From Chloroflexota bacterium (GTDB taxonomy: Bacteria; Chloroflexota; Limnocylindria; Limnocylindrales; Limnocylindraceae): a stretch of 50,507 bases of DNA. This document shows positions 1 through 50,507 of this stretch, one piece after another. The position numbers and the translations under genes were made by a program. The notes under the pieces were generated by a model. That model was not told where the DNA came from. It did no database searches and saw nothing but the letters and a program-made list of their open reading frames with translations. The stretch covers positions 1 through 50,507 of the forward strand of contig QWQR01000003.1 of NCBI GenBank assembly GCA_003670745.1, read 5' to 3'. Positions within the stretch are counted from its first letter, which is position 1; the number at the start of each line of letters is the position of its first letter.

Positions 1-215
1 AGGCGGCCGCCGCAGGCGCCGCGATCCTTGCAGGGATCGGGAGCGGTACGTACGCCACGATCAGCGAGGCGCTCGACGCCCTGGTGCAGGTCGAGCGCAC
101 CTACGAGCCGACCCCGGCGCGCGCCGAGCAGGCGCGAGAACTTCTCGTTCGATATGAGTCGCTGCGCAAGCGCGATGGCGGGGCCGATCTTCGCGCGGAC
201 GCTCGGGGGGAGTAG
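1..215 (+). CDS. FGGY-family carbohydrate kinase (xylulokinase-like), C-terminal fragment truncated by window start
   Basis: Frame from position 3 reads AAAAGAAILAGIGSGTYATISEALDALVQVERTYEPTPARAEQARELLVRYESL...GE*, with TAG at 213-215. This resembles the typical FGGY C-terminus (A.GAA.LA..G.G......A...V.....EP). Confidence 0.75.
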   Translation, partial: AAAAGAAILAGIGSGTYATISEALDALVQVERTYEPTPARAEQARELLVRYESLRKRDGGADLRADARGE

Positions 216-226
216 CCGCTCCGCCT

Positions 227-1378
227 CTAGCCGCGGCGCTTCGGCTGTACAGATCGCTTCGTAGCAGCCGTCGCGGCGCGCTTCACGCGGCCACTCTTTG
301 CGGCGAGCGCTGCGATCTTCTTGCGACCGGCGCTCGTGGTTGCGGCGGCGCCATCGGCGATCGGGAAGTGGCAGGCGACGCTCACGTTGAGGTTGCGCGG
401 CGACGCGGCGAGGATCGGCTCCTCGGTCGAGCAGCGCTCGGGGTTGCCGAGCTGCTCGCGTAGCCAGCAGCGCGTGCGGAAGCGGCAGCCCGACGGCGGG
501 TTGATCGGCGAGGGGATCTCACCGCTGAGGATCAGCCGGTCTGCCGTGTTGTGCACCTCGATCTTCGGCACCGCCGAGATCAGTGCGACGGTGTACGGAT
601 GCTGCGGCTTGGCGAAGACCTGCTCCACCGGGCCGATCTCAACCACCTTGCCGAGGTACATCACCGCGACGCGGTCGGCGAAGTAACCGACGACATCAAG
701 GTTGTGGCTGATGAAGAGGTAGGTGAGTCCCTGCTCGCGGCGTAGGTCGGCGAGAAGGTTGAGCACCTGGCTCTGGATGGAGACGTCGAGCGCCGAGACC
801 GGCTCGTCGAGCACCACGAAATCGGGCTCAAGGGCGAGCGCGCGCGCGATGCCGACACGCTGACGCTGTCCGCCAGAGAACTCGTGCGGGTAGCGCACGG
901 CGTATTCGGCGGGGAGGCCGACCATCTCGAGCGAGGCGTGCATGCGCTTGCGTTGCGATGCCGCGTTGCCGATCGAGTGCGCGACGAGCCCCTCTTCGAT
1001 CTGGTCGCCGATCGGCAGGCGCGGGTTCAGCGAGCCGAAGGGATCCTGGAAGACGATCTGCATGCGGCGGCGAAGCTGACGGCGCTCTTCGGCGCTGCGA
1101 TCCTTGAGCCGCTTTCCGTCAAACCAGACCTCGCCCGCCGTTGCTGGCTGCAGGCCGAGCGCCACACGGCCGAGCGTCGTCTTTCCAGAGCCCGACTCAC
1201 CGACGATTGCCAGTGTCTCGCCGCGCGCGACGGCGAGGTCGACGCCATCGACGGCCTTGACCGACTGGCGCTTGGAGATGAAGGGGATGCCGCCAGCGAT
1301 CGGGAAGTAGCGCTTCACGCCGCGCAACTCGATGAGGTTCTTGCCGTTAACCACCTTGGGCTTGCGCGTCGGGCTCAT
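227..1378 (-). CDS. oppF: Oligopeptide/dipeptide ABC transporter ATP-binding subunit (OppF/AppF type)
   Basis: Walker A GESGSGKT, FSGGQRQR signature, LDEPVSALD, HPYT and PSGCRFRTRC C-terminal oligo_HPY motif. Confidence 0.93.
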   Translation of the reverse strand: MSPTRKPKVVNGKNLIELRGVKRYFPIAGGIPFISKRQSVKAVDGVDLAVARGETLAIVGESGSGKTTLGRVALGLQPATAGEVWFDGKRLKDRSAEERRQLRRRMQIVFQDPFGSLNPRLPIGDQIEEGLVAHSIGNAASQRKRMHASLEMVGLPAEYAVRYPHEFSGGQRQRVGIARALALEPDFVVLDEPVSALDVSIQSQVLNLLADLRREQGLTYLFISHNLDVVGYFADRVAVMYLGKVVEIGPVEQVFAKPQHPYTVALISAVPKIEVHNTADRLILSGEIPSPINPPSGCRFRTRCWLREQLGNPERCSTEEPILAASPRNLNVSVACHFPIADGAAATTSAGRKKIAALAAKSGRVKRAATAATKRSVQPKRRG

Positions 1379-2535
1379 CGCGCGGCCTTGCGCTTTGCAG
1401 GGGCCTTCACAGGGCGCTTCGCTCCGCCTGCAGCCGCACGCTTTGCGGTTGATGTTGGGCGGGCTCCGCGCGCGATCTCATCGGCGCGTAGGCAGCGAAC
1501 CGCGCGGCCCCCGCCGGTGGATTCAAGCTGCGGCATGGTCTTTGCGCAGGCTGCCACAGCGAAGCGGCAGCGCGGATGGAAGCGGCAGCCGGTCGGGAAG
1601 TGCGCAGGCGACGGGACGTTGCCGCTGATCGTGGAGAGCCCCTTACCGCGGCGCTCATACGAAGGGATCGATGAGACGAGGTCGATCGCGTAGGGGCTCG
1701 CCGGCTTGCGCAGCAGCGTTGCGGCGGGGCCCTCTTCGACGATCTGTCCGGCGTACATGACCGCCACGCGGTCGGCGGTCTCAGCGACGACACCAAGGTC
1801 GTGAGTGATGAGCAGGAGCGCGGTGCCGCGCTCGCGCGTGGTGCGGCGCAGCAGGTCAAGCACCTGCGCTTGGATCGTGACGTCGAGGGCGGTGGTCGGC
1901 TCGTCGGCAATGATCAGCTCCGGCTCGCCGGCGAGCGCCATCGCGATCATCGCGCGCTGACGCATGCCGCCCGAAAGCTCGTGCGGGTACTGCTTGGCGC
2001 GACGCGCCGGCTGGGCAATCTCAACCTGCTCGAGGTATTCGATCGCCTTTGCATTTGCCGTCTTCCAGTTGCCCCGGTCGTGGGCGACGAGCACCTCGGC
2101 GATCTGCTCACCGATCGTGGTGACGGGGTTGAGCGCGGAGAGCGGCTCTTGGAAGATCATGCTGATCCCGCCGCCGCGGATCTTGCGCATGTACGACTCT
2201 GGCTTGCCGAGCAACTCCTCGCCGAGAAACTTCACCGAGCCTTCAACGATCGCCTGGTTCTTTGCGAGGAGTCCGATCGTGGCGAGCGCCGAGACGCTCT
2301 TTCCGGACCCAGACTCACCGACGACGGCGAGGCACTCGCCCTTCGCGACCGAGAAGGAGACGTTCTCAACGACCTTGATCACGCCCGTCGCGGTGCGGAA
2401 CGAGACGTTGAGGTTCGTGACCTCAACGACGTTCTTGTTTCGACCTGTCGCCTTGGCGCGGCTCACGGCCGCGGTGCGGCTCACGGCCGCGGTGCGGCTC
2501 GCAGCGCGCGGCGTACGTGTCGTGCGCGGGCTCAC
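1375..2535 (-). CDS. oppD: Oligopeptide/dipeptide ABC transporter ATP-binding subunit (OppD/AppD type)
   Basis: GESGSGKS, LSGGMRQR, IADEPTTALD, GCRFHPRC. Start reassigned to the GTG at 2535, which overlaps the oppC stop (GTGA); the ORF-track start at 2637 lies inside oppC. Confidence 0.92.
   Translation of the reverse strand: MSPRTTRTPRAASRTAAVSRTAAVSRAKATGRNKNVVEVTNLNVSFRTATGVIKVVENVSFSVAKGECLAVVGESGSGKSVSALATIGLLAKNQAIVEGSVKFLGEELLGKPESYMRKIRGGGISMIFQEPLSALNPVTTIGEQIAEVLVAHDRGNWKTANAKAIEYLEQVEIAQPARRAKQYPHELSGGMRQRAMIAMALAGEPELIIADEPTTALDVTIQAQVLDLLRRTTRERGTALLLITHDLGVVAETADRVAVMYAGQIVEEGPAATLLRKPASPYAIDLVSSIPSYERRGKGLSTISGNVPSPAHFPTGCRFHPRCRFAVAACAKTMPQLESTGGGRAVRCLRADEIARGARPTSTAKRAAAGGAKRPVKAPAKRKAAR
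2461..2500. repeat. 18-nt direct tandem repeat (GCTCACGGCCGCGGTGCG x2 plus partial) in the oppD 5' end, encoding RTAAVS x2
   Basis: Read directly: 2461-2478 is identical to 2479-2496. Confidence 0.9.
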
Positions 2536-3503
2536 TTCACACCTCGGGGGTCGAGAGCGGCGCGCAGTGCGTCGCCGATCATGTTCACGGAGAGCGAGGT
2601 GAGCACGATGAAGAGGCCAGGGAAGCCGATCCACCACCAGTTCCCCTGCTGCAGGAACTTCGTCGCCTCGGAGAGGATGTTCCCCCAGGTTGGCGTATCG
2701 GCGCTCACGCCGAAGCCGAGGTAGCTAATGAACGCCTCGCCGATGATCGCGCCACCAACTGCGAACGGCGCGGATACGACGACGGGGCCGATCGCGTTCG
2801 GCAAAATGTGTCGGAGGGCGATGCGGACCGGGCGAACGCCGAGCGCGCGCGCCGCCTCAACAAACTCCGTCTCGCGGAGTGCGAGCACCTGGCCGCGCAC
2901 GAGTCGGGCGATCCCCATCCAGCCGAAAGCGATGAAGACGAAGATGAGTGTCCACATTCCGCCGCCGCCCTTCCCCTGGAAGACGGCGCTGAGGAAGAGG
3001 ATCACGAAGAGGCTTGGGATCATGAGGAAGATGTCGGTGAGGCGCATGAGGAACGAGTCGACGCGGCCGCCGAAGAATCCGGAGATCACACCGATGAAGG
3101 TGCCGATGCTGATCCCGCCGAGGGCGGAGAGGAAGCCGATCGCGAGCGAGGTCTTGCCGCCGTTCACCACGAGCGTCAGCACGTCGAGTTGCAGCAGCCC
3201 CGTCTCACCGAACGGGCGACCCCAAGCCGGACCACGCCCGATGAAATTGATTTCGTCCGGCTGCGGCACCGTGTAGAAGTCGAACGGCAGGAGTGCTGAG
3301 CCGATCACCACGAAGACGAAGATGCCAATAAGGATGTAGAGACCCCACGGCCCCATGCGCCCGGCAAAGTAGCGGCGACGCGCCTGCTGCCAGGGGCTCT
3401 CGGAGATTCCACCGACCAACGACGCTGATGCCGCCTTGCGACCACGGCGCGGCGACCCGCCACGTCCAGTGATGCCCAGGAACGCCGTGATGACGTTGCT
3501 CAT
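2532..3503 (-). CDS. oppC: Oligopeptide ABC transporter permease (OppC type)
   Basis: PFGETGLLQLDVLT N-terminal motif, EAA motif (EFVEAARALG), HILPN, PTWGNIL, multiple TM segments. Confidence 0.92.
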   Translation of the reverse strand: MSNVITAFLGITGRGGSPRRGRKAASASLVGGISESPWQQARRRYFAGRMGPWGLYILIGIFVFVVIGSALLPFDFYTVPQPDEINFIGRGPAWGRPFGETGLLQLDVLTLVVNGGKTSLAIGFLSALGGISIGTFIGVISGFFGGRVDSFLMRLTDIFLMIPSLFVILFLSAVFQGKGGGGMWTLIFVFIAFGWMGIARLVRGQVLALRETEFVEAARALGVRPVRIALRHILPNAIGPVVVSAPFAVGGAIIGEAFISYLGFGVSADTPTWGNILSEATKFLQQGNWWWIGFPGLFIVLTSLSVNMIGDALRAALDPRGVK

Positions 3504-4594
3504 AGGCGCACGCGCGGATCGAGGACGGCGTAGAGCACGTCAGAGATGAGGTTGCCGATCGCAACGGCGGCGGCGCCGATCGTGAGGATGCCCATGAGCA
3601 CCGGATAGTCGAGGTTGCCGATTGCGGTCACGGTGAGGCGGCCAACCCCTGGCCAGCTGAAGATCGTTTCAGTGACGAGCGCCCCAGATACGAGGAAGGG
3701 GAAGGCGAGACCGAGGTTTGTGGCGAAGGGGATGAGCCCGGTGCGCAAGATGTGGCGGGTGTTGATGCGCAGCGAGCTGAGCCCCTTCGAACGGGCGGTG
3801 CGCACATGCTCCATTCCCATCGACTCAATGACGCTCTGGCGCACGTAGCGCGAGTCGCCGGCGATCGAGACCGTTACGAGGGTTACCACGGGAAGGATCA
3901 GGTGGCGCGCCAAGTCGGCGATCGCCGTTCCAGCCTGGCTCGCGAAGTAGGGCCAATAGGCGTCGCTGCCGAAGGCGGGGGAGAGGCGCCCGTCGGTCAT
4001 GCCACTTACTGGGGTGAGGTGCAGCGTCACCGCAAAGATCCAGATAAGGGCGAAGCCGAGGATGAAGGTGGGGAAGGAGTTCAGCACGTAGGTGACGACG
4101 CTCACGATGTTGTCGAACCGCCCGCCGCTCTTGAGGCCGGTCGCCACGCCGAGGACCACGGCAAGCGAAAGCCAAATCAGTGCCGAGAGCGAGCCAAGGA
4201 TGAACGTGGGAAGGAGCGCCCCTGCCAGTCGGTCAATGACGCGGCTCCCGTTCTCGTAAGAGAAGCCGAAGTCGCCGTGGGCGATTCCGGTGTCGACCCC
4301 CGAGAGGAAGGTGGGGAGGATTGTCGGGAGTCCCGTCGTGCCGAGGAGTGCGTCAAGGCCGTCGGCATCACGACGGCAGGCGCCGAGCCAGCGGCAGTAC
4401 TGAACGGGGATCGGCTTGTCGAGGCCGAGCGCCTTCACGTATGCCTGCCGCTGCTGCGGAGTGAACCTCGGGTTGTTCGCGTACTTCTGCTCGGGGCCGC
4501 CAGGTGCGGCGAGAAGGAGTGCGTAGATGAGGACGGTGGTGCCGAGCAGAATCAGGAGGCTCGCGCCGATGCGCCGGAGCACGAACTTCAGCAT
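3500..4594 (-). CDS. oppB: Oligopeptide ABC transporter permease (OppB type)
   Basis: GLDKPIPVQY, GDFGFSY, HVRTARSKGLS, ETIFSWPGVG, DYPVLMG, LDPRVRL. Confidence 0.92.
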   Translation of the reverse strand: MLKFVLRRIGASLLILLGTTVLIYALLLAAPGGPEQKYANNPRFTPQQRQAYVKALGLDKPIPVQYCRWLGACRRDADGLDALLGTTGLPTILPTFLSGVDTGIAHGDFGFSYENGSRVIDRLAGALLPTFILGSLSALIWLSLAVVLGVATGLKSGGRFDNIVSVVTYVLNSFPTFILGFALIWIFAVTLHLTPVSGMTDGRLSPAFGSDAYWPYFASQAGTAIADLARHLILPVVTLVTVSIAGDSRYVRQSVIESMGMEHVRTARSKGLSSLRINTRHILRTGLIPFATNLGLAFPFLVSGALVTETIFSWPGVGRLTVTAIGNLDYPVLMGILTIGAAAVAIGNLISDVLYAVLDPRVRL

Positions 4595-4730
4595 GGCCCT
4601 CCCCTTTCGACGCTCTCGACGCGTAGCCTGAGCGCCAGTCTTCCTGCGCTCGCGATCTTAGCCGACCTCATCAACCCCTGTGCCTTGCACCGCAGGAGGC
4701 GAAGAGCCGGCCCATGAGGGGGGGAAAGCG

Positions 4731-4762
4731 TGAGGGGTGGGGCCTTGCGGCCCCACCCCTCA
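4731..4762 (-). terminator. Strong intercistronic hairpin between oppA and oppB (14-bp stem, GCAA tetraloop on the transcript); partial terminator or mRNA-stabilising element
   Basis: TGAGGGGTGGGGCC-ttgc-GGCCCCACCCCTCA perfect inverted repeat, followed on the minus strand only by a weak CGCTTT tract. Confidence 0.65.
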
Positions 4763-4806
4763 GTGCTACGCCTTCACGGCCTTGCGGCCGTGTTGCGGTA
4801 ACTCGT

Positions 4807-6552
4807 TCAGTTCTTGAGCGAGATGTCGCCTGCGTTCCAGAGCGGCCCGGCCTGGGTCGGGTTCTGGAGGAAGCCAACAACCTTGTCGCTCACGAGCTCG
4901 ATCCCCATCCAGTAATAGAGGGGAATCTCGACGTTCTGATCGGCCATGACCTTCTGGGCATTCGCCGCAGCCGCAGCGATCTTGTCCAGGTCGATCGTGC
5001 CCTTGATCACCTCAAGCTCCTTGTCGAGCGCTGGGATGCTCACCTTTGCGTCGTTCTGACCGTCCGGCTCAACCGCCGACGTGTGATAGACGCTGTAAAG
5101 CGAGACAGCCTCGATGCCCGAGCTGTACGCGTGGAGCGCGACGTCGAAGTTCCCGCGCGAAAGGTTGCACGAGAGGTCTTCGGTCGACTCGGTCCACGGC
5201 GCAAAGATCGTGCCGCCACCGTTGTACACGGCGCGGATACCGATCTTGGCAAGGTCACCCGCCACGTAGGCAATGGTCGACTTGCGGACCGGCTTCATCG
5301 TGGTACAGAACTCGAGGATTGCCGACGTGCCGTCCTTCTCAACGACGCCGTCGCCGTTCGAATCGACCCAACCGGCGTCGGTGAGGGTCTTCTTCGCGGC
5401 GGCCAGGTCGAAGGTCGGCGGATTCTGCTTGGCAAAGAACCAGGCGCTCGGCGTGACGCTTGACGTGGCAACCACGCCAGCCTCACCGAGGATTCGGGTC
5501 CAGATGCCCTCCTTATCCGTGGCCTGGGCGAGCGCCTTGCGCATCGCTGGGTCGGACATTGGGCAGCCAGGGCCGCGAACCGACTTCACCGGCTCGAAGA
5601 TCGAGCAGTCGGTGGCCGAGTGGTTCGGGCGGAAGAACTCATAGGTAAAGGTCGCCTGGGTGTACTGCTGCGTGCCCAGGTCCTTCGTCGTCGCGTAGTC
5701 GTTGCCGGTGAGGTCGGTCACGATGTCCAACTCACCGTTGCGGAACTTCGCGATACAGGTGTCTGGGTCCCCGCAGACCACGTACTTGAGGCTGTCGAGG
5801 CGAGTGGCAGTTCCCGTGATCGGGTTCTTCCACTTGTCGTTGCGGACCATGACGGTCTCAACGCCCTCGGTGCGGCTACCGAACTTGAACGCGCCCGAGA
5901 CGGGGACGTTCGGAAGGTCCTCAGTGCGGAAGCCCGCACCCATGACCATGTCGGTGGCGGCGTTGCCGTCGCCAACGGTGAACTTCTCGAAGTAGTGCTT
6001 CGGCATGATCGAAACGCCGCCGTACACGCCGGAGTAGAGCTCCGAGTAGTGCAAGACGATCGTCGTGTCATTCGGGCACTCGACCTTGGAGATCTCCTTC
6101 GTGCCGGTCGTGTTGACCGGGTTGTTCGGGAGAAGGATCCAGTCGTGGGTGTAGGCCGCGTCGGCGCAGGTGATCGGCTGGCCGTCAGACCAGACAAGAC
6201 CGTCGCGGAGCGTCCAAGTAACGGTCATCGCGTCGCCGTCGACGCCTGGGAGCTTGATCCCGCCGTTCTTGATGTCAGGGATTGCCGTGGCCATCCACGG
6301 AACGTACTTCGCCTCGTTGCTGAGGCTGACGAGTCCGTCCCATGCCGTGGCGAGAACGTTCGCCGACATGACGGTGCTGTAGTAGAACGGGTGCAGGCTG
6401 TCGACATCCTGGTAGTCACCCACCAAGAGCGTACCGCCGCTGGCGCCTTCGCCCGGCTTGTACGAGCCGACAATGCTGGCGCCACCGCCGCATGCCCCAG
6501 CGACCATCGCGGCACTTACCGCAAACGCCGCGAGAAGCGTCGTCTTTCGCAT
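4807..6552 (-). CDS. oppA: Family 5 (OppA/DppA-like) ABC substrate-binding lipoprotein
   Basis: Lipoprotein signal with lipobox VAGA-C, WTLRDGLVWSDGQPIT family-5 motif, GAFKF, PLYY near the C-terminus; SD AGGAG upstream. Confidence 0.9.
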   Translation of the reverse strand: MRKTTLLAAFAVSAAMVAGACGGGASIVGSYKPGEGASGGTLLVGDYQDVDSLHPFYYSTVMSANVLATAWDGLVSLSNEAKYVPWMATAIPDIKNGGIKLPGVDGDAMTVTWTLRDGLVWSDGQPITCADAAYTHDWILLPNNPVNTTGTKEISKVECPNDTTIVLHYSELYSGVYGGVSIMPKHYFEKFTVGDGNAATDMVMGAGFRTEDLPNVPVSGAFKFGSRTEGVETVMVRNDKWKNPITGTATRLDSLKYVVCGDPDTCIAKFRNGELDIVTDLTGNDYATTKDLGTQQYTQATFTYEFFRPNHSATDCSIFEPVKSVRGPGCPMSDPAMRKALAQATDKEGIWTRILGEAGVVATSSVTPSAWFFAKQNPPTFDLAAAKKTLTDAGWVDSNGDGVVEKDGTSAILEFCTTMKPVRKSTIAYVAGDLAKIGIRAVYNGGGTIFAPWTESTEDLSCNLSRGNFDVALHAYSSGIEAVSLYSVYHTSAVEPDGQNDAKVSIPALDKELEVIKGTIDLDKIAAAAANAQKVMADQNVEIPLYYWMGIELVSDKVVGFLQNPTQAGPLWNAGDISLKN

Positions 6553-6621
6553 GATTTCTCCTCCTATCCGGACCCCCGACGGGGGCCCACACGATATGAA
6601 GCGCGATCTGCGCTTGGGCGA

Positions 6622-6627
6622 ATCCTA
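6622..6627 (-). promoter_or_regulatory. Probable -10 box (TAGGAT) of the opp operon promoter
   Basis: TANNNT hexamer about 70 nt upstream of the oppA ATG; no clear -35. Confidence 0.4.
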
Positions 6628-6704
6628 GCGGAGCGTGCTCCCCCTGCGCGACCCTCGTCGCACGCCAGGGGGTCTTTGACCCTGTGCGGCGCCTGCGGTT
6701 GGAC

Positions 6705-7373
6705 TTAGGGCTGGAGGCGTCGGATCTCCCAGGGGGCGTTGGGGGCGGGGCGCTGGTACTCAAATCGGTCGTGGAGGCGGTGGCGCCCCCCCTGCCAGAA
6801 CTCCCAACGATCAGGGGACAGGCGGTAGCCGCCCCAGTGTGGCGGGAGGGGGATCGGCGGGGCGGCCGCGCCGCCCTCGGGGTGTGCGGCCGCCGCTGCG
6901 GCGAGGAGGGCCTCCAGGTCGGCGCGGGTGGCGATCGTCTCCCCCTGGGCGCTTGCCCAGGCGCCGAGCTGGCTCTCGCGGGGGCGCGTCGCGAAGTAGG
7001 CGGCAGATGCCGCCGGGTCGAGCGGAGCAACTGGCCCGGAGCAGCGGACCTGACGTTCGAGAGTTGGCCACCACATGGTGAGCGCCGCGCGCGGGTTCGC
7101 GGCGAGGTCGCGCCCCTTCCTGCTGAGGTGGTTCGTATAAAAGTCGAGCCCCGCGTCGTCGATGCCACGGACGAGGATCATGCGAACGCTCGGCTCGCCG
7201 GTGGCGCTGGCGGTCGCGAGTGCCGCGGCGAGCGGCTCGGGGGCACCTGCGTCGATCGCCGCCGCAATCCAGGCGCGGAGTTGCGCGACGGGATCGTGTT
7301 GTAGGTCGTCGCGGTCGAGCCCCGCCCCCGCGTAGTTGGAGCGCCCGCCAAGCGGTTCGTCGTTGGGCGTCAC
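6705..7373 (-). CDS. pdxH: Pyridoxamine 5'-phosphate oxidase
   Basis: LATASATGEPSVRMILVRG, FYTNHLSRKG, RPRESQLGAW, WGGYRLSPDRWEFWQG..RLHDR. Confidence 0.93.
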   Translation of the reverse strand: MTPNDEPLGGRSNYAGAGLDRDDLQHDPVAQLRAWIAAAIDAGAPEPLAAALATASATGEPSVRMILVRGIDDAGLDFYTNHLSRKGRDLAANPRAALTMWWPTLERQVRCSGPVAPLDPAASAAYFATRPRESQLGAWASAQGETIATRADLEALLAAAAAAHPEGGAAAPPIPLPPHWGGYRLSPDRWEFWQGGRHRLHDRFEYQRPAPNAPWEIRRLQP

Positions 7374-7407
7374 GGTGTTCGTCGAATCGTTGATGCGCGC
7401 GCCGTTG

Positions 7408-8100
7408 CTAGGCGAGCCCGGCGGGCGACTCGAGCCTGCTCTTCAGGTCGCCAAGGAACGTTGCGACGAGTGCGCCGTCAACGGCGCGGTGATCGGCCGA
7501 GAGTGTTGCGGTGAGCATCTGCCGTGCGACCACGACGCCGTCGCGTACCACGGCACGCGCCTCGCTCTTGCCGGTCGCAAGGATCGCGACCTGCGGCGGC
7601 GTGACGATCGCGGTGAACTGCGTTACCGGGAAGGCGCCGAGGTTGCTGAGGGTGAAGGTCGCGTCGGAGAATTCGGCGGGGCGCAACTTATTCGCCTTGG
7701 TGCGCGCCACCAGATCGCGTAGCTCCGCCGAAAGCGTCGGGAGATCCTTGTTCGCGCAGTCGAGGAGCGCTGGGGCGATGAGCCCGTCGGGGATCGCGAT
7801 CGCGATGCCGATGTTGATCGCGTCGACGCGCTCGAGCGCCTCGCCGCTCCACACGGCGTTGAGCGCCGGCGCCGCCGCGAGCGACTGAGCGAGCGCGCGC
7901 ACAATCCACGCGGTGAGGGTGACGCGGTCGTCGCCGCTGCGCCCCTCATTGATAGCGTTGTTGGCAGCGATCACCGCCTCCATCTCGATATCGGTCGAGA
8001 CGTAGAAGTGGGGCGCCTTCGATTTTGATTCGACCATGCGGCGGCTGATCGCCGCGCGCATCGGCGTGAAGGTGACCGGCGTGCGGCCGGGCTTCTCCAC
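7408..8100 (-). CDS. 2-oxoacid dehydrogenase E2 acyltransferase, stand-alone catalytic domain
   Basis: MRAAISRRMVESK..APHFY, INIGIAIA.PDGLIAP, TFTLSNLG, LSADHRAVDG (catalytic His-Asp motif). No lipoyl or E3-binding domain. Confidence 0.88.
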   Translation of the reverse strand: MEKPGRTPVTFTPMRAAISRRMVESKSKAPHFYVSTDIEMEAVIAANNAINEGRSGDDRVTLTAWIVRALAQSLAAAPALNAVWSGEALERVDAINIGIAIAIPDGLIAPALLDCANKDLPTLSAELRDLVARTKANKLRPAEFSDATFTLSNLGAFPVTQFTAIVTPPQVAILATGKSEARAVVRDGVVVARQMLTATLSADHRAVDGALVATFLGDLKSRLESPAGLA

Positions 8101-8111
8101 CTGCGTACCGC

Positions 8112-8354
8112 CTACTTGCCGTCGTCGATATAGGCGATCACGGCGCCGACTGCGGCCTCGCTGCCGGCGGCGGTCACGATCTCGACGAGGGTGCCAGCGG
8201 TGGGCGCCTCGAACTCCACGGTCGCCTTCTCCGTCTCAAGCTCGCCAATCGGCTGTCCGGCGGTGACGGCGTCGCCGACCTTCGCCTTCCAGCTACCGAT
8301 CTTGCCAACCTCGGTGTCGTAGCCGAGTCGCGGCATCTCTACGGGAACGCGCAT
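8112..8354 (-). CDS. Stand-alone lipoyl (biotin/lipoyl attachment) domain protein
   Basis: MPRLGYD...G.I..W..KVGD.V..G..I.ELETEKATVEFEAP..G; lipoyl Lys in ETEKA; SD AGGAGG upstream. Confidence 0.9.
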   Translation of the reverse strand: MRVPVEMPRLGYDTEVGKIGSWKAKVGDAVTAGQPIGELETEKATVEFEAPTAGTLVEIVTAAGSEAAVGAVIAYIDDGK

Positions 8355-8426
8355 CGGATCCTCCTGGTAGCTCGCCGGGAGGCGAGCCCTAGCCTCAAAC
8401 CTGCCGCATCGCGGCTCGCCGTAAGT

Positions 8427-9755
8427 CTAGCGACTCGACTCGAGTGCTGGCTCGGGGGGAAACTCCTCAGGGTGGTTGATCCGCGTGGCGGCATCCCAGC
8501 CGCCGCCGACGTCGGCGGTGGCCGCGGCGACGAGGCGGAACGCCCCAGTAATGAGGAAGATGCCGACATAGGTCACGTAGACGACGGGGAGGAGGGCGAG
8601 GACGGCCACGCCGACCGCCTGCCCGATCGCCAGGCCGGCGGCGTTCGTCGCGCCGAATACCGACTGCGCGCGTACCGCTTCACTTGGCGCTGCGAGACGC
8701 AGGAGTCGCTCCTGCGCCGAGAGCATGCCGGCGGCGAAGCCGACGGTGACAACGATCATCACGATGATCAGCACGAGCGGCGCGAACGGATTCCACGGCC
8801 CCGCGAAGATCGACGAGGCCATACCGACGCCGCGCACGATCAGCGAGGCGCGGTAGAGTCGGCTCGCCGATCCGCGTTCGAGCCAGTTGCCAATGAGGAT
8901 CGCGCCGACGAGCGCAGACGCTGAACCGATCGCGGAGAGAAGGATGGCGAAGGCGGCCGACTGGCCGAGGACGACGATCGCATAGACGGAGAGATACGGC
9001 GCGAAGCCGGCGCCGAGGCAGGCGATGAGGTTCGTGCGAATGAAGCGACGCACCGGCGTAGAGAGTGGAGCTGCCGCGGCGCCGCGCTGCATCGTGACGC
9101 TCCCTGGGCGGGGGAGGCGGCCGAGCGCACGAATGAAGAAGAGGCTCGAGAGGAGCGCTCCGACGAATGCGGGAGCGTAGATCGCAACCCCCCAATCCGC
9201 CTGACCGACACGCACGAGGAGCGCGACGGGGATCAGCAGGATCGAGCCGAGGCCGAACTGGATCGCGAGCGCGCGCGGCGCGACAAAGCGGCGTTCGCGT
9301 TCAGGAAGGATGCGGCCGAACCAGGTCTGCACGTTGGCGCTCGCGATCGCTTGTGACGTTGCGCCGATGCCGAAGCCGAGGCCGATGAGAAGGATGCCGC
9401 CGATCGGTGGCAGCAGTCCGATCGCGACGGTGACTACGACGGCGAGATAGAGGAGCGGTCGCGCGAGGCCGATCGCGGCGATGACGATGGTGAGGCGGCG
9501 CAGGTCGCCGCCGCTGCGACGCAGCGCCGTCGGCACGAGCCCCTGCAGAATTCCGCCGACGAATGGGAAGAGGCCGATGAGCGTTGCGAGTGCCGGCGAC
9601 GCGCCAAGCGTGGTGGCGAGCGGGATCGCAAGGCCATCACCGGCAAGGGCGACGGTGATCGCGTCAGAAATTGCGAGGGTGCGGAAGGCGGCGAAGCGCC
9701 CTGTAAGGAAGCGGCGCCAGTCGGCGGCGGCGCCGACGGCGGGGGAGTTGCTCAT
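8427..9755 (-). CDS. MFS-like multi-pass membrane transporter
   Basis: About 12 hydrophobic segments in 6+6 arrangement, LGASPALATLIG motif, and GNWLERG loop resembling MFS motif A. Confidence 0.7.
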   Translation of the reverse strand: MSNSPAVGAAADWRRFLTGRFAAFRTLAISDAITVALAGDGLAIPLATTLGASPALATLIGLFPFVGGILQGLVPTALRRSGGDLRRLTIVIAAIGLARPLLYLAVVVTVAIGLLPPIGGILLIGLGFGIGATSQAIASANVQTWFGRILPERERRFVAPRALAIQFGLGSILLIPVALLVRVGQADWGVAIYAPAFVGALLSSLFFIRALGRLPRPGSVTMQRGAAAAPLSTPVRRFIRTNLIACLGAGFAPYLSVYAIVVLGQSAAFAILLSAIGSASALVGAILIGNWLERGSASRLYRASLIVRGVGMASSIFAGPWNPFAPLVLIIVMIVVTVGFAAGMLSAQERLLRLAAPSEAVRAQSVFGATNAAGLAIGQAVGVAVLALLPVVYVTYVGIFLITGAFRLVAAATADVGGGWDAATRINHPEEFPPEPALESSR

Positions 9756-11044
9756 CCGCCCTTCGCGGCGGCGGCGCTCGCCCGAACCTGTTCCTCAATG
9801 CGATCGATCTCAGCGGCGACGGCGGCGCGCAGGGTGTCGAGCTCATCGCGCGCCTTGTCGGTCGTTGCGTCAATGGCGGTGAGCGTCTTCTTGATCTCCT
9901 TCACTGTCTCGAGGCGGCTGCGCATCGTCTCGATCGCATCCTTTACTGCTGAGAGGTCGGCGCCGCTCCCCTCGGTGCGCTTCAAGATACGCGCGGAGAT
10001 CTTGGCGAGGCGGTACCCCGCCTCAAGGATCGCAAGGTCGGGGGCCTCGGGGTCAACGGCGCAGAAGACGCCGTAGCGATTGATCTGGAACGGGGCGATC
10101 CCGGCGGGGGCAGCCGCCTCACTGAAGATCATCAGGGCGACATCGGCCTTGCGATTCTCCTTCGCCTCGGCGAGCTCCTTCTCTATTGCCGGCTGGGTCA
10201 TCGCCTTGTCCTTCACCTCGACGACGATGCGCAGCGTCTGTGCAGCACCCTCCTTCGCGTTGAGGGTGATCACCGCGTCACCCTTCTTGGAGTCGGTTAC
10301 GGCTCCTGTGACGCCGCCAGTCCCCTCGATCGCGTCGTCGGTGGCGCGGAGCATCTCGGTGTACTCGGCAACGATGCGCGACTCAAAGTCGGCGCCCTTT
10401 GCGGTGCCGCGCTTCCGCTCACCCTTCGCCGCCTTCTGCGATGCATCGAGCTCGACGATGCGCGCGATCACTCCGTCGAAGCGCTCGGAGATCTCTGTGC
10501 GGAATGCGCGCAGCGGCGACGCCTCGCGCGTGGGGTCGAGGAGTTGCGCGAGCATGCTCGCGTCGCCATCAAAGTAGCGGTCGAGGATCGTGCGAATCCT
10601 GCCGAGCGCCGAGTCGCGGCGGTTCTCGTCGAAGAGCTCTTGGGTGAAGCGCGCGAGTTCGCCCTTGTCGCCGAGGAAGTGCTCCAGCGTCGCTGGCATC
10701 TCGCCGCCGTCCTTGGCGAAGGTCTTGCGCAGCAGCGTCTCGACCTCGAGGGCGGCGCGTTTCTGCGAATCCTGCAGCTCGCGCTCGAAGCCTTCAAAGG
10801 CGCGACGCACATGGTCAACGTCGATTGAGCCGCTGGCGCTCTGTAGCGCCATAAGGCCGACGCGCAGGGCGCGCTCGACTGTTTCGCCACGCTCCTCGAC
10901 GGAGCGCGACTCGAGATAGCCGGCGAGGGCGCGGTCGACGATCTCGAGTGATGAGACGCGAATGCGATCGCCGACGATCTCCACCTGCGTCGGCCGGTTC
11001 GCCGCGCTGATCGGAACGATCTCGGCGTCGCGAGCTCCACTCAT
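9752..11044 (-). CDS. Conserved hypothetical coiled-coil protein with C-terminal PD-(D/E)XK-like motifs (RmuC/DUF2130-like)
   Basis: Start reassigned to ATG 11044 (MSGARDAEI). Long helical middle region, then KGADFE...KKGDAVI...IVVEVKD. Confidence 0.6.
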   Translation of the reverse strand: MSGARDAEIVPISAANRPTQVEIVGDRIRVSSLEIVDRALAGYLESRSVEERGETVERALRVGLMALQSASGSIDVDHVRRAFEGFERELQDSQKRAALEVETLLRKTFAKDGGEMPATLEHFLGDKGELARFTQELFDENRRDSALGRIRTILDRYFDGDASMLAQLLDPTREASPLRAFRTEISERFDGVIARIVELDASQKAAKGERKRGTAKGADFESRIVAEYTEMLRATDDAIEGTGGVTGAVTDSKKGDAVITLNAKEGAAQTLRIVVEVKDKAMTQPAIEKELAEAKENRKADVALMIFSEAAAPAGIAPFQINRYGVFCAVDPEAPDLAILEAGYRLAKISARILKRTEGSGADLSAVKDAIETMRSRLETVKEIKKTLTAIDATTDKARDELDTLRAAVAAEIDRIEEQVRASAAAAKGG

Positions 11045-11049
11045 CGTCG

Positions 11050-11325
11050 CTACCGCAGGGCGATCGCGGCGCAGCCGTCGCAGAGGGCGACGAGCCCGCG
11101 CTTCTCTCTCGCGTATCCCGCCGTGTGCATCACGCCGGCGCAGCCGGCGGTGCGACAGCGCCACGACCAGGCGCTGCTCCCAGCGGCGCCGTCGTAGGGG
11201 AGCGACTCTGCTCGCACCTTGTCGGCGAGCCCCTCGTGCGCCGCAAGCGTCGCAGCGATCGCCGCGGCGCGATCCTCCTCGCGCTCAAGGCGATACGGGT
11301 AACTCTGCGCGACGTTGGTCGACAT
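11050..11325 (-). CDS. Small hypothetical protein with putative Zn-binding Cys/His motif
   Basis: 91 aa with CRTAGC-x4-H-x(14)-CDGC; TATACT 6 nt before the ATG; stop 5 nt before the next start. Confidence 0.65.
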   Translation of the reverse strand: MSTNVAQSYPYRLEREEDRAAAIAATLAAHEGLADKVRAESLPYDGAAGSSAWSWRCRTAGCAGVMHTAGYAREKRGLVALCDGCAAIALR

Positions 11326-11360
11326 GCGGCGAGTATAGCGAGGGGCTATCCTTCAACCAC

Positions 11361-12641
11361 ATGACCCGATCGATGCGCGCCCTCCTCCTCGGGACCTTCA
11401 TCCTGCGGACCGCGACCGGGACCACCGGGGCGCTCCTCGTCTTCTGGACGGCTCACCTGCGCGACCGCGGAACGATCCAGGTGAGCACCGCCGACGTGGC
11501 GGCCATCTCCCTCGCCTTCTATGTGACCGAGCTGCTCGGCTCGCCGATCTTTGGGGTGCTCGCCGACCAGATCGGCCGCAAGCCGGTGATGCTTCTCGGT
11601 CCGCTCTTCGGCCTTGTTGCGGTGCTGATCACGCCGTTCGCGCTCACGATTCCGCTGCTCATCGCCACGCGGCTCCTCGAGGGTTCGTCGACGGCGGCGA
11701 GTGTCCCGTCGATCCTCAGCTACGTGGCGGCGCAGACGAGCCACGACGAGCGCCTGCGCGGCCGCGTGGTGACGCTCTTCGAAGTGGCAACGCTCGGCGG
11801 ACTCCTCGTTGCCGGCACGGCGCTCGCGGGGCCGCTCTACGAGATCTTCGGCGAGGTCGCCTTCTTCATCAACGGCGCGATCTATATGCTCGCGCTCGCC
11901 CTCTTCGCCTACGGCGTAAAGGACCATCACTCGCGGCCAGACGGCGCTGCGGAAAATCGCCTGCGTCGCTACGCGCACCTCTTCCGTCAACGCGGCATCC
12001 TGCTCTTCGTTCCCACATGGGTCGCGATCAACGCGATCGTCGGCGTCTGGGTTCCGCAGGGGCTCTACCTGCTCACGGGGAGCTCGGGGGTTGCGGCGAA
12101 CGGGCAGTTCCTCCTCTCTGGCTTCTCGCCGACGATGATCACCTCGGCGCTCGCTGGCCTCGCCCTGATCGGTGGGTTCGGCCTCTTCTTCTGGGGGAAC
12201 TCCTTTGATCGCTACCGCCGCACCTCGGTCTTGCTCGGCGGCGTTGTCGCCTTCGTCGTCGCCATGGCCGCCGTCTGGCTCTTGAATCGCATGACTGGTA
12301 GCGAACTGCCGCTCATCGTCGGGCTGCTGCTGATCCTCTCCGGGTCGATGTTCTTCTTGGCGGGTGCGACCCCTGCAGCGCTCGGCTTTTTGGCCGACGT
12401 TTCGGAGCGGTACAAAACGGACCGCAGCGCCGTGATGGGCCTCTACTCAATCTTCCTCGGCCTTGGTCAGGTGATCGGCACCAAGGTTGCCGGTGACGTT
12501 GCGGCAACGCTCGGCGTCGACGGGCTCGTCTACGTCACCCTCGGCTTCCTCGTGATCGCCGGCGGCGCGCTACTGGTGTTGCGCCGCGTGGAACACGAGA
12601 TCCTTCCCCCGAATGCGCGCCGCGGGGCCGCCGCGCACTGA
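11361..12641 (+). CDS. MFS transporter
   Basis: Start reassigned to ATG 11361 (MTRSMRALL). Motif A GVLADQIGRKPV, RLLEGSS, second-half GNSFDRYRR, about 12 TM. Confidence 0.85.
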   Translation: MTRSMRALLLGTFILRTATGTTGALLVFWTAHLRDRGTIQVSTADVAAISLAFYVTELLGSPIFGVLADQIGRKPVMLLGPLFGLVAVLITPFALTIPLLIATRLLEGSSTAASVPSILSYVAAQTSHDERLRGRVVTLFEVATLGGLLVAGTALAGPLYEIFGEVAFFINGAIYMLALALFAYGVKDHHSRPDGAAENRLRRYAHLFRQRGILLFVPTWVAINAIVGVWVPQGLYLLTGSSGVAANGQFLLSGFSPTMITSALAGLALIGGFGLFFWGNSFDRYRRTSVLLGGVVAFVVAMAAVWLLNRMTGSELPLIVGLLLILSGSMFFLAGATPAALGFLADVSERYKTDRSAVMGLYSIFLGLGQVIGTKVAGDVAATLGVDGLVYVTLGFLVIAGGALLVLRRVEHEILPPNARRGAAAH

Positions 12642-12771
12642 GTGTGCGCCTGCCCTCCTCAATCCCATCTCTGGTGGCGGCGCGGGGAACACGACGCGCG
12701 CGCGGGGCGCACGGGGATAAACTCAGAACGCGGGCGGCTCTGCCCGCAGGGCGACAGTGTAGAGGGGGCCA

Positions 12772-13635
12772 ATGGTGAGCAAGGGCACATCGAAGATCGC
12801 GATCATCTCCGACAGCGCATCTGACATTCAGCCGAGTGAGGCGAAAGAGCTCGGGGTTGTGATCGTTCCGATCATCGTCTCGTTCGAGAGCGAGAGCTTT
12901 AAGGTCGGCGAAGAGATCTCCATGGACGAGTTCTGGCGCCGACTCACCGCCCCCGGCGCGCCCTTCCCAAAGACCGCAGCGCCACCAGCGGCCGCCTTCA
13001 CCGCGGCGTATGACCGCGCCTTCGCCGATGGGGCCGAAGAGATCCTCTCCATTCACGTGGCCTCGAAGCTCTCGGCGACCTACCGCAGTGCGGAGATGGC
13101 GGCGAGCGCACATCCGCAGGCGAAGAGCATCCACCTCGTTGATACCGCTACGGCGTCGGCGGCAGAGGGGCTCTTGGTGAAGCGAGCAAAGCGACTAGCC
13201 GACGCGGGGCGTTCTGCAGCCGAGATCGTCGCCGATCTTGAGCGCGCCATCCCGCGCACGCATGTGATCTTCTTCCTCGACTCCCTTGACTATCTCAAGG
13301 CGGGTGGGCGCATCAGCCCAGCGCGCGCCGCGATCGGTGGGCTCCTTGCGGTGAAGCCGATCATTGACATCGTTGACGGCGAGGTCGTGACGCTTGATCG
13401 ACCGCGCACCGCATCGAAGGCACGCGAGCGATTCATGGAACTCGTCGGCGCATCGCCGGTCGAAGAGCTCACGGTCCTGCACGCTGAGGCCCCCGACGTC
13501 GAGGCGTTCCGCGCCGAACTGTCGGCGCGCTTCCCTGCGATCGGCGCGCTGAAGCCTGGGATCGTGCGCGCCGGCGCAGCGATCGGGCCGCACACGGGAC
13601 CGCGCGGCCTCGGCGTCGCGCTCATTCGCTCCTAG
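12772..13635 (+). CDS. DegV-family fatty-acid-binding protein
   Basis: AIISDSASDI, PKTAAP, SIHVASKLSATY, DSLDYLKAGGRI, PHTGPRGLG. Confidence 0.93.
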   Translation: MVSKGTSKIAIISDSASDIQPSEAKELGVVIVPIIVSFESESFKVGEEISMDEFWRRLTAPGAPFPKTAAPPAAAFTAAYDRAFADGAEEILSIHVASKLSATYRSAEMAASAHPQAKSIHLVDTATASAAEGLLVKRAKRLADAGRSAAEIVADLERAIPRTHVIFFLDSLDYLKAGGRISPARAAIGGLLAVKPIIDIVDGEVVTLDRPRTASKARERFMELVGASPVEELTVLHAEAPDVEAFRAELSARFPAIGALKPGIVRAGAAIGPHTGPRGLGVALIRS

Positions 13636-13770
13636 CCCCCGCGGCCCTCCACGTGCGTGCCGCGAGCGCGGCAACGCCTCCCGAGGGGCGGGTGTAGCAT
13701 CGGCACGAAACCGCCTCACGGCGGACGCCGCGGCAGTGGGCCACGGCGGAGCATGAAGTGAGGTTCCCAG

Positions 13771-15024
13771 ATGGCATCCACACAGAAGAGCGCTTGGGCG
13801 GTTGCCCAGCAGCAGTTCGACCTCGCCGCGACGAAGCTCGGCCTTGAGCCAGGGATCGCCGCCGTCCTTCGGGAGCCGCGCCGCCAGCTCACCGTGCACT
13901 TCCCCGTGCGCATGGATGACGGCTCGACGCGTGTCTTCGAGGGCCACCGCGTGCAGCACAACCTCGGGCGCGGTCCTGCCAAAGGGGGGATTCGCTACCA
14001 CCAGGACGTGAACATCGAAGAGGTGAAGGCGCTCGCCATGTGGATGTCGTGGAAGTGCGCCGTGATGGACCTCCCCTATGGCGGTGGCAAGGGCGGGATC
14101 ACCGTTGACCCGAAGCAGCTCTCGCTGAGCGAGCTCGAGCGACTCACCCGTCGCTTCACCACGGAGATCGCCGTGATCATCGGGCCAGAGTCCGACATTC
14201 CGGCGCCCGACGTGAACACCAACAGCCAGACGATGGCCTGGATGATGGATACCTACTCAATGCACGTCGGCTACACCGTTCCGGGTGTCGTGACCGGCAA
14301 GCCAATCGCCCTCGGCGGATCGCAGGGTCGCAATGAGGCGACGGCGCGCGGCGCAGTCTTCTGCATTCGCGAGGCGGCGAAGAAGATCAACCTCGACCTG
14401 AAGGGGGCGAAGACGGTCGTGCAGGGGTACGGCAATGCCGGCTCCATTGCGGCGCGACTGATCTCTGAGCTCGGTGCGGTGGTGATCGCCGTCTCTGACA
14501 GCAGCGGCGGCATTCATAACCCGGCGGGGCTCGACCTCAACGCGGTCGACGCACACAAGAAGAAGACGGGGAGCGTCGTCGGCTTGGCTGGCTCAACTCC
14601 CGTTTCGAACCAGGCGATCCTCGAGATCGCGTGCGATGTGCTGATCCCAGCGGCGCTGGAGAACCAGATCACCGCCGAGAATGCCGATCGCATTAAGACC
14701 AAGATCGTTGCCGAGGCTGCGAACGGCCCGACGACACCAGAGGCCGATGAGATCCTCTTCAAGAAGGGGACGATGGTGATCCCCGACATCCTCTGCAACG
14801 CAGGCGGCGTGACGGTCAGCTACTTCGAGTGGGTGCAGGACCTCAACCGCGACTTCTGGGAGGAGGACGAGGTCAACATTCGACTCGAGAAGAAGATGGT
14901 CCGCGCCTTCAACGAAGTGCACGAGATGGCGTCGTCGCAGAAGAGCCACCTCCGCCTCGGCGCCTACCTGCTCTCGGTCAAGCGCGTCGCCGACGCCATG
15001 ACCGTTCGCGGCATCTACCCATAG
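13771..15024 (+). CDS. gdhA: Glu/Leu/Phe/Val dehydrogenase, probably glutamate dehydrogenase
   Basis: GPAKGGIRYH, MSWKCA, GGGKGG, DIPAPDVNT, VTGKP, QGYGNAG, AEAANGP, NAGGVTVSYFEW. Confidence 0.92.
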   Translation: MASTQKSAWAVAQQQFDLAATKLGLEPGIAAVLREPRRQLTVHFPVRMDDGSTRVFEGHRVQHNLGRGPAKGGIRYHQDVNIEEVKALAMWMSWKCAVMDLPYGGGKGGITVDPKQLSLSELERLTRRFTTEIAVIIGPESDIPAPDVNTNSQTMAWMMDTYSMHVGYTVPGVVTGKPIALGGSQGRNEATARGAVFCIREAAKKINLDLKGAKTVVQGYGNAGSIAARLISELGAVVIAVSDSSGGIHNPAGLDLNAVDAHKKKTGSVVGLAGSTPVSNQAILEIACDVLIPAALENQITAENADRIKTKIVAEAANGPTTPEADEILFKKGTMVIPDILCNAGGVTVSYFEWVQDLNRDFWEEDEVNIRLEKKMVRAFNEVHEMASSQKSHLRLGAYLLSVKRVADAMTVRGIYP

Positions 15025-15034
15025 GCCTGGGGGA

Positions 15035-15652
15035 ATGACGGGTCTAGACCACGAGGAGCGTTTCCTCTTTCGTGAGGAGATGGCATCGCTCGCCGCCGCG
15101 CTCGGCGACGGGGCGGTGCTCGACAACGTTGAGGACCTGCTCGTTGACCTGATCACCTCGAGCCACTTCAATGCCGAGGTGGTGACGCTCGAGCGCTCGC
15201 TGCAGGCGATGCTCGGCCAGCGACAGGGGGCAACACTTGTCACGGCGCTCACCGCAACCCCCGAGGTCTTCGCCGAGGCCGATGACCTGCGCCTTCCGCA
15301 AGAGGTGCTGGAGCGCCTCACCGGCTGGCGCGCCCGCTTCGGCCTTGCGATTGATAACGCGCTGAGCTTCCTCTCGAATCCCGACGGGATCCAGGGGCAC
15401 CACTTCACCACGCAGGTGGCGCACGCCGACGATCGACGCACCCTGCAGGGGCGCCTCACCTTCGTGCGTTACAGCAACGACTCGGAATTCTTCATCGCCG
15501 ACGCAGCGGTCTTCCTCTCGGTCGCCGCCGATGTTCTTGATCGACTCGGCACGCACATCACGCGCGAAGACGTCGACCCCGAGAGCGTGGCGCGACTCCG
15601 CGAAGCGGTTGCGCTCATCGAGCGCCGCACCGCGCCGCGCGGCGGAGAGTAG
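15035..15652 (+). CDS. Hypothetical protein
   Basis: 205-aa ORF fitting exactly between gdhA (10 nt gap) and the DRTGG gene (5 nt gap), with genome-typical codon use and no recognised motif. Confidence 0.7.
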   Translation: MTGLDHEERFLFREEMASLAAALGDGAVLDNVEDLLVDLITSSHFNAEVVTLERSLQAMLGQRQGATLVTALTATPEVFAEADDLRLPQEVLERLTGWRARFGLAIDNALSFLSNPDGIQGHHFTTQVAHADDRRTLQGRLTFVRYSNDSEFFIADAAVFLSVAADVLDRLGTHITREDVDPESVARLREAVALIERRTAPRGGE

Positions 15653-15657
15653 TCGCG

Positions 15658-16773
15658 ATGGCCGGCGCGGCGGCGCGCCAGCTCTTCCTTGCCGCAACCG
15701 GGCAGAACCGCGGCAAGACGACCACCTCACTCGGCCTCTTCGCAGCACTGCGCTCGCGTGGCCTGAAGACGGGGTTCATGAAGCCGGTCGGCCAGCGTTG
15801 GATCATGATCGATGGCGTCCCCGCCGACGAAGATGCGGCGCTCATGCGCGCGGTGTTCGACCTGCAAGACCCCACCGAGTTGCTTTCACCGGTGCAGATC
15901 CCACGCGGCTTCACGCGCAAGGTGATCGAGGGTGAGGTTGTTGAGGATCTCGGCGCGCGCATCGTTGCGGCACAAGGGCGCATGGCGGAGGGGCGCGACG
16001 TGCTCCTCCTGGAGGGGACGGGCCACGCCGGGGTTGGCGCGGTGATCGGCCTTTCAAACGCCGATGTTGCCGCACTCTTGGGGGCGCCGGTCGTGATCGT
16101 GAGCGAGGGGGGGATCGGGCGACCGATCGACGAGATCGTGCTGAACGCCGCACTCTTCGCCGCCCGTGGCGTCGAGGTCGCCGGCGCGATCGTGAACAAG
16201 GTCAATCTCGAGATGGAGCCGCAGCTGCCGCGACTCCTTGAACGCGGGCTCGCCCGCCACAAGATCCCGCTCCTCGGCGTGCTCCCGTATCGCGAGATCC
16301 TCTCGAACCCAACGCTCGCGATCATTGAAGATGGGCTGCAGGGAGAAACGATCTGGCCAGGGCGAGACATGGACGCGATCATCGGTCGCGTCTCCGTTGC
16401 GGCGATGCAGCCCGACCATGTGATGCAGCGCATCGGCGAAGACGCGCTGGTGGTGGTCCCTGGCGACCGTGAAGACGTGATCGCTGCACTCGCCGAGCTC
16501 TGGCTCTCGCCCGATGAACAGCCGAACCGTCCGCTCGGCTTCGTGCTCTCCGGCGGCTATCGACCGAGCGCGCAGACGATCGACTTAATTCGACGCGCCG
16601 ACCTCTTTGCGGTGCTAATGGAGGGCGACACCTACACCGTCGCCTCGAAGGTTCACGACCTGCTGGTGAAGACGCACCCCGAGGATGCTCGAAAGATCGA
16701 CGAGATCAAGCGCCTCGTCGCCGAGTCGCTCGATATCGATCAGATCCTCGCCGCCGCCCGACCGATCCGCTAG
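15658..16773 (+). CDS. Phosphotransacetylase N-terminal-like protein (BioD-like AAA_26 plus DRTGG domain), without the PTA catalytic domain
   Basis: ATGQNRGKTT P-loop, GFMKPVG, LLEGTGHAGVG, GGIGRPIDE, then VVPGDREDV (DRTGG-type motif). Confidence 0.85.
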   Translation: MAGAAARQLFLAATGQNRGKTTTSLGLFAALRSRGLKTGFMKPVGQRWIMIDGVPADEDAALMRAVFDLQDPTELLSPVQIPRGFTRKVIEGEVVEDLGARIVAAQGRMAEGRDVLLLEGTGHAGVGAVIGLSNADVAALLGAPVVIVSEGGIGRPIDEIVLNAALFAARGVEVAGAIVNKVNLEMEPQLPRLLERGLARHKIPLLGVLPYREILSNPTLAIIEDGLQGETIWPGRDMDAIIGRVSVAAMQPDHVMQRIGEDALVVVPGDREDVIAALAELWLSPDEQPNRPLGFVLSGGYRPSAQTIDLIRRADLFAVLMEGDTYTVASKVHDLLVKTHPEDARKIDEIKRLVAESLDIDQILAAARPIR

Positions 16774-17633
16774 TTCGCGACCGGGAGCGTACAGGCGTCG
16801 ATCAGGCGCACCCCATCAACGACCGCAGCGATCGTGATGAGCAGCTCGCCTGAAACTGCCGTCGCGAGCGGCTGTTCGTCGGCGATCGGTGCGAGGGTCG
16901 CACTTTCTGCGATGTCGAGATAGTCGAGGTTGAGCGCGGGGCCCTTGCGCAGTTCGGCGAGCGCGGCGGCACGGATCTCACCCGCAGTCGTTGCGCCGCT
17001 AGCGTGCGCGCTCGTTGCCGCCTGTAGCGCGCGTGGGATCGCCAGCGCCGTCGCTCGCCCTGATGGGGTGAGGCGTACGTTCCGCGAGCTGAGCGCAAGG
17101 CCGTCGGCGTCGCGCACCGTTGGAACGCGGTGGATCGCGGGTCCACCGCGACGCTGCGCAAGCGCCTCAACGACACGCAGCTGCTGCGCGTCCTTCTCGC
17201 CAAACCACGCGGCATCTGGGGTGACAAGGTCGAAGAGGATCGTCACGACGGTCGCGACCCCGGCGAAGTGCCCGGGTCGCGCCGCACCTTCCAGTCGCAC
17301 GGCGAGCGGCCCAGGATCAATCGCAGGCGGTGTTTCGCCCGGCGGATAGATCGTTGCGTCGTCGGGGGCGAAGATGAGATCTGCCCCGGCCGTGCGCGCG
17401 AGCGCAGCGTCGGCATCAAGGTCGCGCGGATACGCCGCGACATCGGTGCCGCTCGCGAACTGTCGGGGGTTGACGTAGATCGAGACGACGACCGTTCCCG
17501 ATGCGGCGCGTGCTGCAGCGATCAGCGCGGCGTGGCCTGAATGAAGCGCGCCCATCGTGGGAACGAGGCCGATCGGTCGCTCCGCGACGCGAAGCGCTGC
17601 GGCGAGCTCTTCGCGGGTGCGAACGATCTGCAT
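16770..17633 (-). CDS. panC: Pantoate-beta-alanine ligase
   Basis: VPTMGALHSGH, SIYVNPRQF, YPRDL, RPGHFAGV, FGEKDAQQL, LALSSRN, RLID. Confidence 0.96.
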   Translation of the reverse strand: MQIVRTREELAAALRVAERPIGLVPTMGALHSGHAALIAAARAASGTVVVSIYVNPRQFASGTDVAAYPRDLDADAALARTAGADLIFAPDDATIYPPGETPPAIDPGPLAVRLEGAARPGHFAGVATVVTILFDLVTPDAAWFGEKDAQQLRVVEALAQRRGGPAIHRVPTVRDADGLALSSRNVRLTPSGRATALAIPRALQAATSAHASGATTAGEIRAAALAELRKGPALNLDYLDIAESATLAPIADEQPLATAVSGELLITIAAVVDGVRLIDACTLPVAN

Positions 17634-17639
17634 CGCTCG

Positions 17640-18533
17640 CTAGCTGTGTGGCGCGTTGTCGCGTGCTGGATCAATCGCTGCGAGCGCGGCAAGCGCGCTC
17701 CGCAGCGCTTCGTCGCCCTCGATCGACTCTGCGGCGCCAGGGAAGCTCCCCGCTTCGACCTCGGCGCGCCACGCCTCGATCGCGGCGATCGCACGCTCAC
17801 GCAGGTTGGCGAATGGGCGTGCGTGACGTGGTGGCCGCCCCGCCAAGAGGCCGAGGAGGTCGGGGATCACCTGCACCTGGCCCGAGCATCCGTTCCCTGC
17901 GCCAATTCCGATCGTTGGGATGTGCAGCCGCGCGGTGATCGCCGCGGCGAGTTCGGCAGGCACAAGCTCGATGACGATCGCCGCCGCCCCAGCGGCCTCG
18001 AGAGCGAGTGCGTCGGCGAGGAGCGCCGCCGCCGCTTCGGGGGCGCGCCCCTTCACGCGCGGACGACCCTCGGTGAGCGTCGACTGCGGCGTGAGGCCGA
18101 TGTGGCCGATCACCGGCGCACCGCTGCGCGCCAGCGCCCCGACGATCGGGGCCATCTCGGCACCCCCCTCCATCTTCACGGCGCCTGCACCGGCCTCGCG
18201 AAGGAAGCGTCCGGCATTCGCTACGGCGATCGCCTCGTCGGCGTACGAGAGGAAGGGCATGTCGGCGACGACGAGCGGCGCTGATGTGGAGCGCACGACC
18301 GCCGCGACGTGGTGGAGCATCTCGTCCATTCCGATGCGTACGGTCGACTCATGCCCCAGTGCGACCTGTGCGAGCGAGTCGCCGACGAGGATCGCGCGGA
18401 CCCCCGCCGCCTCGGCGATCTCCGCGGTTGCGCGGTCGTAGGCGGTGAGCACGGCGAACGGCGTCTTCACATCGCGGGCCGCCTGCAGGTCCGCGATCGT
18501 GGCGCGGCGACTGGTAGGGGGCTGACCGCTCAT
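17640..18533 (-). CDS. panB: 3-methyl-2-oxobutanoate hydroxymethyltransferase
   Basis: LTAYD, ILVGDSLA, ADMPFLSY, AVKMEGG, GHIGLTPQS, IGIGAG..CSGQVQV. Confidence 0.96.
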   Translation of the reverse strand: MSGQPPTSRRATIADLQAARDVKTPFAVLTAYDRATAEIAEAAGVRAILVGDSLAQVALGHESTVRIGMDEMLHHVAAVVRSTSAPLVVADMPFLSYADEAIAVANAGRFLREAGAGAVKMEGGAEMAPIVGALARSGAPVIGHIGLTPQSTLTEGRPRVKGRAPEAAAALLADALALEAAGAAAIVIELVPAELAAAITARLHIPTIGIGAGNGCSGQVQVIPDLLGLLAGRPPRHARPFANLRERAIAAIEAWRAEVEAGSFPGAAESIEGDEALRSALAALAAIDPARDNAPHS

Positions 18534-19870
18534 CGTTGCGCTGCGAGTAGTGCGGCCACGCGATCGAGAATCGCATCGGCGACCACGCGCTTTGGCGCCG
18601 GGCCGACACTCGTCGTCGCGCCGTCGGCGCCGGTGATCACTGCGGCGTTGTCGAGGCTCTCGAATCCGACCCCTGGCGCCGTCACGTCGTTGGCGACCAC
18701 AAGGTCGAGATCCTTTGAGGCCAGCTTTTCGGCGGCGCGCGTCGTTCCGCCGCTCTCGGCAGAGAAGCCGACGAGGATCGTGCGGCGCGTCGCGCGCGGG
18801 CCAAGCCTTCTTGCGACACCGGCGAGCAGGTCTGGCGTCGACTCGAGGCGCAACACGAGTTCGCCATCACGGCGCAGCTTCTCCGTGGCTGCGCCTCCGA
18901 CTGGGCGGAAATCTGAAACGGCGGCGGCGGCGATCAGCGCGTCAGCGCCAGTCGCACCCGCTGCAGAGGCTGTGCCCTGTGCTGGCTGTGCGGTGAACGC
19001 GGGGAGTGCGCTGGCGAGCGCCGCCTCGAGCGCCGCGACGCTCATCGCGCGCACGATCTCGACCCCTTCAGGGAGCGGCACCGCAACCCGCGCCGCGATG
19101 AGCAGCACATCGGCACCGCGATCGCGCGCCGCCTCGGCGAGGGCGATCCCTTGGCGCCCCGAGGAGCGGTTCGCGAGGATGCGCACCGGATCGATCGCCT
19201 CTTCGGTTCCACCTGCGGTGATGACGATGCGGCGCCCCGAAAGGTCGCCAGAGGCAACGGTCGGCGGGCGCTTCGCTGCGTTCGGCTCGCGCACTGGTGC
19301 GTTACCGATGGCGCGTACCACCGCCGTGACGATCGTTGCGATCTCGGCGAGTCGACCGACGCCGCTGCTCCCTGAGGCGAGCTCCCCGCTCTCGGGTGCG
19401 ACCAGCGTGTAGCCGAAGTCCTCGGTGAGGCGTCGTGCGTTCGACTGCGTTGCGGGGTGCTCCCACATCTCGCCATCCATCGCCGGCGCAACGATCACCG
19501 GCGCGCCCGTTGCGAGGCACGCCGCAGTAACAGGGTCGCCCGCGAGCCCGCCCGCCATGGCGCCGAGCCACTGCGCCGTCGCCGGGGCGACGAGGATCGC
19601 ATCGGCGCTGTCGGCGGCAACGATGTGGCCGATCCGTCCGTCGGGGAGCAGGTCGAGCAGGTCTGCATCAACGGCGCGCCCCGTTAACGTGCGGAGCGTG
19701 AGCGGCGAGACGAAGCGCGTTGCCGCGGGAGTGAGGAGCGCCTGCACATCGGCTCCAGCGGCGCGCAGCGCGCGCACGATCTCTGGCGCCTTGTAGGCGG
19801 CGATCGATCCGGTGATGCCGAGAACGACGAGTCGACCCTCAAGTGGGCGTGCCGCAACGTTCGGGCTCAT
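18530..19870 (-). CDS. coaBC: Bifunctional phosphopantothenoylcysteine decarboxylase/ligase
   Basis: GITGSIAAYK, APATA, PAMD.EMW, ITAGGT.E.IDPVR...NRSSGRQG, AAAVSDF, GFSAES, VAND. Confidence 0.94.
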   Translation of the reverse strand: MSPNVAARPLEGRLVVLGITGSIAAYKAPEIVRALRAAGADVQALLTPAATRFVSPLTLRTLTGRAVDADLLDLLPDGRIGHIVAADSADAILVAPATAQWLGAMAGGLAGDPVTAACLATGAPVIVAPAMDGEMWEHPATQSNARRLTEDFGYTLVAPESGELASGSSGVGRLAEIATIVTAVVRAIGNAPVREPNAAKRPPTVASGDLSGRRIVITAGGTEEAIDPVRILANRSSGRQGIALAEAARDRGADVLLIAARVAVPLPEGVEIVRAMSVAALEAALASALPAFTAQPAQGTASAAGATGADALIAAAAVSDFRPVGGAATEKLRRDGELVLRLESTPDLLAGVARRLGPRATRRTILVGFSAESGGTTRAAEKLASKDLDLVVANDVTAPGVGFESLDNAAVITGADGATTSVGPAPKRVVADAILDRVAALLAAQR

Positions 19871-20697
19871 CGCTGCACCCTTGGTACACCCGCTGCTGGC
19901 GCATTCACTGCGGTAAGGGCGAGGATCGCATCAATGACGAGCTCAGCCTCGCGTGCATCGGCGTCGACCCCGGCGCTCCAGCCGGCCGTTGCAGCGCCAC
20001 CAGCGAGAACGATCGCAGGGCGCGGCGCGCTCGGATCCCTGCGTGTCATCTCACCGACCGACTCTTCGATCAGCGCATGCAGCGTTGCGCGCGCGCCGCG
20101 CAAGATGCCTGCTGCAATCGCAGCATCGGTCGTCGCTCCGATCGGACCAGGGAGATCGGGGCTCTCGTCGAAGAGGGTGATCTCTGGGAGCGCCGCAGTG
20201 CCGACCGCAAGAGCGCGGGCGGCGAGCAGTGGCGATGGGGCGATGGCGCCACCGATGATCTCGCCGGATCGCGTGACGCAAGTCAGCGTGAGTGCAGTTC
20301 CGAGCGTCACGGCGATTGCACCGCGACCCTGCGGCGCACCCCAGGTCGCATACGCGTGCCAGGCACCGAGGGCGCGGTCAACGCCGAGTCGCCCTGGGGC
20401 GTCGAGGGCGATCTTCAGCGGCGTGTCTGTTGACGTCAGCTCGCGCATCGCGATGGTGCGCTCGGCGGCCAGGGTGAGGAGCGCCTTGGTGGCTGCAGGG
20501 ACGACGGAGGCGAACGCCAACGCTTTGGCCTGGCCCCCCTCAGCGACGGCAAGATCGAGGAGCGCGGTGATCTGTGGGCGCCACGCAGCGGCGCTGGCGG
20601 GATCGCTCGGTGCAGGGACGCGGACGGAGCGTCGGGCACCGCCCTGAAGCCACCCCGCCTTGGCGGCGCTGTTCCCCAGATCGACGGCGTAGCGCAT
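19867..20697 (-). CDS. coaX: Type III pantothenate kinase
   Basis: AVDLGNS, LGVDR, LGTALT, GGAIAPS, LAVGTAALP; clustered with coaBC and panBC. Confidence 0.85.
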   Translation of the reverse strand: MRYAVDLGNSAAKAGWLQGGARRSVRVPAPSDPASAAAWRPQITALLDLAVAEGGQAKALAFASVVPAATKALLTLAAERTIAMRELTSTDTPLKIALDAPGRLGVDRALGAWHAYATWGAPQGRGAIAVTLGTALTLTCVTRSGEIIGGAIAPSPLLAARALAVGTAALPEITLFDESPDLPGPIGATTDAAIAAGILRGARATLHALIEESVGEMTRRDPSAPRPAIVLAGGAATAGWSAGVDADAREAELVIDAILALTAVNAPAAGVPRVQR

Positions 20698-20794
20698 CGC
20701 CCCGATGATAGGGGGCGCCGATTGATCCAGGGCGCCGATCGTGGCTGCGCCACGGAACGGGGCGGCGCGCCCCCTGCGCTACGCTCTCTCCCGC

Positions 20795-21295
20795 ATGGAC
20801 CACGATCACCACGAGCAGCTCCCTGGGATCTTCGTCAATCAGGGCCTGGCGATCGGTCGCGCCGATAAGGCGAATGTGCTGCGCCCGCTCCTGCGCCAGA
20901 CGGTCTCGTATCGTCGGCAGCAGGGTGGCGTGACGATCGCGTCGGGGATCGGCTGGGTCGAAGAGGTTCTCGGCGACGACCCAGAGGTGAGCTCCATCTT
21001 CACCCCGCTCACCATCACGATCAACGTCGACGCGTTCGACAGCGTGCAGTTCGACCTTGAAGAGGTTGGGCACCTGCGCTACGTGCTGCGCCGCGGAGAC
21101 GAGGCCATTGAGCTTGAATATCGCGCTGGAGTTCCCGTACCTGACGAGGCGCCACTGCGAACATGGCTCGACGTGCGCGCTGAACAGTACGTGCAGATCG
21201 AACTGCCGACGAGCGCTTGGCCGAGCGCCGGCCCAAGCGTTGGTGGCGAGGCCGGCGACGAAGGCTCCGTCGATTCCGAAGGGCTGGAGCCGTGA
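20795..21295 (+). CDS. Hypothetical protein
   Basis: Probable start at ATG 20795 (MDHDHHEQ; ORF-track start 20741). Globular-looking sequence with genome-typical codons. Confidence 0.65.
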   Translation: MDHDHHEQLPGIFVNQGLAIGRADKANVLRPLLRQTVSYRRQQGGVTIASGIGWVEEVLGDDPEVSSIFTPLTITINVDAFDSVQFDLEEVGHLRYVLRRGDEAIELEYRAGVPVPDEAPLRTWLDVRAEQYVQIELPTSAWPSAGPSVGGEAGDEGSVDSEGLEP

Positions 21296-21332
21296 GCACG
21301 CTGATCTTTGACCTTTCCGCTAGGCTCCTCTC

Positions 21333-21800
21333 ATGAGCGCTAGCCAGAAGACCCTCGTATTGATCAAGCCCGACGGCGTGCAGCGGCTGCTCGTCGGTCG
21401 CATCCTTTCGCGCTTCGAGGATCGCGGACTCCGCATCGCGGCGCTGAAACTGGTCTCGGTTGATCGCGCGCTCGCTGAGACGCACTACGCCGTTCACGCC
21501 CAGCGTCCATTCTTCGCGGGGCTCGTCGACTTCATCACCTCGAGCCCGCTCGTCGCGATCGTCCTGGAAGGGCCAAACGCGATCGCGGTCGTTCGCTCGA
21601 TGGTCGGTGCAACGAAGCCGCATGAGGCGGGGCCCGGCACGATTCGTGGCGACTTCGGCCTGGAGACAGCGAAGAACCTGATTCATGCCTCCGACGGTGA
21701 AGAGACCGCTGCAGCCGAGATCAAGCTCTGGTTCGGCGCAAACGGAACGATCGATTACCCCCGCGCGACCGACGCGTGGATCCTCTCCGACGAGGAGTAG
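21333..21800 (+). CDS. ndk: Nucleoside diphosphate kinase
   Basis: TLVLIKPDGVQR, HY..H..RPFF..L..FITS, PGTIRGDF, NLIHASD. Confidence 0.97.
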   Translation: MSASQKTLVLIKPDGVQRLLVGRILSRFEDRGLRIAALKLVSVDRALAETHYAVHAQRPFFAGLVDFITSSPLVAIVLEGPNAIAVVRSMVGATKPHEAGPGTIRGDFGLETAKNLIHASDGEETAAAEIKLWFGANGTIDYPRATDAWILSDEE

Positions 21801-21815
21801 TCCTCGTCGCTTCGC

Positions 21816-23351
21816 CTACGGTGTAGGCGACCCCGCCGCTCCTGATCCATCGGGTGATGCTGTCTCATTTGGCGCGGGAGCTGGTGCGGTTGGCGAGCTC
21901 AACGGCGGAGCCGATGGGAGTGGCCCAGCGCCACGCGAGGCAATCGAGAGCCATCCGGCCGCCGCGCCGGCAATGGTGATCGCACCGAATAGGATCGCGA
22001 TCACGAGCACCTCAGGGAGTTTTCGCAACGCAGCGAGGCGAACGGGGCGACTCGGCACGGTGAATCCAACGAGCAAGATGCGCACCGCACTTGCGACGAG
22101 CCCGAGCTGCCCGAGCGCAGCCACAATCGCGATGATCGGATTGCCGCCTGCCGTGAGCACGTTGATCTTTGCGGCGATGATCTCGCCCGGCGGCAGGGCG
22201 AGCATCGCGATGATCCCAGCGATCAAGATGACGCCGTAGACGGGGGTGCGTCGTGCCCAGCCGCCGAGGTCACTAATCGCCGTCACCTCGTACTGCTTGC
22301 GGATGCCGATCAACCAAAGGCCGAAGAGCGAGAGCGAGAGCGCCCCAGGGACTGGGAGCAGCCGCGCCGCGTCGTTGTCGGGATTGATCAATAGCGCCGC
22401 AGCGGCGAGGGCCAGCCAACCGGCGTTGCCGACCGCGAGGAAGCCGACCACCTCGCCGATGTCATCGTGGAGAAGTGCCGATGCACCGCCGAATGCGATG
22501 GCGACCGCGCCGGCGATGAGAAGTGCGGGAACCACCGCGCCGCCGATCTGTTCGGGTACCCCCGCAGCGAGCGAAGAGATCTCACCCATGACGATGAGGC
22601 TGAGCGCGGTCGGGAGCCAGACGCCGATGAGGAGCGATCCGACGATCGGAAGCGTTTCGAAGATGCGCACGAGGCGGTGGTGAAAGGGGAAGACCCCCGT
22701 CGAGCTCATGAGCACCGCTGCGAGCGCGAGCGCTGCGCCGGCGCCGAGTGAGGTCGGCGTCGCGTAGTTCGCGTCGGTCGCCGAGAGGGGGATTGCGCTG
22801 CGTAGCAACTCGGCGGTGACGAGCAGCGGCAGCGCGATCGCCGCGGCCCGAAGGTCGCGGAAGACGGCGCGCGCCCGCGCTGCGTCGCCGCGCGATCCGG
22901 CGGCGAACGCAGAGAGGCCGATGCTGCCGAAGATCAGGATCGCAACCGGGGCAAGCCCGTCGGGGACGGCGAGCGCAAGGTCGATCGCCGCCAAGCCGAA
23001 GAGGGCAATCTGTCCCATGGTTCCTACGCGTCGCCCACCGCCGACCACAACGATCAGGGCGAAGGTCGGCGCGCCGAGCGCAACGAGCAGTCGCCCAGGT
23101 TCCGATGGGTCGATTGGAATCCCGCCGATCAGCGCGCTCGATCGGTAGTCGCTCCCAGCAAGGAAGGCCAGGATCCCGCTCGCGAAGAGGAGCGAAATAA
23201 CCACCCTCTCAGCACGGTCGTTCGATCGAGTTGCAACGCCGAAGCGCGGATGGCGCGCGAGGGGGACGGCGACGAGGCTAATGAGAGCGATGAGCGTTGG
23301 CCCGATCGCGCGCAGGGTGGCGATGAGATGCGTCGTATCAATTGCGGGCAC
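21816..23351 (-). CDS. Divergent proton-antiporter-like membrane protein (NuoN/HyfF/MrpD family)
   Basis: About 14 TM; GVFPFH (family PFH motif), DDIGEVVGF..VGNAGW (KRLLAYSS..H.GY equivalent), DLGGWARRTP, LALPP...AAK; Pro/Ser-rich tail. Confidence 0.65.
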   Translation of the reverse strand: MPAIDTTHLIATLRAIGPTLIALISLVAVPLARHPRFGVATRSNDRAERVVISLLFASGILAFLAGSDYRSSALIGGIPIDPSEPGRLLVALGAPTFALIVVVGGGRRVGTMGQIALFGLAAIDLALAVPDGLAPVAILIFGSIGLSAFAAGSRGDAARARAVFRDLRAAAIALPLLVTAELLRSAIPLSATDANYATPTSLGAGAALALAAVLMSSTGVFPFHHRLVRIFETLPIVGSLLIGVWLPTALSLIVMGEISSLAAGVPEQIGGAVVPALLIAGAVAIAFGGASALLHDDIGEVVGFLAVGNAGWLALAAAALLINPDNDAARLLPVPGALSLSLFGLWLIGIRKQYEVTAISDLGGWARRTPVYGVILIAGIIAMLALPPGEIIAAKINVLTAGGNPIIAIVAALGQLGLVASAVRILLVGFTVPSRPVRLAALRKLPEVLVIAILFGAITIAGAAAGWLSIASRGAGPLPSAPPLSSPTAPAPAPNETASPDGSGAAGSPTP

Positions 23352-23962
23352 TACTCCTCCTCGCTGAGGGTGATCTGACCCGCGACGCTCGAGCTGATGA
23401 GCAGGATCGCCGCTAGCCCCGCGGCGATCGCAACCGCGGCGAGCGGGTCGAGCGCACCGAGCACCGAAGCCCGCAGCAGGAGTGCGCCGGTCAGGGCGAC
23501 CACCGCGGCTCGCCCCGTCGCCTCAACGTAGCCACTCGTGAGGAGCGGCGGGAGCCCGATGACGAGGAGTGCGATCCCTGCGGCGCGCACCGGCGCAACG
23601 CTCGTCTCAATAGGAAGGGCGAGCGGCACGGCGCCCAAGAGGAGCCCCGCGAGCGCGCTTGCTGCAACGACAGGGTGCTCACTCAACGTTTCGGCGATGA
23701 CGCGTGGTGAGAGGTCGCGACGAAGCGCAGCGAAGTCAAAGAGGCCGGTAGGGAGGACGATCAACGTCGCGCCCCAGAGGGCTGCGAGACGCAGCAAGAG
23801 ACCAGCAGGGTAGTGGCCATCATCGGGGAACTCCAGGACCCCAGCGACGAGCACCAGCGCAGCGAGGGCAATCCACGCAGCGCGACGCGCGCCTGTCACC
23901 GCGAGGGTTGCGAGGAGCGCTGCGACGATTGCGAGCGGGAGCCCCTGCCCCACGAGGTTCAA
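23351..23962 (-). CDS. Hypothetical multi-pass membrane protein (possibly HyfE-like)
   Basis: 6-7 hydrophobic helices; stop overlaps the next start; start overlaps the lepB stop. Confidence 0.65.
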   Translation of the reverse strand: MNLVGQGLPLAIVAALLATLAVTGARRAAWIALAALVLVAGVLEFPDDGHYPAGLLLRLAALWGATLIVLPTGLFDFAALRRDLSPRVIAETLSEHPVVAASALAGLLLGAVPLALPIETSVAPVRAAGIALLVIGLPPLLTSGYVEATGRAAVVALTGALLLRASVLGALDPLAAVAIAAGLAAILLISSSVAGQITLSEEE

Positions 23963-24534
23963 GGGGTCGGCGCTCCGTACGTTGGCGCGTCAACGATGCT
24001 CATGCGGTCGACCGGGTAGTAGCGAAGCACGGCGCGCCCGATCACCGCCTTCGTGGGGATCGGCCCATAGATGCGCGAGTCGGAGGAGTTCGAGCGATGG
24101 TCACCCATCACCAAGAGTTCGTCGGGGCCGAGGGTCCACGACCCGTTCTCACCCTCAAGGCTCGCGCCATCATCATCGCGGAAAACATACGACTCGCTCA
24201 GTGGGCCGCCGTTCACGCTGACCACGCCGTTCACCAGCGTGATCGTTTCGCCTGGCAGGCCGATGACACGCTTGATATAGGGGGTCGGGTTCTCCTTCTT
24301 CCCCTGCGGCCAACCGGCCGGGGGCAAGAAGACGACCACATCACCGCGATGGAATCCGGTGATGCGCGGGGTCAGCTTGTCGACCATGACGTACTGGCCA
24401 GGCTCAAAGGTCTGCTCCATTGAGGTCTGCTCAACCTTGAACGGTTGGGCGACGAACCCTTGGATCAGGTAGAAGACGAGAGCCGTGACGGCGACCGTCT
24501 GGGCAATCTCGAGGAGGAGGCGACGACCACGCAT
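23959..24534 (-). CDS. lepB: Signal peptidase I
   Basis: TM anchor, then SMEQT (catalytic Ser), YIKRVIGLPGE (catalytic Lys), GDHRSNSSDSR. Start reassigned to ATG 24534, 6 nt after TATACT. Confidence 0.93.
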   Translation of the reverse strand: MRGRRLLLEIAQTVAVTALVFYLIQGFVAQPFKVEQTSMEQTFEPGQYVMVDKLTPRITGFHRGDVVVFLPPAGWPQGKKENPTPYIKRVIGLPGETITLVNGVVSVNGGPLSESYVFRDDDGASLEGENGSWTLGPDELLVMGDHRSNSSDSRIYGPIPTKAVIGRAVLRYYPVDRMSIVDAPTYGAPTP

Positions 24535-24557
24535 GAGGGGAGTATAGGGGGCTGCGG

Positions 24558-24586
24558 TTGACCCCCCCACACCGCACCCCTACCAT
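24558..24586 (+). promoter_or_regulatory. Sigma70-type promoter of hppA
   Basis: TTGACC (24558-63), 17-nt spacer, TACCAT (24581-86). Confidence 0.75.
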
Positions 24587-24712
24587 CGCCCTGTTGGGTG
24601 CCCATCCCAACCAGGGCTGTTGCCTTGAAGACCGACAGACGCCCGACCCGAAGCGCGGTGCTCGCACCGCGGCCACGCGACGGACCTGGACGTATCGGAG
24701 GAAGACACAACG

Positions 24713-26920
24713 ATGAATGGACAGATCACCACGACGATGTTGCAAGACATGGTCCTACCGGCCGGGTTGATCTCGGTCGTCTTCGCACTGCTCTTGGCAC
24801 GCAACGTGCTCGGGCAGGATCGCGGCACCCGCGCCATGCAAGACGTGGCTGGAACCATCTTTGAGGGCGCCGTCGCCTTCATCCGCCGCCAGTACACCAC
24901 TATTGCCGTGATGGCGATCGCCGGCTCCATCGGGATCGGCGCGCTGATTTCGGCATTCGAGACCCAGGCTGTCGCGGAGACAAGCGTCTACGGGATTGAC
25001 CTCGGCATTCGCACCGGCGTTGCCTTCCTCTTCGGCGCCGCCTGCTCGATGGCCTCCGGGATCATCGGCATGTACATCAGCGTGAAGGCGAACCTGCGCA
25101 CCACCGCCGCCGCTCGCAAGGGCGTCGTCAAGGCGGTGCAGGTCGCGATGCGCGGTGGAGCCGTCTCGGGCTTCCTCGTCGTCGCCCTCTCGCTCCTCGG
25201 CGTCTACGCCGTGTTCGTCGCCTTCGGCGGCCTCACCAATCCATCCGAAGCCCCCTTCCTCATCGTTGGCTACGGCTTCGGCGCCTCCTTCGTCGCCCTC
25301 TTCGCCCAGCTCGGCGGTGGGATCTACACCAAGGCCGCTGACGTTGGCTCCGACCTCGTCGGCAAGGTGGAGAAGGGGATCCCCGAGGATGACCCCCGCA
25401 ATGCAGGCGTGATCGCCGACCTCGTCGGTGACAACGTTGGCGACTGTGCCGGCCGTGGTGCCGACCTCTTTGAGTCGACCGCCGCCGAGAACATCGGCGC
25501 GATGATCCTTGGCGTTGGCGCCTTCACGATCGCGAGCAGCGCAGGTTGGGCGAACCCAGAGGCGTGGATCTTCTTCCCGCTCGTCGTTCGCGCCTTCGGA
25601 CTTCTGAGCACGATCGTTGCAATGTTCTTCGTGACCGGTAGCGAGAAAGAGGATCCGATGAACATCCTCAATCGCGGGTACTGGGCGACCACGCTCCTCT
25701 CGGCCGTAGGCCTTGCCGTCACCTGCGCGGTGATGCTGCAGACCGGTGGCTCGAACGCGTGGGTCTACTTCTTCGGCGCCGGCGTCGTGGGTCTCGCCAC
25801 GAGCGTCGCCTTCGTCTATATCACCCAGTTCTACACAGCCGGTTCGTATCGACCGGTTCGCGAGCTCGCCGAGGCGAGCCGCACCGGCGCAGCCACGAAC
25901 ATCATCGCCGGTACGGCGGTGGGCTTCGAGACCACGCTCGTCACCGCCGTCACGATCTCGATCGCGATCTTCGCCTCGCACTGGCTCGGCCAGCAGGCGG
26001 CGCTCGCGGCGAACCTTGTCGGCACCGACGTCGATAAGTTCGGCATCTTCGGCACCGCCGTCGCGACGATGGGCATGCTCATGACCACCGCCTACATCTT
26101 GGCGATGGACACGTTCGGGCCGATCACCGACAACGCGGGCGGCATTGCGGAGTTCAGCCGCGCGCCAGAGAAGATTCGGCACATCACCGACCGCCTCGAC
26201 GCGGTCGGGAACACGACGAAGGCCCTCACCAAGGGCTACGCGATCGCTTCGGCGTCGCTCGCTGCATTCCTTTTGTTCTCGGCCTACATTGACAAGGTGA
26301 ACCTCATCCTCGAGCGCGCCGGTCGGCCGCTCATGGAGTCGATCAACCTTGCCAACGTGAACGTCTTTATCGGCGCCTTCATCGGCGCGATGCTCTCGTA
26401 CTTCTTCAGCTCGCTGGCGATCCGCGCGGTAGGCCGCACGGCGCAGGCGATCATCGTTGAAGTGCGACGTCAGTTCCGTGAGATGCCAGGGATCATGACC
26501 TACCGCGTGCGCCCAGACTATGCGCGCGTGGTGGACATCACGACCAAGGCGGCCCTGCGCGAGATGATCGCGCCAGGGATCGTGGCGGTTGCCACCCCAG
26601 TGGTCGTTGGGCTCCTGCTCGGCGCCGAGGCGGTTGCCGGCATGCTCATCGTCGGAACGATCAGCGGCGTGCTCCTCGCTACGGTGTTGAACAACTCCGG
26701 CGGCGCGTGGGACAACGCGAAGAAGTACATCGAGTCTGGCGGCCTGAAGGACGCCAAGGGGAAGGTCCTCGGCAAGGGTTCCGATGCGCACGCGGCAGCG
26801 GTCGTGGGCGACACCGTCGGTGACCCGTTCAAGGACACGGCCGGCCCGTCGCTTCACGTGCTCGTGAAGCTGCTGGCGACCGTCACCCTCGTGCTCGCTC
26901 CGCTCTTCATCGGTTCGTGA
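24713..26920 (+). CDS. hppA: Membrane-bound pyrophosphatase, K+-independent H+-translocating type
   Basis: GGGIYTKAADVGSDLVGKVE, DNVGDCAG, DTFGPITDNAGGIAE, GNTTKA (Lys signature), GGAWDNAKK, GDTVGDPFKDT. Confidence 0.95.
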   Translation: MNGQITTTMLQDMVLPAGLISVVFALLLARNVLGQDRGTRAMQDVAGTIFEGAVAFIRRQYTTIAVMAIAGSIGIGALISAFETQAVAETSVYGIDLGIRTGVAFLFGAACSMASGIIGMYISVKANLRTTAAARKGVVKAVQVAMRGGAVSGFLVVALSLLGVYAVFVAFGGLTNPSEAPFLIVGYGFGASFVALFAQLGGGIYTKAADVGSDLVGKVEKGIPEDDPRNAGVIADLVGDNVGDCAGRGADLFESTAAENIGAMILGVGAFTIASSAGWANPEAWIFFPLVVRAFGLLSTIVAMFFVTGSEKEDPMNILNRGYWATTLLSAVGLAVTCAVMLQTGGSNAWVYFFGAGVVGLATSVAFVYITQFYTAGSYRPVRELAEASRTGAATNIIAGTAVGFETTLVTAVTISIAIFASHWLGQQAALAANLVGTDVDKFGIFGTAVATMGMLMTTAYILAMDTFGPITDNAGGIAEFSRAPEKIRHITDRLDAVGNTTKALTKGYAIASASLAAFLLFSAYIDKVNLILERAGRPLMESINLANVNVFIGAFIGAMLSYFFSSLAIRAVGRTAQAIIVEVRRQFREMPGIMTYRVRPDYARVVDITTKAALREMIAPGIVAVATPVVVGLLLGAEAVAGMLIVGTISGVLLATVLNNSGGAWDNAKKYIESGGLKDAKGKVLGKGSDAHAAAVVGDTVGDPFKDTAGPSLHVLVKLLATVTLVLAPLFIGS

Positions 26921-26953
26921 TGATCCGCCGCACGGTGCGGCAGAGGTGAAATT

Positions 26954-26995
26954 GACGACACGGGCGGTGCCCCCAAGGGGGCATCGCCCGTCGTC
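26954..26995 (+). terminator. Long GC-rich hairpin between hppA and uppP (no U-tract)
   Basis: ACGGGCGGTGCCCC-caag-GGGGCATCGCCCGT (one G.U pair), flanked by GACG/CGTC. Confidence 0.5.
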
Positions 26996-27052
26996 ACATC
27001 TCGGTAGTGGTCAGCAAGGCCGCGCGAGAGACCAGGATCAGGAGGTGATGCG

Positions 27053-27904
27053 ATGACAGAGATCCCCGCGATCATCATCGCTGCGCTCCTCGGGGCGCTG
27101 CAGGGCTTCACTGAGTTCCTGCCGATCTCCTCCTCGGCGCACCTCTACGCGGTGCCGTACCTCTTCTTGCTTAACGACCCACTTCTTGATTCCCTCGCCT
27201 TCGCCGCAGTGCTCCACCTCGGCACCCTCGCTGCAGTGCTCGTGGCGATGCGCCACGAGGTGGTGCGACTCACTGGCGTGGTCCTGCGATTCATCTTCTC
27301 GCTCGGCCGCACGCGCGGCGAGGCATCCGACGAGCGGCTGATCGTTGCAATCATCCTCGGCACGATCCCTGCCGCCATCGCGGGCGCGCTCGCCTCAGAC
27401 CTGATCGACGGCGCGCTGCGCAGCCCGATAATCGTTGCCGCTGCGGTGCTCGCGGGCGCAGTGCTGCTCGGCGTTGCTGAGCGGTTCGGACGTCGCGAGC
27501 GACCACTCGAGGGGATCGCGATCTTCGACGGTATCTTTACTGGGCTCGCCCAGGCGCTCGCCCTCATCCCCGGGATCAGCCGCTCCGGTGCAACCATCAG
27601 CGCTGGGCTCCTGCTTGGTTTCAATCGCGCCTCGGCGGCGCGCTTCAGCTTCTTGCTCGGCATCCCGGCGATCGCCGGTGGCGGGCTACTCGAGTTGCGG
27701 AAGCTCGCCGAAGCGGGTGGGATTTCAGATGGTTCCGTACCGCTCCTTCTCGTCGGCATCGCCACCTCGTTCTTCGCTGGCCTTCTGGCGATCTCGCTGC
27801 TGTTGCGACTCCTCTCAGGGAGCTCGACGCGACTCTTCGTCTTCTACCGCATCGCCTTTGCGCTGCTCCTCATCGGTACCGCACTCTCGCGCGGCGGCAT
27901 CTAA
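27053..27904 (+). CDS. uppP: Undecaprenyl-diphosphate phosphatase (BacA)
   Basis: QGFTEFLPISSSAH, HLGT, AQALALIPGISRSG, RFSFLLGIP; SD AGGAGG. Confidence 0.95.
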   Translation: MTEIPAIIIAALLGALQGFTEFLPISSSAHLYAVPYLFLLNDPLLDSLAFAAVLHLGTLAAVLVAMRHEVVRLTGVVLRFIFSLGRTRGEASDERLIVAIILGTIPAAIAGALASDLIDGALRSPIIVAAAVLAGAVLLGVAERFGRRERPLEGIAIFDGIFTGLAQALALIPGISRSGATISAGLLLGFNRASAARFSFLLGIPAIAGGGLLELRKLAEAGGISDGSVPLLLVGIATSFFAGLLAISLLLRLLSGSSTRLFVFYRIAFALLLIGTALSRGGI

Positions 27905-27912
27905 CCCGAACG

Positions 27913-28401
27913 GTGGACCTCGGCAAGAGCGTTCGGCACCGCGCGCTACGCGACCTTGTGACGCGTCGCCCCATCCGCACGCAGCGAGAGCTGGTGACGG
28001 CGCTGCGCGCCCAGGGAATCCCGGCGACGCAGGCGACGATCAGTCGCGATATCACGGAACTCGGCCTCTACAAGGCCGAGCGCGGCGGCTCCAGCGCCTA
28101 TGCGCTCCCCGCCGAGGCTGGTGTCGAGCAGACGGCAGAGGCGCGCCTTCGCTCACTCCTCGCCGATGTGCCGCTTGAGCTCTCGACGGCGGCATCGATC
28201 CTTGTGCTGCGCACCCTGCCGGGGAGCGCGCACGCGATCGCCGCCTCGCTCGACCGCCTGCGCCTCCCCGAGATCGTCGGCACCGTTGCCGGTGACGACA
28301 CCCTCTTCGTCGCCCTCAGCGACGCCACGGCGCTGCGCTCACTCCGCAGCAAACTCACCGCGCTCGCCGATCGGGGGGCCGCCGGCCGCTCTGGGCGCTA
28401 G
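27913..28401 (+). CDS. argR: Arginine repressor
   Basis: TQRELV..L...G..ATQATISRDITELG winged HTH; TLPGSAHAIA, GTVAGDDT. Confidence 0.93.
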   Translation: MDLGKSVRHRALRDLVTRRPIRTQRELVTALRAQGIPATQATISRDITELGLYKAERGGSSAYALPAEAGVEQTAEARLRSLLADVPLELSTAASILVLRTLPGSAHAIAASLDRLRLPEIVGTVAGDDTLFVALSDATALRSLRSKLTALADRGAAGRSGR

Positions 28402-28410
28402 GATTCGCCC

Positions 28411-30009
28411 ATGTATTGGGCCGATGAACTTGCTGAACGCGTCTCCGGACCCCAGGTCGTCAACGACTCCAAGACGCCGTCGGGGACCGTCCATGTTGGG
28501 AGCCTGCGCGGCCCAGTCGTTCACGATGTGATCGCCCGCGCCCTTCGCGCGCGCGGCGTGCCAGTGGAGTTCCGTTACGGCGTGGAAGATATGGACGCGA
28601 TGGACGCGCAGGCGCTCCTCACCCCCGACGCCGTCGACAAGTACATGGGGGTGCCACTCTCGCGCGTCCCTGCCCCCGAAGGGTCAACTGCAAAGAACTA
28701 CGCGCGCCACTTTGTGGAGACGCTCTTCTTCCCCACCTTCGCGCGCCTCGGCATTCGGCCGGAGTTCTACTGGCTCTCTGAGATCTACCCAACAGGAAAG
28801 ATGGACCCGTTCATGCGCACCGCACTTGATAAGGCGCAGGTGATCCGCGACCTCTATGTGCGCGTGAGCAACGTGGAGCGACCGGCCGGCTGGCTCCCCG
28901 TGCAGGTGATCTGCGAGGCGTGCGGGCGGATTGGAACAACCCTCGCCGACGATTGGGATGGCCAAACGGTGCACTATCGCTGCCTCCCCGACTACGTCGC
29001 GTGGGCGAAGGGGTGCGGTCATGAGGGACGCATCGCGCCGTTCGGTGGCGCCGCGAAGATGCCGTTCAACGTGGAGTGGGCGGCGAAGTGGTCGCTCATG
29101 GGGATCACCATTGAAGGGTGCGGCAAAGACCTTTCAACAAAGGGTGGCTCGCGCGATCGCAGCGAGGCGGTCTCGCGTGAGGTCTTTGATCGCGAGCCGC
29201 CGATCAACGTGATGTACGAGTTCCTCAACGTTGGCGGAAAGAAGATGAGCACCTCGAAGGGCCGCGGCGCCGCCGCGCACGCCGTCGCCGAGTCGATCCC
29301 GCCGAGCGCGCTCCGTTTCCTCTTCTTGCGTCCGCGCCCGAACCAGGCGATCGACTTCGACCCATCGGGGACCGACGCGATCCCACGACTCCTCGACGAG
29401 TACGACCGGATCAGTACTGCAACGGCTGGCGGGCAGGTGCGCGGCGAGCTGCCGACCGATCATGATCGGATGCACTTCTACAGCCAGATCGCCGATGCCG
29501 ACGCCGCCGCGGCGAAGGGGGCCGCCGCAGCGTGGAGACCCGCCTTTGGCCAACTCGCACTACTCCTCCAGCTTCCTGGCGTTGACGCGCGAGCGCGCGC
29601 GGCGGCGGAGAAGGGGAGCCCGCTCACGGCGAGTGAGGCGCAGGAGCTCGATGAGCGCATCGATGCGGTGCGCCACTGGCTCGCCGACTACGCGCCCGAG
29701 GAGGCGCGCATCGCGGTGCGCGATGAACTCCCTGCCGATGCGGTCGCTGCTCTCTCGCCAGAGGAGCGGGCCTGGCTCCTCGCGCTCGCCGACGCCGCCG
29801 ATGCTGCGAAGCCGAGTGGGGGAGAGGCGTGGCAGAGCCTGATCTTCACCGCCGCAAAGGAGGGGGGCCTCCCGCCGCTCCGCGCCTTCACCTCTCTCTA
29901 CGCCGCATTCCTCGGTCGCACGAACGGGCCGCGCGCAGGATGGCTCCTCGCCGCGCTCGACCACACGCTGATCGTCACGCGCCTCCGCGCCGCCGGAGCG
30001 GTGCGCTGA
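28411..30009 (+). CDS. lysS: Lysyl-tRNA synthetase, class I
   Basis: SKTPSGTVHVGSLRG (HIGH-like), CEACGR and C...C Zn knuckles, EGCGKDL, KMSTSKG, GPRAG anticodon-domain motif. Confidence 0.93.
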   Translation: MYWADELAERVSGPQVVNDSKTPSGTVHVGSLRGPVVHDVIARALRARGVPVEFRYGVEDMDAMDAQALLTPDAVDKYMGVPLSRVPAPEGSTAKNYARHFVETLFFPTFARLGIRPEFYWLSEIYPTGKMDPFMRTALDKAQVIRDLYVRVSNVERPAGWLPVQVICEACGRIGTTLADDWDGQTVHYRCLPDYVAWAKGCGHEGRIAPFGGAAKMPFNVEWAAKWSLMGITIEGCGKDLSTKGGSRDRSEAVSREVFDREPPINVMYEFLNVGGKKMSTSKGRGAAAHAVAESIPPSALRFLFLRPRPNQAIDFDPSGTDAIPRLLDEYDRISTATAGGQVRGELPTDHDRMHFYSQIADADAAAAKGAAAAWRPAFGQLALLLQLPGVDARARAAAEKGSPLTASEAQELDERIDAVRHWLADYAPEEARIAVRDELPADAVAALSPEERAWLLALADAADAAKPSGGEAWQSLIFTAAKEGGLPPLRAFTSLYAAFLGRTNGPRAGWLLAALDHTLIVTRLRAAGAVR

Positions 30010-30069
30010 GCGCCTGCGCCACGTGGCCTCTCCGCGCCGTTCCCGTGTCGCATTGAGTAGAGTGCGCGC

Positions 30070-31404
30070 ATGAGTGTTGGAGCCCAGCGACTTCGAGAGG
30101 ACGCCGAACGACTCCGTGCTGGTGCGATCGCCAAGCGCGAAGACCCTGCGCTGGTCGACGTCGCCATCGCCGCAGACGCGCAGCGGCGCGAGCTCTCCGC
30201 CGAGGTTGACGCGCTCCGCGCCGAGAAGAAGGCGCGCTCCGCTGAGGTGGGGGCGCTCCTCGCCGCCAAGACCGCCGCCGACGATCCGAAGGTTGTTGAG
30301 CTGAAGGCGGCATCGCAGGCGATCGCCACGAAGTTGAGCGGCCTTGAGGAGCGGCTCGCCGCTGCAGAGGCGGCGCTCGACGATGCACTGCTGCGCATTC
30401 CGAACCCGCCAGACCTCGACATTCCCGTCGGTGGCGCCGAAGCGAACACGACGATCCGTACCTGGGCGCCGAAGGGGCATCCGCCGATCGGCGCCGACGG
30501 CTCCGACCCTGCGACGGGCGCCGCCCCCGAGCACGATGTCGTGGGCGAGCAACTCGGCATCTTCGACCTAGAGCGCGGCGCAAAGGTTGCAGGCACCGCC
30601 TTCCCCGCGTATCGCGGCGACGGCGCAGCGCTGATCCGTGGTCTCATCAACCTCTTCCTCGACACTCACGTGCGCGAGAACGGCTTCACCGAGATCTGGT
30701 CACCGATCCTCATCAACGAGGCGTCGGCGCGCGGCACCGGGCAGATCCCCGACAAGGAGGATCAGATGTACGTGGTCGGCCGTGATGGCTTCTACCTCGC
30801 CCCCACCGCTGAGGTCCCCGTTACCAACCTGCACCGCGACGAGATCCTCAACGGCGCTGAGTTGCCGATTCGCTACGCCGCGTACACCCCCTGCTTCCGT
30901 CGCGAGGCCGGCGCCGCTGGGCGCGAGACGCGCGGGATCCTGCGCCTGCACCAGTTCGACAAGGTGGAGATGGTCAGCTTCGAGCGTCCCGCCGACTCTG
31001 CCGCGGCGCTGGAGTGGCTCACCGGTCGCGCCGAGATCTTGCTGCAGCGTCTTGAGCTGCCGTATCGCGTCTTACTCATGGCGACTGGCGACATGGGATT
31101 CGTGCAGATGCGCAAGTACGACCTTGAGGTCTGGGCGGCGGGCTCAAAGCGCTGGCTCGAGGTCTCGTCATGCTCGAACTTTGGCGACTATCAGGCGCGC
31201 CGCATGGCGATCCGTTACCGCGCTGAGTCGGGGGCAAAGCCGGAGCTTGTTCACACGCTGAACGGTTCGGGGCTCGCGATCCCGCGCGTCCTCGCGGCGC
31301 TCCTCGAGAATGGCGCGCAGCCCGACGGGAGCGTCAAGCTCCCCGCCGTGTTGCATCCGTATCTTGGTGGGCGCACGCACCTTCAGCCGCCTTCGCGGGC
31401 GTAG
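30070..31404 (+). CDS. serS: Seryl-tRNA synthetase
   Basis: N-terminal coiled coil, YLAPTAEVP, CFRREAG, RLHQFDKVE, EVSSCSNFGDYQARR, TLNGSGLA. Confidence 0.97.
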   Translation: MSVGAQRLREDAERLRAGAIAKREDPALVDVAIAADAQRRELSAEVDALRAEKKARSAEVGALLAAKTAADDPKVVELKAASQAIATKLSGLEERLAAAEAALDDALLRIPNPPDLDIPVGGAEANTTIRTWAPKGHPPIGADGSDPATGAAPEHDVVGEQLGIFDLERGAKVAGTAFPAYRGDGAALIRGLINLFLDTHVRENGFTEIWSPILINEASARGTGQIPDKEDQMYVVGRDGFYLAPTAEVPVTNLHRDEILNGAELPIRYAAYTPCFRREAGAAGRETRGILRLHQFDKVEMVSFERPADSAAALEWLTGRAEILLQRLELPYRVLLMATGDMGFVQMRKYDLEVWAAGSKRWLEVSSCSNFGDYQARRMAIRYRAESGAKPELVHTLNGSGLAIPRVLAALLENGAQPDGSVKLPAVLHPYLGGRTHLQPPSRA

Positions 31405-31409
31405 CGCGC

Positions 31410-31865
31410 ATGACCGCAACACGTGCCGAACTACTGGCGACCCTCGACGCGGCGCGCAGCGCGCTCGACGCCGCAATCACACGCACCCCACCTGCCGCAT
31501 GGGGGGAACGCGTTGACGGTGAGCTGACGCGCAAGGACCTCCTCGCGCATATCGAGTGGTGGGAGCGGCGCGGGAGCTACGTGATTGGCGTGCTAAAGAG
31601 TGGCGGCGTGCCGCACCGCACCGCCGAGTCGCTCGACGCGTTGAATGCTCGCGTGTTGAGCGAGAGCAGGGGGCGCGACGCCGCCGAGGTCCGCGCCTCC
31701 GAAGCGGGGGCGTGGTGGGAGCTGCGAGCAGCGATTGCGACCCTCAGCGAGACGGACCTCTTCTCGGCGAGTGCCTTCCCGTGGCTCGAGGGTGAGTCGC
31801 TCGCGCAGATGGTGGAGGTCGAGAGCAACGCGCACTGGGCCGACCACATCGCGCACTTCGGATAG
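31410..31865 (+). CDS. DinB/YfiT-like four-helix-bundle protein (ClbS/DfsB-like)
   Basis: LTRKDLLAHIEWWE and C-terminal HWADH: the His arrangement typical of the DinB superfamily. Confidence 0.7.
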   Translation: MTATRAELLATLDAARSALDAAITRTPPAAWGERVDGELTRKDLLAHIEWWERRGSYVIGVLKSGGVPHRTAESLDALNARVLSESRGRDAAEVRASEAGAWWELRAAIATLSETDLFSASAFPWLEGESLAQMVEVESNAHWADHIAHFG

Positions 31866-31875
31866 AATCGCCGGC

Positions 31876-31967
31876 GGAGGGGTGCCGGAGCGGTTGATCG
31901 GAGCTGTCTTGAAAACAGCCCAGGTCGGAAACGGCCTGCGGGGGTTCGAATCCCTCCCCCTCCGCCA
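31876..31967 (+). tRNA. tRNA-Ser(TGA)
   Basis: Acceptor GGAGGGG/CCCCTCC, anticodon arm GCTGT-ctTGAaa-ACAGC, long variable arm, GTTCGAATC, GCCA end; TAGAAT upstream. Confidence 0.95.
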
Positions 31968-32068
31968 CCCTTACTGCTCCACAACCACTGCGCAGGTGCG
32001 ATACAACGCTGCGCGTCAGCAGACGGCGCGCATCAGCAGGCACGGCTCGTGAATAGCGTGTGCCGCCG

Positions 32069-32326
32069 ATGATCTCTCCTGGGCTCTGTGCTGGCTGTCA
32101 GCATGCTCGGCTCCTGCGCAGCGGCAAGGGGTCGCACTTCGTGCGCTGCGGGCGCTCCGACCGTGAGGCCGACTACCCGCGCTATCCGCGCCTCCCCGTG
32201 ATGCGTTGCGCCGGCTTCGAGCAGTTGCCAGGCGACCAGAGCGAAGCGGCTAGCGGCGATGCTCCTCAGCACGACGCGTCGCCGCCATCAGCAGCTCCCA
32301 GATCGCCCGAAGATCCTCAGCGCTGA
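32069..32326 (+). CDS. Small Cys-rich hypothetical protein
   Basis: GLCAGCQHAR...SG.GS.F..C......YPRYPRLPV.RC.GF. Resembles a small conserved bacterial protein pattern from memory; start could also be 32060. Confidence 0.6.
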   Translation: MISPGLCAGCQHARLLRSGKGSHFVRCGRSDREADYPRYPRLPVMRCAGFEQLPGDQSEAASGDAPQHDASPPSAAPRSPEDPQR

Positions 32327-32528
32327 GCGGCGCGGCGCCGTGCGCAGCGATGCGCTCAAGGAGCGCCGCCTCGCGCGCTGGATCGCGTACCGGGCGGCCG
32401 AGCTCGGCTTTCGCGGCGCCGGCATCAACGCCGAGCTGCGCCCGCTCGGCGAGGAGTTCGAGGAGACGCACGTCAATCGCGTCGATCGCTGCGCGAATCT
32501 CAGCGAGGCGCTGCTCTGCGTCGCTCAT
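32250..32528 (-). CDS. Monofunctional chorismate mutase (AroQ class)
   Basis: LAEIRAAIDAIDVRLLELLAERAQL, K...RPVRDPARE; last gene of the aro operon. Confidence 0.9.
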   Translation of the reverse strand: MSDAEQRLAEIRAAIDAIDVRLLELLAERAQLGVDAGAAKAELGRPVRDPAREAALLERIAAHGAAPLSAEDLRAIWELLMAATRRAEEHRR

Positions 32529-33052
32529 GCGCCGCTCCCGCCAGCGGCACGCACCTCGGCGCGGAGATCGGCGATCAGTTGCACCGCAACCTCGTAGCCG
32601 GCGGCGCCCTGGCCGCGCACCTTGATCGCGGCAACATCTTCGACGAGGTTCACGCGGCGGAACGACTCGCGCTCGGCGGGGTCAGAGAGGTGCAGTTCGG
32701 CGAAGGGTCGCTCGACGGCGAGGAGTGCGTCGCGCAGGCTGACGCTGGTGTGGGTGAGGCCACCCGGATTGATCAGGACCCAGTCAAAGTCGCGACGATG
32801 CAGCCGGTCGATGAGTACACCCTCGTGATTCGACTGCAGCGCCTCGACGAGGCGGAGCCCAGCGGCCGACGCCGCGCTTGCGACGCGCCCCTCAATCTCA
32901 GCGAGGGTGGTGGTGCCGTAGATCTCGGGCTCGCGTTCGCCGAGCAGGTTGAGGCTCGGCCCGCTGAGCATCAGGAGGCGATCGCCGGTCGCGTGGGCTC
33001 GCGCTCGCGCGGGGAGCTCCTGCGCCATTATTCGCTTCGCGGATGCGCTCAT
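32525..33052 (-). CDS. aroQ: Type II 3-dehydroquinate dehydratase
   Basis: GPSLNLLGEREPEIYG, QSNHEG, INPGGLTHTS..LRDA, ELHLS. Confidence 0.92.
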   Translation of the reverse strand: MSASAKRIMAQELPARARAHATGDRLLMLSGPSLNLLGEREPEIYGTTTLAEIEGRVASAASAAGLRLVEALQSNHEGVLIDRLHRRDFDWVLINPGGLTHTSVSLRDALLAVERPFAELHLSDPAERESFRRVNLVEDVAAIKVRGQGAAGYEVAVQLIADLRAEVRAAGGSGA

Positions 33053-33073
33053 TGATCGCTCCTCACCCTCTGA

Positions 33074-34780
33074 CTACCGCTGAGTTGTAGTGCGCTGCGC
33101 TGCTCGACCGGCGAGCGCCGCCGTCACAGCGCTCTCGACGAGGCTAGCAGGGAGATCGTCACGCACGGTGTACCCGTCGCCCGTGGGCAGCACCCAGCGG
33201 ATCTTTCCTGCGGCAACCTTTTTGTCGCGCTGGGCGATTGTGAGGAGGTCGGCGGCGCGCTCGCTGCGCGGGGCGACGCCGAGCCCGAGACGATCGAGGA
33301 GCGCCGTTGCGCGCTCGGCACGTGGCCGAGGGGTGACGCCGAGCTCCACGCCGATATGAAGCGCCGCGCGCAGCCCGTAGCCGACCGCCTCGCCGTGAAG
33401 GATCCCGCTGTAGTCGGTCGCCTGCTCAAGGGCGTGGGCGAGGGTGTGGCCAAGGTTGAGGCTGATGCGTCCCGACGCCTCGCGCTCGTCACCGCGCACC
33501 ACCTCGCACTTCCACCAGCCGGCGCGCTCCACGATCTCTGCGAGCGTACCGTCGTCGTGCACGCTCTGGTCGGCGGCCGTAAGGCGTTCCGCCGCCGACT
33601 CAAGGAGTGCGAAGAGTCGCTCGTCGCCGAGGAGCGCGATCTTCGCCGCCTCGCCGAGCGCGGCGACGATCTCGCGAGCGGGGAGCGATCGGAGCGCGCG
33701 TAGATCAGCGATCACGGCGCGTGGTTGATGGAAGGCACCGATAAGGTTCTTCCCTTCAGGGAGATCGACTCCGGTCTTTCCGCCGAGTGAGGCGTCGAGC
33801 TGACCAGCGAGCGTTGTCGGCATGGCGATCCAGTCAATCCCCCGCAGGTAGAGTGCGGCCAGCATCCCTGCTGCGTCGGTGAGTGCACCACCTCCGATCG
33901 CGACGATCAGGTCGCCGCGCTCAACCCCCGCGCGCGCGAGCGTGCTCGCCGCGGCGCCGATCACCTCGAGACGTTTCGCCGCCTCGCCGCTCGGCAGGTC
34001 GACGCGGACGATCTCGATCCCTGCATCGCGAATCGCCGCTTCGGCCGTGTCGCCGAGGGCACGCGCCGCGTTCGGTTCGGTCACGATGACGACACGCGCC
34101 GCGCGGCGCGCCCGCAGTTCACGCAACAGCGCGCTCGCGGCGATCCCTTCACCGAGAATCCAACGCCCAGTGGGCAGCGCCGCATCGATGAGGCGTCGCT
34201 CGGGTGTCGGCTGCGCTGTGATGAGGCGGAGCGCTTCGTCGGCGAGCGAGGCGGGGTTGCGCGCGCTTGTGAGGCGCAGCCCGGTGGCATAGAAGCGCTC
34301 GCGCTCGGCGCGCAGGCGTGGCAGGTGGCGGAGCGGGTCTTCGCCGCGGAAGATTGGCCGCACGACCTTCGCCTCACGGAGTCGCGCGGCGATCGCACTG
34401 TTGGGGGCGTCGATCCAGAGGAGGTGCGCCTTTCCAGCGAGCGCCCAGCGGTTGCGTGGGTCGATCAGTGCCCCGCCACCGAGCGAGACGATGCGGTCGA
34501 TGCCGAGCGCCGCCGCCTCGCCGCGCGCTGCGTCGGTTGCTGCGCCGCTTGTGGCTGGGGCGTTGGCTGCGGTCAGCGCCGCGATCGCGGCGCGCTCTCG
34601 GGCGCGAAATCCGTCCTCCCCCTCGCGGGCGAAGATCTTCTCGGCGTTGTCATCGGGCACCCCCGTCTCCGCGATGATCACGCGGTCAAGGTCGAGGTAG
34701 GGGAGCGAGAGTCGCGTCGCGAGCTTGCGCCCAAGCGAGCTCTTGCCGGCGCCAGGGAGGCCGACGAGGATCAGGTCCAC
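33074..34780 (-). CDS. aroKB: Shikimate kinase / 3-dehydroquinate synthase fusion (AroK-AroB)
   Basis: N-terminal GLPGAGKS, DLD, EGEDGFRARE, LGGG; C-terminal GEAAK, GGGALTD, PTTLAGQLDASLGGKTG, KNLIGAFH, NLGHTLAHA, HGEAV. Confidence 0.93.
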   Translation of the reverse strand: MDLILVGLPGAGKSSLGRKLATRLSLPYLDLDRVIIAETGVPDDNAEKIFAREGEDGFRARERAAIAALTAANAPATSGAATDAARGEAAALGIDRIVSLGGGALIDPRNRWALAGKAHLLWIDAPNSAIAARLREAKVVRPIFRGEDPLRHLPRLRAERERFYATGLRLTSARNPASLADEALRLITAQPTPERRLIDAALPTGRWILGEGIAASALLRELRARRAARVVIVTEPNAARALGDTAEAAIRDAGIEIVRVDLPSGEAAKRLEVIGAAASTLARAGVERGDLIVAIGGGALTDAAGMLAALYLRGIDWIAMPTTLAGQLDASLGGKTGVDLPEGKNLIGAFHQPRAVIADLRALRSLPAREIVAALGEAAKIALLGDERLFALLESAAERLTAADQSVHDDGTLAEIVERAGWWKCEVVRGDEREASGRISLNLGHTLAHALEQATDYSGILHGEAVGYGLRAALHIGVELGVTPRPRAERATALLDRLGLGVAPRSERAADLLTIAQRDKKVAAGKIRWVLPTGDGYTVRDDLPASLVESAVTAALAGRAAQRTTTQR

Positions 34781-34788
34781 GATCGCCT

Positions 34789-36084
34789 CTAGTCGTCGCC
34801 GCCAGAGCCGGCGGCACTCGTACCGCTCGCATCGGTCTCTGGGTCGCTAGCGGCGCTGGCACCTGGTGCCGGCGTGCGTCGCGGGGCGGCCTGTCGGGCG
34901 CGGAGTGCGGCGAGGTTCGCCTCGATCTCTTCCAGCGAATCGCCGCCGAGCTTCTCAAGGAGGAACGGCACGATGGAGAGTGCAGCCATCGCCTCACCGA
35001 TCACCCCCGCGGCGGGAACGACGCTGATGTCGGAGCGCTCGTAGTGCGCCTTCTCGACCTTCTCGCCAGTGATCAGGTCAGCAGATGGGAGCGGACGTGC
35101 GAGGGTGCTGATCGGCTTCACGGCGCCACGGATCACGAGCGGCTCGCCGTTCGTGACGCCGCCGGTGAGGCCGCCCGCTCGGTTCGTGCGGTGCACCCAG
35201 GTTCCGTCGGGCTTGCGCCCCTCAATCACGTCGTGAACCTCGGAGCCGAAGATGCGCGTCTGCTCGAAGCCGAGACCAAACTCGACACCCTTCACACTCT
35301 GGATGCTTGCCATTGCGCCGGCGAGCGCCGTGTCGAGGCGACGATCCCAATGCACGTGTGAGCCGAGGCCGATTGGCAGCCCCTTCACCACCACCTCAAA
35401 GATGCCGCCGACGGTGTTTCCCGCCTCGCGTGCCGCATCAATGCGGGCGATCATGCGCTCTTCGGCCGCCGGATCGGGGCAGCGGAGCGGGCTCTCCTCA
35501 CTCTCGGCGCGACTGCGGGTGCAGCTCTTCGGATCGACGGCGACACCACCAACCTCGGCGGTGAATGACCAGATCTCCACGCCGAGTGCGCCGAGCAGCG
35601 CCTTTGCCACGCCGCCGGCTGCAACGCGGGCTGCGGTCTCGCGCGCCGAGGCGCGCTCGAGCACGTTGCGCACATCGTCGAATCCGTACTTCAGCGCGCC
35701 CGCAAGGTCGACGTGGCCGGGGCGCACGCGCGTCACGGGGATCGCGCGCTTCGTCCCGTCAGCAGCTGCGGCTGCGAGTTCAGCCGACTGATCGCTGCTC
35801 AACGGCTCAACCTGCATCACACGAGTCCAGTTCTCCCAGTCGCGGTTCTCGATGAGCAGCAGGATCGGCGAGCCAAGGGTTCGGCCGTGACGCACGCCGC
35901 TACGAATGCGGGCGCGATCCTGCTCGATCTTCTGACGTGCGCCGCGACCGTAGCCGCCCTGACGGCGGCGCAGATCCACCTCGAGGTCGCCCTCCGTGAG
36001 CGGGACGCCTGCGGGCATCCCTTCGACGATCACGCCGAGTTCGGGGCCGTGAGATTCGCCTGCGGTGAGGAATCGGAACGTCAT
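34789..36084 (-). CDS. aroC: Chorismate synthase
   Basis: TAGESHGP, RRQGGYGRG, RPGHVD, ERASARET, SIQSVKGVEFG, NRAGGLTGG, KPISTL, RSDIS.VPAA. Confidence 0.97.
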   Translation of the reverse strand: MTFRFLTAGESHGPELGVIVEGMPAGVPLTEGDLEVDLRRRQGGYGRGARQKIEQDRARIRSGVRHGRTLGSPILLLIENRDWENWTRVMQVEPLSSDQSAELAAAAADGTKRAIPVTRVRPGHVDLAGALKYGFDDVRNVLERASARETAARVAAGGVAKALLGALGVEIWSFTAEVGGVAVDPKSCTRSRAESEESPLRCPDPAAEERMIARIDAAREAGNTVGGIFEVVVKGLPIGLGSHVHWDRRLDTALAGAMASIQSVKGVEFGLGFEQTRIFGSEVHDVIEGRKPDGTWVHRTNRAGGLTGGVTNGEPLVIRGAVKPISTLARPLPSADLITGEKVEKAHYERSDISVVPAAGVIGEAMAALSIVPFLLEKLGGDSLEEIEANLAALRARQAAPRRTPAPGASAASDPETDASGTSAAGSGGDD

Positions 36085-36938
36085 GACTTCCCTCCTGTTC
36101 CCTTCAATAATGCCGTCTCCAGAGCCGCGCGCATCACGGCGATCGGTGCAACCCGTCCGGTCCAGAGGGTGAAGGCCGCCGCCCCCTGCCCGAGGAGCAT
36201 CTCGCGGCCATCAATCGCCTCGGCGCCGCCGGCGCGCGCGGCGCGCACGAGCGGGGTCTCGTCTGGCCCGTAGGCGAGATCGATCACCAGCTGCCCAGCG
36301 TGAAAGGCTCCTGCAGGGAGTGGCGACTCGCCCTTCAAGCCGAGGCTGGTGGCGTTGATGATGAGCCCGGCGCGCGTCGCCTCGTCGGCGAGGACGCTCT
36401 CGTGCCAGGGGACGGGCCGCAGGGTGAGGTGCGGTGCGGCCGCCGAGACCGCCCGCGCCAACTTCTCGCCGCGATGGAGGTGGCGGTTCGCAATCGCGAT
36501 GCGCGCCGCACCAGAGGTCGCGAGGACGGCGAGGACGGCACGAGCACCGCCACCGGCGCCGAGGAGGAGCACGTCGCGGGGTGGCTGGCGGCCGTCGACG
36601 AGCAGCTCGAGGGCGCTGCGGAAGCCGGTCACGTCGGTATTGCGTCCGATCAGTCGTGCCCCTGCGCGGACGATCGTGTTCACCGCACCGACCGCCGTCG
36701 CCTCCTCATCGATCGTGTCGAGGAGCGAGCCGATCGCCTCCTTATGGGGGATCGTGACGTTGGCGCCGATCGCGTCGGGGTCGGCGCGAAGGGCGGCGAC
36801 CGCCTCTGCGAGGTCGCCAGGCGCGACGTTACGCAGTTCGTAGCGGACCGGGAGGTGCTCATGGTCGAACGCCGCCTGCTGAAAGGCGGGGGAGAGGCTG
36901 TGCGCGACCGGATGGCCAAAGAGGAGGGCGTGCTTCAT
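36081..36938 (-). CDS. aroE: Shikimate dehydrogenase
   Basis: GHPVAHSLSP, GANVTIPHK, GAVNT, NTD, GAGGGARA, NRH, NATSLG, DLAY. Confidence 0.95.
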   Translation of the reverse strand: MKHALLFGHPVAHSLSPAFQQAAFDHEHLPVRYELRNVAPGDLAEAVAALRADPDAIGANVTIPHKEAIGSLLDTIDEEATAVGAVNTIVRAGARLIGRNTDVTGFRSALELLVDGRQPPRDVLLLGAGGGARAVLAVLATSGAARIAIANRHLHRGEKLARAVSAAAPHLTLRPVPWHESVLADEATRAGLIINATSLGLKGESPLPAGAFHAGQLVIDLAYGPDETPLVRAARAGGAEAIDGREMLLGQGAAAFTLWTGRVAPIAVMRAALETALLKGTGGKS

Positions 36939-38275
36939 GCGACGCCCCCTGCGACCCGTTCAAGGTCGGCGAAGAAGGTTGGGTAGCTGACCGCAGCCGA
37001 ACCCTCGTCGTCGATCTCCACCGGGGCGGCACCAACGGCCGCGGCGATCGCAAAGGTCATCGCGAGGCGGTGATCTCCACGCGCCTCTGGGGCGCCACCC
37101 ACCGGGCGCCCACCACCGGGGAACGAGAGGTCGTCGCCGTTCACGTGGGCCACGAGGCCGAGCGCGGTCAGCCCATCGGCGATGCCGGCGATCCGGTCAC
37201 TCTCCTTGGCGCGCAGCTCTCCCGCCCCACGAATCGTTGTCTCGCCGGTTGCGCAGGCGGCGGCAAGCGAGAGGGCAGGGATCTCGTCGATCGCCAGCGC
37301 TACGTCGGCGGGGGAGATCGCCGCGCCGTGAAGGGCGGCGCTGCGCACGCGCAGGTCGCCGATCGGCTCCCCTGAACCGTCGTCTGCTCGTGGGGTCTCG
37401 TCGATGTTCGCCCCCATGCGTCGCAGTAGGTCGATCGCGTGGCGTCGTGTGGGGTTGAGCGAGACGCCGCGAATCGTTAGATCGGCGTCGGGGTGGAGGC
37501 TTGCAGCGACGAGCCAGAAGGTCGCCGACGAGGGGTCGCCAGGAACGTGGACCGTGGGAATAGCGCGAAGCGCGCCGGGGCGGAGCGTGACCACTGCGCC
37601 ACCGTCAGCTCGCACCTCTCGGGTGAGGGCGGCGCCCCTGGCGACAAGCATCCGTTCACTGTGATCGCGCGTCGCGATGGGCTCCGTATAGATCGTCTCG
37701 CCCGTCGCGGCGAGCCCCGCGATCAGAACGCACCCCTTTACTTGGGCGCTCGGTGTGGCGGGGCTCCAACTGATGCCCTTAAGGCCGCCGCCGGTGATCT
37801 CGAGTGGCGCCGTGTCGCGCCCGCCGCCGCTCGCCGCAACCCCCATGGCGCGGAGCGGCTCAAGGACGCGGCCCATCGGGCGTCGGCGCAACGATGCATC
37901 GCCATCAAGACGATGGGTTCCAGTGATCCCCGCAACCAGTCCGGCGCCGAGGCGCATCGTGGTCCCAGAGTTGCCACAGTCCAGGCCTCCGCCGCCAGCG
38001 ACGGCGCGGAGCCCGTCGCGGCCAGGGGAGCGCACGCGCCAGCGTGCCGTGCCGGGCGCATCGTCGGGGGCGGCGGGGAGTCGCTCCACCTCGGCGCCGA
38101 GGGCGCCGATGACACCGGCCGTCGAGCGCACGTCGTGACCGTCGCCCGCGCCGATGATCAGCGTCTCGCCGACCGCAATCGCCGCAAAGAGGAGGGCCCG
38201 GTGGCTGATCGACTTATCGCCCGGGAGGCGCAACTCACCGCGGAGGCGCGCGGCGGGGCGCACGGTGCGTGACAC
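36935..38275 (-). CDS. aroA: 3-phosphoshikimate 1-carboxyvinyltransferase (EPSP synthase)
   Basis: PGDKSISHR, DCGNSGTT.R, SAQVK, RDHSERML, PGDPSSA, IDEIP, ELRAKESDR, DHRLAM. Start reassigned to GTG 38275, just after the aroF stop. Confidence 0.95.
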   Translation of the reverse strand: MSRTVRPAARLRGELRLPGDKSISHRALLFAAIAVGETLIIGAGDGHDVRSTAGVIGALGAEVERLPAAPDDAPGTARWRVRSPGRDGLRAVAGGGGLDCGNSGTTMRLGAGLVAGITGTHRLDGDASLRRRPMGRVLEPLRAMGVAASGGGRDTAPLEITGGGLKGISWSPATPSAQVKGCVLIAGLAATGETIYTEPIATRDHSERMLVARGAALTREVRADGGAVVTLRPGALRAIPTVHVPGDPSSATFWLVAASLHPDADLTIRGVSLNPTRRHAIDLLRRMGANIDETPRADDGSGEPIGDLRVRSAALHGAAISPADVALAIDEIPALSLAAACATGETTIRGAGELRAKESDRIAGIADGLTALGLVAHVNGDDLSFPGGGRPVGGAPEARGDHRLAMTFAIAAAVGAAPVEIDDEGSAAVSYPTFFADLERVAGGVA

Positions 38276-38277
38276 GG

Positions 38278-39309
<1,032 letters not shown>

Positions 39310-39354
39310 CTTTGTCTCCACTCTCTTCGTCTCGCCCAGCGAGCTCACTTGGGG

Positions 39355-39388
39355 AAAAAGAAAGGAGCAGAGGTCTCGCCTCTGCTCC
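39355..39388 (-). terminator. Intrinsic terminator (attenuator) in the aroF leader
   Basis: Minus strand GGAGCAGAGG-cgaga-CCTCTGCTCC-TTTCTTTTT: 10-bp perfect stem plus U-tract, ending 45 nt before the aroF ATG. Confidence 0.9.
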
Positions 39389-39432
39389 ATCCCGGCAGGA
39401 CCGCCGGTCCGACGCTTATGCGTCGAGGCGGG

Positions 39433-39471
39433 TCATGCCGGGTATCGAAAGTAATAGCGGTGTCGGTGCAT
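39433..39471 (-). CDS. Putative aro operon leader peptide MHRHRYYFRYPA (Tyr/Phe-rich; not in ORF track)
   Basis: ATG CAC CGA CAC CGC TAT TAC TTT CGA TAC CCG GCA TGA, located between a promoter and a terminator. Confidence 0.8.
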   Translation of the reverse strand: MHRHRYYFRYPA

Positions 39472-39477
39472 ACCCCC

Positions 39478-39506
39478 ACCCTACGGGGAAGGGGGCGAGG
39501 GGTCAA
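39478..39506 (-). promoter_or_regulatory. Sigma70-type promoter of the aro operon
   Basis: TTGACC (39506-39501), 17-nt spacer, TAGGGT (39483-39478), then 6 nt to the leader ATG. Confidence 0.8.
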
Positions 39507-39936
39507 GGTGTGCACCGTCCGCCGCGGTCGACCCCCGCCGACCCCTCTCCAGGGTCGTCGCCTCGGACACTTGGGCGGCAGCGCAGGTCTCCGTCGTGCC
39601 ACGTGCCGGCAAATGCGCGGCAATGCGTCGTTGCGGCGCCGCCGGCCGTAGAAAGCGCGCAAAACCGGGGCGATTAGTCGCTGCCCAGGGCCTGCCTGCG
39701 TCACATTGCGACATCGAAAAACCCTGATTTCTCGCACGAAATCGCACTTTTTCGCCTTTTTCGCGTTTGCTGCGTTGCAAGCTGCGCCGGCGCGCGCCAA
39801 TTGCGCATCGGTCACGTCAACGTTGTCGCTGAGGGCCCAAAAGTGGCAAAAAGTCGGGGCCAATTAGGGGTCTTGACAACGTCAGTAGGCCGCCCCCGGC
39901 CCCCCTCTAAATAAATCTTGCGCAACAGGGTTGCGG

Positions 39937-39965
39937 TTATCCACATTGTGTTTTACTTTTCCACA
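39937..39965 (+). promoter_or_regulatory. Two direct-orientation DnaA-box matches (TTATCCACA, TTTTCCACA)
   Basis: 39937-39945 is a perfect R1-type box; 39957-39965 fits TTWTNCACA. Both lie in an unusually AT-rich patch. Confidence 0.55.
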
Positions 39966-40031
39966 AGCCCCGTATTTCGGGGCGGAGTTATGGGGGGTCC
40001 GATTACGGGCCCACCAGAGTGGAGGTCAGAA

Positions 40032-40325
40032 ATGGCTGCAAAGAAGCGAAAGGCCGCTGCGAAGCGTAAGCCTGCTGCCAAGAAGCGCAAGGTCGCTAAG
40101 AAGACCGTTGCGAAGAAGGCTCCTGCTAAGCGCAAGAAGCGCAAGGCTGCGAAGAAGGCCGTCGCGAAGAAGGCCCCAGCCAAGCGCAAGAAGCGCAAGG
40201 CTGCGAAGAAGAGCACGGCCAAGAAGGCCCCAGCCAAGCGCAAGAAGCGCAAGGCTGCGAAGAAGAGCACTGCCAAGAAGGCCGCTCCGAAGCGCCGCCG
40301 CCGCAAGGCTGCCAAGAAGGCGTAA
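40032..40325 (+). CDS. Histone H1-like (Hc2/HctB-like) Lys/Ala/Arg-rich nucleoid protein
   Basis: 97 aa almost entirely K/A/R/P; SD GGAGG at 40021-25; start reassigned to ATG 40032; terminator downstream. Confidence 0.8.
   Translation: MAAKKRKAAAKRKPAAKKRKVAKKTVAKKAPAKRKKRKAAKKAVAKKAPAKRKKRKAAKKSTAKKAPAKRKKRKAAKKSTAKKAAPKRRRRKAAKKA
40110..40272 (+). repeat. About 3 copies of a 54-nt unit encoding AKKAPAKRKKRKAAKK(AV/ST)
   Basis: Read directly from the sequence and translation. Confidence 0.85.
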
Positions 40326-40353
40326 CGCATAGCGATCCGTCGAGGATCGCGTT

Positions 40354-40392
40354 GAGAGGCGTCTGGGGAAACCCAGGCGCCTCTCGTTTTTT
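40354..40392 (+). terminator. Intrinsic terminator after the histone-like gene
   Basis: GAGAGGCGTCTGGG-gaaa-CCCAGGCGCCTCTC-GTTTTTT (14-bp stem with one G.U pair). Confidence 0.9.
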
Positions 40393-40409
40393 CGGGTGAT
40401 ACTTGGCCC

Positions 40410-41099
40410 ATGGTTCATGCATCGTCCGAGCCCATCGTCGTCAGCGACATGGATGGGACCCTGACCACCGCCGAGACGTGGCGTGGCGTGCTCGACTGGG
40501 TGCGCAGGTACCGGCCAAGCCCCGCTGCGCGACGTTTCGTGGCCTTGCGCCTGCCGATCGTGATCGTGGCTCGCCTCGGCATCATGAGTAAGGAACGATT
40601 TCGCGCGCGCTGGCTGAGCGATATGGCGCGCCTCCTTGCAGGCGCGAGCGCCGCCGAGCTTGCGGCGATGGGGGAGTGGGTCGTCGAGCATCACCTGTGG
40701 CCGGCGCGACGCCTCGCCGCTATTGAGGCGGTGGCGGCAGCGACGGCGAACGCGCGCACGGCGCATCCAGCGGCGCGACTCGTGCTGGCAACTGGCGGAT
40801 ACCAGTCGGTCGGTGATGCGTTCGCGCGTCGGATCAGTGCCGACCTCGCCCTCGGCACGCCGCTTGAACTGCGCGACGATCGCGCCACCGGTCGACTCGC
40901 GGCACCCACGCAGAGCGGCGAGCAGAAGGCGGCCGCGGTGCGCGCCGTCGCCGCTGGGCGTGGGGTCCTGGTCGCCTTCGGCGACACCGCCGCCGACCTG
41001 CCGATGCTGCGCATGGCCGAGCGCGCCGTCGCCGTCGCCCCTGACGCGCCGTTGCGTGCCGCCGCGCAGCGCGCCGGCTGGGAGATCATCGAGGCCTGA
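40410..41099 (+). CDS. HAD-superfamily hydrolase (subfamily IB, SerB-like)
   Basis: VSDMDGTL (DxD motif), LATGG, GEQKAA, AFGDTAADLPML. Confidence 0.88.
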   Translation: MVHASSEPIVVSDMDGTLTTAETWRGVLDWVRRYRPSPAARRFVALRLPIVIVARLGIMSKERFRARWLSDMARLLAGASAAELAAMGEWVVEHHLWPARRLAAIEAVAAATANARTAHPAARLVLATGGYQSVGDAFARRISADLALGTPLELRDDRATGRLAAPTQSGEQKAAAVRAVAAGRGVLVAFGDTAADLPMLRMAERAVAVAPDAPLRAAAQRAGWEIIEA

Positions 41100-41213
41100 C
41101 CCGGGCCACGCGACGCCCCTCTTATAGGAGCGGTCAAAGTGGCGCCTAGAGCCATGGCGCGGGGAGAGGTGCGGTGAGCGCCGCATTCTGGGATACTCCG
41201 CGTCGGCAGGCAC

Positions 41214-41306
41214 GGAGAGGTCGCATAGAGGTCTAGTGCAGCGGTTTGCTAAACCGCCACGTGGGGTTTTCCTGCGTCGAGGGTTCGAATCCCTCCCTCT
41301 CCGCCA
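41214..41306 (+). tRNA. tRNA-Ser(GCT)
   Basis: GGAGAGG acceptor, GCGGT-ttGCTaa-ACCGC, long variable arm, GTTCGAATC, GCCA. Confidence 0.95.
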
Positions 41307-41333
41307 TCTCACTGCTATCGTGCCGAGGCACAT

Positions 41334-41409
41334 GCGCCCGTAGCTCAGTGGATAGAGCGTTAGGTTGCGGACCTAAAGGTCGTGGGTTCGAGTCCCGCCG
41401 GGCGCACCA
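41334..41409 (+). tRNA. tRNA-Arg(GCG)
   Basis: 76 nt; GCGCCCG/CGGGCGC acceptor; TTAGG-ttGCGga-CCTAA with anticodon at 41367-69; A20 Arg identity element; ACCA end. Confidence 0.93.
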
Positions 41410-41491
41410 TCCCTACCGATTACCAACCCTCTTCTCCCGAGTCGCCACCCCCCCGCGCCCACACGCGCCGACCCTGGCGTATCGTCTGCTC

Positions 41492-42367
41492 ATGAGCAGC
41501 GTCACGGTTCTCGGCCTCGGCACCATGGGCGCACCCATGGCTGGGCACCTGGCACGCGCAGGGCACAGCGTTCGCGGCTGGAATCGCACCCCTGGTCGAG
41601 CGGCTATTCCTGGCGTGACCCAAGTCGCCGCGCTCAATGAGGCGCTGAGCGGCGCCGACGCCGTGGTACTGAGCGTCTCCGACACCCCCGACGTTGAGGA
41701 GTTGCTCCTCGGCGCGAACGGCGCGATCGCGTACCTTCGCGCCGGTGCGATCGTCATTGATACCAGCACCATCGCCCCATCTGCGACGCGGCGCATGGGC
41801 GAGCGCCTCGCCGAAAAGGGGATCCTCATGGTTGATGCGCCGGTGAGCGGCGGCAGTGAAGGGGCGGTGAACGGCACCCTCACCGTCTTTCTCGGCGGCT
41901 CACCGGAGGCGGTGGCGGCAGCGCAGCCGCACCTCGGCGCATTCGCGAAGACGATCACGCACCTCGGCCCGCTCGGCGCGGGCCAGGTTGGAAAGGCGGT
42001 GAACCAGCTGGTCATCTCCGGGAGCTACCTCTCGCTCGCCGAAGGGATCCTTGTTGGCCAGAAGGCGGGGCTCGACCCCGCAACGCTCGCGGGTGCGCTC
42101 GCCGGTGGCGCCGCCAAGTCGTGGGTGCTCGAGAATCGCTGGCAGCGCATGGCAGAGGATCGCTACCCGCTCGGCTTCCGCGTCGCGCTCCATCGCAAGG
42201 ATCTCGGGATTGCGATCGACCTCGCCAAGGAGCTCGGCGTTCCCGTGCCCGCTGCAACGCTCGTAGCCCAACTTGAAGACGCACTGATCGCGGCCGGCAA
42301 GGGGGGCGAAGACCTGTCGGCGCTCGCACACCAGCTCCGTCGTCTCGCCGCGGCAATCGATGGCTGA
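41492..42367 (+). CDS. 3-hydroxyisobutyrate / tartronate semialdehyde reductase family NAD(P)-dependent oxidoreductase
   Basis: GLGTMGAPMA, WNRT, IDTSTI, DAPVSGG, GAGQVGKAVNQ, F...LHRKDL. Start reassigned to ATG 41492. Confidence 0.9.
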   Translation: MSSVTVLGLGTMGAPMAGHLARAGHSVRGWNRTPGRAAIPGVTQVAALNEALSGADAVVLSVSDTPDVEELLLGANGAIAYLRAGAIVIDTSTIAPSATRRMGERLAEKGILMVDAPVSGGSEGAVNGTLTVFLGGSPEAVAAAQPHLGAFAKTITHLGPLGAGQVGKAVNQLVISGSYLSLAEGILVGQKAGLDPATLAGALAGGAAKSWVLENRWQRMAEDRYPLGFRVALHRKDLGIAIDLAKELGVPVPAATLVAQLEDALIAAGKGGEDLSALAHQLRRLAAAIDG

Positions 42368-42376
42368 CACGAACTG

Positions 42377-42784
42377 ATGCCTAACCAGCGCTCAGCAAGC
42401 GACCCTCGCAGCGCCGTATTCGCGGCCCAATACGTCGCCCTCACCACCTATCGACGCGATGGCCGCGCGGTGACCACCCCCGTGTGGGCGGCGGAGCGCA
42501 ATGGCCGCCTCTACATCTTCAGCAATCCCGCCGCAGGCAAGATGAAGCGCCTGCGCAACTCGCCGCGCGCTGCGGTCGCGCCATGCACCTGGAACGGCAC
42601 GCCCACCGGCGCAGAGCTCCCCGCAACGGCACGGATCCTCGCCGCAGCGGAGCTTTCAGCGATGTGGGGGAGCCTTGTGAAGAAGTACGGGCTCCTCGCC
42701 CTGCCGTTCCGCCTCTACGACCTTGCCCGCGGCCTCCTGCGCATGCAGGTGAGTGCCGGCATCGAGGTGAGCCTCACCCTCTGA
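42377..42784 (+). CDS. PPOX-class (F420/FMN-binding split-barrel) oxidoreductase
   Basis: YVALTTYRRDGRAVTTPVW, GKMKRLRNSPR..VAPC...G.P.G. Confidence 0.85.
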   Translation: MPNQRSASDPRSAVFAAQYVALTTYRRDGRAVTTPVWAAERNGRLYIFSNPAAGKMKRLRNSPRAAVAPCTWNGTPTGAELPATARILAAAELSAMWGSLVKKYGLLALPFRLYDLARGLLRMQVSAGIEVSLTL

Positions 42785-42802
42785 TCGGCTATCCTCCGCC
42801 GT

Positions 42803-42889
42803 GGAAAGGTGGCCGAGTGGTTGAAGGCACCGCTCTCGAAAAGCGGCAGGTTAATAGCCTCGTGGGTTCGAATCCCACCCTTTCCGCCA
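42803..42889 (+). tRNA. tRNA-Ser(CGA)
   Basis: GGAAAGG acceptor, CCGCT-ctCGAaa-AGCGG, variable arm, GTTCGAATC, GCCA. Confidence 0.95.
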
Positions 42890-42933
42890 CCGACTGACCG
42901 GGATCTCTACGTCTGGAGCTCACCGGTCCTCTC

Positions 42934-43023
42934 GGAGAGGTCGCCTAGTGGTCTATGGCGCCGCATTGGAAATGCGGTTTGGGGGCAACTCCATCGTGGG
43001 TTCGAATCCCACCCTCTCCGCCA
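42934..43023 (+). tRNA. tRNA-Ser(GGA)
   Basis: GGAGAGG acceptor, CCGCA-ttGGAaa-TGCGG, variable arm, GTTCGAATC, GCCA. Confidence 0.95.
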
Positions 43024-43028
43024 CATCG

Positions 43029-44366
43029 CTACGCGCGTTCAGCCCAACGATCTTCGAGCGCGAAGCCGAAACCTGCGAGCGGCAGGAACCACGGGTGACC
43101 CTCGTAGGGGAACGGGAGTGGCCGCCAGCTAAGCAGCGCCGGGAGCGGCGCATCGCCACCGAGCTCCCAGTCGACCGCCTGCTCCGCGAGGTGCGTGAGC
43201 AGCGCCACCCCTGATCCGGCGCAACCGGCGACATGCAGCGCCCCGTTGAGACGCGCAACGCGCGGCAGGCGATCAAAGGCGAAGGCGAGGCTCCCGCCCC
43301 ACGCATGGGTGACGCGCGCAGTGGCGAGCTCTGGATGGATCTCGATCATGCGCGCCGTTAAGGTGCGGGCGATCGTTTCGAGCGGCTCGGTGCGAAAGGT
43401 GGTGCGCCCGCCGAAGGCGATGCGGCCGTCGGGGGTGGGTCGCCAGTAGGAGAGGAAGTTGCGCGTGTCAAAGCGCATTTCGCCGCGCCCAGCCACGCGC
43501 GCGATGAGCGCGGCGTCGAGCGGCTCGGTGGCGATCATGAAGCTGCCGAGTGGAATGGCACGGCGGCGGAGCGCGGGGAAGAGCGCATCGGCGTAGCCGT
43601 TCACCCCCGCGAAGAGGTGTGCTGCGCGCACGGTGCCGCGCGGCGTGCGCACGAGCCATGCGTCGCCCGATCGCTCGATCTTGGTCCCTGGGGTGCGTTC
43701 GCGAATCTCAACGCCAGCACGCTGTGCCGCAACGGCGAGCGCCGCCTGGAGGCGCGCCGGCTGCACGCCGCCACCCTCGTCTACCGCGAGCCCTCCAGCG
43801 AAGGCGTCGCTGTTTGTGGCGGCGCGCGTCGCGGCGCGGTCGAGCAGTCGCACCGGCAGGCCGAGCGCCGCGCGCCGCACCGCCTCGCCGGCAAGATCGT
43901 CGGCACCGCGCGCGGAGCGCGCGAGCTCTACATGGCCAACACCGCTCCACCCCACATCGATGCCCGTGGTGGCGCGCAGCGCGTCTGGGGCGTCACCCGA
44001 AAGGTGCGCGACGCGGGCGACGGCGGCGCGGCTCAGGTCGAGCCAGGCGCGGGCGCCGTCGTGGCCAAATCGATGCTCAAGCGTGCCGATCGATGCGCCG
44101 AAGCCGACGTGCACCATCCCGCCGTTGCGACTGCTCGCGCCGTCGCGCATCTCCCCCTTCTCGAGCAACAGCACCGAGGCGCCGCGCTCCGCCGCGCGAC
44201 GCGCCGCGGAGAGTCCCGAGTAGCCGCCGCCGATCACAAGCCAATCGACGTGCGCTGGGAGGGGGAGCGCCTCGCTCGTCGCGCTCGCGTTCGGGTTGGG
44301 GGCATCGTCGTGCCAGGCAACGACGTAGCGCAGCGGTGCATTGGTGCTGCGTGGGTCGTTCTGCAT
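43029..44366 (-). CDS. FAD-dependent oxidoreductase (DAO/DadA family, PuuB-like)
   Basis: VIGGGYSGLSAA, GASSRNGG, VQPARL, VNGY, SFMIATEPL, YWRPTPDGRIAFGG, AWGG, GCAGSGVA. Confidence 0.88.
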   Translation of the reverse strand: MQNDPRSTNAPLRYVVAWHDDAPNPNASATSEALPLPAHVDWLVIGGGYSGLSAARRAAERGASVLLLEKGEMRDGASSRNGGMVHVGFGASIGTLEHRFGHDGARAWLDLSRAAVARVAHLSGDAPDALRATTGIDVGWSGVGHVELARSARGADDLAGEAVRRAALGLPVRLLDRAATRAATNSDAFAGGLAVDEGGGVQPARLQAALAVAAQRAGVEIRERTPGTKIERSGDAWLVRTPRGTVRAAHLFAGVNGYADALFPALRRRAIPLGSFMIATEPLDAALIARVAGRGEMRFDTRNFLSYWRPTPDGRIAFGGRTTFRTEPLETIARTLTARMIEIHPELATARVTHAWGGSLAFAFDRLPRVARLNGALHVAGCAGSGVALLTHLAEQAVDWELGGDAPLPALLSWRPLPFPYEGHPWFLPLAGFGFALEDRWAERA

Positions 44367-44471
44367 GACGAGAGGGTAGCGCCCAGATCGCGCTGATCGT
44401 GTTGCGTTGATCGCGGTGGTACATCGCGTCGTTCAGAGGCGAGGATCGCTCCCCGCGACTACACTCCGCGC

Positions 44472-45695
44472 ATGAGTTCCGCCGCAACCCTCACGCGCCG
44501 CCGCCTGCAGTATTCGCTCGTCGCTGGCGTCGGCCTCGGCAGCACCGGCTATATCGGCGCGATCACCGTTGCAACGATCGTCGCCAAGGAGCTTTCGGGC
44601 GGGTCGGCGCTCGCTGGGCTCCCTGGTGCTGCGATCGTGCTCGGATCGGCAACCGCTTCGCAGCTCCTCTCGCGCCTGATGTTGCGTGTCGGCCGCCGCA
44701 ACGGCCTCGCTGCGGGCTACGCCATTGGAACGTTTGGCGCGCTCGGCGCCGCCTGCGCCGTGATCCTCGGCTCATTCCCGCTCTTCCTCGTTGCAACCGT
44801 AGCGATGGGGTTTGCGAACTCCTCGAACCAGCTCTCGCGCTACACCGCCGCCGACATGTACGAGGAGTCGAAGCGCGCCACCGCGATCGGGCTCGTGGTG
44901 TGGGGCTCAACCTTTGGCGCGGTGGTCGGTCCAAACCTTGTGACCGCAGCGGGGGAGATTGCCATGAACCTTGGGCTCCCGCACCTCGCCGGCGCGTACG
45001 GCGTGCCGCTCCTCTTCGTCGGCGCAGCCACGATCCTCACTCTCGTCACGCTTCGCCCCGATCCGGCCACCCTCTCGCCGGTCGTTGCCTTACCAGCGAA
45101 TCATCGTCCCGCCGCGCTGCGCGCGATCCTCGCCCGCCCGCGCGTGTTCGCCGCTGTCGTCGCGTTGGTAATTGGCCAGGTGGTGATGGTCCTTGTGATG
45201 ACGATGACCCCGCTGCACATGACGGAGCACGGCCACGACCTCGCCGCCGTTGGCCTGGTGATCAGCGGCCACACCTTTGGCATGTTCGCCCTCTCGCCGC
45301 TCTCTGGGCGCCTCGCTGGTCGCTTCGGCACGCCGCGCGTGATCGCCGCGGGGCTAGCGGTTTCGGCGTTCGCTTCGACGCTCGCCGCGATTGCGCCACC
45401 CGACGGCGGCACGCTCCTCTTCGTCGCCCTCTTCCTTCTCGGCTGGGGCTGGAACCTCGGCTTCGTCGCCGGCTCGGCACTCCTCACCGAAGGGCTCTCG
45501 GGCGATGAGCGCGCGCGGCTCCAGGGTGCGACCGACGCGATGATCTGGAGCTCGGCAGCCGGTGCGGCGCTCGGCTCCGGCATCGTCGTTGCCGTTGCGA
45601 GCTACACGGCGCTGGGGCTCCTCGGCGCGATGCTCATCGCGCTGCCAATCGCAGCGATGTTCCGCGGCCGACGGGAGCTACGCAGCGCGGTCTGA
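44472..45695 (+). CDS. MFS transporter
   Basis: RVGRRNGL motif A, RYTAAD, MTMTPLHM, HTFGMFALS, GRLAGRFG, GWNLGFVAGS. Confidence 0.88.
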   Translation: MSSAATLTRRRLQYSLVAGVGLGSTGYIGAITVATIVAKELSGGSALAGLPGAAIVLGSATASQLLSRLMLRVGRRNGLAAGYAIGTFGALGAACAVILGSFPLFLVATVAMGFANSSNQLSRYTAADMYEESKRATAIGLVVWGSTFGAVVGPNLVTAAGEIAMNLGLPHLAGAYGVPLLFVGAATILTLVTLRPDPATLSPVVALPANHRPAALRAILARPRVFAAVVALVIGQVVMVLVMTMTPLHMTEHGHDLAAVGLVISGHTFGMFALSPLSGRLAGRFGTPRVIAAGLAVSAFASTLAAIAPPDGGTLLFVALFLLGWGWNLGFVAGSALLTEGLSGDERARLQGATDAMIWSSAAGAALGSGIVVAVASYTALGLLGAMLIALPIAAMFRGRRELRSAV

Positions 45696-45725
45696 CACAG
45701 CGCGGTCTGACGCCGCGCCGTCTGC

Positions 45726-45935
45726 CTACTTCTGCGGCGCGCGAACGACGCTCTCGAACCCCTGCTTGTGGCTTCCGTCGCAGAACGGCTTGTTTGCGGA
45801 CTTGCCGCAGCGGCAGAGGCCCGTTTCGGTCCCCTCGTGCGGGATCTCGTTCCCCTCAACGTCAACGATCGTGAAATCGCCGCTAATGCGCAGCGATCCG
45901 TTGTCGCGCACCTTGATCTCGACCTTTTCGCTCAT
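45726..45935 (-). CDS. CDGSH iron-sulfur domain protein
   Basis: LCRCGKSANKPFCDGSH. Start reassigned to ATG 45935 (MSEKVEIK) after a GAGGAGG SD. Confidence 0.93.
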   Translation of the reverse strand: MSEKVEIKVRDNGSLRISGDFTIVDVEGNEIPHEGTETGLCRCGKSANKPFCDGSHKQGFESVVRAPQK

Positions 45936-46068
45936 CGGAGCCTCCTCATTTGCACCTGCTGCCTGCCGCTGAATAGCGATAGGGCTGCGGTGTTGGACCA
46001 AGGGTACTCCGTCGAAGGCGTAGCGCAACAGCACGGCAAGATCCGAGGGGCTCGGCGAGAATGGTCGC

Positions 46069-46524
46069 ATGAAGATCTATCTCGCCGGGCCCCTCTTTAA
46101 CGATGGCGAGCGTTCAACCCTCTCGGCGATCGCCGCGCGACTGCGCGCCGACGGCTACGAGGTCTTCGTGCCACACGAGCAGTTCGTTGAGATGGAGGGG
46201 CTCGACGAGGCGAAGGTCTATCGCACCGACCTTGAGGGCGTGCGATCGGCGAACCTGATGCTCTGCTGGATCGACGGAACGCAGGTCGACGACGGCACCG
46301 CGGTTGAGATCGGCATCTTCACGCAGCTCTGCGCGCAGGATCCTGCCAAACATCGCGGGATCGTCGCCCTCTGCACCGACCTGCGCATGGTGCGTCGTCG
46401 CGGCGTGGCTCCTGGCGATGGGATCAACCTCTTCGTTGCCGGCGCCATCAAATCGGTTGGCGAGATCACCTGGTCGGTCGACGAGGCGGTCGCCGCGCTC
46501 GGCCGCCTGCGCGACGCACGCTGA
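46069..46524 (+). CDS. Nucleoside 2-deoxyribosyltransferase family protein
   Basis: MKIYLAGPLF, VFVPHE, D..GV..A, DDGTAVEIG. Confidence 0.85.
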   Translation: MKIYLAGPLFNDGERSTLSAIAARLRADGYEVFVPHEQFVEMEGLDEAKVYRTDLEGVRSANLMLCWIDGTQVDDGTAVEIGIFTQLCAQDPAKHRGIVALCTDLRMVRRRGVAPGDGINLFVAGAIKSVGEITWSVDEAVAALGRLRDAR

Positions 46525-46569
46525 CGCCCTCGGCGGCGCGCTGCGCAGCCCAGCGGTAGACTCCGCCGC

Positions 46570-47469
46570 GTGAACCCGCTCTTCTCCCTCAGTCGCGCAG
46601 TACTGCTGCGGATGAGCCGCGCGGCTGCGCTTGGCGACCTTGTGCAGCGGACCGCCTGGGGGCGGCGCTCCGTCCGGCGCTTCGTTGCCGGCGACACCAT
46701 TACTGCTGCAGTCGCCGCCGCCGAAGGGATGCGCGCACTCGGCTTCCTCGCCACGCTCGATCGCCTCGGCGAGGCGTCGGTTGGGGCGCGTGCCGACGCA
46801 TACGCCGCTGACGCGGTCACCCTGCTACGCGCACAGGCGGCGGCGGGGCTTGAGCCGAACGTCAGCGTGAAGCTCACCGCGCTCGGCCTCTCCGAAGGGC
46901 GCGCAGCCGTGCGACTCAACGAGATCTTGGCTGCTGCGCGCGAGGTGCGCGGGTTCGTGCGTGCCGACGCCGAGCACCCAGAGAGCCTTGATGCGTTGCA
47001 CGAGATCGTGGCTGCGGCGCGTGGCGCCGGACTTCCTGTGGGCACCGTGCTGCAGGCGAACATGCGCCGCTCGGGGGGCGACCTTGATCGCCTCGTTGCT
47101 GCGGGCGTGCCGCTGCGCCTCGTCAAGGGCGCATACGATCCGAAGGGTGATGGCGTCGGAGATCCCGCCGCCGTCGACGCCGCCTACCTTGCGCTCGCTG
47201 AGCGACTCCTCGCGACGAAGATCCCAGTAGCGCTCGGCACCCACGATGATGCGATCCTCGCCGCGCTCGCGCCGCGCGCCAAGGGAGTTGCAGAGGCGCA
47301 GCTTCTCTACGGCGTGCGCAGCGACCTCGCTGCGCGCCTCGTTGCCGACGGCTGGCGCGTGCGCATCTACACGCCGTATGGACGCGACTGGTGGCCGTAC
47401 GCGTTGCGCCGCATGGCGGAGCGACCGGCAAACCTGCGCTTCGTGCTGAGGAGCCTCTTCGGCGGCTAA
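46570..47469 (+). CDS. putB: Monofunctional proline dehydrogenase
   Basis: RRFVAG, LDRLGE, SVKLTALG, DAE, GTVLQA, LRLVKGAY, GTHD, QLLYGVR, YTPYG.DWWPY..RRMAERPAN. Confidence 0.9.
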   Translation: MNPLFSLSRAVLLRMSRAAALGDLVQRTAWGRRSVRRFVAGDTITAAVAAAEGMRALGFLATLDRLGEASVGARADAYAADAVTLLRAQAAAGLEPNVSVKLTALGLSEGRAAVRLNEILAAAREVRGFVRADAEHPESLDALHEIVAAARGAGLPVGTVLQANMRRSGGDLDRLVAAGVPLRLVKGAYDPKGDGVGDPAAVDAAYLALAERLLATKIPVALGTHDDAILAALAPRAKGVAEAQLLYGVRSDLAARLVADGWRVRIYTPYGRDWWPYALRRMAERPANLRFVLRSLFGG

Positions 47470-47519
47470 CCGCGCGACATCAGCCGCGCGGCGCTAGCCC
47501 GCGGCGCTAGCCGTGCCTC

Positions 47520-48701
47520 TCAGCCGTGCTTCGACGAGAGCGACTCCTCGGTCTCATCGCGGTGCTTCTTCAGGTACTTCATGAACGGCGTGCCGCCGGT
47601 TCCAACGTCGGTCGGATTCCCCGTGGCCGCCGCCGCCTGACGATTGATGTACGTCGCGGCGTACTCCAGGTGCAACGCACGGAAGGCACGAACCAGCTCG
47701 ACCGCGCGATCACGCGCCGCAATCAGCGTCGCAGGAGCCGCGGCGCCGAGCGCCTCAATGCGACTCGCGGCACTCGGGCCAGCCTCGAACGCCTCGAGGA
47801 GGGCGACGTGCTTGCGCGGCATGTAGCGGCGCATCTCCATCAGGTAGTCGCGCAGCTGGTCGGGGGCGTGACCGACCCCGAGGATCGCGTCGAGGCAGGG
47901 GACGATTGTGCTCTGGGCCCCCGTCTCGCCACGGAAGTTTTGGCCCTTCCCGGCGTAGGCGGTCACCCCTTCGTAGACGAGGCCGCCCGGGAGGGCCGGG
48001 TTATCGCGCCAGCCGAAGATGTACGGCCGAACGCGGTGGTAGTAGACGTATGGGTCGCAGTGCTCGGGCATGCGATGCATCGTCGCGAGGATTCCCTCCA
48101 TCGCGTCGCCAAGGTCGCCGAGCGCCGCCGTCGCCGTTGCGTCGTCGCCGCTCGCGATCGCCGACTGTGCTCGCGCCCCAGCGGCGAGCGCGCCACCGGC
48201 GCGTCGCTCGATGTCGACGTGAATGAGAATGAACCAGGCCTCATCGAGCCCGCCGAGGAAGTGCTGCAGCAGCGCGATGTTGCCGAGCGCGATCGGGCCG
48301 CTCTCGTCAATACGGCGCCAGTTCCACAGGGCGTAGCTCGCGTACGAGAGGATCGGCTCACGGCCGAGCGCCGCTGCGACCTGATGCCACGGCACCGCGA
48401 GGCGAGCGGGGAGCGCCGATGGCGATTCAGGCTCACCCCAGACATAGGCCATGCCGAGATAGCTGAGCGTGCGCATCGCCGTCTCGAGCTCCTCTTCGCT
48501 ATGAAGGAGTTCGGCGCGGAATTCGGGGAGTGCCTCAATGATCGAGCGAATGCGACCGGTGGGAATCAGGGAGGGGAGCCCACGCGCCGCCTCGTGCCAC
48601 TCCGCGTTGGCGAGTGGGATCTCTGCAAGTGGGTCGGCGATCGGCAGGAAGCCGCGCTCCGCGGTCACCCCGTAGGCGTGAAGGTCGACAGGGTTTGTCA
48701 T
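47520..48701 (-). CDS. Indoleamine 2,3-dioxygenase family heme protein
   Basis: RGFLP, LSYASYALWNW, DEAWFILIHVDIE, RVRPYIFGW, GETGAQS, MRRYMPRKH, FRALH (proximal His), GTGGTPF..YL. Confidence 0.88.
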   Translation of the reverse strand: MTNPVDLHAYGVTAERGFLPIADPLAEIPLANAEWHEAARGLPSLIPTGRIRSIIEALPEFRAELLHSEEELETAMRTLSYLGMAYVWGEPESPSALPARLAVPWHQVAAALGREPILSYASYALWNWRRIDESGPIALGNIALLQHFLGGLDEAWFILIHVDIERRAGGALAAGARAQSAIASGDDATATAALGDLGDAMEGILATMHRMPEHCDPYVYYHRVRPYIFGWRDNPALPGGLVYEGVTAYAGKGQNFRGETGAQSTIVPCLDAILGVGHAPDQLRDYLMEMRRYMPRKHVALLEAFEAGPSAASRIEALGAAAPATLIAARDRAVELVRAFRALHLEYAATYINRQAAAATGNPTDVGTGGTPFMKYLKKHRDETEESLSSKHG

Positions 48702-48819
48702 CTCGCTGCTCCATCTCTCTGCGCGCAGGCCGCGCGCTACAGGTTCCCATCACTCGGGTCGCTCAGATCCTCGCCCCTTATGGGGTGCCTGTGCGCGGTC
48801 GTTGCGCGTGGGGGTCGTC

Positions 48820-48825
48820 TATGAT
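48820..48825 (+). promoter_or_regulatory. -10 box (TATGAT) of SRP RNA
   Basis: TATGAT 6 nt before the predicted 5' end of the RNA. Confidence 0.6.
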
Positions 48826-48831
48826 CAGCCT

Positions 48832-48939
48832 GCCGTCGGTCGGACTCCGCGCGACGACGCTTCGTGAACCGCGTCAGGTCCGGAAGGAAGCAGCGCTAAG
48901 CGGATCGCGGCGGGCGCAGCGGATGGCCCGGCCGGCGGC
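48832..48939 (+). ncRNA. ffs: Signal recognition particle RNA (small 4.5S type)
   Basis: Conserved helix-8 core TCAGGTCCGGAAGGAAGCAGC (48874-48894); terminal stem GCCGTCGGTCGG pairs with CCGGCCGGCGGC; directly upstream of dnaX. Confidence 0.93.
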
Positions 48940-48972
48940 GCTCTAGAGACGCGGAAATGCAAGGGGAGGGGC

Positions 48973-50507
48973 ATGGTCGAGCAGCTCGCGATCTATCGCC
49001 GCTACCGCGCCTCCACCTTTGGAGAGCTGCGCGGCCAAGATCCCATCGCTAAGACCCTGCGTCGCGCTGTCGCTGACGGTCGTCTTGGGCATGGACTCCT
49101 CTTTGTTGGCCCACGCGGCACCGGAAAGACCTCCACCGCTCGCATCGTTGCCAAGGCGCTGAACTGCCTCGCCCCTGCAGACGGCGAGCCGTGCGGTAGC
49201 TGCACCGCCTGTATTGCCATTCGTGATGGCGTCACCTTTGACGTTGTGGAGTCGAACGCCGCGACCTCAAACCGCATCGACGACGTGCGCGAGGATCTCA
49301 TCCCGCTCATCACCACGCCACCAACGGACCTGAAGCGCAAGGTCCTCATCCTCGACGAGGTACATCGCTTCACCAACGACGCATGGGATGCGCTGCTCAA
49401 GTGGCTCGAGGAGCCGCCCCCTGGCATCGTCTTCATCTTCTGCACCACCGACCCGTCAAAGATCCGCCCAGCAATCCTCTCGCGCCTCCAGCGCTTCGAC
49501 TTTCGCCCGCTCCCGCAGGCATCGATCGCCGCGAAGCTGAACGACATCCTCGCCGCCGAGAAGCGCAGCGCCGACCCCGCCGCAATTGAGCTCCTCGCGC
49601 GGCTCGCCGACGGCGGCATGCGCGACGCAGAGTCGATGCTCGACCAGCTCCTCTCATCGGGCATCGAGACCCTCCGCGCCGCCGATGTCGAAGAGCTTTT
49701 GGGCCTCCCTGGCGCAGATCGCATCGTCGCGCTGACCGAGGCGATCCTTGACGCCGACATCCCCGCGGGACTCGCTGTGCTCGCCGACTTTGAGGCGCGC
49801 GGCCGCGACCCGAAGGTCGTCGTCGATCACCTCACCGATCTCGTACGTCGCGCGCTGCACGCGGCGCTTGCCGGCGGCGGCAGTGTTCCAGGTGACGCGG
49901 CGAAGTTGCCCACCGGTCTCGACCTTGGCGGCACGCCAGGCACTCCACCGCCACTGGCAGGGCGTTCGCGCGACGAACTCTTGCGTCTCGCCCACGCGCT
50001 GCGCCGCACCGAAGGTGGCCGCGGTGACGCCGATCTGCGCCTCGGCCTTGAGCTGCTCCTCCTCGGCGGCGGCGCGCAGGTGGCCCCCACAGCGCAGGCC
50101 GTCGCGGTCTCATCTGCTGCTGCACCTGCGGTCGCAGCGGCGGGAGCTACTCCAGCAACGACGCCGACACGTACGCGTGCAACACCAGCAGCGGCAACAG
50201 CACCAGCGCCCGCCGTCGCGACGAGTCCAGCTGCCGCGACGAGTCCAGCCGCCGCAGCAACTGTTGCGAGCCCAGCCACGGCAGCGACCCCTGACGCACC
50301 GCGCAAGGCACGCGCAGCATCGGGCGACGCAGCATCGGCGCAGTGGGAGGCGCTCGTCGCCGCCGCGGATCCTGCCACGAAGCCGCTCCTCGCCGACGCA
50401 GTGCCCACGTTCGCGAATGGCACGTTGACCCTCGGCTACGCAGCATCCAAGCGCTTCCTTCGCGATCGCGCCGAGGCCCGACGCGACAAGTTGCAGTCGC
50501 TCGCCAG
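48973..50507 (+). CDS. dnaX: DNA polymerase III subunit gamma/tau, truncated by window end (absent from ORF track because no stop occurs in the window)
   Basis: MVEQLAIYRRYR..TF....GQ, GPRGTGKTSTARI.AKALNC, PCGSCTAC, ILDEVH, LEEPP, FCTTD..KI..AILSR, ADGGMRDA; Ala/Pro/Thr-rich linker. Confidence 0.95.
   Translation, partial: MVEQLAIYRRYRASTFGELRGQDPIAKTLRRAVADGRLGHGLLFVGPRGTGKTSTARIVAKALNCLAPADGEPCGSCTACIAIRDGVTFDVVESNAATSNRIDDVREDLIPLITTPPTDLKRKVLILDEVHRFTNDAWDALLKWLEEPPPGIVFIFCTTDPSKIRPAILSRLQRFDFRPLPQASIAAKLNDILAAEKRSADPAAIELLARLADGGMRDAESMLDQLLSSGIETLRAADVEELLGLPGADRIVALTEAILDADIPAGLAVLADFEARGRDPKVVVDHLTDLVRRALHAALAGGGSVPGDAAKLPTGLDLGGTPGTPPPLAGRSRDELLRLAHALRRTEGGRGDADLRLGLELLLLGGGAQVAPTAQAVAVSSAAAPAVAAAGATPATTPTRTRATPAAATAPAPAVATSPAAATSPAAAATVASPATAATPDAPRKARAASGDAASAQWEALVAAADPATKPLLADAVPTFANGTLTLGYAASKRFLRDRAEARRDKLQSLA

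Follow-up and report, generated by a model that had tools for sequence, protein, structure and literature searches.

Leader-peptide attenuation is a textbook mechanism, and a further example is unsurprising in kind. In the pyrBI operon of enterobacteria, the position of the leader ribosome relative to the polymerase decides termination without an RNA antiterminator; the leader ORF there extends across the terminator, with UTP-dependent pausing as the signal. The leaderless elements of mycobacteria act mainly on the translation of the downstream genes. Short leaderless coding sequences have been published as polycysteine sORFs of ~10 residues in mycobacteria (10.1101/834739) and as leader peptides of ~10 residues in Deinococcus deserti (PMC4007540). 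In C. glutamicum, the Phe-Tyr-Phe leader peptide aroR is located directly upstream of aroF (PMC11802643), and stalling at the Phe/Tyr codons of this aroR-aroF attenuator raises transcription (Neshat et al. 2014, summarised in PMC11802643 and PMC7356990). The novelty claimed for the present locus in the original prediction was therefore overstated, since a Phe/Tyr leader before aroF and leaderless leader peptides had both been published, and in kind the element is very probably a known amino-acid-sensing switch.

The locus is located in a stretch of 50,507 nucleotides (the window) from a freshwater Chloroflexota bacterium represented solely by metagenome-assembled genomes, and its features are listed in Table 1. 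Judged from the sequence and its comparison with relatives, it is very likely a real aromatic attenuator. It shared with aroR-aroF a Phe/Tyr leader peptide immediately before the DAHP synthase gene, but C. glutamicum belongs to Actinomycetota and has an aroF-containing operon, whereas here a seven-gene shikimate operon with chorismate mutase follows in a member of Chloroflexota. The leader also differed from aroR, likened here by description only, in having a second coupled mini-ORF (uORF2) and no detectable antiterminator. With E. coli trpL and pheL (the Yanofsky model) it had in common the end-product codons, the translated 5' strand of a hairpin, the stop near the loop and the intrinsic terminator. 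In trpL the Trp codons are inside region 1, whereas the regulatory codons of the present leader precede the hairpin P1 by 6-8 nt; trpL forms a 2:3 antiterminator of ~-9 kcal/mol when region 1 is masked, whereas no 2:3 or 1:3 helix was detectable here. Unlike in trpL and pheL, P1 abuts the terminator T, with a spacer of 0-6 nt across the leaders, and Rfam Trp_leader and Phe_leader gave no match. The leaderless peptides of D. deserti and mycobacteria also comprise ~10 residues from a 5'-terminal AUG before amino-acid biosynthesis or tRNA synthetase genes, but their TSSs were mapped experimentally, whereas the leaderless state here is read from promoter spacing. As in pyrBI, termination would be set by the relative position of ribosome and polymerase, with no RNA antiterminator; unlike in pyrBI, the proposed signal is aminoacyl-tRNA supply, and translation ends 45 nt (uORF1, at 39433) or 28 nt (uORF2, at 39416) upstream of the terminator stem, which starts at 39388.

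Table 1. Features of the aromatic leader and the downstream operon in the window
Feature	Position	Strand	Basis	Details
Promoter-like TTGACC-N17-TAGGGT	39478..39506	(-)	sequence and conservation	TTGACC 39506-39501; 17-nt spacer; TAGGGT 39483-39478
uORF1 (MHRHRYYFRYPA)	39433..39471	(-)	sequence and orthologues in relatives	ATG CAC CGA CAC CGC TAT TAC TTT CGA TAC CCG GCA TGA; TAT 39456-54, TAC 39453-51, TTT 39450-48, TAC 39444-42; stop TGA 39435-33
uORF2	39416..39436	(-)	conserved frame; predicted translation	ATG ACC CGC CTC GAC GCA TAA
Long hairpin P1	39391..39442	(-)	MFE folds and covariation	base CCCGGCA (39442-39436) with TGCCGGG (39397-39391); middle stems GACC/GGTC and GCC/GGC; apex CGACGC-ATAA-GCGTCG
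Predicted intrinsic terminator T	39355..39388	(-)	sequence, folds, terminator scan	5' arm GGAGCAGAGG (39388-39379); loop CGAGA; 3' arm CCTCTGCTCC (39373-39364); U-tract TTTCTTTTT (39363-39355); stem 10 bp, GC-rich
Small hairpin CTCGC-TGG-GCGAG, between T and aroF ribosome-binding site	39331..39343	(-)	sequence	
aroF ribosome-binding site GGAG	39319-39316	(-)		
Seven-gene operon, aroF to chorismate mutase	32250..39309	(-)	Pfam	
aroF	39309-38278	(-)	Pfam DAHP synthase	
aroA	down to 36935	(-)	Pfam EPSP synthase	start uncertain
aroE	36938-36081	(-)	Pfam shikimate dehydrogenase	
aroC	36084-34789	(-)	Pfam chorismate synthase	
aroK-aroB fusion	34780-33074	(-)	Pfam shikimate kinase-DHQ synthase	
aroQ	33052-32525	(-)	Pfam type II dehydroquinase	
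Chorismate mutase	32528-32250	(-)	Pfam	

The predicted gene order aroF-aroA-aroE-aroC-aroKB-aroQ-chorismate mutase was confirmed by Pfam. The product of aroF matched DAHP_synth_1 (3.6e-82) and carried an N-terminal ferredoxin-like domain in addition. The longest aroF ORF starts inside the leader (ATG at 39390), but the aligned N-termini of 30 homologues pointed to a start at 39309. At the site of the small hairpin upstream of the aroF ribosome-binding site, relatives had a different yet self-complementary sequence (GCGG..CCGC, GCCGG..CCGGC).

The aromatic uORF of the original prediction, uORF1, contained 12 codons, with four aromatic codons within five. Its orthologues in >100 species, 11-12 codons long among the relatives, retained 2-5 F/Y/W codons despite nucleotide divergence, as in the peptides MANRFYFRYPA, MTTYRYFRSPV, MCTIYRFTCPA and MERIFFFYRYPA, and Trp was present in some. 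The two CGA codons flanking the sensing codons, which had been put forward as special, were not conserved. The last aromatic codon began 6-8 nt upstream of the first paired P1 base in 82/96 leaders, and this codon was UUU 64 times and UUC once; the Phe codon preference of the aro operon itself was TTC (27 vs 12 TTT). In the window, UUU at 39450-48 closes the main aromatic cluster, and P1 begins at 39442. An extra UAC (codon 10, 39444-42) begins just 2 nt ahead of P1, and a ribosome stalled there would reach further into P1.

The hexamers TTGACC and TAGGGT, predicted as the promoter, were found upstream of uORF1, with a gap of 6 nt between TAGGGT and the ATG, and the pattern TTGACN-N16-18-TANNNT was kept in 99/112 Limnocylindrales leaders. 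A generic sigma-70 scan did not call this promoter in the window because TAGGGT matches TATAAT at only 3/6 positions, and the putative assignment rests on conservation rather than on the generic scan. In all 22 members of the window's genus, the -10 hexamer ended 6-7 nt short of the AUG, and no Shine-Dalgarno sequence could fit before the uORF1 AUG. Within this genus uORF1 is probably leaderless, as had been proposed, whereas in the sister family the distance of 9-14 nt between the -10 hexamer and the AUG implies a 5' UTR of probably a few nt.

The same leader was found upstream of aroF in 29/30 relatives collected through AroF, and pattern searching gave 86 further matches with an 11-12-codon F/Y(/W) leader and a terminator. 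A covariance model (R1), searched within Chloroflexota, located the leader in 127/401 genomes and 63/217 genera; in 40 of ~60 model matches examined, it stood directly before an aroF-type DAHP synthase gene. With 29/30 relatives and 127/401 genomes, the layout was confirmed to be far beyond what would be expected by chance. The leader-bearing contigs L046, L082, L098 and L105 carry other phylum labels and are taken to be mis-binned, not real occurrences outside Chloroflexota. Rfam matched no family at the gathering score for 10 leaders across the phylum, and when the element was scanned at E values up to 10, the best hit was an unrelated sRNA model (19.7 bits vs a cut-off of 39); T-box features and T-box Rfam matches were likewise absent from the window region and the 10 leaders. 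By comparative sequence analysis, the leader is thus a conserved RNA family of about a third of the sampled Chloroflexota that is absent from Rfam. Paralogous leaders with the same scaffold were observed before tyrA, a type I-alpha DAHP synthase gene, a Tyr/Trp-tRNA synthetase gene (single UAU at +6 from P1) and a CimA/LeuA-like gene (AUC..AUU at +8 from P1), and in these the identity of the regulatory codons fitted the downstream pathway (aromatic, Tyr or Ile).

The hairpin that the original prediction had named the protector was present with the inner stems as described. The MFE fold of the leader gave z = -5.67 vs 200 shuffles, and compensatory changes were observed at 13/13 main-stem pairs and 7/7 inner pairs in a phylum alignment, which, being model-based, leans towards the modelled structure. 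RNAalifold on a plain MAFFT alignment recovered only the invariant helices, and the inner stems of P1 emerged only with relaxed settings and the model-based alignment. As modelled, P1 and the terminator were 92% paired, vs 36-57% when the partners were slid. Both the covarying stems and the conserved Y/F-rich uORFs for which the original prediction had proposed to look upstream of aroF in relatives were therefore found. The AUG of uORF2 overlaps the UGA of uORF1 (AUGA), and its stop sits in the apical loop of P1. The uORF2 frame terminated at this loop stop in 106/108 leaders (43/44 non-redundant leaders), with TAG, TGA and TAA interchanging at the fixed in-frame position and the frame held when the loop length varied; in other families, a single ORF runs through the P1 5' strand to the apical-loop stop. 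We infer that uORF2 is translated by AUGA coupling to uORF1.

The predicted 10-bp terminator stem with its U-tract was present and was also called by the terminator scan. T was conserved in all the relatives compared, and its core AGCAGAGG/CCTCTGCT was nearly invariant across the phylum, while the loop ranged from 3 to 10 nt among the leaders. A generic terminator or repeat was rejected as an identity for this stem since the motif was restricted to these leaders at 1-2 per genome, the extra matches being coding palindromes without a U-tract. The palindrome is also unlikely to be a DNA operator, given the spacing of 3-10 nt. Pairing between the aromatic codon tract and the T 5' arm was seen in ribosome-free folds (~-6 kcal/mol), but this pairing, as an extension of P1, was rejected as the cause of terminator conservation because its strength did not exceed that expected from composition (z = 0.22), because a stalled ribosome would cover the codon tract, and because the Ile- and Tyr-specific paralogues retain this same terminator. 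Inspection by eye for a kissing contact between the P1 loop and the terminator revealed no consistent complementarity.

The original prediction held that the switching logic of a classical trp-type attenuator was visible in the sequence: a stalled ribosome would mask CCCGGCA, so that CGCCUC (39430-39425) pairs with GAGGCG in the T 5' arm and loop (39382-39377) and blocks the terminator, while a ribosome at the stop would free it. The two motifs were present and complementary on the minus strand, and the constrained MFE fold of the window with the ribosome over CCCGG contained exactly the claimed helix. The pairing gain of the T 5' arm in the window was -6.4 kcal/mol in the stalled state vs -2.3 kcal/mol at the loop stop, from folds under four ribosome masks whose hard footprints make such energies crude, and similar short matches were seen in L026 (GCCUC:GAGGC) and L023 (CUGCUC:GAGCAG). 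However, the helix was confined to the window's species, where the duplex was marginal (z = -1.64 vs shuffles), and the same-genus leader L004 gained only -0.4 kcal/mol when stalled. It also hardly separated the states, since -4.9 kcal/mol persisted with the ribosome at the UGA, where the terminator had been expected to be freed. As the aromatic codons are upstream of P1 in most leaders, a stalled ribosome would open a few base pairs at most and barely mask CCCGGCA. Among ~100 leaders, no upstream segment beat shuffles in complementarity to the T 5' arm: for the three partner segments tested (upper P1 5' strand, P1 3' strand and codon tract), the mean z was +0.13, 0.02 and 0.22, and for the first of these values only 15% of leaders were below -1. 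When 10-nt duplexes with the T 5' arm were profiled in a sliding scan, the energies were flat (-3.5 to -7 kcal/mol). When the ribosome position was scanned in masked folds, the gain was -1 to -4.6 kcal/mol everywhere with no antiterminator window, whereas the same scan of E. coli trpL as the positive control showed a clear one (0, then -9.3, then 0 kcal/mol). The conclusion that no antiterminator is detectable rests on the family mean and the masked-fold scan because the single-sequence shuffle test is low-powered, giving only z = -1.2 for the genuine 2:3 helix of trpL. A trp-type mechanism is improbable on these data, and a cryptic, lineage-specific RNA antiterminator, given a real attenuator, would be rather unlikely.

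The near-invariance of the terminator could also reflect a trans-acting factor (a protein that binds RNA, a tRNA, or a ribosome attaching to the Shine-Dalgarno-like GAGG in the T 5' arm) that reads the invariant T and its junction with P1 and decides termination, with the uORF only positioning or timing the event. The purine-rich, Shine-Dalgarno-like T 5' arm, the restriction of the T motif to these leaders, and the stem AGCAGAGG/CCUCUGCU, which was nearly invariant phylum-wide and also in the paralogous leaders while P1 drifts by compensation, would fit such a factor. A common factor, however, cannot supply the specificity, which follows the leader codons (aromatic, Tyr or Ile, depending on the downstream gene); moreover, the T loop of 3-10 nt is more in keeping with a hairpin than with a fixed site for a protein, and neither T-box features nor an Rfam match was found, which leaves this explanation only a slim chance. 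That there is no switch at all, but a constitutive partial terminator or a structure that stabilises the 5' end, with a small ORF that is untranslated or incidental, would agree with the relative G014 (L018), in which P1 and T remain while the promoter and the first seven uORF codons are gone. Against this very improbable explanation, the ORF, its length, aromatic content and frame were kept in >100 species despite codon changes, including to the purine-rich UGG, the three stop codons interchange at the fixed in-frame loop position, and the regulatory codons of the paralogues match the downstream pathway.

The comparative data supported the predicted translated aromatic leader and terminator before the whole pre-chorismate operon, and the best explanation is likely a ribosome-mediated attenuator that senses charged Phe-/Tyr-tRNA and gates the entire shikimate operon. 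With ample Phe/Tyr, the ribosome would enter and unzip P1 and park at the loop stop; meanwhile the polymerase would transcribe the terminator and transcription would end. With scarce Phe/Tyr, the ribosome would halt at the foot of the intact P1 with the hungry codon in the A site, and the polymerase would read through. Because no alternative RNA pairing was detectable, our best guess is a non-overlapping steric antiterminator, in which stable P1, bearing a ribosome at its foot and directly abutting T, may hinder closure of the basal T pairs in the polymerase exit channel. Given a real attenuator, this intact-P1, steric mode is quite possible, although we would lean slightly against it. P1 and T coexisted in every MFE fold of the free RNA, and therefore the model depends on the geometry of polymerase and ribosome. 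The near-invariant sequence of the T stem is not explained by the steric model, and we know of no tested precedent for the steric step. It is a tentative and somewhat doubtful generalization that these leaders are phylum-wide amino-acid attenuators without an RNA antiterminator, in which the switch is whether the ribosome unzips P1 and a common scaffold has been re-coded for Phe/Tyr/Trp, Tyr or Ile.

The leader departs from the Yanofsky model at its defining point, as the terminator is present with no detectable competing helix. What is noteworthy is the strict ribosome-to-hairpin geometry, the stop kept in the hairpin loop and the terminator stem sequence frozen phylum-wide. The non-overlapping mode, if true, would offer a simple case, open to testing, in which geometry and not RNA refolding lets a ribosome control intrinsic termination. 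Aromatic regulons, and some Tyr/Ile ones, could be annotated in Chloroflexota genomes with the covariance model, which would also correct the start-codon calls of aroF.

The leader lies on the minus strand, and its promoter-like hexamers, leader reading frame (uORF1), hairpin (P1), terminator and aroF were all read exactly as originally predicted. Its fold of -61.8 kcal/mol was far better than that of shuffled sequences (z = -5.67), in a window of 68% G+C from a genome of about 1 Mb. The promoter was not called by a generic promoter scan because TAGGGT agrees with TATAAT at only three positions.

Features of the aroF leader and its surroundings
Feature	Position	Strand	Basis
Promoter-like hexamers: TTGACC, 17 nt, TAGGGT, 6 nt, ATG	39506-01; 39483-78; ATG 39471	-	sequence
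uORF1, 12 codons, MHRHRYYFRYPA	ATG 39471, TGA 39435-33	-	sequence
P1 base, CCCGGCA paired with TGCCGGG	39442-36 + 39397-91	-	sequence
Terminator hairpin, 10 bp, GGAGCAGAGG-CGAGA-CCTCTGCTCC, then TTTCTTTTT	39388-64 (hairpin)	-	sequence; terminator scan
Small hairpin CTCGC-TGG-GCGAG, between terminator and aroF ribosome-binding site	39343-39331	-	
aroF start, GGAG upstream	39309	-	sequence; conserved in 30 homologues
Longest aroF ORF, 370 aa, ATG in the 3-nt P1-terminator spacer	39390-38278	-	sequence
Divergent small gene, Lys/Ala-rich basic repeat protein (MAAKKRKAAAKRKPAAKKRK...), histone H1/HC2-like	about 39918-40325	+	

Of 112 Limnocylindrales leaders, 99 had a promoter-like TTGACN-N16-18-TANNNT motif directly before the uORF. 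Throughout the window's genus, 6-7 nt separate this motif from the start codon; in the sister family the distance is 9-14 nt. Such close spacing in the genus points to the predicted leaderless mRNA, or to one whose leader would be a few nucleotides long. At the site of the small post-terminator hairpin, the relatives carry different sequences that are nevertheless self-complementary, suggesting a conserved stem upstream of aroF.

The pattern scan of named genomes located the leader in Chloroflexota, order Limnocylindrales, with an identical uORF on a Candidatus Limnocylindrus sp. contig; Ca. Aquidulcis frankliniae is a genus-mate. A uORF of 11-12 codons with 2-5 Phe/Tyr codons and a CCG-GCA-TGA end, followed by the hairpin and the terminator, preceded aroF in 29 of 30 relatives (AroF 58-99% identical). 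The DNA pattern occurred in at least 120 places, and at 86 of them a uORF of this type was accompanied by the terminator. Trp occurred in several of these uORFs (MNAPYWFTPPA, MKHWFYFRRPA), and since UGG is purine-rich, the apparent selection is shown to act on aromatic codons and not on a pyrimidine tract. With a covariance model from 43 diverse leaders, 127 of 401 genomes and 63 of 217 genera sampled across Chloroflexota gave a full-length match. In P1, all 13 main-stem and all 7 inner pairs changed on both sides when distant members were aligned with the model, and the modelled structure of P1 and terminator was 92% paired, compared with 36-57% when the partners were slid; this alignment was fitted to the structure and is hence biased towards it, but the margin is large. 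Aromatic uORFs and covarying stems are thus present in relatives, as the original prediction had proposed to check, and the predicted leader is beyond chance by a wide margin. Four typical Limnocylindrales leaders (L046, L082, L098, L105) came from short contigs of soil MAGs assigned to Polarisedimenticolia, Eisenbacteria and Verrucomicrobiia; these contigs are probably mis-binned.

The geometry around P1 was also conserved. In 82 of 96 leaders phylum-wide, the last aromatic codon began 6-8 nt before the first P1 pair. From the ribosome footprint and helicase distances, a ribosome with this codon in its A site would therefore stand at the foot of P1 and open few base pairs. The codon was UUU 64 times and UUC once, and the aro genes of the window's genome preferred TTC (27 versus 12). 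The UGA of uORF1 overlaps an AUG (AUGA) in the window, as it does in 106 of 108 Limnocylindrales leaders, and from this AUG a second frame of six codons leads to a stop in the P1 loop (TAG 51, TGA 34, TAA 21); the third frame had no stop in 75 of the 108. The loop stop was kept in 43 of 44 non-redundant leaders, and the frame was kept despite changes in loop length. That TAG, TGA and TAA replace one another at a single in-frame site points to selection for translation of this frame. In other families a single ORF crosses the P1 5' strand and stops in the apical loop (for example FYFSCGMTGLRR*). The spacer between P1 and the terminator was only 0-6 nt, and the terminator stem AGCAGAGG/CCUCUGCU was nearly invariant across the phylum, including genomes of 40% G+C, occurring once or twice per genome and only at these leaders.

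The antiterminator originally proposed, CGCCUC paired with GAGGCG, did appear in the constrained fold of the window, but it was weak against shuffles (z = -1.64) and hardly changed with the position of the ribosome (-6.4 kcal/mol when it is stalled, -4.9 when it is at the UGA and -2.3 when it has reached the loop stop). Its equivalent was absent from a same-genus leader (L004, -0.4 kcal/mol). Across about 100 leaders, complementarity to the terminator 5' arm and loop stayed at the dinucleotide-shuffle expectation, with mean z of +0.13 for the upper P1 5' strand, 0.02 for the P1 3' strand and 0.22 for the 22-nt stretch before P1. When the ribosome leading edge was scanned along the leader and the energy gain calculated with the 5' arm free to pair and the 3' arm not yet made, the gain was -1 to -4.6 kcal/mol wherever the ribosome was placed, whereas the E. 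coli trpL control reached -6 to -9.3 over region 1 and stood at 0 before and after it. Therefore, the defining element of the classical model was not detectable.

The conserved translatable aromatic leader, the covarying hairpin with its 5' strand in the translation path, the loop stop and the adjacent terminator very probably make up a ribosome-mediated aromatic attenuator; the original prediction got the type of element right and the particular antiterminator wrong. With plentiful Phe/Tyr-tRNA, the ribosome would enter P1, restart at the AUGA overlap and park at the loop stop, holding P1 open as polymerase crosses the terminator, and transcription would end. At a hungry codon it would be held 6-8 nt before P1, leaving P1 intact, and polymerase would read through. 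Since P1 shares no bases with the terminator, any effect of P1 would have to be steric or kinetic. We conjecture that, as the basal terminator pairs close in the exit channel, the upstream RNA must thread out, and only 0-6 nt of that RNA would be free before a rigid, GC-rich helix at whose foot the ribosome stands. Granted an attenuator, this action of intact P1 is a tentative reading, somewhat short of an even chance, and it leaves the frozen terminator sequence unexplained. An RNA antiterminator that is cryptic and lineage-specific is rather unlikely, and the balance of probability falls to a trans factor or something not considered.

The same scaffold of P1 and terminator also precedes tyrA, a type I-alpha DAHP synthase gene, a class I Tyr/Trp-tRNA synthetase gene with a single UAU at the critical position, and a CimA/LeuA-like (HMGL-like) gene with AUC and AUU there. 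Leaders of synthetase, CimA/LeuA and prephenate dehydrogenase genes were seen in other Chloroflexota (L200, L202, L204, L228, L184). In family f3 of the same class (L223, L224, L240), a 9-codon uORF, MNHPFWYYA*, stops 2 nt before P1. GCAGAGG lies inside this P1, a different terminator comes next, and its partner sequence, CCUCUGC, is placed 3' of the U-tract of this terminator, so the invariant pair may have a role beyond termination. One aroF leader from a member of the window's genus (L018, G014:C30) has lost the promoter and the first seven uORF codons in a deletion of about 215 nt and retains P1, terminator and aroF. Its new junction, CCCCUCU, has strong complementarity to the terminator 5' arm (-14.3 kcal/mol), and the deletion reflects either natural loss of the leader or an error of assembly. 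In another (L020, G031:C32), tandem-like repeats with units like GGCGCCAGGGACAGC...GGTGTCAAGGACAGCGTGAGGAAC, about 200 nt in all, are inserted between leader and aroF, and the uORF stop lies 335 nt from aroF, against about 120 nt elsewhere.

Pfam confirmed the predicted shikimate operon: DAHP synthase with an N-terminal ferredoxin-like domain, EPSP synthase, shikimate dehydrogenase, chorismate synthase, a shikimate kinase-dehydroquinate synthase fusion, type II dehydroquinase and type II chorismate mutase. The longest aroF ORF opens within the leader and runs in frame across the terminator into aroF, and genus relatives have ATG-TGA at its start, so aroF may be mis-started by gene callers. The neighbours upstream of the leader are divergent. 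The first, the Lys/Ala-rich protein gene, gave no match in the Pfam search; it is served by a GGAGG ribosome-binding site and a terminator of its own, and a HAD hydrolase gene follows it. In G014, too, the leader has this gene upstream.

This kind of attenuator is already known. In Corynebacterium glutamicum, transcription is attenuated by aroR, a leader with Phe-Tyr-Phe in front of aroF (PMC11802643, PMC7356990); the window leader shares with it the Phe/Tyr leader before aroF. For Deinococcus deserti, mapped transcription start sites led to the proposal of 14 leaderless leader peptides (PMC4007540), and in mycobacteria attenuation is exerted by leaderless polycysteine sORFs (10.1101/834739). 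The original claim of novelty was thus overstated. Among the papers searched, none was found to describe aromatic attenuators in Chloroflexota, and Rfam 15 has no model for Chloroflexota aromatic leaders. The element is ordinary in function, and its architecture is unusual and well conserved.
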